Part shown: piece by piece, positions 1 to 32,000 of the stretch
Layout of the letters: every line of letters begins with the position of its first letter
How positions within the stretch are numbered: position 1 is the first letter of the stretch
From: Promethearchaeia archaeon
GTDB taxonomy: Archaea; Asgardarchaeota; Lokiarchaeia; Sigyniarchaeales; SOKP01
DNA: 32,000 nt
Assembly (NCBI GenBank): GCA_046497275.1
Contig: JAWOFX010000041.1
Span: 1-32,000, forward strand
Reading direction: 5' to 3'
The notes under the pieces: model-generated
Told to the model about the DNA's origin: nothing
The model's input: the letters and a program-made list of their open reading frames with translations, nothing else
Database searches by the model: none
Program-made: the position numbers and the translations under genes

Positions 1-26
1 AATTTTTTAGAAATGAGAATATAACA

Positions 27-923
27 ATGCTTGATAAATTAAAGAGTGCTTTTTCTACTTTTGTTAACAAAACGTTAAGTGAAGAGAAATTAGAAGATTC
101 AATACAAGATCTCAAAATCTTATTAATAAGAAACGATGTTGCCATGGAAACTGCTGAAGCAATATGCGATAATATTATTAAGTCGTTTAAAGGAGAAGAA
201 ATAGGAAGATTAACATCAACCGGTAAATTATTGGAAGAAACACTAGAAGATGTAATAACTGAAATTCTTACCCCTGATCAAGAACTAAATTTAATTGAGC
301 AGATTGAAAAGAAAAGATCTCTAAACGATCCCTATATTATTGTCTTTTTAGGTGTAAATGGAACCGGTAAAACGACAACAATGGCAAAAATGGCTCATTT
401 TCTTAAGGCGAAAGGTTATTCTGTGGTTGCTGCTGCTTCTGATACTTTTAGAGCCGGAGCGATCGAACAACTCACCTATCACATGAATAATGTAGGGGTT
501 AAGGTAATAAAAAACCAATATAAATCTGATCCAGCCTCAATCGCTTATGATGCGATTGATCATGCAAGAGCAAAAAATATAGATATTGTTCTTGTGGATA
601 CCGCTGGACGTCAAGTAACTGATAAAAACCTAATGAAAGAAATAGAAAAGATTTGCCGAATTTCTCAACCAGATTTAAAAATTTTCGTTGGGGACTCATT
701 AACTGGAAATGATGCATTATTTCAAGCAAAAGAATTTAACAAATATGTTGGAATAGATGCGAGTATCTTAACCAAATTAGATGCAGATGCAAAAGGTGGG
801 GCTGCCCTATCTGTGTCCCATGAAACGAAAAAACCAATCATCTTTGTTGGAACAGGGCAAGACTATGATGATCTTGAAAAGTTCGACCCTGATTTATTCA
901 TTTCTAATATTTTAACAGAATAA
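27..923 (+). CDS. ftsY: Signal recognition particle receptor FtsY (SRP GTPase, NG domain)
   Basis: SRP-GTPase motifs GVNGTGKTTT, DTFRAGAIEQL, DTAGR, TKLDADAKGG and GTGQDYDDL; 298 aa NG-only form. Confidence 0.97.
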   Translation: MLDKLKSAFSTFVNKTLSEEKLEDSIQDLKILLIRNDVAMETAEAICDNIIKSFKGEEIGRLTSTGKLLEETLEDVITEILTPDQELNLIEQIEKKRSLNDPYIIVFLGVNGTGKTTTMAKMAHFLKAKGYSVVAAASDTFRAGAIEQLTYHMNNVGVKVIKNQYKSDPASIAYDAIDHARAKNIDIVLVDTAGRQVTDKNLMKEIEKICRISQPDLKIFVGDSLTGNDALFQAKEFNKYVGIDASILTKLDADAKGGAALSVSHETKKPIIFVGTGQDYDDLEKFDPDLFISNILTE

Positions 924-938
924 GATATATTTAATTAT

Positions 939-1646
939 TTATTCTTCAAGTTGTTTTGCTACACCATAGTATAATATATAGATAGCAGAGAAAGAGAAGA
1001 ATATAATAATTCCCCATACGGTACGGATTATTTCATTTGCTAAGAAATTATTAATAGAATTCCCTCCCCATATTAAATAATAAAAAAATATTCCAATTAT
1101 AAAGAATTTCCATCTTTTTTTCAATTCTCTATTTTCAAATCGATTAAAAATTTTTATTGATGTGTAGATAGATGGTATGATCATAAGGAGTGAGCAGAAA
1201 ATTATTCCATACAAGAAAAATGATACATTCCAAACCGGTTTCCATCCAGATGTTGTATTAATAATAACACCACCGCTAATTCCGATAGGAAATAAACCAA
1301 ATAGAATAATTGCCCATGCACTGATTAATAATACTTGATTTATTTGACTTAAGCCTCTAATCGGTCTTAAAAGTAAGAGATTAAAGATGAATAAATATAC
1401 CATAGCCCAGCTAAATAAATAATAGGTAAGTATATGAAGAATAATTACAATTATAGCATCTTGCAAAGAAGCATATATAATATTAGTAATGCTACTTATG
1501 GCAATGGTGATAAAAAACATTGAAAAGATCTTATTTAAATTTTTTGTGGATCTCCGTAATATTAGAACCGCAAAAAATAGAAAAATAATCCCTCCAATGC
1601 TTAGCTGGACGATATATATTTCAATAAATCTTATGAGATCAATCAT
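939..1646 (-). CDS. Stand-alone 7-transmembrane protein resembling the HisKA_7TM (histidine kinase N-terminal 7TM) region
   Basis: About seven hydrophobic segments in 235 aa; patterns LILRRSTKNLNKIFSMFF and ELKKRWKFFIIG; no cytoplasmic output domain. Family call is from pattern recognition only. Confidence 0.6.
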   Translation of the reverse strand: MIDLIRFIEIYIVQLSIGGIIFLFFAVLILRRSTKNLNKIFSMFFITIAISSITNIIYASLQDAIIVIILHILTYYLFSWAMVYLFIFNLLLLRPIRGLSQINQVLLISAWAIILFGLFPIGISGGVIINTTSGWKPVWNVSFFLYGIIFCSLLMIIPSIYTSIKIFNRFENRELKKRWKFFIIGIFFYYLIWGGNSINNFLANEIIRTVWGIIIFFSFSAIYILYYGVAKQLEE

Positions 1647-1867
1647 TTAAAACTACAAATATAATTCCTATATCGATTTTTTTTTATTAAATCTATTTTT
1701 AATTAGGAGGTAAAAACTGTTTAGAAATAAAATACTCCCCAATAAGATTATTAAGATCTAAAAAATCCCAGTATATATTTTTTTTGATTTCAGAATGATT
1801 TTTAAAACATATTGGTTCTAGAATGGATAAATTTTTTATAAATTCATATTTATTTTAATCTATAGCT

Positions 1868-2107
1868 ATGTCAAATAGATACCCTAAGTATGAGAAGTAT
1901 AGTCCTAAAAAAGAAGAAGAAAAAGGCAGTTTATATGAAAGAGGAGTAAATCTCATTGGAAGGATTCGAAGAGTATTAAAAATTGCCAATAAGCCAAGTC
2001 GTAGCGATTATATGATGACGTTCAAGATCGTTATCATTGGAATGCTAATATTAGGTGCTTTGAGCTATGTTATTCAGCTGATATTAACAATTATTCCCTT
2101 AGGTTAA
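1868..2107 (+). CDS. secE: Protein translocase SecE / Sec61 gamma subunit
   Basis: RRVLKIANKPSRSDYMMTFKIVIIGMLILGALSYVI matches the SecE/Sec61-gamma signature (RVL..A.KP...EY) followed by one C-terminal TM helix; lies near ftsY. Confidence 0.92.
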   Translation: MSNRYPKYEKYSPKKEEEKGSLYERGVNLIGRIRRVLKIANKPSRSDYMMTFKIVIIGMLILGALSYVIQLILTIIPLG

Positions 2108-2222
2108 TATTTGAGGTTTGTTGACTTCTTTAATTTATAAGCTTGTATTTTTGTATATAATCTTAAATTCTTTAAGATTCAATATAAAAAATAGAAAATT
2201 CTTATTACAAAAGGAATTTCAG

Positions 2223-2645
2223 ATGAAGGTTCATTTAAATTTTGTGGATAATCTCCATTTTAAAGCACAAACACGCCATTTTACTGATATTGAAATGGAT
2301 GAGCCCGAATCATTTCATGGGACTGATCAAGGACCTAGTTCAGTAGAATATTTATTAATAGGAGTTGGAGGATGTATAGGTTCTTCATTCGTGTATTGTC
2401 TTCAGAAAAATAACGTTGAAATTAAAAATCTTGATGTGGTTGTTGAGGGAACTCTTAAACATGTGATGCCAAAGATGCATCTAAGACTAATTAAGATAGA
2501 TTGTGTGATCAATATATCTGCAAAATCCGAATTTAACAATCTAATAGATGATTGCGTCAAAGAATTTAAGGAACATTGCGTAATTAATGAAAGTATTACC
2601 AAGGGCATTCCCTTAAATACAAAAATTCATAAAAAAGAAAAATAA
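2223..2645 (+). CDS. OsmC/Ohr family protein
   Basis: DEPESFHGTDQGPSSVEYLLIGVGGC and a second Cys in EHCVINESI; start moved from 2118 to the ATG at 2223 (MKVHLNF), which follows AAGGA. Confidence 0.85.
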   Translation: MKVHLNFVDNLHFKAQTRHFTDIEMDEPESFHGTDQGPSSVEYLLIGVGGCIGSSFVYCLQKNNVEIKNLDVVVEGTLKHVMPKMHLRLIKIDCVINISAKSEFNNLIDDCVKEFKEHCVINESITKGIPLNTKIHKKEK

Positions 2646-2658
2646 AAAAATAAAAAAG

Positions 2659-3890
2659 TTAGAAATAGAAGACGGTTATTTTGTCGGGAATCTTAAGATC
2701 TTCTTCTCTGTTTTTGCACGCTACAAATTTGAGATTCAATTTTAAAAGTAATGATAATAATCTGCTTGTTAAAATACCATCCATTATGAGATATGAAGAT
2801 TCTTTATATTTATCTAATTTCTCATATAAATTACCGACTGATATCTCAAATAATTGTTCTAAATCATCATCTAACGCTATAGCTTGTCCTATCCCAATAT
2901 TTCTTACCTTATCGATGATGAGATCTTTATTCTTTACTTTTAATTTCTTCAAAAAGCGGGAAAGAATCTTTTCTTTTTCTGAATAATCTTCTTTTTCATC
3001 TTCTTCAGAGGGAATTTCTTCAACAAATTCCTCAACTCCTCCTTCTTTCACCGCTCTTTTATTTTGTAAAGATTTTATCATCTGTTTTCGGGTTAATTCC
3101 TCAACTTCATATCCTTCAGGTGCTCGAGCAACGTAATCAATGTCCGCAACTTGTAGTAATTCTTTGAGAATTAAAGTACCACCTCTATCACCATCTCCGA
3201 AAAATGTAACGGGACTTTTTTCTTTGGTAAGATCAATTATTGATTTTGGAACGCTTGTTCCTTGAACGGCAACCGTGTTTTTGATGCCAATACGAAGGAG
3301 GTTTAACACATCTGCCCTGCCTTCTACAATAATAAGATCCTCTCTTTCATCTATATCTGGTCCAGCAGGTAAATTTTCTGGACCCCATGTCACAATTTCT
3401 CCTAATTTGATATCTGTATCTATTTGTTCTTCGATTTCACTTGCATCTAGCGAGCTTTGATCCCATTCTTTTAATAATTCTGCTGCTCTTTCAATTATTT
3501 TTTTCCGTTTAGTTTCTCGAACATCTGATATTTCAATTAATTTGATTTTCGCTTCACATGGGCCAACTCTTGAAACCGTTTCGACAGTTGCTGCCAATAA
3601 TGCGGTTTCTTTTCTAGTCAGAGAACTGGGTATACGAATAGTGCCTTTTGAAATTCCATCTTTTGATTCATTCTCAACCTCTATTCGCCCTATCCTTCCG
3701 GATTTTTGTAAATCACGCAGGTCTAAATCTAAAAGAAGACCTTCGGTTTAGACGAGAAAAGGAGCTCTTTTCATCCTTGCCCGAAGATAGCCCCCACTAT
3801 ATCTGACTTTTCGACAATACCCTTTACCTTAAAATTTGCTTCTATTATATATTTTGTAGTAAAATCTGTCTGGTCGTTAATCTTGATCAC
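2659..3890 (-). CDS. dnaG: Archaeal DnaG (DnaG-like primase / exosome-associated protein), about 400 aa, read as two segments: 3890-3777 and 3747-2659
   Basis: TOPRIM motifs IIVEGRADVLNLL and FGDGDRGG. Manual translation upstream of the called ORF gives TTKYIIEANFKVKGIVEKSDIVGAIFGQ, then TEGLLLDLDLRDLQKSGRIGRIEV...PSSLTRKETALLAATVETVSRVGPC. The two parts join in frame only if 3748-3776 is removed. The GTG start at 3890 is inferred. Confidence 0.93.
3748..3776 (-). other. 29-nt insertion in dnaG; candidate bulge-helix-bulge (BHB/BHL-type) mRNA intron
   Basis: mRNA-sense sequence GGAUGAAAAGAGCUCCUUUUCUCGUCUAA between codons CAA (Q) and ACC (T). It contains an in-frame UGA and shifts the frame. 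Central helix GGGC/GUCU is followed by AA^ on both strands; inner stem GA-U-GAAAAG/CUUUUC-UC; outer stem AUCUUC/GAAGGU. Confidence 0.7.
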
Positions 3891-4006
3891 TTCCAAAAAT
3901 TAATTATAAAGTTTTTCATATTCTTCTAATTCATTAATATAAGATTTGATAAAATAACTTTCAATTAATTATTCTTTTTAATTTAATATGTTTTAATTTT
4001 CAATTA

Positions 4007-4045
4007 ATGATTGTTGACCATCATATTTCGATGATCATTGATCAT
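4007..4045. promoter_or_regulatory. Pair of palindromic boxes upstream of dnaG (possible operator)
   Basis: Perfect ATGATCA-T-TGATCAT at 4031-4045 and degenerate ATGATTG-T-TGACCAT at 4007-4021. Confidence 0.3.
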
Positions 4046-4456
4046 ATTTATAGTAATCAAATCAAACATAAAATTTTTACTGTTTAAAAGCACAAATCTT
4101 CTATTGGAGTAATATGACCATATAATTCCTTTTTAAATTTTTTTACGATTTTTTACTAGATATGAGTTATTGGAATGAAAAATTTTTAAATAAACTTAAA
4201 TCCGGTATCCTCGAGACACAAATATTAAAATTGAAAGTAATAAATGATTTTGGAAGGTTATATTTTTTCTTTACAAAATGTGCTGAAAAAGATATGCTAA
4301 AGTGTAAGGTTCTCTTTTTCTTAGAATAGAAATTAATATTGATTTGAGGAGTTATAAGGCAAATCAAATTATTACCTAATATAATAATATGATGCATATA
4401 ATTTCGCTTTTAACTTATCGAAAATATAATGTTATAAATAGAGTCTTTAAATAAAA

Positions 4457-5491
4457 ATGGAAAGAATTCTTTGTCTCGGAGGAAAAGGTGGTGTTGGAAA
4501 GAGTTCGATTAGTGCGGCAACCGCAGTTAAATTATCTAGGCTATTACCAGAAAAGAAAATCCTAATTATCTCTTTTGATATGGCACATAATTTGTCAGAT
4601 TTATTTAAAAGACAAATTGGAAATGATCTTACTAAATTGAGTGAAAATCTCTGGGCTATTGAGCCCGATCCGAACATATATGCAGAATTATACACCAAAG
4701 AGCTTATTGAGAAATTAAAAACTCTTATGAAACAAATGCCTATCGTAGGCTTTATTCCTCAAATTGAAGAATATATTGATACTACTTTTACGACTGATTC
4801 GATTCCATTAGCTTTAAAAAATGCCATGTTTTTCCAGAAGATTTTGGATGCCGAAGATTTAACTCAACAAATCCAATTTGATATTGTGGTTGCAGATTTT
4901 CCACCTACTGGGAATATGGTGGCACTCTTTGAAATTCCTGAAGATCAAGTTACAACCGTGCTTAAATATTCTCTAAATTTTTATAATTCTATTAAAAGCA
5001 CAATGAACGATTTGGGAAAAATGGTTAAAAAATTCATCGCGCCATTTAGCGATAGTAAGAAAAGAAGACAATTAGGGATAGAAATCGTAAATATGGTTCA
5101 GGATTTAGAAGAACGAGGAGAACGTATCACCCAGCTAATTCATAGCATCGGTTCATTACGATTAGTAACAATAGCAGAAAAACCTAGTTTTGAAGAGATC
5201 AAGAGAGCGAGAGATTTAACCAAAAAATATATCACTTTAGATGCGGTTCATATTAATATGTTAACGCCAAAAAAATATGCGGATGAATGTGAATTCTGTA
5301 ATAAACTTCGAACAACTCAGCTAAGATACAATGAAGAAATTATGAATGAATTTGGAAAATTGCGAATTTGGAAATCAAAAAAATTAGTAGATAAGGAACC
5401 TATAGGTTTAGAAGGTCTGATGATTTTAGCAGATGAAGTTTATGGGAAAATGATATCAGCTGAAGAGATTCTTTATCCTAAATCTCACTGA
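4457..5491 (+). CDS. ArsA/Get3 (TRC40) family ATPase
   Basis: Deviant Walker A GGKGGVGKS, switch I-like SFDMAHNLSDLF, switch II-like DFPPTGN, C-terminal CEFC; single ATPase domain. Confidence 0.88.
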   Translation: MERILCLGGKGGVGKSSISAATAVKLSRLLPEKKILIISFDMAHNLSDLFKRQIGNDLTKLSENLWAIEPDPNIYAELYTKELIEKLKTLMKQMPIVGFIPQIEEYIDTTFTTDSIPLALKNAMFFQKILDAEDLTQQIQFDIVVADFPPTGNMVALFEIPEDQVTTVLKYSLNFYNSIKSTMNDLGKMVKKFIAPFSDSKKRRQLGIEIVNMVQDLEERGERITQLIHSIGSLRLVTIAEKPSFEEIKRARDLTKKYITLDAVHINMLTPKKYADECEFCNKLRTTQLRYNEEIMNEFGKLRIWKSKKLVDKEPIGLEGLMILADEVYGKMISAEEILYPKSH

Positions 5492-5596
5492 AATTATCTC
5501 TTTTTAAAGAGTTTAATAAATTTTCATTAATAAGTGCCCTCTTGGTTCAATTTCTAGAATATATTCATAAAATATTGGAAAAAAATTAGAAGAATA

Positions 5597-5785
5597 TTAA
5601 TGTCTTTGCTCGTAATGGAAAAGATGTTCAGCAAACTCTTGGATGGTGGGATCTGCTGATTGTTCATATTTTTGTTTTAATTCTTGATCCGAATAATTTT
5701 CTTCATGCACCCACTCACCAGTTTTTAATGCTATTTTATTATAAAGCGATATAAACTTTTTATAATCCCATTCTTCTTTACCCAT
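5597..5785 (-). CDS. Small hypothetical protein (62 aa)
   Basis: ATG start, charged helical composition, occupies an otherwise empty intergenic gap; no family recognised. Confidence 0.5.
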   Translation of the reverse strand: MGKEEWDYKKFISLYNKIALKTGEWVHEENYSDQELKQKYEQSADPTIQEFAEHLFHYEQRH

Positions 5786-6056
5786 AATCTCGATATATCT
5801 GGTTTATTATTTAAAGCTTATGAAGGTTTTAGATTGAAGCGTCTAAAATTTTTTTAAATATTCTCGATAGGAAATTAAAACAGATGAGATTGAATATTCA
5901 AAATTTTCCAAAAAATAAGCAATTTTATCATTTTTTAGTAATTTTAGATAAAAAAAAGAATTTTTTAATAAAAAATAAAATTAGACCTTCTCTTAAAAAT
6001 ATTTAAGTTCCTTCTTCAAATCCATGGATGTAATTATATTTTAGTTAATTTTGAAT

Positions 6057-6860
6057 TCAGAATTTGTTGAATTTTGGTTTACGTTTTCGAAGGAAAGCAT
6101 TTATTCCTTCTATATTATCCTTTGTACCCATAGTTTTAAGAACTGCTTGACGTTCTTGATACAATCCTTCTTGTAGTGGTTGATCCCCATATTCAACTAT
6201 ACATCTTAACATTTCAGATACAGCACTCATTGGCATATCTGAAAGTTCTTTAGCTAACTCAAAAGCGCGTTCTTTAAGCTCTGCTTTTGGAAGAACTTCG
6301 TTTACCAAACCAATCCGATATGCTTCTGGTCCAGAAATCTTTTTAGCCCTGAGTATCATATCAAGTGCGTATAATCGCCCCACACAACGGGTTAACCGTG
6401 CGCTTCCCCCCCATGCGGGAACTGTGCCTAGGTCCAGCTCGGGCAAACCGATCTTTGCCCCTCTCTCAGCAGCTAGCCGAAAATGACAAGAGAGGGGGAG
6501 TTCTAATCCTCCTCCAAGACAATATCCGAAAAGGGTGGCCACTACGGGTTTTCTCATTTTCTCGATAGCGCTGAGTACCCGTAAACGTTGATCTAAAATT
6601 TCTTGAATACGCTTGATGTTACGTCCCACTCCCGCAATTTCTTTAAGATCCATACCCACCGAGAAATTATCTTCATCTTCTGCCGTAATCACGATGGCGC
6701 GAACTTTACGATCTTCCGAGAGCTTTGGGACAAGTTTTTCTAGTTCATCAAAAAACTCAAGGCTCATGGGATTCATTGGGGGTTTATTTATAGATATTAT
6801 CGCTACTGCATCCTTTTGTGTGAATAAAAAAGGTTTATTCTTAATTATTTCGTCTGACAT
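6057..6860 (-). CDS. Enoyl-CoA hydratase/isomerase (crotonase) family protein
   Basis: FSVGMDLKE, KPVVATLFGYCLGGGLELPLSCHFRLA, IGLPELDLGTVPAWGGSARL and C-terminal EGINAFLRKRKPKF. Confidence 0.95.
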   Translation of the reverse strand: MSDEIIKNKPFLFTQKDAVAIISINKPPMNPMSLEFFDELEKLVPKLSEDRKVRAIVITAEDEDNFSVGMDLKEIAGVGRNIKRIQEILDQRLRVLSAIEKMRKPVVATLFGYCLGGGLELPLSCHFRLAAERGAKIGLPELDLGTVPAWGGSARLTRCVGRLYALDMILRAKKISGPEAYRIGLVNEVLPKAELKERAFELAKELSDMPMSAVSEMLRCIVEYGDQPLQEGLYQERQAVLKTMGTKDNIEGINAFLRKRKPKFNKF

Positions 6861-7012
6861 TTTAATCTCCGACTATTAATAAATCTATAGAATAGCACTT
6901 AGAATATAAAATTTATATCAGAATTTTCATTAAATTTTTAAGAAAAAAGGAATGTAGATTTAGCTACTGAGAAAATTAAAAATAGAGAATAAAATAAAGA
7001 AGACTTGAATAT

Positions 7013-8281
7013 TTAAGTTCCCTCTTCGAAACCATGGATATAGTTATATTGTTCCTCTGTGAGCTCATCTATTTCTATTCCCATAGCATCTAATTTCAGA
7101 TAGCCAACCTTGTCATCAATATCCGTTGGAACTTCAATAATTCCAGGCTCGAATGATTCATGATTTTTCACAATGTATTCGGACATTAAAGACTGTAATC
7201 CAAACGACATATCCATCACTTCACTGGGATGCCCTTCTGCTAATACTAGATTTGCTAATCTTCCTTGAGCTAATAAATATACCTTCTTACCAGAAGGAAA
7301 AATTAATTCTTCAACATATTCTCTAATTGGATTAATCTCTTTAGCATATTCATATAATTCTTTTGTTGGTAATTCAATATCGAAATGCCCAAGATTACCT
7401 AAAATTGCGCCATCCTTAATTGTTTCAAAAACCTCTTTGTTAGGAGGAATCACATGTTTACATCCAGTGGCTGTGAGAATTACATCTGCTTCAGGTAAAG
7501 TGTCAAGAATAGGTTTTACATTAAAGCCATCAAATTTTGCTTTCAAAGCTTTAATAGGGTCTACTTCTGTGACTGTGACATTTGCGCCTAACCCTCGTGA
7601 TCGTTTAGCCATTCCGGAACTACAATGACCATATCCCGCGATTGTAACATTTTTACCTGCATAGAGAATGTGCATTCCATAAATTGCTGCAACTACTCCT
7701 TGACCTGTTCCCAATTCATTATCAAATTGGTTTTTACATCTTGCGTCGTTTACTGGAAAGAGGGGAACTTTTAATTTTCCTTGATTAGCCATTGCTCTAA
7801 ATCTTTTAACTCCTGTTGTCGTTTCTTCTTGAGTTCCATATACTTTCCCAGAGGAGATGAGTTCAGGAAATTCTTTATGAGCGGTGACTATCATGTCTCC
7901 TCCATCATCAATCATTATGTTTGGTTCTGCTTTTAAACATTGACGGATACACCAATAAAATTCTTCTGTTGTATTTCCATGCCATGCAAAAATATTAATG
8001 CCTTTCTTAATTAAGGCAGCAGTTACTTCATCTTGAGTAGAAAGAGGATTACTTCCACAAAGATATACCTCGGCACCACCCGCTTGTAATGTTAGAGCTA
8101 ACATCCCTGTTTCTTTGGTTACATGAAGACAGCCTGCAACAGTTATACCTTCTAAAGGCTTTTCTTTCTTAAATCTTTCTCGAATAATCTCCGCAGTTAC
8201 GGGCATTTTATTATTTGCTATGTATAATGCCTCTTCACCTTTAGGAGCTAACGACTCATCTGCGATTTTATAATTGACCAT
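7013..8281 (-). CDS. ahcY: Adenosylhomocysteinase (SAH hydrolase)
   Basis: GCLHVTKET, SNPLSTQDEV, DDGGD, EETTTG, VNDARCKNQFDN, GHFDIE, GRLANL and EGHPSEVMDMSF. Confidence 0.96.
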   Translation of the reverse strand: MVNYKIADESLAPKGEEALYIANNKMPVTAEIIRERFKKEKPLEGITVAGCLHVTKETGMLALTLQAGGAEVYLCGSNPLSTQDEVTAALIKKGINIFAWHGNTTEEFYWCIRQCLKAEPNIMIDDGGDMIVTAHKEFPELISSGKVYGTQEETTTGVKRFRAMANQGKLKVPLFPVNDARCKNQFDNELGTGQGVVAAIYGMHILYAGKNVTIAGYGHCSSGMAKRSRGLGANVTVTEVDPIKALKAKFDGFNVKPILDTLPEADVILTATGCKHVIPPNKEVFETIKDGAILGNLGHFDIELPTKELYEYAKEINPIREYVEELIFPSGKKVYLLAQGRLANLVLAEGHPSEVMDMSFGLQSLMSEYIVKNHESFEPGIIEVPTDIDDKVGYLKLDAMGIEIDELTEEQYNYIHGFEEGT

Positions 8282-8313
8282 TTTTAAATCACTCTTTTTC
8301 TATAATTAATAAT

Positions 8314-8344
8314 TTTGCAAACTACATAAATATATATTTGCAAA
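8314..8344. promoter_or_regulatory. Two palindromic TTTGCAAA boxes in the ahcY / Lrp divergent intergenic region
   Basis: TTTGCAAA at 8314-8321 and 8337-8344, flanking the AT-rich ATAAATATATA. Confidence 0.4.
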
Positions 8345-8407
8345 GATGTTAATCTTAAATATAAATTGATTTTAACTTTAATTAATAAAAAATTTTAACA
8401 TTAAAAA

Positions 8408-9352
8408 ATGGACAAAGAAATTTCCTATGATATAGTAAAAAGATTAATTTCAAGAACCAAGCCTCAGTTTACAGATATCTCCAAAGAATTAAATCTTTCT
8501 AGACCCACTATTCAAAACTATTTTGATGAACTGGGGCAAAAAAATATAATTAATAATTTCACTATAAATATTAATCCTAATATTCAGCCAAATCTTAGAC
8601 ATGTAATAATAGAGATTAAGACAAACCCAAAAGAACCAGAATTAATTGAAAGACTGTTAGAAATTTCACTATTAGAAATGCTTGATGGAATTTTTGGAGA
8701 ATTTTCGTTGATTGGAATATTTAAGTTTAAGAATTCGGAAGAGTTTAATAATACGCTTACTCTTGTTGATAATATAATGGCTAAGTCCTACTTTAAGAAG
8801 TATCAGATAATGGATACTATAAAAATCTTCAAAACAAATGGGATAAAATTATCTGATATAGAATTAGAATCCTATGAATTAGATAATCTAGATTACAGCA
8901 TTTTGAAAATTTTGCAATATTCCCAAGGGTATAATTTGATATCTACGTATGATATAACAGAAATTATAAAAAATAATGATAAAATCTCAGTATCTCAATC
9001 CACAGTCTATAATAGGATAAAGAAAATGGAGGAATGTGGGGTGATACTTAATTATTCTGTAAACTTTAATCCAAAAAAATTAGGATTTTTAGGAAAATTC
9101 ATTATAAGAGTGAAACCAAATGATCCTTCAAAATATGATGAAATCGCCCTAGATTTAGAGAAGCAAGAGGAGATTACTCATTTATATAGAATTGGGTCTC
9201 AATTTGGATTATTTGGAATTGTTCGAGTTAAAAAGATAAAAGATTATGCTCTGTTTTTACAAAAACTATATAAAACTGATGAAGTTGAGGATACTTTTTC
9301 GAATTTCGTCTTAGATGAACGAGTACCCTATACAAATTTTCTGCTCCCTTAA
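8408..9352 (+). CDS. Tandem (two-module) Lrp/AsnC family transcriptional regulator
   Basis: Two HTH plus RAM units: ISKELNLSRPTIQNYFDELGQKNIINNFTINI and VSQSTVYNRIKKMEECGVILNYSVNFNPKKLG, each followed by a G.F.L RAM pattern. Confidence 0.88.
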   Translation: MDKEISYDIVKRLISRTKPQFTDISKELNLSRPTIQNYFDELGQKNIINNFTININPNIQPNLRHVIIEIKTNPKEPELIERLLEISLLEMLDGIFGEFSLIGIFKFKNSEEFNNTLTLVDNIMAKSYFKKYQIMDTIKIFKTNGIKLSDIELESYELDNLDYSILKILQYSQGYNLISTYDITEIIKNNDKISVSQSTVYNRIKKMEECGVILNYSVNFNPKKLGFLGKFIIRVKPNDPSKYDEIALDLEKQEEITHLYRIGSQFGLFGIVRVKKIKDYALFLQKLYKTDEVEDTFSNFVLDERVPYTNFLLP

Positions 9353-9448
9353 TTATTCTGAGAACAATACTTTTATAAAGATCAATTATTATTTTCAAGT
9401 GTATTTTTTGAATGGAAGAAAAATATTTAATATTTTTTCAATTGGATT

Positions 9449-11521
9449 ATGGATTTCTTTTTTGAGTTATTAAAGAATCGGATTGGGTTATCGCGCACAG
9501 GACGGATTAACGCGATTGGATCTTGTAAACCGGTAAAAACTCCTAATATAGTTATTCCTATTAATAAAACCCTGATGAATAATTTTGATTTTGTTGATAG
9601 TTTTGGGTGTCATGAAATTTTTGTAATCTCTGATATCGGATACCTAAATTCTCAATTTCTTGACGGAATGTTTATAGATTCGGGTTTTTTATATTATCAT
9701 AAAGGCACTATTCAGCGGTTTAAAGCAATAATGGGGAAAAAGGAATCTGTAATTGCAGAGAATCAGGTTATACCTATTCTCCCATTTTCAATACCAAAAA
9801 CGGTGGTAAATTATGAATTTGCTAAAAAAGAAATTAAATATCATATAACCCAATTGGGAGAAATATTAGAAAACTTTCCTAAAATAAATTTTGGACTCTC
9901 TATAAGGTTATTTGATTATTATGAATTTCTTGACTTATATATACCTCTAATTAAAAAATATGAAAATATTAAACTACTTAATTTTCTCGATTTATTCGAT
10001 AATCTGAGATTTTTCCGAAATAAATTAGATGCAATTATAAGAATTAAAGAAGAATTTGATAACAATTTAGTCTTAATGGCTTCTGGAAAGATTCTAACAA
10101 AATATTTTCCATTAATTGTTTATTTAGGCTTCGATTTAATCAATACTACGTATCTAAGTTATCTTTCAGCTGAAAATTTATATGATACAGTTGAGGATCT
10201 TATACCTGCGTATAAAATGAAATATCTTCCCTGTAATTGTCTCTCATGCAGAAAAAGATTGAAAAGCCATTTGGAAGAAAAATACTCTGCTGAAAAAATT
10301 GATTTATTATGCTATCATAATTTTATCACAGCCAAGAATTATATGAATAAAACACTTCAATATCTCCATACGGAAGACTTCAGGGCTTTTGTTGAAAAAT
10401 CTTCCTTAAATGACTTAAATTTTAAATCTTTATTGAAAATCTGTGATAAAATTTATTTTAATTCAATAAAATATCATTCAAAATTAAATCAAAAGAATAG
10501 GGAAATTAATTGTCTTGGTCCATTATCTTATTATCGCCCTGATTTCGAATTCTTCCGTGAAAATGTGTTAAAAACATTCATGCCAGAAGAATGGACAAGA
10601 ATTATATTATTATTACCATGTTCCGCTAGGAAACCTTATTCTCAGTCAAAATCTCATCAAAAATTTTATGATGTTATTCGGAAATTTTCAGAATTTCCTA
10701 CGTTTCAAGAAATTATTCTTACTTCCCCATTAGGGGCAATCCCAAGGCAGTTAGAAAATATTTATCCCGTGAATTCATATGAAATTTCCGTTACTGGAGA
10801 CTGGAATACAGAAGAGATTGAAATCGCAGCAGATATGTTAATAAAACTTCTAAATAAGTTTGAGAAAAAAATTCCTATCTTATGTCATCTTGAAGGAGGA
10901 TATAAAAAAATAGCACAAGAGGCTGAAAGAAGGGTTAATCATTCTTTCACATACACTGAGATAAAGGAGAGTTCCACTTCAGAAGAATCATTACAAAATT
11001 TAGAATCTAATATTAAAAATAGCTTGGAAACATCTCAATCAACCGAAATAAGAGACCAAGAAGAAAAATTAACAAACACTTGGCTTAGAAAATTTTCAAA
11101 AATCATAGATTATCAATTCGGAAAAGGTTTAGGGAGAGATTTAATTTCTCAAAATTTAATTTATAAGCGAGATGGGAGGCATACGGGGTTTTATTTACTT
11201 AATAAAGACACAAAAGAAAGATATGGCACTTTTAAATTTTCTACAGGGAAAATTAGACTAACTATAAAAGGAGCTGAAAAAATAGCGTTTGTGCCTGAAT
11301 TTTCGAATTATATCATATTTGACGGGACTGAGTTGAGAGGAAATACCTTATTTATGCCGGGCATTAAAAGTACGGCTCCAAATTTATTACCAGATCAAAA
11401 TGTATGTATATTTGATGGTGATAAGAAAAAGATTATTGCTATGGGTGACATGATTATGGGATCCACTTTTATAAACAATTCAAAATCCGGGAAAGTAGTG
11501 AAATTATATGAAACTAAATGA
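9449..11521 (+). CDS. arcS: Archaeosine synthase subunit ArcS (TgtA2): TGT-like N-terminal region, DUF5591-type core, C-terminal PUA
   Basis: LLLPCSARKPYSQSKSHQKF, ILTSPLGAIPRQLENIYP, DYQFG, PCNCLSC, PUA-like GNTLFMPGI; overlaps a RaSEA gene. Confidence 0.85.
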   Translation: MDFFFELLKNRIGLSRTGRINAIGSCKPVKTPNIVIPINKTLMNNFDFVDSFGCHEIFVISDIGYLNSQFLDGMFIDSGFLYYHKGTIQRFKAIMGKKESVIAENQVIPILPFSIPKTVVNYEFAKKEIKYHITQLGEILENFPKINFGLSIRLFDYYEFLDLYIPLIKKYENIKLLNFLDLFDNLRFFRNKLDAIIRIKEEFDNNLVLMASGKILTKYFPLIVYLGFDLINTTYLSYLSAENLYDTVEDLIPAYKMKYLPCNCLSCRKRLKSHLEEKYSAEKIDLLCYHNFITAKNYMNKTLQYLHTEDFRAFVEKSSLNDLNFKSLLKICDKIYFNSIKYHSKLNQKNREINCLGPLSYYRPDFEFFRENVLKTFMPEEWTRIILLLPCSARKPYSQSKSHQKFYDVIRKFSEFPTFQEIILTSPLGAIPRQLENIYPVNSYEISVTGDWNTEEIEIAADMLIKLLNKFEKKIPILCHLEGGYKKIAQEAERRVNHSFTYTEIKESSTSEESLQNLESNIKNSLETSQSTEIRDQEEKLTNTWLRKFSKIIDYQFGKGLGRDLISQNLIYKRDGRHTGFYLLNKDTKERYGTFKFSTGKIRLTIKGAEKIAFVPEFSNYIIFDGTELRGNTLFMPGIKSTAPNLLPDQNVCIFDGDKKKIIAMGDMIMGSTFINNSKSGKVVKLYETK

Positions 11522-12602
11522 AAATGTTCTAAAATATGAATGCCTGGCCGAAGAAATAGAGGCCTTAAGGAAAAAAGGACTTCAAAATAAAAAGCCCTAT
11601 TCTAAGCAGAAGTTAAATACACCAGTGAGCTTCTGGACGAAAAAAGAACGCCTTTTGGATAAAATTGGAAAAGAATTTACAATCATATTAAGGACGAAAG
11701 GATGCTATTGGGCATTAGAACAGGGAGGGTGCTCTATGTGTGGTTATATTGAGGATGCTAATATAGAGAATGTATCCCCCGAACAAATTAAGAATCAATT
11801 TGATTATGCCCTTGAAAATACAATTGAGAAAATCGATCAAGATAACAATGAATATATCCTGAAAATTTTTAATTCGGGAAGTTATTTTGACGACTCTGAA
11901 GTAAATAAAGAAGTTAGAAAATATATTTATGGAAAGGTTGCACAAATTCCTAAAATTAAAGAGTTCGTTATCGAATCAAGAGTGGAATTAATTACTCAGG
12001 ACAAAATAGATGAAATAAAAGATATTTTACCAGAAAAATATGTAGAGATTGGAGTAGGAATAGAGTCTGTTAATGATCATATACGAAATAAATATATCAA
12101 TAAAGGAATAAATCTAAAGGATTTTATTAAAATTAAAGAACTTTGTCATAAAAATGGAATTGGTGTAAAAGCATATTTACTTTTTAAACCTCCTTTTCTT
12201 AATGAACAAGGGGCAATTGATGATTGTATTTCTTCAATAAAAACTCTGATAGATATGGAGATCAATTCAATTTCGATTAATCCTTGTAATGTTCAAAAGA
12301 ATTCTTTTGTAGAATTTCTTTGGTATCAAAATCGTTATCGGCCTCCTTGGTATTATTCCCTATTCGAATGCTTTAAGAGAGCGCTAAAGCCATCTGATTT
12401 TGAAAAAACAAGAATATTATGTGATCCTTCTGGAGCAGGAACTAAGCGAGGGATTCATAATTGTTTGAGAAGAGAATGTAACGAAAAAATGAAAGAACAT
12501 CTAAGAAATTTCATATTTTCTCAAAATATAGACATGTTACAAGACATTGAATATGATTGTATTTGTAAAAAAAAATATGATTTGCAAAAAGATTATCTTT
12601 AA
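11508..12602 (+). CDS. raSEA: Archaeosine biosynthesis radical SAM protein RaSEA
   Basis: IILRTKGCYWALEQGGCSMCGY (atypical radical SAM Cys spacing), KIFNSGSYFD, YLLFKPPFLNE, YRPPWYYS, GTKRGIHNC. Confidence 0.9.
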   Translation: MKLNENVLKYECLAEEIEALRKKGLQNKKPYSKQKLNTPVSFWTKKERLLDKIGKEFTIILRTKGCYWALEQGGCSMCGYIEDANIENVSPEQIKNQFDYALENTIEKIDQDNNEYILKIFNSGSYFDDSEVNKEVRKYIYGKVAQIPKIKEFVIESRVELITQDKIDEIKDILPEKYVEIGVGIESVNDHIRNKYINKGINLKDFIKIKELCHKNGIGVKAYLLFKPPFLNEQGAIDDCISSIKTLIDMEINSISINPCNVQKNSFVEFLWYQNRYRPPWYYSLFECFKRALKPSDFEKTRILCDPSGAGTKRGIHNCLRRECNEKMKEHLRNFIFSQNIDMLQDIEYDCICKKKYDLQKDYL

Positions 12603-12856
12603 TTCTAATAATTTACATATTTTGATCAAAATTGTACAAAAATTTTAACATCATATAGTCATAATACAAAATTATGTAATTTGTTAATATCAAGGTTAAT
12701 GATCTCAATATTAATTCCTTCGGTTTCTTAAAAATTCCCTATCAATCCTCAAAGTAAAAATTTAAATACATAAGTAATATTCTATCTGATTATAAATATC
12801 TGATGCTCGCTGTAAGAACTTAAAATCTAAAAATTAAATATCACGGTTCTTCAACT

Positions 12857-13105
12857 TTGAATTGGGAAAAACTAAATTTATTCCATTTGGGATCATCTGC
12901 AAAAAACCATTCTATCTTTAGAATAGCTAAATGGAGTGAGAATCTCGAAAAAATTATAAAAAAACCAATATTTAACGAAGATTATGAAAAAATTGGATTT
13001 ATTTTAGATATCTTCGGTCCAACTACGAACCCCTTTATTTCAATAAAGTCTGAACCTAATAGGGATATTGGTAAAACTAATAAGTTTTATGTGAAAATAA
13101 GTTAA
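12857..13105 (+). CDS. gar1: H/ACA RNP Gar1/Naf1 family protein
   Basis: KIGFILDIFGPTTNPFISIK resembles the Gar1 core; sits directly upstream of tfb as in many archaea; TTG start. Confidence 0.75.
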   Translation: MNWEKLNLFHLGSSAKNHSIFRIAKWSENLEKIIKKPIFNEDYEKIGFILDIFGPTTNPFISIKSEPNRDIGKTNKFYVKIS

Positions 13106-13156
13106 AATGTTTTTAGATTTTTAAAAAGATATATTTTTTTAAAAAGGTGTATTTAG

Positions 13157-14098
13157 TTGGAAAGAACTAAAGTAAATGTTTCATCAGAAACTCTCATCGT
13201 AGAAAAAAATACATGTTCCGAGTGTGGGGAGAGCATCTTTTTCGATGAGAATAGAGGTTTATTAGTTTGTGAATCCTGTGGGTTAGTTCATTCTGAAAAT
13301 CATATAGATAGAGGTCCTGAATGGAGAGCCTTTGATGCAGATCAGAGAAAAAAGCGTACTCGCACGGGAGCCCCGATGACCTATATGATCCATGATAAAG
13401 GATTATCAACAATGATTGACTGGAAAAATAAAGATTTCTATGGTCGAGAAATCCCAGCAAAATTACGGGGACAAATTTATCGATTACGAAAGTGGCAAAG
13501 TCGTATAAGAGTAAGTGACGCAACTGAGCGAAACTTAACATTTGCATTAAGTGAACTCGATCGTATGGCATCCAATTTAGATTTACAAAAAAATCTTCGA
13601 GAATGCTCAGCAAAAATCTATCGCGATGCAGTTGAAAAACATCTAATACGAGGTAGAAGCATCGAAGGGGTAGCTGCTGCAAGTCTCTATGCCGCATGTC
13701 GTATGTATAAGGTACCTAGAACTTTAAATGAAATTGCTGAAATCGCAAGAGTGGATAAAAAAGAGATAGGTAGATCTTTTCGTTTTATTTCTAATGAACT
13801 CAATATGAATTTGAACCCTACAATTGCTTCTGATTTCTTAACACGGTTTATCTCAGAACTCGGTTTATCAACAGAATGTCAGAAAATCGCAAAAAAAATT
13901 ATTAAAATGGCACAAGAACTCGGACTTACTTCTGGACGTGGTCCAACAGGAGTATGTGCGGCAGCAATTTATGCAGCCACAATTCTTACGAAGGAAAAAA
14001 GGACTCAGAGAAAAATAGCTCGTATCTCTCAAGTGACTGAGGTTACTGTTAGAAATCGATTTAGTGAGCTAGTTGAATTTCTGAATTTGAACCTCTAG
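13157..14098 (+). CDS. tfb: Transcription initiation factor IIB (TFB)
   Basis: Zn ribbon CSEC...[15 protein letters not shown]-reader, two cyclin folds ([30 protein letters not shown]), VTEVTVRNR. Confidence 0.98.
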
Positions 14099-14106
14099 AT
14101 AACAAA

Positions 14107-14128
14107 TTTTTACCTTCTTTTTTTATTT
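14107..14128 (+). terminator. Oligo-T tract after tfb (archaeal-type terminator candidate)
   Basis: TTTTTACCTTCTTTTTTTATTT just after the tfb stop; the genome is AT-rich, so specificity is low. Confidence 0.3.
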
Positions 14129-14233
14129 GTACGTTGTATAATTTAGGTAATATCTTGATGTTATGCCGATTTATAATAGTTCTTTTTTTCTCTTAAAATA
14201 ATAAAAAAATGGTTAAGAGGAAGAGAGGAAAAT

Positions 14234-14569
14234 ATGAATGATCTTATAAATAATGAACAAATATCACACTTTCTTTATGATGTTGAAAATCATTTCCCGA
14301 ATTTTGCTGCTGCTGTTATATCAGACTCTAATGGTTTACCAATAGGTTCAAGAATTCCGACTGGTTTTAAATATCAGGAACAAATTTTAGCTTTAGAGGC
14401 TGTGGCGAAAAACAGAAGTTTTATAGATACATCAAAATTTATTAAGGTGAAAGTCTCTCTTAATGAAGATAAATCGGTAAGACTGTTATTATTACTGAAG
14501 AAACCAAAGACTTATCTGAAAAGATTTAAAAATATTAAAAAAATCTCAAAGCTACAGATGATTTTTTAA
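14234..14569 (+). CDS. Divergent roadblock/LC7-like protein
   Basis: FAAAVISDSNGLPIGSRIP matches the roadblock strand-turn-strand pattern; purine-rich RBS upstream; C-terminus diverged. Confidence 0.55.
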   Translation: MNDLINNEQISHFLYDVENHFPNFAAAVISDSNGLPIGSRIPTGFKYQEQILALEAVAKNRSFIDTSKFIKVKVSLNEDKSVRLLLLLKKPKTYLKRFKNIKKISKLQMIF

Positions 14570-14792
14570 ATTATAAAACTAGACATTAAAAAAACACATA
14601 AATTGATTTTCGTATCAAGTATAAGAACAATAGGAGATTGCGTAATTTTTTATATTTAAATTTTTATGTTAGTTATAAGGTGGTTTCGGGTAAATAATAA
14701 TTTTGGTTATAAGAATTTAGTTTTTATACCCCCCTTCTAATATATATAGATAAGTGACTTAATAAATAGTAAAAATTATTGGGATCATATCC

Positions 14793-15260
14793 ATGGAATA
14801 CTCTCAAGACGAGCGAATGTTAAAGAAGATACTCAATTCAATTATTAATAGCACGGCTGGGCTAAGATATGCTATTATAATTGATGATACAGGGATTACA
14901 ATTATGAGTCAATCTAAATTCAAACTTGCTGAAGAGGATATTTCTGTAGAAAAAATTGGTGCGATTGGGGGGGCAGTTTTTATGGCTGGGGAGGAACAAG
15001 GACAAATTCTAGGTTATGGTAATATAGATCTTCAAATTACAGAATATGGAAAAGGCATGTTGTTTTCCTTGAAGATCGGGAAAGGAGTACTCTGCTTAGC
15101 GTCTGATAAAGATGTGAATATAGGCTTTGTTCGTGCAGTTATGAAAAAATGGGCACCAAAATTAGGACAGATATTAGAACGATATTTAGAAAGCGACCAA
15201 GACGCGATCAATGAAGAATTAAAGGAGTTATTCAATTCTGATACTATTAGCTTATTGTAA
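14793..15260 (+). CDS. Roadblock/LC7 (MglB-like) domain protein
   Basis: LRYAIIIDDTGITI, VEKIGAIGGAVFMAGEEQGQILGYGNIDLQITEYGKGMLFSLKIGKGVLCLASDKDVNIGFVRAVM. Confidence 0.82.
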   Translation: MEYSQDERMLKKILNSIINSTAGLRYAIIIDDTGITIMSQSKFKLAEEDISVEKIGAIGGAVFMAGEEQGQILGYGNIDLQITEYGKGMLFSLKIGKGVLCLASDKDVNIGFVRAVMKKWAPKLGQILERYLESDQDAINEELKELFNSDTISLL

Positions 15261-15381
15261 TAAATTCTATTTCTATTAAAGCGTATAATTTAATATTAAT
15301 AAGAAATTCTTTATCTCTTGAATTCCATTTTAATTTACTTAACAATTCATATTAAGATTCAAAATTTTTAATTGTTATATT

Positions 15382-16041
15382 ATGAAAACAGTGCTTTCTT
15401 GGAGTGGAGGCAAAGATTCTGCCTTAGCTTTATATTATGCTAAAAAAGACCCAAATATAGAAATTATTTCTATCCTAACAACCATAACAGAGCACTATGA
15501 AAGAATCAGTATGCATGGAGTCAAAAAGGAATTGTTGGAAGAACAATCTAAGCAACTTGGAGTACCTCTCGAATTAATTTATATTCCTACGGATTCTTCC
15601 AATGAAATATATAACTCTATAATGGAAGGGAAAATGCTGGAGTTAAAAAAAAATGGAATTAATTCCGTGATCTTTGGAGACATTTTTCTGGAGGATATTC
15701 GAGCATATAGAGAAAATAATTTATCGAAAATTGGGATGAATGCTCATTTTCCGTTATGGAAACAATCCACAGAAAAATTAACTCATGAATTTATTGATTT
15801 AGGATTTAAAGCAATAATAACTTGTATAGATTCAGAGTTTTTAGACAAATCTTTTATTGGAAGAGAATTTAACAAAGATTTTATTGCAGATTTGCCTGAG
15901 GAAGTAGATCTTTGTGGAGAGAATGGAGAATTTCATACATTCGTGTATGATGGTTCATTATTTGAAAATTCTGTGACGTTTAATTTGGGAAAGGTTGAAT
16001 TCAGAGATAATCGGTTCTATTTCAAGGATTTGATGATTTAA
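15382..16041 (+). CDS. DUF71 / diphthine-ammonia ligase (Dph6)-family PP-loop ATP pyrophosphatase
   Basis: SWSGGKDS PP-loop, FGDIFLEDIRAYRE, PLW, DLCGENGEFHTFVYDG. Confidence 0.88.
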   Translation: MKTVLSWSGGKDSALALYYAKKDPNIEIISILTTITEHYERISMHGVKKELLEEQSKQLGVPLELIYIPTDSSNEIYNSIMEGKMLELKKNGINSVIFGDIFLEDIRAYRENNLSKIGMNAHFPLWKQSTEKLTHEFIDLGFKAIITCIDSEFLDKSFIGREFNKDFIADLPEEVDLCGENGEFHTFVYDGSLFENSVTFNLGKVEFRDNRFYFKDLMI

Positions 16042-16128
16042 GAAGAAGAGTATATTAAAAGAATTATTTAATTCAGATACTATAAACCTATTGTAAAATA
16101 CTGTTTTTATTTCTTATAAACAATCCTG

Positions 16129-16235
16129 TATTAATCAGAAATTCTTTAATTTTTAAATTGTATTTAAATTTATTTAACAATTCATATTAAAATACAAATT
16201 TTTCAATTTTTAATATGAAAGGAGTACATTCTTGG
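16129..16235 (+). repeat. Degenerate direct repeat of 15294-15402 (promoter and first 7 codons of the DUF71 gene)
   Basis: Shared blocks TATTAAT-AGAAATTCTTTA, TTAACAATTCATATTAA and ATGAAA...TTCTTGG; the copy translates MKGVHSW versus MKTVLSW and then diverges. Confidence 0.7.
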
Positions 16236-16575
16236 TTTTGCCATTTTTACCTTTCTATCCTTATCTATATGAATTCTGAATCTTCAATATCTATGAATTA
16301 ATCTTCAAAGAATGATTCTTGCTATTGTTTTAGTAATCATCGGCTTTTATGATGTTATGAGTCAAAAGCATCTTTATGATTATAACAATATTAAAAATGT
16401 TCTAAATCCATAATATGTAACTTTTATTTTTTTGGATTTGTGTTTTTTTGAATATAATTTTTCCTAAAATGAATAAAGTCACCTCAAATTTATGAGATTT
16501 TCTTAAATTATTATCTACTTTACATAGATAAAGATTTAAGGATAACTTTTTATGTCTAGTAAGCAATAATTTCAT

Positions 16576-18849
16576 ATGCTTTTGCATATAAAAAACCTAT
16601 TTAAAAGAAGTACATTGAGAAGCATTTTTCTAATGATTATCCTAATTTCATTGAGCTTTCCGATAATTTCTATACTTACTGAAGAAAGGATTGATCGGAT
16701 ACCAAATGATGACTTTCTGGCAGTTTCCGATTACTGGATATTTAATGGAAGCGTTATTCATATTGATAACAATTGGTCTCTTACTGAATCCACGTATGAT
16801 TGGTGTACGGGCAATGGTACTGTTGAAAATCCATATATAATCGAGAATGTAACGATTGATGCCCAAGAAGGAACGGGTATCATAATAGAACATACAAATG
16901 AATACTTTCGAATTCAAAACTGCACGATTAATAATACAGGAGAATGGAATGGATTATATTATGAAGCCGGTATCAGGGTTAGTTATTCTAATAATGGAAT
17001 TATTCATAATAATACAATTTATGACACTGAATTTGCGGGTATATCAATTGAACATACAGATAATCTTAATGTTACAGAGAATAAATTATACCAAAACGAT
17101 CTGTGGGGTCTTTACACTAATTATGCGGAAAACTCTCTGATTAAGAATAATAATCTGAACGCGAATTTTATAGACTTAGGGTTGATTCGAACAATCGATA
17201 TGACTTTAAAAAATAATACACTTTATCAAAAAGGATTTACAATTACCGCTGATAATTTTCAACAGGCAACAAGTCATAACATAGATAAATCCAATACAGT
17301 GAATGGAAAATCTATCTATTACTATAAGCATAGAGATGACCTAGTCCCAGATGATTTTTTAAATGCCGGACAAATAATTCTTGCTAATTGCTCTAACTCT
17401 TTGGTTTCCAATTGTGCAGTGTCAACGGTTTGTGCGGGAATAGAATTATTTTATTCGGAATATATCACGATTGAATCTTGCAACTTTACTTCGTGTGCTC
17501 AAATTAGTATTCATCTTGAAGAAAGTTATAATAACACTTTACGAAACAATCGATTTATTAATAGATATGGGATCGAATTAAGATACTCGGATGAGAATGA
17601 AGTCTCTAATAATTCTTTTTACAATTGCAATCGTCCCATTGTACTTGCTGGCTATTGTGAAAATAATAATATTTCACACAATGAAATAAAGGATTCTGTT
17701 TATGGTATCTATTTGGCAACCTCTTGCTCAAATAATAAGGTATATCAAAATAACATCACTAATTGTGATCTATATGGTATCTATTTATGGCGAAACTGTG
17801 ATTCAAACGAAATTTATGATAATAAAGTCGAAGAAGGCGCCAGGCAAGCAATATACTTGAATAACGATTGTGATTCAAACATCATTCGAAATAATTTAAT
17901 ACTTGATAATAGAGATGGAGTCTATTTAGAAACGGGATGTGACAACAATGGTATCTATAATAATACGTTCGAGTTAAACGGATTACATGCTTTTGATGAT
18001 GGGATTAATAACTACTGGAATTTGACAAACATCGGAAATTACTGGGATAATTATACAGGATCTGACCTAAATGATGATAATATTGGAGATACACCCTATC
18101 TCATTTCAGGTGCAAGCTTATCAGCTGATTACGCTCCCATTTGGAGTGATGGAGACGATCCCCCTACGATTAACATCAATTCTCCTAATAATGATACATA
18201 CCATAATCTACCCCCAACGATAAGCGTACTTATAAATGATAATGGGAGAATTGATACACAATGGTATGAAATGCTCAATACAAGTGAAACAGATGATTTT
18301 ACGGGAACTTCATTTCAAATTGATCCAAACATTTGGGAAAACCAACCAGAGGGAATTATCCATATTAAAATATTTGTTAACGATACAGGAGAATATAACG
18401 ACTCTGCTCTATTGAAGGTTATTAAGGATACAGTACAACCTTCAATAATCATCAATTCTCCTTTAAGCGGAACTCAATTTGGAAATGAAACAGTCATATT
18501 CAATATCACAATATCAGATGCAACCGATCCAGATATGGATATTTTATGGTATCAGCTTGGAACGTCATTGGATAAGATTTATGTAACTCCATTTTTTGAA
18601 GGGGAAAATCTGATAACTATTGACGAATCCCTCTGGAATGCATTGGATGAGGGATCTGTTATGATCCATTTCTTTATCAATGATACTGCGGGAAATACCA
18701 ACAACGTAGCTATTAATTTAGAAAAAAAATACACACCAAGCGAAGAAGGTCCTGGAGGACAAATTCCATTAGGTAACTTCTACATAATAATAATTATAGT
18801 AAGCATTGTTTCTCTCGTTATTCTTCAGAAGAAGCGATTCTATAATTAG
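16576..18849 (+). CDS. Surface protein with NosD/right-handed beta-helix repeats, Ig-like repeats and a C-terminal Loki-CTERM-like membrane anchor
   Basis: N-terminal hydrophobic signal, GNGTVENPYIIEN, repeated GIYL..S.NN.I..N units, GNYWDNYTGSD, DTVQPSIIINSP; terminal IPLGNFY + hydrophobic helix + KKR. Confidence 0.85.
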   Translation: MLLHIKNLFKRSTLRSIFLMIILISLSFPIISILTEERIDRIPNDDFLAVSDYWIFNGSVIHIDNNWSLTESTYDWCTGNGTVENPYIIENVTIDAQEGTGIIIEHTNEYFRIQNCTINNTGEWNGLYYEAGIRVSYSNNGIIHNNTIYDTEFAGISIEHTDNLNVTENKLYQNDLWGLYTNYAENSLIKNNNLNANFIDLGLIRTIDMTLKNNTLYQKGFTITADNFQQATSHNIDKSNTVNGKSIYYYKHRDDLVPDDFLNAGQIILANCSNSLVSNCAVSTVCAGIELFYSEYITIESCNFTSCAQISIHLEESYNNTLRNNRFINRYGIELRYSDENEVSNNSFYNCNRPIVLAGYCENNNISHNEIKDSVYGIYLATSCSNNKVYQNNITNCDLYGIYLWRNCDSNEIYDNKVEEGARQAIYLNNDCDSNIIRNNLILDNRDGVYLETGCDNNGIYNNTFELNGLHAFDDGINNYWNLTNIGNYWDNYTGSDLNDDNIGDTPYLISGASLSADYAPIWSDGDDPPTININSPNNDTYHNLPPTISVLINDNGRIDTQWYEMLNTSETDDFTGTSFQIDPNIWENQPEGIIHIKIFVNDTGEYNDSALLKVIKDTVQPSIIINSPLSGTQFGNETVIFNITISDATDPDMDILWYQLGTSLDKIYVTPFFEGENLITIDESLWNALDEGSVMIHFFINDTAGNTNNVAINLEKKYTPSEEGPGGQIPLGNFYIIIIIVSIVSLVILQKKRFYN

Positions 18850-19475
18850 AAAATTTAACTATCCTTTTTATTTCTTTTATTATTTGAATATGATAAATCA
18901 AACTCTACAGAAATTTTTTAATAATAATTCAAGGAGTAATAAAGATGTCGCCTAAAACACTAACACATTTTTCTCATTTTTGGGAATTATACCGTTGAAT
19001 CAAAAATGTTCTCTCGTGTTAGGCATTTGGGTTGGGACATAATCATGTATCCTGTCTGGGTAACTGACTCACACCTCATTGCATTGGTATTCACCATAGC
19101 TAGGTAAAGAGCCCATTGTATCCAGGATTGATAACTTTATTGATTATTAAACTCTGGATGTCTGCTTGTTTTTGCACACATACTCATCTGTTTTCATATG
19201 TGCCCTCGATAAGCAATTATTCCTTCAATGTTTTCCCATTCTAGATATATTAAACTGAGGTTAAAAATTTTATTCTATTATTTCAAAAAAGATATTTCCT
19301 TTCTACAAAACCTATTATATTTGCTAAAATAGTTAAGATTTAAAATTCGAAAATCTTTAAAATCTATATTCTTATTTAAGAAAAAATTATATATTTTTTA
19401 ATCTCTAATTTTTAGTATTCAATTTTCCTAAAAATTAAATTAATAGAGAGAAAACTTAGCTAATAGGATTGTATT

Positions 19476-20903
19476 ATGAGTATTTTAAGACCAAAAATAA
19501 ATGTATTAGACAAGGAACATAAAGAATTGATCTATAATGAGGCAATAGAGATATTAGGAAAACAAGGTGTATTTGTTAAGAATTTCGAAGTAATCAAAAT
19601 ACTAAAAGATGAAGATATAGAAATAAAGAACGAAAGGTTTTTTCTATCTAGAGATATAATAGAAAGAGCAATTAAAACGTGCCCAAAAGAAATAAAATTA
19701 TACGATAGAGAAGCAAAGGATTATCTTAAATTGTCTGGAGATAATATTCATTTCGACCCTGGTTCTGCGGCGATTTATATATTGGATGAACATTCTGGAG
19801 AAATTAGACTTGCTCAATCGCAAGATTTTATTAAATTTAGTAAAATTATGAACCATTTAGAACATATTGAGGCGCAAAGTACTTCTATGTTATATGAAGA
19901 TGTTCCTATGAACGCTCAAGACTGGCATCGTTTATATATCGCATTAAAATATTGCTATAAACCAATTATTACTGGAACATTCAGAAAAGAAAGCTTTTCA
20001 ATCATGAAAGAATTATTATTGACGTGCAGATCATCAGAAAGAGAATTAGCTGATAAACCATTAGCGATATTTGATGCATGTCCTTCTCCGCCACTGAAAT
20101 GGTCTGATTTGACAGTCCAATCTGTGATTGATGCTGCTAAAAGTATGATTCCAGTAGAATTTGTATCTATGCCATTAGCAGGTGCAAATGCTCCAATAAC
20201 TTTAATAGGGTCTATAACTCAGCATTGTGCTGAAACCTTATCGGGACTTGTCATAGCTCAATTAGTGAATAAAGGAGCACCTGTAATATGGGGAGGTTCT
20301 CCATCAATAATGGATATGAGAAAAGGCACAACACCTATGGGAGCAATAGAAACTATGATGATTGATTTAGGTGATGCTGAGATGGGCAAGTTCCTTGGAT
20401 TACCAACTCACGCATATATGGGTTTAAGCGATTCAAAAACACTTGATTCACAGTCTGGTTTAGAATCCAGTTTAGGAGCCATTTTAGCGGCTTTAGCGGG
20501 GATCAATATGATATCTGGTCTTGGGATGATGAATTTCGAATCCACGCAGAGCTTAGAGAAATTGATTATTGATAATGATATTGCAGGAATGGTAAAGCGG
20601 CTAATAAAGGGTATAATTGATTATGGTAAACCCTATGCTTTTGAGATCCTAAATGATTATAATAAAACTGAAGAATTATTGTCTCATCCCTCCACATTGG
20701 AATTATATAAAAAAGAATTATTGTTTCCCTCATCTATTATTGATAGAAATACTTTAGAAAATTGGAAACGCCAAGGTTCTCAAACTGCTAGAGCAAGGGC
20801 AAGGGATTTGATTAAAAGATTAGGGGAAAGACCTATTCCAAGAGAAATAGATGAAAGGATTAATAAAGAATTAGACAAAATTGCTCATCATTATCTAAAT
20901 TAA
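19476..20903 (+). CDS. MttB-superfamily (trimethylamine:corrinoid methyltransferase family) protein without pyrrolysine
   Basis: SPPLKW, SMPLAGANAPITLIGSITQHCAETLSGLVIAQL, GAPVIWGG, DMRKG, GLPTHAYMGLSDSKTLDSQSGLE; no internal TAG. Confidence 0.92.
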   Translation: MSILRPKINVLDKEHKELIYNEAIEILGKQGVFVKNFEVIKILKDEDIEIKNERFFLSRDIIERAIKTCPKEIKLYDREAKDYLKLSGDNIHFDPGSAAIYILDEHSGEIRLAQSQDFIKFSKIMNHLEHIEAQSTSMLYEDVPMNAQDWHRLYIALKYCYKPIITGTFRKESFSIMKELLLTCRSSERELADKPLAIFDACPSPPLKWSDLTVQSVIDAAKSMIPVEFVSMPLAGANAPITLIGSITQHCAETLSGLVIAQLVNKGAPVIWGGSPSIMDMRKGTTPMGAIETMMIDLGDAEMGKFLGLPTHAYMGLSDSKTLDSQSGLESSLGAILAALAGINMISGLGMMNFESTQSLEKLIIDNDIAGMVKRLIKGIIDYGKPYAFEILNDYNKTEELLSHPSTLELYKKELLFPSSIIDRNTLENWKRQGSQTARARARDLIKRLGERPIPREIDERINKELDKIAHHYLN

Positions 20904-20913
20904 GTGGGTTAAA

Positions 20914-21755
20914 TTGAAATTTAAATATGATGAAAAAAATAATAAGATAATGAATCCAAAAGATTGGTTCGAAATAAATAAAGAAAAGGATTATCTAATC
21001 GTTATATGGGAAAGTCTCGAAAAAGTGGATCCAAGATTTTATACCGATTTGACTAATATCTATCTTCTTTTAGGAAACGAAAAAGCTTTATTAATAGATA
21101 TAGGTTCTGGAGTTTTTTCGCTCAAATCCGTTATAAATGATTTAATCGAGGGTCGACAATTAATTTAGTTAACACTCATGGACATTGGGACCATATCGGG
21201 AATAATCATGAATTTGAAAGGGTATATATACATAAAAAGGAGGCAGGATTCATTTCTAACCCAGTAAATATTTCAAATCTTAAATCTTCACCTGAAAAGA
21301 TTGCCAAGAATTATAATGATATGGATTTTATACTCGCTCCGCCGTCAGAGGTTTCTGAGATTGATGAAGGATATATATTTGATGTAGGGAATCTTTCAAT
21401 AGAGGTACTCCACACACCCGGACATTCCCCGGGATCTATCTCACTTCTGACCAATAAAGGAGAATTATTTCCGGGAGATTTAGTACATTATGGCTCTGTT
21501 TTCTTACCAAAAAAGAAATATTTGAATATAGTGATCGACAGCCTTCAGAGAATCATCAATTTATTTGATGATGGGAAAGTACAAAATCTATATCCTGCCC
21601 ATGGTGATTATCCACAAGATAAAGAGCTGGTCGTAAAGCTTTTTGAAGGAATTAATAATTTAGATGAATTTTGGGATCAGAAACAGAAAGATAAATTCTT
21701 AAGATCGTGGATTATTGATGATGGGACATTTAAGTATGTTCTATCTCGATTTTAG
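20914..21755 (+). pseudogene. Metallo-beta-lactamase-fold hydrolase split by a 1-nt frameshift near 21164-21168 (pseudogene or sequencing error)
   Basis: The first frame has NIYLLLGNEKALLIDIG. The other frame resumes with VNTHGHWDHIGNN and runs in frame into ORF 21321-21755 (HTPGHSPGS, FPGDL, PAHG). One extra T at ATTTAG restores a single ORF. Confidence 0.8.
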
Positions 21756-21834
21756 TACTATTTTCTATTTTTTTATATTTTTATATTTTTAGAAAAATCA
21801 GTAAAGATTTACGACTTTAACTAAACTTATTTTT

Positions 21835-22257
21835 TTATCTCTGTATTATAGGAGTATTTTCGAGTTTTCCTATGATCAAAAAAATTAAAATAATAGCACA
21901 TAAAAGAATTTCAAAAAATCCTAAAGGAATAAAAAGAATGGTTAAAATCATAGTTAAAACTAAGCTAATTATTCCGATATATAAGCCCCATAGTAAGTTT
22001 TTTAAAATTCCCACCGCTGAGAAAAGTCTCATCATTGTGAAGCTTAAAAATAATGGTAATAGGACAATTGGGTGGTTTTCAAAAAAATAGGTAATCTCAG
22101 TAATGTTTAATCCAAATTGCATATAAACATTGGGCGTGAGATTTAAAGCTATTAATACAATATAAATACAATCAGTTATCTCTAGGAGAGAATAGATTAG
22201 AAGAGCTAACCCACCAATAAACAATAATTTCTTTTCTTTAATTTTATTTGATATCAT
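21835..22257 (-). CDS. Hypothetical membrane protein (about 4 TM)
   Basis: Hydrophobic segments; stop-start spacing of 1 nt with the upstream ICMT-family gene. Confidence 0.65.
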   Translation of the reverse strand: MISNKIKEKKLLFIGGLALLIYSLLEITDCIYIVLIALNLTPNVYMQFGLNITEITYFFENHPIVLLPLFLSFTMMRLFSAVGILKNLLWGLYIGIISLVLTMILTILFIPLGFFEILLCAIILIFLIIGKLENTPIIQR

Positions 22258-22258
22258 T

Positions 22259-22876
22259 TCATTTGTTCTCCTCTAATTCTTGTTTTTTTAATTTAGGAAA
22301 AAGCGCACCTGTTCGCTCTTTATATTCGATATATTCTTTCCCAAATCTTCTAACCAAATCTTTTTCTTCATAATATATCATAATTGGGATATAAATTACA
22401 ATACCAATGGTGCTAAAAAGAACCAAAAACCATGAATTCAACATAAAGGAGACTGCAACAAACATAGGAAACTCTCCGAGAGTTTGTGGATGTCGGATAT
22501 AATTATAAATACCTCCATACATTTGAGTATCTTTGGAAGGGGTTAATGTTTCAGACCCTGCTTCTTTTATCCCTACTGTCAAGAGAATACCACATGGAAT
22601 TAATGTACATATTCCAATTATAATACCAATCCATATGTTTTCGTTAATTATCCAAGAATCAACAATTGGAAGTGGAACCCAAATCCACAAAATTAAATTT
22701 ATAGTTGAGATTAATTCAAACACTCCACCTATACTTCGGAATAACTGGCACTGTTTCCAGGCTTTATCCCCATATTCTTCGGACCTTTTTTTAGGCTGGA
22801 CGCTTAGAGTATATAAATAGGACATTATAATAAAAGATGCAATCAATATGATAAAATTTACAATTGGGATTAGCAT
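22259..22876 (-). CDS. Isoprenylcysteine carboxyl methyltransferase / PEMT family membrane methyltransferase
   Basis: GIYNYIRHPQTLG and EEKDLVRRFGKEYIEYKERTGALFP. Confidence 0.9.
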   Translation of the reverse strand: MLIPIVNFIILIASFIIMSYLYTLSVQPKKRSEEYGDKAWKQCQLFRSIGGVFELISTINLILWIWVPLPIVDSWIINENIWIGIIIGICTLIPCGILLTVGIKEAGSETLTPSKDTQMYGGIYNYIRHPQTLGEFPMFVAVSFMLNSWFLVLFSTIGIVIYIPIMIYYEEKDLVRRFGKEYIEYKERTGALFPKLKKQELEENK

Positions 22877-23043
22877 TTTTATTAATTGAGTATAAAAATT
22901 AATTTTTTATATTTAAATGCTAGAGTGAAATAGACTTAATTTCATTCAAGATATGTTAAAATATAAGATTTTCTAGCAATTAATTTGAATCATATGAATA
23001 TTCTAATATATTAAAGAAGATTTTTAATTAGAGTAAATTTCCA

Positions 23044-23802
23044 CTAAATTCTATTTTTCTGTATTAACTTTCTAATTTGGTTATATGATCCTAATAAGTT
23101 TTCAACTTTTTCCAATGCTAAGCCTTCCTTTGGTGGGCCTTCAAATATTACTGTTCCATTCGCTAAAACCAGCATTTTATCAGCCCATTCCTCAACAAAA
23201 AAAAGATTATGGGTCGTAAAAAGAATAGTCATATCATTTTCACGCCGTAGTGCTTCTATTATTTTTAAGTGGTTCTTTATAGACGTAAAATCAAGATTTG
23301 CGAATGGTTCATCCAAAATTAACAATTTAGGTTTTAAAACTAAAAGACCAGCCAAACATGCTCTTTTTTTTTGACCCCACGAGAGATTAAAGGGAGAAAT
23401 ATCTTTATAATCTTTTAGGTCCACTGATTTTAAAGCCCATTTGACTCTCTCTTCAACCTCATTTTCTTCGAGTTTCAAATTCCGGGCACCAAAACTTACA
23501 TCCTCTCCTACAGTTGGAGCAAACAATTGATCATCAGGATTTTGGAATAAAAATCCGATCTGCTGTCGCATTTTCCATAATTTTTCTTTTTTTCTTGTTA
23601 ATTCTTTTCCAAAAATCTTAATTTTCCCAGATTTAGGCTTCAATAATCCAACTAATAATCTAAGGAGCGTGGTCTTTCCCGATCCATTATTTCCAATCAA
23701 CGCATAAATGGAATTTCGGATGATTTTGAAAGAGACGTTTTCTAAGGAAAATCCAGATTCGTAAGAAAAATTTAAATTCTCTATTTCTACGGAATAAATA
23801 AT
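23044..23802 (-). CDS. cbiO: ECF transporter ATPase CbiO/EcfA; start probably ATT at 23802 rather than the called TTG at 23700
   Basis: GNNGSGKT, FQNPDDQLFAPTV, LSWGQKKR, LDEP. The upstream in-frame extension IIYSVEIENLNFSYESGFSLENVSFKI is the usual ABC N-terminus and has no ATG, GTG or TTG. Confidence 0.85.
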   Translation of the reverse strand: MIYSVEIENLNFSYESGFSLENVSFKIIRNSIYALIGNNGSGKTTLLRLLVGLLKPKSGKIKIFGKELTRKKEKLWKMRQQIGFLFQNPDDQLFAPTVGEDVSFGARNLKLEENEVEERVKWALKSVDLKDYKDISPFNLSWGQKKRACLAGLLVLKPKLLILDEPFANLDFTSIKNHLKIIEALRRENDMTILFTTHNLFFVEEWADKMLVLANGTVIFEGPPKEGLALEKVENLLGSYNQIRKLIQKNRI

Positions 23803-24590
23803 TTGATTACCTCCATGTAAATAAATTCTAAATCAATAAATAAAATTAATACAATCATAAATGATGTAAAAATTATCAATGTTATTATATCAATGACTTT
23901 AATTCCTTTTGGAGCGAATGTTATCTTTCCCGAAAAGCCTCTCAGCTTTAAACTTTCATAAAGTTTCTCACTTCGCTCCATATTCATTACTATACTTTTT
24001 CCCATGATAAAGGCATGAGCTTTTAGTTTCTGCCAATAGGAAGTGACTTTCTTACCCCTAAGTTCTTGGGCTTCGAGTATCTTCCTATTTGAATTAGCTA
24101 ATATTGGAATATAGTGTAAGAGAATAATTAAACTTCCCACAAACATCGCAGGCATTCGAGCTTTTGTAATCGCCTCAATAAATTCTGAATAGGTTAAGGA
24201 TGAAAAAAATGCCATAAATCCAAAAATCGCAGTAAAAATTCTTAAAAATAATAAAATTGCTGAATCGATTCCCTCCTGATAAATATTAACTCGAATCCCT
24301 ATATCAATAGTATAGATTATTGTATTCCCTATATAGAGTGGGAGAAATATAACTAATAAAATTATTAATGGAATTACATTCTTTGCTCTCGAAAGGATTC
24401 TTTTTAGATTTAGACGGAAGATCAAACTCAGAATAAATATAGATAATAAAATAGTACTACTAAGAAAAATATCATTAATAAACAATATTGGAATGATAAG
24501 GATAAATGGAGTGATTAATCGAACTAAAGGATGAGTCTTGGCTAAAATGGTATCTTCGTCTTCATGCCTAAATGGAAGAATCGTCCGCAT
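23787..24590 (-). CDS. cbiQ: ECF transporter transmembrane component CbiQ/EcfT
   Basis: HPLVRL start, multiple TM helices, EAQELRG and ESLKLRGFSG coupling-helix motifs. Confidence 0.9.
   Translation of the reverse strand: MRTILPFRHEDEDTILAKTHPLVRLITPFILIIPILFINDIFLSSTILLSIFILSLIFRLNLKRILSRAKNVIPLIILLVIFLPLYIGNTIIYTIDIGIRVNIYQEGIDSAILLFLRIFTAIFGFMAFFSSLTYSEFIEAITKARMPAMFVGSLIILLHYIPILANSNRKILEAQELRGKKVTSYWQKLKAHAFIMGKSIVMNMERSEKLYESLKLRGFSGKITFAPKGIKVIDIITLIIFTSFMIVLILFIDLEFIYMEVIKLFIP
23809..23814 (-). promoter_or_regulatory. Shine-Dalgarno-like GGAGGT for cbiO, inside the 3' end of cbiQ
   Basis: GGAGGT-AATCAA-ATT ATT TAT TCC on the minus strand. Confidence 0.55.
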
Positions 24591-24953
24591 TTTTGAATCT
24601 CTATGAAAAACTTAATAAAATTATATTGAAAGAGATTGATTTAATTCTCTTTTTTGTTAAAGAACTGATTAATATAAAAGTTAGTTTTATGAAACTTTAT
24701 ATTTTATATTTTGAAATTTCGCATCTACTCTAATATAAGTATTAAATTTGTTTTACATAGTTAAGTCTTCATAGTTTTTTTTGAATTATAATTTTAGAGT
24801 TTCTTTCTTTTTAGAGTATACAACGAAATAATAGATGATAATCAAAAGAATATGCTAAAAAGAATACTTTTTCAATTAATTTGTTTATCTTATCCTTCTA
24901 TAATACACTATAAGTTTTTTGTAAATGAATAGTAATATTATGATCTAAAAGCG

Positions 24954-24992
24954 TAACATTTAAAATCGATTTAGAAAAACATCATATGAAAT
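24954..24992 (+). promoter_or_regulatory. Conserved promoter/operator block upstream of cbiM (copy 1)
   Basis: 33 of 39 nt identical to 26690-26728; contains TATA-like TTTAAAA and the palindrome AAATCGATTT. Confidence 0.7.
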
Positions 24993-25015
24993 CTTATTAA
25001 AAAAGTGATTTAAAA

Positions 25016-25687
25016 ATGCATATACCAGATGGTTTGTTGGATCCGGTGAGTATTATTGTTCTCTGGATTATGACGGTTTTAGTAATGGTGCTTGGATATT
25101 TTAGAATGGGAAAAATGTTCGAGAGAGAAGAATCGGAAAAACTTGTACCATATATCGGAGTCTTAGCAGCAGTTATTTTTGCATTTCAATTTGTTAATTA
25201 TCCTGTTCCAGGTGGTACTTCTGGTCATTTAGTTGGAGGAACATTGGTTGCGGTCATATTGGGTCCTTGGGCATCAGTAATTATTCTATTCTTAGTGCTG
25301 GTTGTTCAGAGCTTATTCGGTGATGGAGGTATAACGGCCGTGGGAGCTAATGCGTTTAACATGGGAGTAGTTGGAGGTATAGTTGGATTCTATATAGTGT
25401 TGGGTATAATAAAAATCTTAAACAAGAGTTCAATGGATAAAACAATTAAAATTACCCTCTCAACTATAATAGGATCCTATATTAGCATTGTACTGGCAGC
25501 ATTAGCTTGTGGAATAGAATTAGGCATTTCTAATGTTATTCCTTTTGCTGTAGCGGTACCCACGATGGTTTACTGGCATTTACTCATAGGAATAGGTGAA
25601 GCTGTGATATCTGGATTAATTATCTATTATATCTTGAAAACCAAACCAAGCCTAATCATAACTCAAAATTTAATGGGGGTAAAGTAA
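25016..25687 (+). CDS. cbiM: Cobalt/nickel ECF transporter substrate component CbiM/NikM
   Basis: Hallmark N-terminus MHIPDG, FAFQFVNYPVPGGTSGHLVGG, GANAFNMG, HLLIGIGEA. Confidence 0.95.
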   Translation: MHIPDGLLDPVSIIVLWIMTVLVMVLGYFRMGKMFEREESEKLVPYIGVLAAVIFAFQFVNYPVPGGTSGHLVGGTLVAVILGPWASVIILFLVLVVQSLFGDGGITAVGANAFNMGVVGGIVGFYIVLGIIKILNKSSMDKTIKITLSTIIGSYISIVLAALACGIELGISNVIPFAVAVPTMVYWHLLIGIGEAVISGLIIYYILKTKPSLIITQNLMGVK

Positions 25688-25690
25688 AGC

Positions 25691-25987
25691 ATGGCAGATT
25701 TTGAACGATATAAATGGCCAGTTATTACCTTAGTGGTTACATCTGTCGTCTTAATGATAATGCTTTCCATAGGGTTTACAGTAGGAATTCTATCAGAGGA
25801 CCCAGATGGTTTAGAACGAGTCTTAGAAGACTTGAAGGTTGCCGAGCCAGAAGCTTTTTGGGTACCTTTTTTTTCGTTTATAACTAATGATTATGTGGCT
25901 GGGATTCTTGGTTTAATATTGACAACCGTGATAATTGGAGGAGTGTTTTACTTAATAACTAATTCGAAGAAAAAGAGAACAGAATAA
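25691..25987 (+). CDS. PDGLE-domain protein (CbiN/NikN-like accessory subunit)
   Basis: SEDPDGLERV motif between two TM helices; 3 nt after cbiM. Confidence 0.88.
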   Translation: MADFERYKWPVITLVVTSVVLMIMLSIGFTVGILSEDPDGLERVLEDLKVAEPEAFWVPFFSFITNDYVAGILGLILTTVIIGGVFYLITNSKKKRTE

Positions 25988-26654
25988 ACGAGAATTTTAT
26001 TTTTTCTAATTTTTAATTTTTTTATTGTTTTATAGATTTTTCTTTATATTCAGAGCTTTCTGGGTTTATTATTTTGTTCATTTGTTAGAAATTATGATCT
26101 CCATACATATGAAAACACTGCTCTTTCACAGATTTTATACTTTGGTTTTTAATCATTTTCATGATGAAATTTCTTCAGAGTATATATATCCGAAAACTCA
26201 GAAACGACATAAAATGAATATAGATTGCATGTTCTAATGAGTCTAAAAGGTAATGATAAAATACTTTCTGATATAAACTCCACCATACAGAAGATATTTT
26301 TATTCTATTGAGGGTATAAGTTCAACTTAAGTACGTATATTCTGCCTAATACGGAAATAGAGGCTCTTCTACTTACAATTGGAGTTTTAATCTACATCCT
26401 TACTTAATCAGATTTAAGATATTTTCCTTATATTTTCAATTTTAATATTTCATAAAAAATTTGAACACAGTATGATCTTAGCATAAAGAATTCCTATAAT
26501 TTTTTATCGATTAGTTTCATAATTAATCTTATTAAATTAATTATTTTTGTCTATTCTTAAATTCTTATAGCAAATATTAGAATGAATAGGATTTTCCGTA
26601 GTTCCTCAGCCTTTTTGGTACTCATTTTAGGCGATCATACTTTCTCCAAGCTTC

Positions 26655-26682
26655 GTAATATTCATAAATTTTCCAATATTAC
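26655..26682. promoter_or_regulatory. Perfect 28-bp inverted repeat upstream of the btuF-like gene (NikR-like geometry)
   Basis: GTAATATT-N12-AATATTAC, equivalent to GTAATA-N16-TATTAC. Confidence 0.55.
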
Positions 26683-26689
26683 ATAAAAA

Positions 26690-26728
26690 TAACGTTTAAA
26701 ATCGATTTAAATAAATATCATTTGAATT
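26690..26728 (+). promoter_or_regulatory. Conserved promoter/operator block upstream of the btuF-like gene (copy 2)
   Basis: TAACGTTTAAAATCGATTTAAATAAATATCATTTGAATT versus TAACATTTAAAATCGATTTAGAAAAACATCATATGAAAT upstream of cbiM. Confidence 0.7.
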
Positions 26729-26760
26729 AAAAAATAATTTAATATTAGTGTAAAACGGGA

Positions 26761-27939
26761 ATGGTTAGTAAAAAAATTTTAGTTAGTGGTATTGTAGTAG
26801 CGGCGATAATTTCACTCATTGTAGGTATAGGTATTTATAATAGTTATATCAATCCTGGAGGAGAATCGCGCTCGAGAACTATTACGGATGCCTTAGGACG
26901 AGAAGTTAAAATTCTCGAGGCAGAGGATATCGATAAAATTGTAGGAATTAATCCTGGTGGTTTGCGTCTTTTAGTCTATATGGAAGCGGAAGATCTTGTC
27001 TGTGGAGTGGAAGATATCGAAAAATCAAGCCAATTATCAATAGGAAGGCCCTATCTTTATGCAAATCCCCACCTAAAGGATCTCCCCAGTATCGGTCCGC
27101 AATTTGGGGGCGATGCAGAACTGATTTTAGGCCAAGAGCCAGATGTCATTTTTATGACCTATGGGACCATTGAGGAGGCAAATACTTTGCAAGAACAAAC
27201 AGGAATCCCTGTAGTGGCATTAGGGTATGGTGAGATTTTCGGAGACTTACAATTAGATTCATTTTATGATTCTCTGGATCTTCTCGGAGAAATTCTGGCT
27301 AAAAAAAGCCGGGCAGATGAATTAAAAGACTACATAGATAATCTAATTGAAGATTTAGACAATCGAACGATGGATATTGTTGAGGGCGAAAAAAAATGGA
27401 TTTATGTTGGCGGAATCGGACACCAAGGCACACACGGCATTGCCTCCACTGATTGTCAATATGAACCTTTGAAATATATTAATGGAAATAATGCAGCAAG
27501 CCTAATTGAGGGATGCGACGGACATGCGTTTATTGATATCGAAGCTTTATTTCAATGGGAGGATGAGGATGAAAGCAAACTGGATTATATTATTGTTGAC
27601 GGAGGTGGATATGGATTATGTATGCAAGATCTTCAAAATACAACAGTAGATGCAGGTGCTGGGGATTTAGAATGTATAAAAGCTGAACCTCCACGAGCAA
27701 TTATGACTCTTCCTTATAATTATTATACCACCAATCTTGGCACAGTACTTGCCGATGCATACTATTTGGGGAAACGATTCCATCCAGACAAATTCAGCGA
27801 TTTCAATTATACAAACGGAAAAGTCTATGACGATATTTATGAGAATTTTGTTGGAGAAGAAGTTTATGATGATATGGTGAGTGATTTTTATGGAGGATTC
27901 CATAACATTACTCATGATGAAATAGATAATTATACTTAA
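26761..27939 (+). CDS. Iron-complex/cobalamin ABC transporter substrate-binding protein (BtuF/FecB family), membrane-anchored
   Basis: N-terminal TM anchor, ITDALGREV, DAELILGQEPDVIF, LQEQTGIPVVAL; substrate cannot be resolved from sequence. Confidence 0.85.
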   Translation: MVSKKILVSGIVVAAIISLIVGIGIYNSYINPGGESRSRTITDALGREVKILEAEDIDKIVGINPGGLRLLVYMEAEDLVCGVEDIEKSSQLSIGRPYLYANPHLKDLPSIGPQFGGDAELILGQEPDVIFMTYGTIEEANTLQEQTGIPVVALGYGEIFGDLQLDSFYDSLDLLGEILAKKSRADELKDYIDNLIEDLDNRTMDIVEGEKKWIYVGGIGHQGTHGIASTDCQYEPLKYINGNNAASLIEGCDGHAFIDIEALFQWEDEDESKLDYIIVDGGGYGLCMQDLQNTTVDAGAGDLECIKAEPPRAIMTLPYNYYTTNLGTVLADAYYLGKRFHPDKFSDFNYTNGKVYDDIYENFVGEEVYDDMVSDFYGGFHNITHDEIDNYT

Positions 27940-27951
27940 AAACAGTAAACT

Positions 27952-29049
27952 ATGAAAAATCAATCAATAATAGAAGAAATGGACGCAGAAAAAATCCAAA
28001 AGGAGTATGAGAAATACAATAAACGTCGGGAATATTTCATTATTCTCAATTTTTTTCTTATTTTAATTTTTATCCTTGTAGGAATTACCTTCGGCTCCTT
28101 CGAAATTACGTTCTTTGAAGTCCTTGAAGTGCTGTTCGGAGGAGGCGAGCAAGTACATGGAAGAATAATCTGGGGAATTCGCATGCCTCGTGTCCTTTCT
28201 GCCTTATTGGCAGGGGTTGCATTATCTTTAGCGGGAGTGGCTATGCAAAGTATCTTGAGGAATCCTATCGGCTCTCCTTTTACGCTTGGAGTTTCCCAAG
28301 CTGCAGTATTCGGTGTAGCTTTTGCTGTTATCGCACTGGGCGCGGGCAGCGTCCAGAGCCTTTCTGGGGATGCTGTTCTGATTAATAATCCCTATTCAGT
28401 CACCCTTTTTGCATTCTTATCCTCCCTTCTGAGCACCGGTGTAGTTTTACTTTTGGTTAAGTTCAAAGGCGCCAAACCTGAGACTATGATCCTTACTGGG
28501 GTCATTTTAGGCTCCCTATTCAGCGCGATGACGACCGCGTTAATGTATTTTGGTAGCGATGTACAGATTGCCTCAGTGATTTTTTGGACCTTTGGAGATT
28601 TAAGCCGTTCCACATGGAGTAATTTTTTCATATTATGTGCAATTATTCTCCCAGCAGTCTTATATTATATGAAAAACGCATGGAACTACAACGCTTTAAA
28701 TTCGGGAGACGAAACGGCTGAAAGCTTAGGTGTTAATACGAATCGTTTAAGGATTCTCGGGATGATAATTGCCTCGCTCACTGTATCTGTGGTGATTGCC
28801 TTTTTTGGTGTGATTGCATTTGTAGGATTAGTAGTTCCCCATATTGTCCGCAGAATTATCGGTAGCGATGAGAGGTATTTAATTCCATCCTCGGCCCTAT
28901 TTGGCGGGGTTTTCTTGCTCTTCGCAGATATCATCGCTCGCACTATTATTTCCCCTATTGTCTTGCCAATTGGGATTCTTACTTCATTTCTCGGAGCACC
29001 GATGTTTTTATATTTACTATTAAAAAAAGAGAGGAGAGGATTTTGGTAA
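27952..29049 (+). CDS. FecCD/BtuC family ABC permease
   Basis: RMPRVLSALLAG, MQSILRNPIGSPFTLGVS, GDETAESLGV, IAFVGLVVPHIVRR. Confidence 0.93.
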   Translation: MKNQSIIEEMDAEKIQKEYEKYNKRREYFIILNFFLILIFILVGITFGSFEITFFEVLEVLFGGGEQVHGRIIWGIRMPRVLSALLAGVALSLAGVAMQSILRNPIGSPFTLGVSQAAVFGVAFAVIALGAGSVQSLSGDAVLINNPYSVTLFAFLSSLLSTGVVLLLVKFKGAKPETMILTGVILGSLFSAMTTALMYFGSDVQIASVIFWTFGDLSRSTWSNFFILCAIILPAVLYYMKNAWNYNALNSGDETAESLGVNTNRLRILGMIIASLTVSVVIAFFGVIAFVGLVVPHIVRRIIGSDERYLIPSSALFGGVFLLFADIIARTIISPIVLPIGILTSFLGAPMFLYLLLKKERRGFW

Positions 29050-29870
29050 TAATAGATGTTCAAAATTTAACTTTTGCCTATAATAAAAAACCTGTATTAC
29101 ATGATATAAGTTTTAGTTTGGAAAAAGGAGAGTTTCTGGGAGTCATAGGACCGAATGGCTCGGGAAAAAGCACCTTGCTTAGAAACCTAGATGGTATACT
29201 TAGCCCTAAGAATGGGGCAATCTACATTGAAGGTTGCGATCAAAATGACATGAGCCGACTAGATATCGCCAAAATAATTGGTTATATTCCCCAAAAGGAG
29301 GGTGATATGTTTCCTATAACTGTCTTTGAGACTGTACTTTTGGGAAGGACACCACATATTAAATGGATGGAAACGAAGGAAGATAAAACTATTGTAGCCC
29401 GTATGCTCGAGAAATTAGGTTTAGGTAAGTTTGCCATGCGCGATATTAATCAACTAAGTGGAGGAGAGCGACAGAAAGTATATATTGCTCGCGCCTTGGT
29501 ACAACAACCAAAATTATTGCTTTTAGATGAGCCTACCGCCAATCTAGATTTAAAGCATCAAATTGAAGTATTAGATTTATTGCTGGAAACCAAAAAGAAA
29601 GGAGTTGCCATTATTATTGCTATTCATGACCTTAACCTCGCCCTACGGTACTGTGATAAATTCGTAATCCTCCATCAAGGTCAAGTTTTTGTTCGCGGCG
29701 GGGAAGAGATTATAAATAAAAAAAATATTGAGACGGTCTATGGGGTAAAGGTGGAAGTTCTTGAAAAGGCAGGACAAAAATATGTGATCCCCTTTGAACC
29801 TTTAGATAAAAAAGATCAAAAATCGGATTCAAACATTCCATTAGAAGAACAAATTATTTCAAAAATATAA
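29043..29870 (+). CDS. FecE/BtuD family ABC ATPase
   Basis: GPNGSGKS, LSGGERQKVYIARAL, LLLLDEPTANLDLKHQ, HDLNLA. Confidence 0.95.
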   Translation: MVIIDVQNLTFAYNKKPVLHDISFSLEKGEFLGVIGPNGSGKSTLLRNLDGILSPKNGAIYIEGCDQNDMSRLDIAKIIGYIPQKEGDMFPITVFETVLLGRTPHIKWMETKEDKTIVARMLEKLGLGKFAMRDINQLSGGERQKVYIARALVQQPKLLLLDEPTANLDLKHQIEVLDLLLETKKKGVAIIIAIHDLNLALRYCDKFVILHQGQVFVRGGEEIINKKNIETVYGVKVEVLEKAGQKYVIPFEPLDKKDQKSDSNIPLEEQIISKI

Positions 29871-29879
29871 TAAAGTAAT

Positions 29880-30479
29880 ATGAGTATGGACAAATTTTCT
29901 ATTAGGCCAATTGGCATTGTAAAGAATGATAAAGATGCAGAAATGCTTAAATATGCAAATGAAGATATCGAATTAGATCCAAATAGATTGCGAAAGCAAG
30001 GGCATGCATTGGGAACCTCTGAAATTATTGTTTATGATGATTATGTAGAATGTCTAGATGGAATCGAAGACTTTTCCCATTTAATGGTGCTCTATTGGAC
30101 TCATAAAACGCCCGAGGAGGCACGGAATATTAAGAAAGTTCACCCTGCAGGCTTGCAGTCTATGCCCGTAAAGGGAATCTTTGCTACCCGTTCTCCTGTT
30201 AGACCAAATCCCCTTGCTCTTATCTCCGTGAAGTTGATCAAACGAGAACATAATCGTCTAATCGTTGAGGGTTTGGATGCGATAAATCGATCGCCAGTAA
30301 TCGATATAAAACCCCACCTGCCATCGTATGATTCCCCATTGGATGTAAAATTAGCAGATTGGATGTATTCACTAATGGATGAGTTTAGGAAGTTGAATCA
30401 AGATGATTCTGATGACTCTCAACACATTGATATGCGCGCTCATCCTTGTATCAGCTTCGAACAAAAAACTTTAAAATAA
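29880..30479 (+). CDS. trmO: TrmO/TsaA (UPF0066) SAM-binding protein, tRNA t6A37 N6-methyltransferase family
   Basis: LDGIEDFSHLMVLYW, GIFATRSPVRPNPLALI, GLDAINRSPVIDIKPH. Confidence 0.88.
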   Translation: MSMDKFSIRPIGIVKNDKDAEMLKYANEDIELDPNRLRKQGHALGTSEIIVYDDYVECLDGIEDFSHLMVLYWTHKTPEEARNIKKVHPAGLQSMPVKGIFATRSPVRPNPLALISVKLIKREHNRLIVEGLDAINRSPVIDIKPHLPSYDSPLDVKLADWMYSLMDEFRKLNQDDSDDSQHIDMRAHPCISFEQKTLK

Positions 30480-30517
30480 TTTTTTTGAATAATCGAATTT
30501 TCATCATTATTCGTTAT

Positions 30518-30958
30518 CTAAATCTTATTTTTTGCAATTTTTTCAATTGGGATTGCCATTAAAGAGACTAAAGCTTTAGAAATTAGGATTTGTTCGTTAT
30601 GGGAACTAATATAAATATTTGATTCTGAAATTATCAATTTTTTACCAGAATGAATCACTTCGGATTCGCATAATAATTTATCACCAATTGCTGGTTTGAA
30701 GAAATTGATTTTGAATTCAATTGTTAGAATGCAGATATTTTCAGAAACAAGAGTATATGCTGAATAACCCGCTGTATGATCAGCCATAGTAGCTATTACT
30801 CCCGCGTGGACAAATCCATCTTGCTGTTTATGATCCTGACGTATTTCAAGCGAAGAATGAAAAATTCCAGCATCTATATATTCAGCTTTGCATCCTAAAT
30901 ATGAAATAAACCCTTGAGAAAAATCTTTTTTTAAAAAATCAATTCTTTCTCGATTCAT
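30518..30958 (-). CDS. PaaI family (hotdog-fold) thioesterase
   Basis: QQDGFVHAGVIATMADHTAG, LTIEFKINFFKPA. Confidence 0.9.
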   Translation of the reverse strand: MNRERIDFLKKDFSQGFISYLGCKAEYIDAGIFHSSLEIRQDHKQQDGFVHAGVIATMADHTAGYSAYTLVSENICILTIEFKINFFKPAIGDKLLCESEVIHSGKKLIISESNIYISSHNEQILISKALVSLMAIPIEKIAKNKI

Positions 30959-31051
30959 ATTAAAATAAAGGAAAATACTGAAAAATATCTTATGAACAAA
31001 ATTAAAACAATTTTAATTAAAATAACAATTAAAAAAAAGAAGTAATAGCAA

Positions 31052-32000
31052 TTAAGTTGCTCTTACGAATCTATTAAAGAGTTTTATACCCACTAGAAAG
31101 ATTACGACGGAGTAAAGTAATAATAACCCCCAATTTAACAATACTTCAGGATGTAATATGGAGTTTCCATTAAGGAGTATATTTTGTAAGGCCACAACAG
31201 CAAATCGCGTGGGCAAGACAGACGCAACAACTTGCATTGATTCTCCGAACAATTCTATCGGTACAAATATTCCAGAAACCATAGCAAGCGGGATAATAAT
31301 TATCCAAACACCTCCTCCTGCGGTGTCAGGGTCTTTGAAAACCGGTGCTAAGGCGAATGATAATGCGAGTAGGAAGAAGGAAAATAAAAACATAGTAATT
31401 CCTATTCCAATGATTAAATCAATAAATGTAACGAAATTGGGATTCCATCCAAAGATAGATAATATCCCTGCCCCAATCGCAAATTGCATAAAGATCAATA
31501 GAATACTTGAAAAAATATTCGAAAGAATTATTTCCCAATTTTTCACTTGAGTACTAGAAAGTCTCTTGAATATCCCGTCCTTCTTCTCCCCGGTTAATAC
31601 CACTAATACAAAAGATAAGATCGACATAGGACCGTATAATAAATATCCAGGAGCTGCATATGTAATTTGGTTTATTACTTTTCCTTTAAATGGTTCCTCA
31701 TCTAAAATTATGTCAATATCAGTGGGATTATAGTTAATGATTTCTTTGATAAGCTGATTTATAGTATTAGTTAGCGCACCTTTTATAGCAGGTGATACAT
31801 CTCCTCTGAAATAAATATCAAATTCTAAAGTACCAAAAGGTTCTGCTCCTGGAATGGATTCACTATAAAGACTTATAAGGTAGGCTTTCGTTTGATAAGT
31901 TGCGCTTATTGATCCATTAAGATAAGATAAAGCGTATTGTAATTTAGCATCGGTTTCTTGTTGAGTGGCACTGTTTCTATAATAATAGGTCATATTAACA
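31052..32000 (-). CDS. ABC-2 type transporter permease (5' end probably beyond the window edge)
   Basis: EKKDGIFKRLSSTQVKNWEIILS, SGIFVPIELFG, LPTRFAV; the frame stays open to the window end upstream of the ATG at 31993. Confidence 0.85.
   Translation of the reverse strand, partial: VNMTYYYRNSATQQETDAKLQYALSYLNGSISATYQTKAYLISLYSESIPGAEPFGTLEFDIYFRGDVSPAIKGALTNTINQLIKEIINYNPTDIDIILDEEPFKGKVINQITYAAPGYLLYGPMSILSFVLVVLTGEKKDGIFKRLSSTQVKNWEIILSNIFSSILLIFMQFAIGAGILSIFGWNPNFVTFIDLIIGIGITMFLFSFFLLALSFALAPVFKDPDTAGGGVWIIIIPLAMVSGIFVPIELFGESMQVVASVLPTRFAVVALQNILLNGNSILHPEVLLNWGLLLLYSVVIFLVGIKLFNRFVRAT

Follow-up and report, generated by a model that had tools for sequence, protein, structure and literature searches.

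A 29-nucleotide insert in the dnaG gene of an Asgard archaeon, absent from RNA: a very probable bulge-helix-bulge intron in a pre-mRNA

The interrupted dnaG gene

The window analysed here is a stretch of 32,000 nucleotides (nt) from the genome of a Lokiarchaeon-type Asgard archaeon. On its minus strand lies the gene for the DNA primase DnaG, the only dnaG in a genome of 3.85 Mb that is 98.9% complete. The gene is divided into two reading frames of very unequal length, with 29 nt between them. Its parts are listed below; a caret, here and throughout, marks a cut or junction.

3777-3890, minus strand: dnaG exon 1, 38 codons from a GTG start at 3890, ending in GAIFGQ
3748-3776, minus strand: intron of 29 nt, absent in RNA contigs X3 and X8 and present in DNA contig X1
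3771-3773, minus strand: in-frame UGA; the unspliced RNA would be read as GGA and then this stop, for a total of 39 residues
2659-3747, minus strand: dnaG exon 2, 362 codons and a stop codon, beginning TEGLLLDLDLRDLQKSGRIGRI

Read along the minus strand, the RNA runs GCU AUC UUC GGG CAA, then the 29 nt (3776 to 3748), then ACC GAA GGU CUU. An alternative start of exon 1, TTG at 3896, would give it 40 codons, and the codons of exon 2 extend from 3747 to 2662, followed by the stop codon at 2661-2659. Because of an AA repeat, the intron boundaries can be drawn equally well 1-2 nt to one side. The 29-mer itself has a single occurrence within the window.

Exon 2 is readily identified. It contains the Toprim domain and matches the NCBIfam profile NF003108 ('DNA primase DnaG') with 371.6 bits, against a cut-off of 300, over profile positions 27-279; the first 26 positions of the profile are lacking from it. 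Joined to each other, the two exons encode a protein of 400 amino acids, which aligns gap-free across the junction with an intron-less homologue at 70% identity.

The insert in DNA and RNA, and its structure

Public sequencing runs that match the dnaG stretch include DNA metagenomes and 12 runs recorded as metatranscriptomes. The site was compared in one DNA run and in three RNA runs, each of the latter from a different study, at the level of contigs and over the region 3300-4000. Two RNA contigs, X3 (1403 nt, depth 13.5) and X8 (769 nt, depth 29.1), leave out 29 nt at 3748 at full depth. They come from two metatranscriptome studies and have zero other mismatches to the window over 495-662 nt. 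In both, exactly 3748-3776 is removed and the exons are joined exactly. The DNA contig X1 (4853 nt) retains the 29 nt, with the deletion in 0 of its 7.22 depth. The site lies outside the coverage of the third RNA run, X10.

Because these contigs are k-mer assemblies, both RNA libraries must contain reads that span the junction. DNA and RNA were sequenced in different studies; contigs lose rare variants and hence give no ratio of spliced to unspliced molecules. By its record coordinates, X3 should extend over about 2559-3990 of the window, with direct comparison limited to 3300-4000. It should approximate the dnaG transcription unit, that is, the gene and ~100 nt on each side, as is expected of mRNA and not of carried-over DNA.

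Two further searches touch on the site. An 81-nt stretch centred on the intron was used in a run search, in which four sampled words were present in DNA runs X1, X2, X4 and X16. The same four words also occur in two RNA runs, X14 and X23, of the salt-lake studies P5 and P3; P3 is the study that yielded the spliced contig X3. These are word matches only and were not counted as evidence. When JGI metagenome contigs were searched by pattern for the junction of this species, in spliced or unspliced form, there were zero matches, a result that is uninformative either way.

The RNA around the insert can be drawn as a bulge-helix-bulge (BHB) element composed of the following features:

3783-3788, minus strand: 5' strand of the outer helix, AUCUUC, pairing with 3739-3744, 2 nt off the strict position
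3779-3782, minus strand: exon strand of the central helix, GGGC, pairing with 3750-3753; it includes the Gly codon, with wobble base G3780
3776-3778, minus strand: 5' bulge of three nt, AA^G; the 5' splice site follows the second of these bases, which fits the RNA junction
3754-3775, minus strand: inner hairpin h', made up of G-C, A-U, a bulged U3773, 6 bp and the loop AGCUC
3750-3753, minus strand: intron strand of the central helix, GUCU, paired in 36 of 36 homologues
3745-3749, minus strand: 3' bulge, AA^A; here too the splice site follows the second base, and two unpaired exon bases, CC, come next
3739-3744, minus strand: 3' strand of the outer helix, GAAGGU, partner of 3783-3788

The cuts that restore the frame fall after the second base 3' of both central-helix strands (A-A/G-N). 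Of the three registers that the AA repeat allows, the one with cuts after CAA and after UAA is the only one in which the central helix is paired. The inner helix closes the 5' bulge, AAG, and the first two pairs of h' (alignment columns 17-52 and 18-51) are conserved. On the 3' side, the strict register contains zero outer-helix pairs; helix h forms only with a 2-nt offset, and the 3' bulge that goes with the best outer helix measures 5 nt (AAACC). A strict hBHBh' motif has flanking helices h and h' of at least 2 bp each. Here h' reaches that length and h does not, and the motif as read from the sequence is classified as relaxed and HBh'-like, with the relaxation on the 3' side.

Thermodynamic folding was dropped as support, as neither this genome nor 34 of the 36 homologues has the BHB as its minimum fold. 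The predicted minimum-energy fold consists of an 8-bp exon-exon helix with an internal loop, at -23.0 kcal/mol, compared with -14.5 kcal/mol for the BHB fold, which therefore lies 8.5 kcal/mol above the minimum and has a Boltzmann weight of about 2e-6. The local fold has a z-score of only -1.3. In just two of the 36 homologues is the central helix part of the minimum-energy fold, and the competing minimum-energy folds vary between genomes, none of them being conserved. According to these models, the enzyme would have to capture or induce the BHB.

All the sequence features described in an earlier note on this DNA, namely the exons, the helix, the AA^G and AA^A cuts and the inner and outer stems, are found where that note placed them. 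Its two expectations for nucleic acids also hold: the insert recurs in an independent DNA assembly (contig X1), and spliced transcripts exist, in the form of the exact 29-nt deletion in RNA contigs of two metatranscriptome studies.

Same-site inserts in relatives and their history

The junction was compared across 41 related genomes and 80 loci from named records, which together yielded 36 distinct intron-bearing and 49 distinct intron-less junctions. In many dnaG matches among the 41 related genomes, the open frame begins exactly at TEG. The boundary of the insert is identical in relatives, lying after the Gln codon CAR and before ACN GAR GG (GQ^TEG). Within the genus, five of the five other genomes with a dnaG match have the insert, the nearest of them at 83% identity.

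The inserts of the 36 relatives share a site and vary in length, with sizes of 29, 30, 31, 32, 34, 35, 37, 38, 39, 40 and 43 nt that cover all three classes modulo 3. Every insert opens with an early in-frame stop, in the form of AGA UAA, GGA UGA or UGA, and 34 of the 36 end in UAA at the 3' side, in frame with exon 2. Exon 1 is stop-free in 36 of 36 intron-bearing genes, and its consensus equals that of intron-less genes. Because the exons have been kept intact around a frame-breaking insert in dozens of lineages, the insert must be removed.

Analysis of the 36-sequence alignment with RNAalifold returned one element only, a 4-bp helix between columns 10-13 and 53-56. This helix is formed by exon GGNC and intron GNYU, the latter spanning the sixth to the third base upstream of the 3' splice site, and it is paired in 100% of cells (36/36). 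The pair that involves the Gly wobble base (columns 12-54) occurs as five types (CG 21, AU 6, UG 5, GC 2 and GU 2), and this covariation represents perhaps 3-5 independent lineage events, not 36. The Gly wobble base varies in intron-less genes too. Over the whole proposed structure, 92.7% of cells are paired; sliding the 3' partners by 1-3 columns lowers this share to 24-52%. The columns of the outer helix are paired in 87.5% of cells, with almost no two-sided change; they coincide with Phe and Glu codons, and the outer helix was discounted as support, since coding constraint may explain its pairing.

The presence of same-site inserts in 36 relatives, together with the RNA data, places the insert beyond chance as a real conserved feature. 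The 29 nt are in the DNA and missing from the RNA, and the site, the helix and the cut geometry are conserved.

A DnaG tree of 99 sequences was used to follow the presence or absence of the GQ^TEG insert; the tree is unrooted and thus also allows for gains. At least 10 changes are needed on this tree, and well-supported branches force 3-4 of them. Every basal clade of the family bears the insert, and the mixed clade holds very recent differences. One locus (L057) has no insert, yet it is nested in a short-branched, intron-bearing clade. In this family of Promethearchaeia, the intron is probably an ancestral trait that was precisely lost many times.

Introns in the same part of dnaG are found beyond this family. 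A survey of the phylum covered 400 genomes, with targeted look-ups of dnaG loci. The GQ^TEG site is occupied in families f3 (29 nt), f33 (32 nt, GGCC/GGUU) and f20 (31 nt, with three of the four central pairs forming). Ten codons upstream (VE^RPD), family f6 carries a canonical hBHBh' intron of 37 nt, whose central helix is GUAG/CUAU and whose inner and outer helices measure 9 bp and 2 bp. Five codons downstream (TEGL^LGED), an intron of 28 nt with GCCU/GGGC interrupts dnaG in family f19. The dnaG introns of f6 and f19 both have canonical H helices and 3-nt bulges. In sampled members of f15, f23, f24 and f25, dnaG is uninterrupted in this region. Judging from the predicted introns, Asgard archaea have acquired or kept introns repeatedly within the first ~50 codons of dnaG, at three positions.

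Splicing by the tRNA machinery, its alternatives and its parallels

Taken with its relatives, the insert at 3748-3776 is very probably an archaeal BHB intron within the dnaG pre-mRNA, cut by the splicing endonuclease EndA and joined by the ligase RtcB. Exon GGGC would pair with intron GUCU to give the 4-bp central helix, with a bulge after each strand. EndA would then cut behind the second base of each bulge, presumably tolerating the relaxed 3' side. RtcB would join the exons as CAA-ACC (Gln-Thr), which would restore the GAIFGQTEGLL motif and the 400-amino-acid DnaG. The intron would be released, possibly as a circle. Without splicing, the message would yield only the 39-residue peptide. dnaG, an essential gene, depends on RNA splicing.

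The genome encodes the enzymes that such a pathway would call for. It has two EndA paralogues, of 201 amino acids on contig C46 and 200 amino acids on contig C168, both with N-terminal and catalytic domains, and two RtcB ligase genes. One of the paralogues is closest to the Aeropyrum and Sulfolobus subunits in solved structures and carries a His where the Aeropyrum pernix subunit has its conserved His, a position occupied by Asp in the other. The pair probably corresponds to a heterotetrameric (alpha-beta)2 enzyme, with a predicted catalytic and a predicted non-catalytic subunit. Two papers report that the (alpha-beta)2 and epsilon2 types of EndA cut non-canonical motifs (PMC5829648; PMC2738675). 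A two-subunit type would suggest a broad specificity of the host EndA, in line with what is reported of this type (PMC5829648). By gene content, EndA and RtcB would be the enzymes that act on dnaG.

Other routes to the same observations were weighed. Removal of the 29 nt from RNA by a nuclease and ligase other than EndA, or by a self-cleaving activity, that recognises the hairpin would be one such route. It draws on the fact that the assignment to EndA is inferred, that the 3' side is relaxed and that the BHB is far from the minimum-energy fold. This explanation is nevertheless very unlikely: the cuts lie exactly two bases 3' of the strands of a covarying 4-bp helix, which is the rule for EndA, and canonical BHBs are present in the independent dnaG introns found elsewhere in the gene. 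Moreover, EndA and RtcB are both encoded, and nothing observed calls for another activity. An RNA of 29 nt is, to our knowledge, below the size of any known ribozyme class. A group I or group II self-splicing intron was also rejected, as either would need a core of hundreds of nt, and an Rfam search of the insert region gave a chance match below threshold only. The RNA contigs could instead stem from a strain whose DNA had already lost the insert. Precise loss does occur among close relatives, as in L057 within its intron-bearing clade, and the RNA and DNA were sequenced in different studies. Against such a strain, the RNA contigs are identical to the window at every other base over 495-662 nt, every other genome of the genus with a dnaG match has the intron, and exon 1 is under selection in 36 lineages, which is sensible only if the exons are joined. 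A strain of this kind is very unlikely.

Ribosomes might bypass the insert in the manner of phage T4 gene 60, with take-off at CAA and landing before ACC. The stop one codon past the take-off site and the hairpin in the gap would suit such an event, and weak pairing of the Gln tRNA with the UAA that precedes ACC is conceivable. However, the RNA contigs lack the 29 nt, and the take-off and landing codons are unmatched in several homologues (CAG/UAA, CAA/UAG and CAG/UUA), making bypass extremely unlikely. That the gene is a broken pseudogene or an assembly error is suggested by its DNA, in which it is frameshifted and has an early stop. This is scarcely credible for the sole dnaG of a 98.9% complete genome, with both exons conserved, the insert present in an independent DNA contig and a same-site insert in 36 independent assemblies. 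The earlier note had named an intact paralogue together with decay of this copy as grounds for abandoning the intron; there is no intact dnaG paralogue, and exon 1 is undecayed. Its central proposal, a relaxed BHB mRNA intron in an Asgard housekeeping gene, is supported by the DNA, RNA and comparative checks, including the search it had proposed for same-site inserts with compensatory changes, which are seen in the central helix. Its fallback, in which a hairpin was inserted and AA duplicated at the target, fails to explain removal at the RNA level. The idea that a hairpin at the spliced junction served as the insertion target is not general either, since this hairpin needs the ACC codon, and most relatives have ACA, ACU or ACG.

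The closest published parallel to the dnaG intron is found in the cbf5 pre-mRNA of Crenarchaeota (Aeropyrum, Sulfolobales and Desulfurococcales; Yokobori et al., 2009, PMC2738675). Both introns are short and interrupt an archaeal coding sequence, relaxed BHBs being frequent in cbf5, and gain and loss account for the patchy occurrence of both. Both are also attributed to a hetero-oligomeric splicing endonuclease of broad specificity, in the case of dnaG by inference. The dnaG intron differs in its host gene and in its host lineage (Asgard archaea/Promethearchaeota rather than Crenarchaeota), and the two introns have no sequence relationship. Unlike in cbf5, introns are present at three positions of dnaG in related lineages.

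Splicing of HAC1/XBP1 in eukaryotes begins with a cut by Ire1 at stem-loops in the mRNA, after which the exons are joined by tRNA ligase or RtcB. It resembles the dnaG case in that a protein enzyme cuts without a spliceosome, a small intron leaves an mRNA and the reading frame is changed. HAC1/XBP1 splicing is stress-regulated, and it differs from the dnaG case in its endonuclease, Ire1 rather than EndA, and in its motif. The BHB introns of archaeal tRNAs and rRNAs are substrates of EndA (Marck and Grosjean, 2003, cited in 10.64898/2026.10.13.758758). Compared with these, the dnaG intron has an mRNA host, its exon half is codon-constrained (Gly-Gln and Thr-Glu) and it has no strict outer helix.

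The searchable literature contained no paper on a dnaG intron or on Asgard mRNA introns; a preprint of October 2026 on Asgard introns deals with tRNA genes only (10.64898/2026.10.13.758758). Within that literature, cbf5 of Crenarchaeota is the only published archaeal protein-gene case. The case described here is a BHB pre-mRNA intron in Asgard dnaG, with direct RNA evidence of splicing and rich comparative support. Asgard archaea are the group closest to eukaryotes, and according to the RNA data an essential gene there needs splicing. Annotation pipelines will label such dnaG genes as broken or truncated, and estimates of Asgard completeness and pseudogene numbers are affected. The 36 variants, with intron-bearing and intron-less alleles within a genus, also provide a tractable natural system for intron gain and loss that is free of the spliceosome, and one that permits testing whether EndA capacity gates gene expression.

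The dnaG intron may be one of a large unpublished set of EndA-spliced introns in Asgard protein genes. In this tentative picture, which is possible but somewhat less than probable, the start of dnaG is a recurrent site (three positions in six families), and the GQ^TEG intron is older than the split of several families and was often precisely lost. If this is true, splicing of protein messages by the tRNA machinery was common in the archaeal lineage closest to eukaryotes, and expression of a subunit of the RNA exosome/primase would depend on the capacity of the tRNA-splicing machinery.

A genome-wide scan for BHBs combined with fusion of open frames gave 860, 138 and 57 matches for the true motif, compared with 851-905, 119-151 and 48-72 for slid controls. 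Because matches to the true motif equal the controls, such a scan cannot count mRNA introns in this AT-rich genome. The program aragorn, tried for tRNA introns, made 19 calls, two of them with implausible introns of 874-888 nt, and these calls are unusable as a census. Three further candidate genes of this genome were examined. The domain match of a cold-shock gene on contig C20 is interrupted by two in-frame stops, and a second cold-shock gene, on contig C121, lacks the first ten profile positions. The RNase HII gene on contig C102 is split in DEAG^RGP by 31 nt, with UGGG/CCCA pairing and the bulges AG^U and AA^A.

Introns at other positions in Asgard dnaG

Introns in dnaG occur at sites other than the GQ|TEG junction split by the 29-nt intron. 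In family f6 (locus L111, genome G279), a 37-nt intron lies between GIVE and RPDVVGALFGQ, approximately 60-100 nt upstream of TEG, and adopts the canonical hBHBh' form. Its central helix is GUAG/CUAU, flanked by an inner helix of 9 bp and an outer one of 2 bp. A third position is occupied in family f19, in which a 28-nt intron falls within TEGL|LGEDLDL (L113 in G248 and L114 in G254); GCCU/GGGC forms its central helix, and the bulges read AC|A and AA|U. This intron may be general across f19, because the best dnaG matches are similarly weak in all f19 genomes (E ~1e-20) and several of these genomes have two matches each.

EndA and RtcB paralogues and other interrupted genes

The Promethearchaeia genome carrying the 29-nt intron encodes two paralogues of the EndA endonuclease and two of the RtcB ligase, the latter both full-length:

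C46:30392-30622, EndA paralogue
C168:8310-8564, EndA paralogue
C100:5154-6461, RtcB paralogue, open frame of 487 aa
C145:7959-9266, RtcB paralogue, open frame of 503 aa

Further protein genes of this genome are interrupted, including two of its seven cold-shock-domain genes:

C102:15411-16050, minus strand, RNase HII gene (L130), split by 31 nt inside GIDEAG|RGP
C20:17862-18086, cold-shock gene (L129), in which a 30-nt in-frame insert containing TAG and TGA separates DSRK from GYGFI
C121:8348-8518, cold-shock gene lacking the first ten profile positions

The RNase HII insert is a further candidate mRNA intron, since its central helix is UGGG/CCCA and its bulges read AG|U and AA|A. No symmetric BHB register could be fitted to the 30-nt cold-shock insert on C20.

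Only 19 tRNA genes were called by aragorn in this genome, which is 98.9% complete; nine of the calls contain introns, and two of those nine are implausible. Interruptions probably keep most of its tRNA genes from being recognised by standard finders. Asgard tRNA genes with introns that place them beyond the reach of such finders are described in a 2026 preprint (10.64898/2026.10.13.758758).

Neighbourhood of dnaG and the RNA contig end

Two genes neighbour dnaG in the window:

2118-2645, plus strand, OsmC-like protein gene, convergent with dnaG
4457-5491, plus strand, ArsA/Get3-type ATPase gene (PF02374, E 6e-52)

The 3' ends of dnaG and the OsmC-like gene are separated by 14 nt. The RNA contig from metatranscriptome run X8 ends at window position 3823 in Illumina adapter sequence; this end is an artefact of the library and does not mark where a transcript stops.
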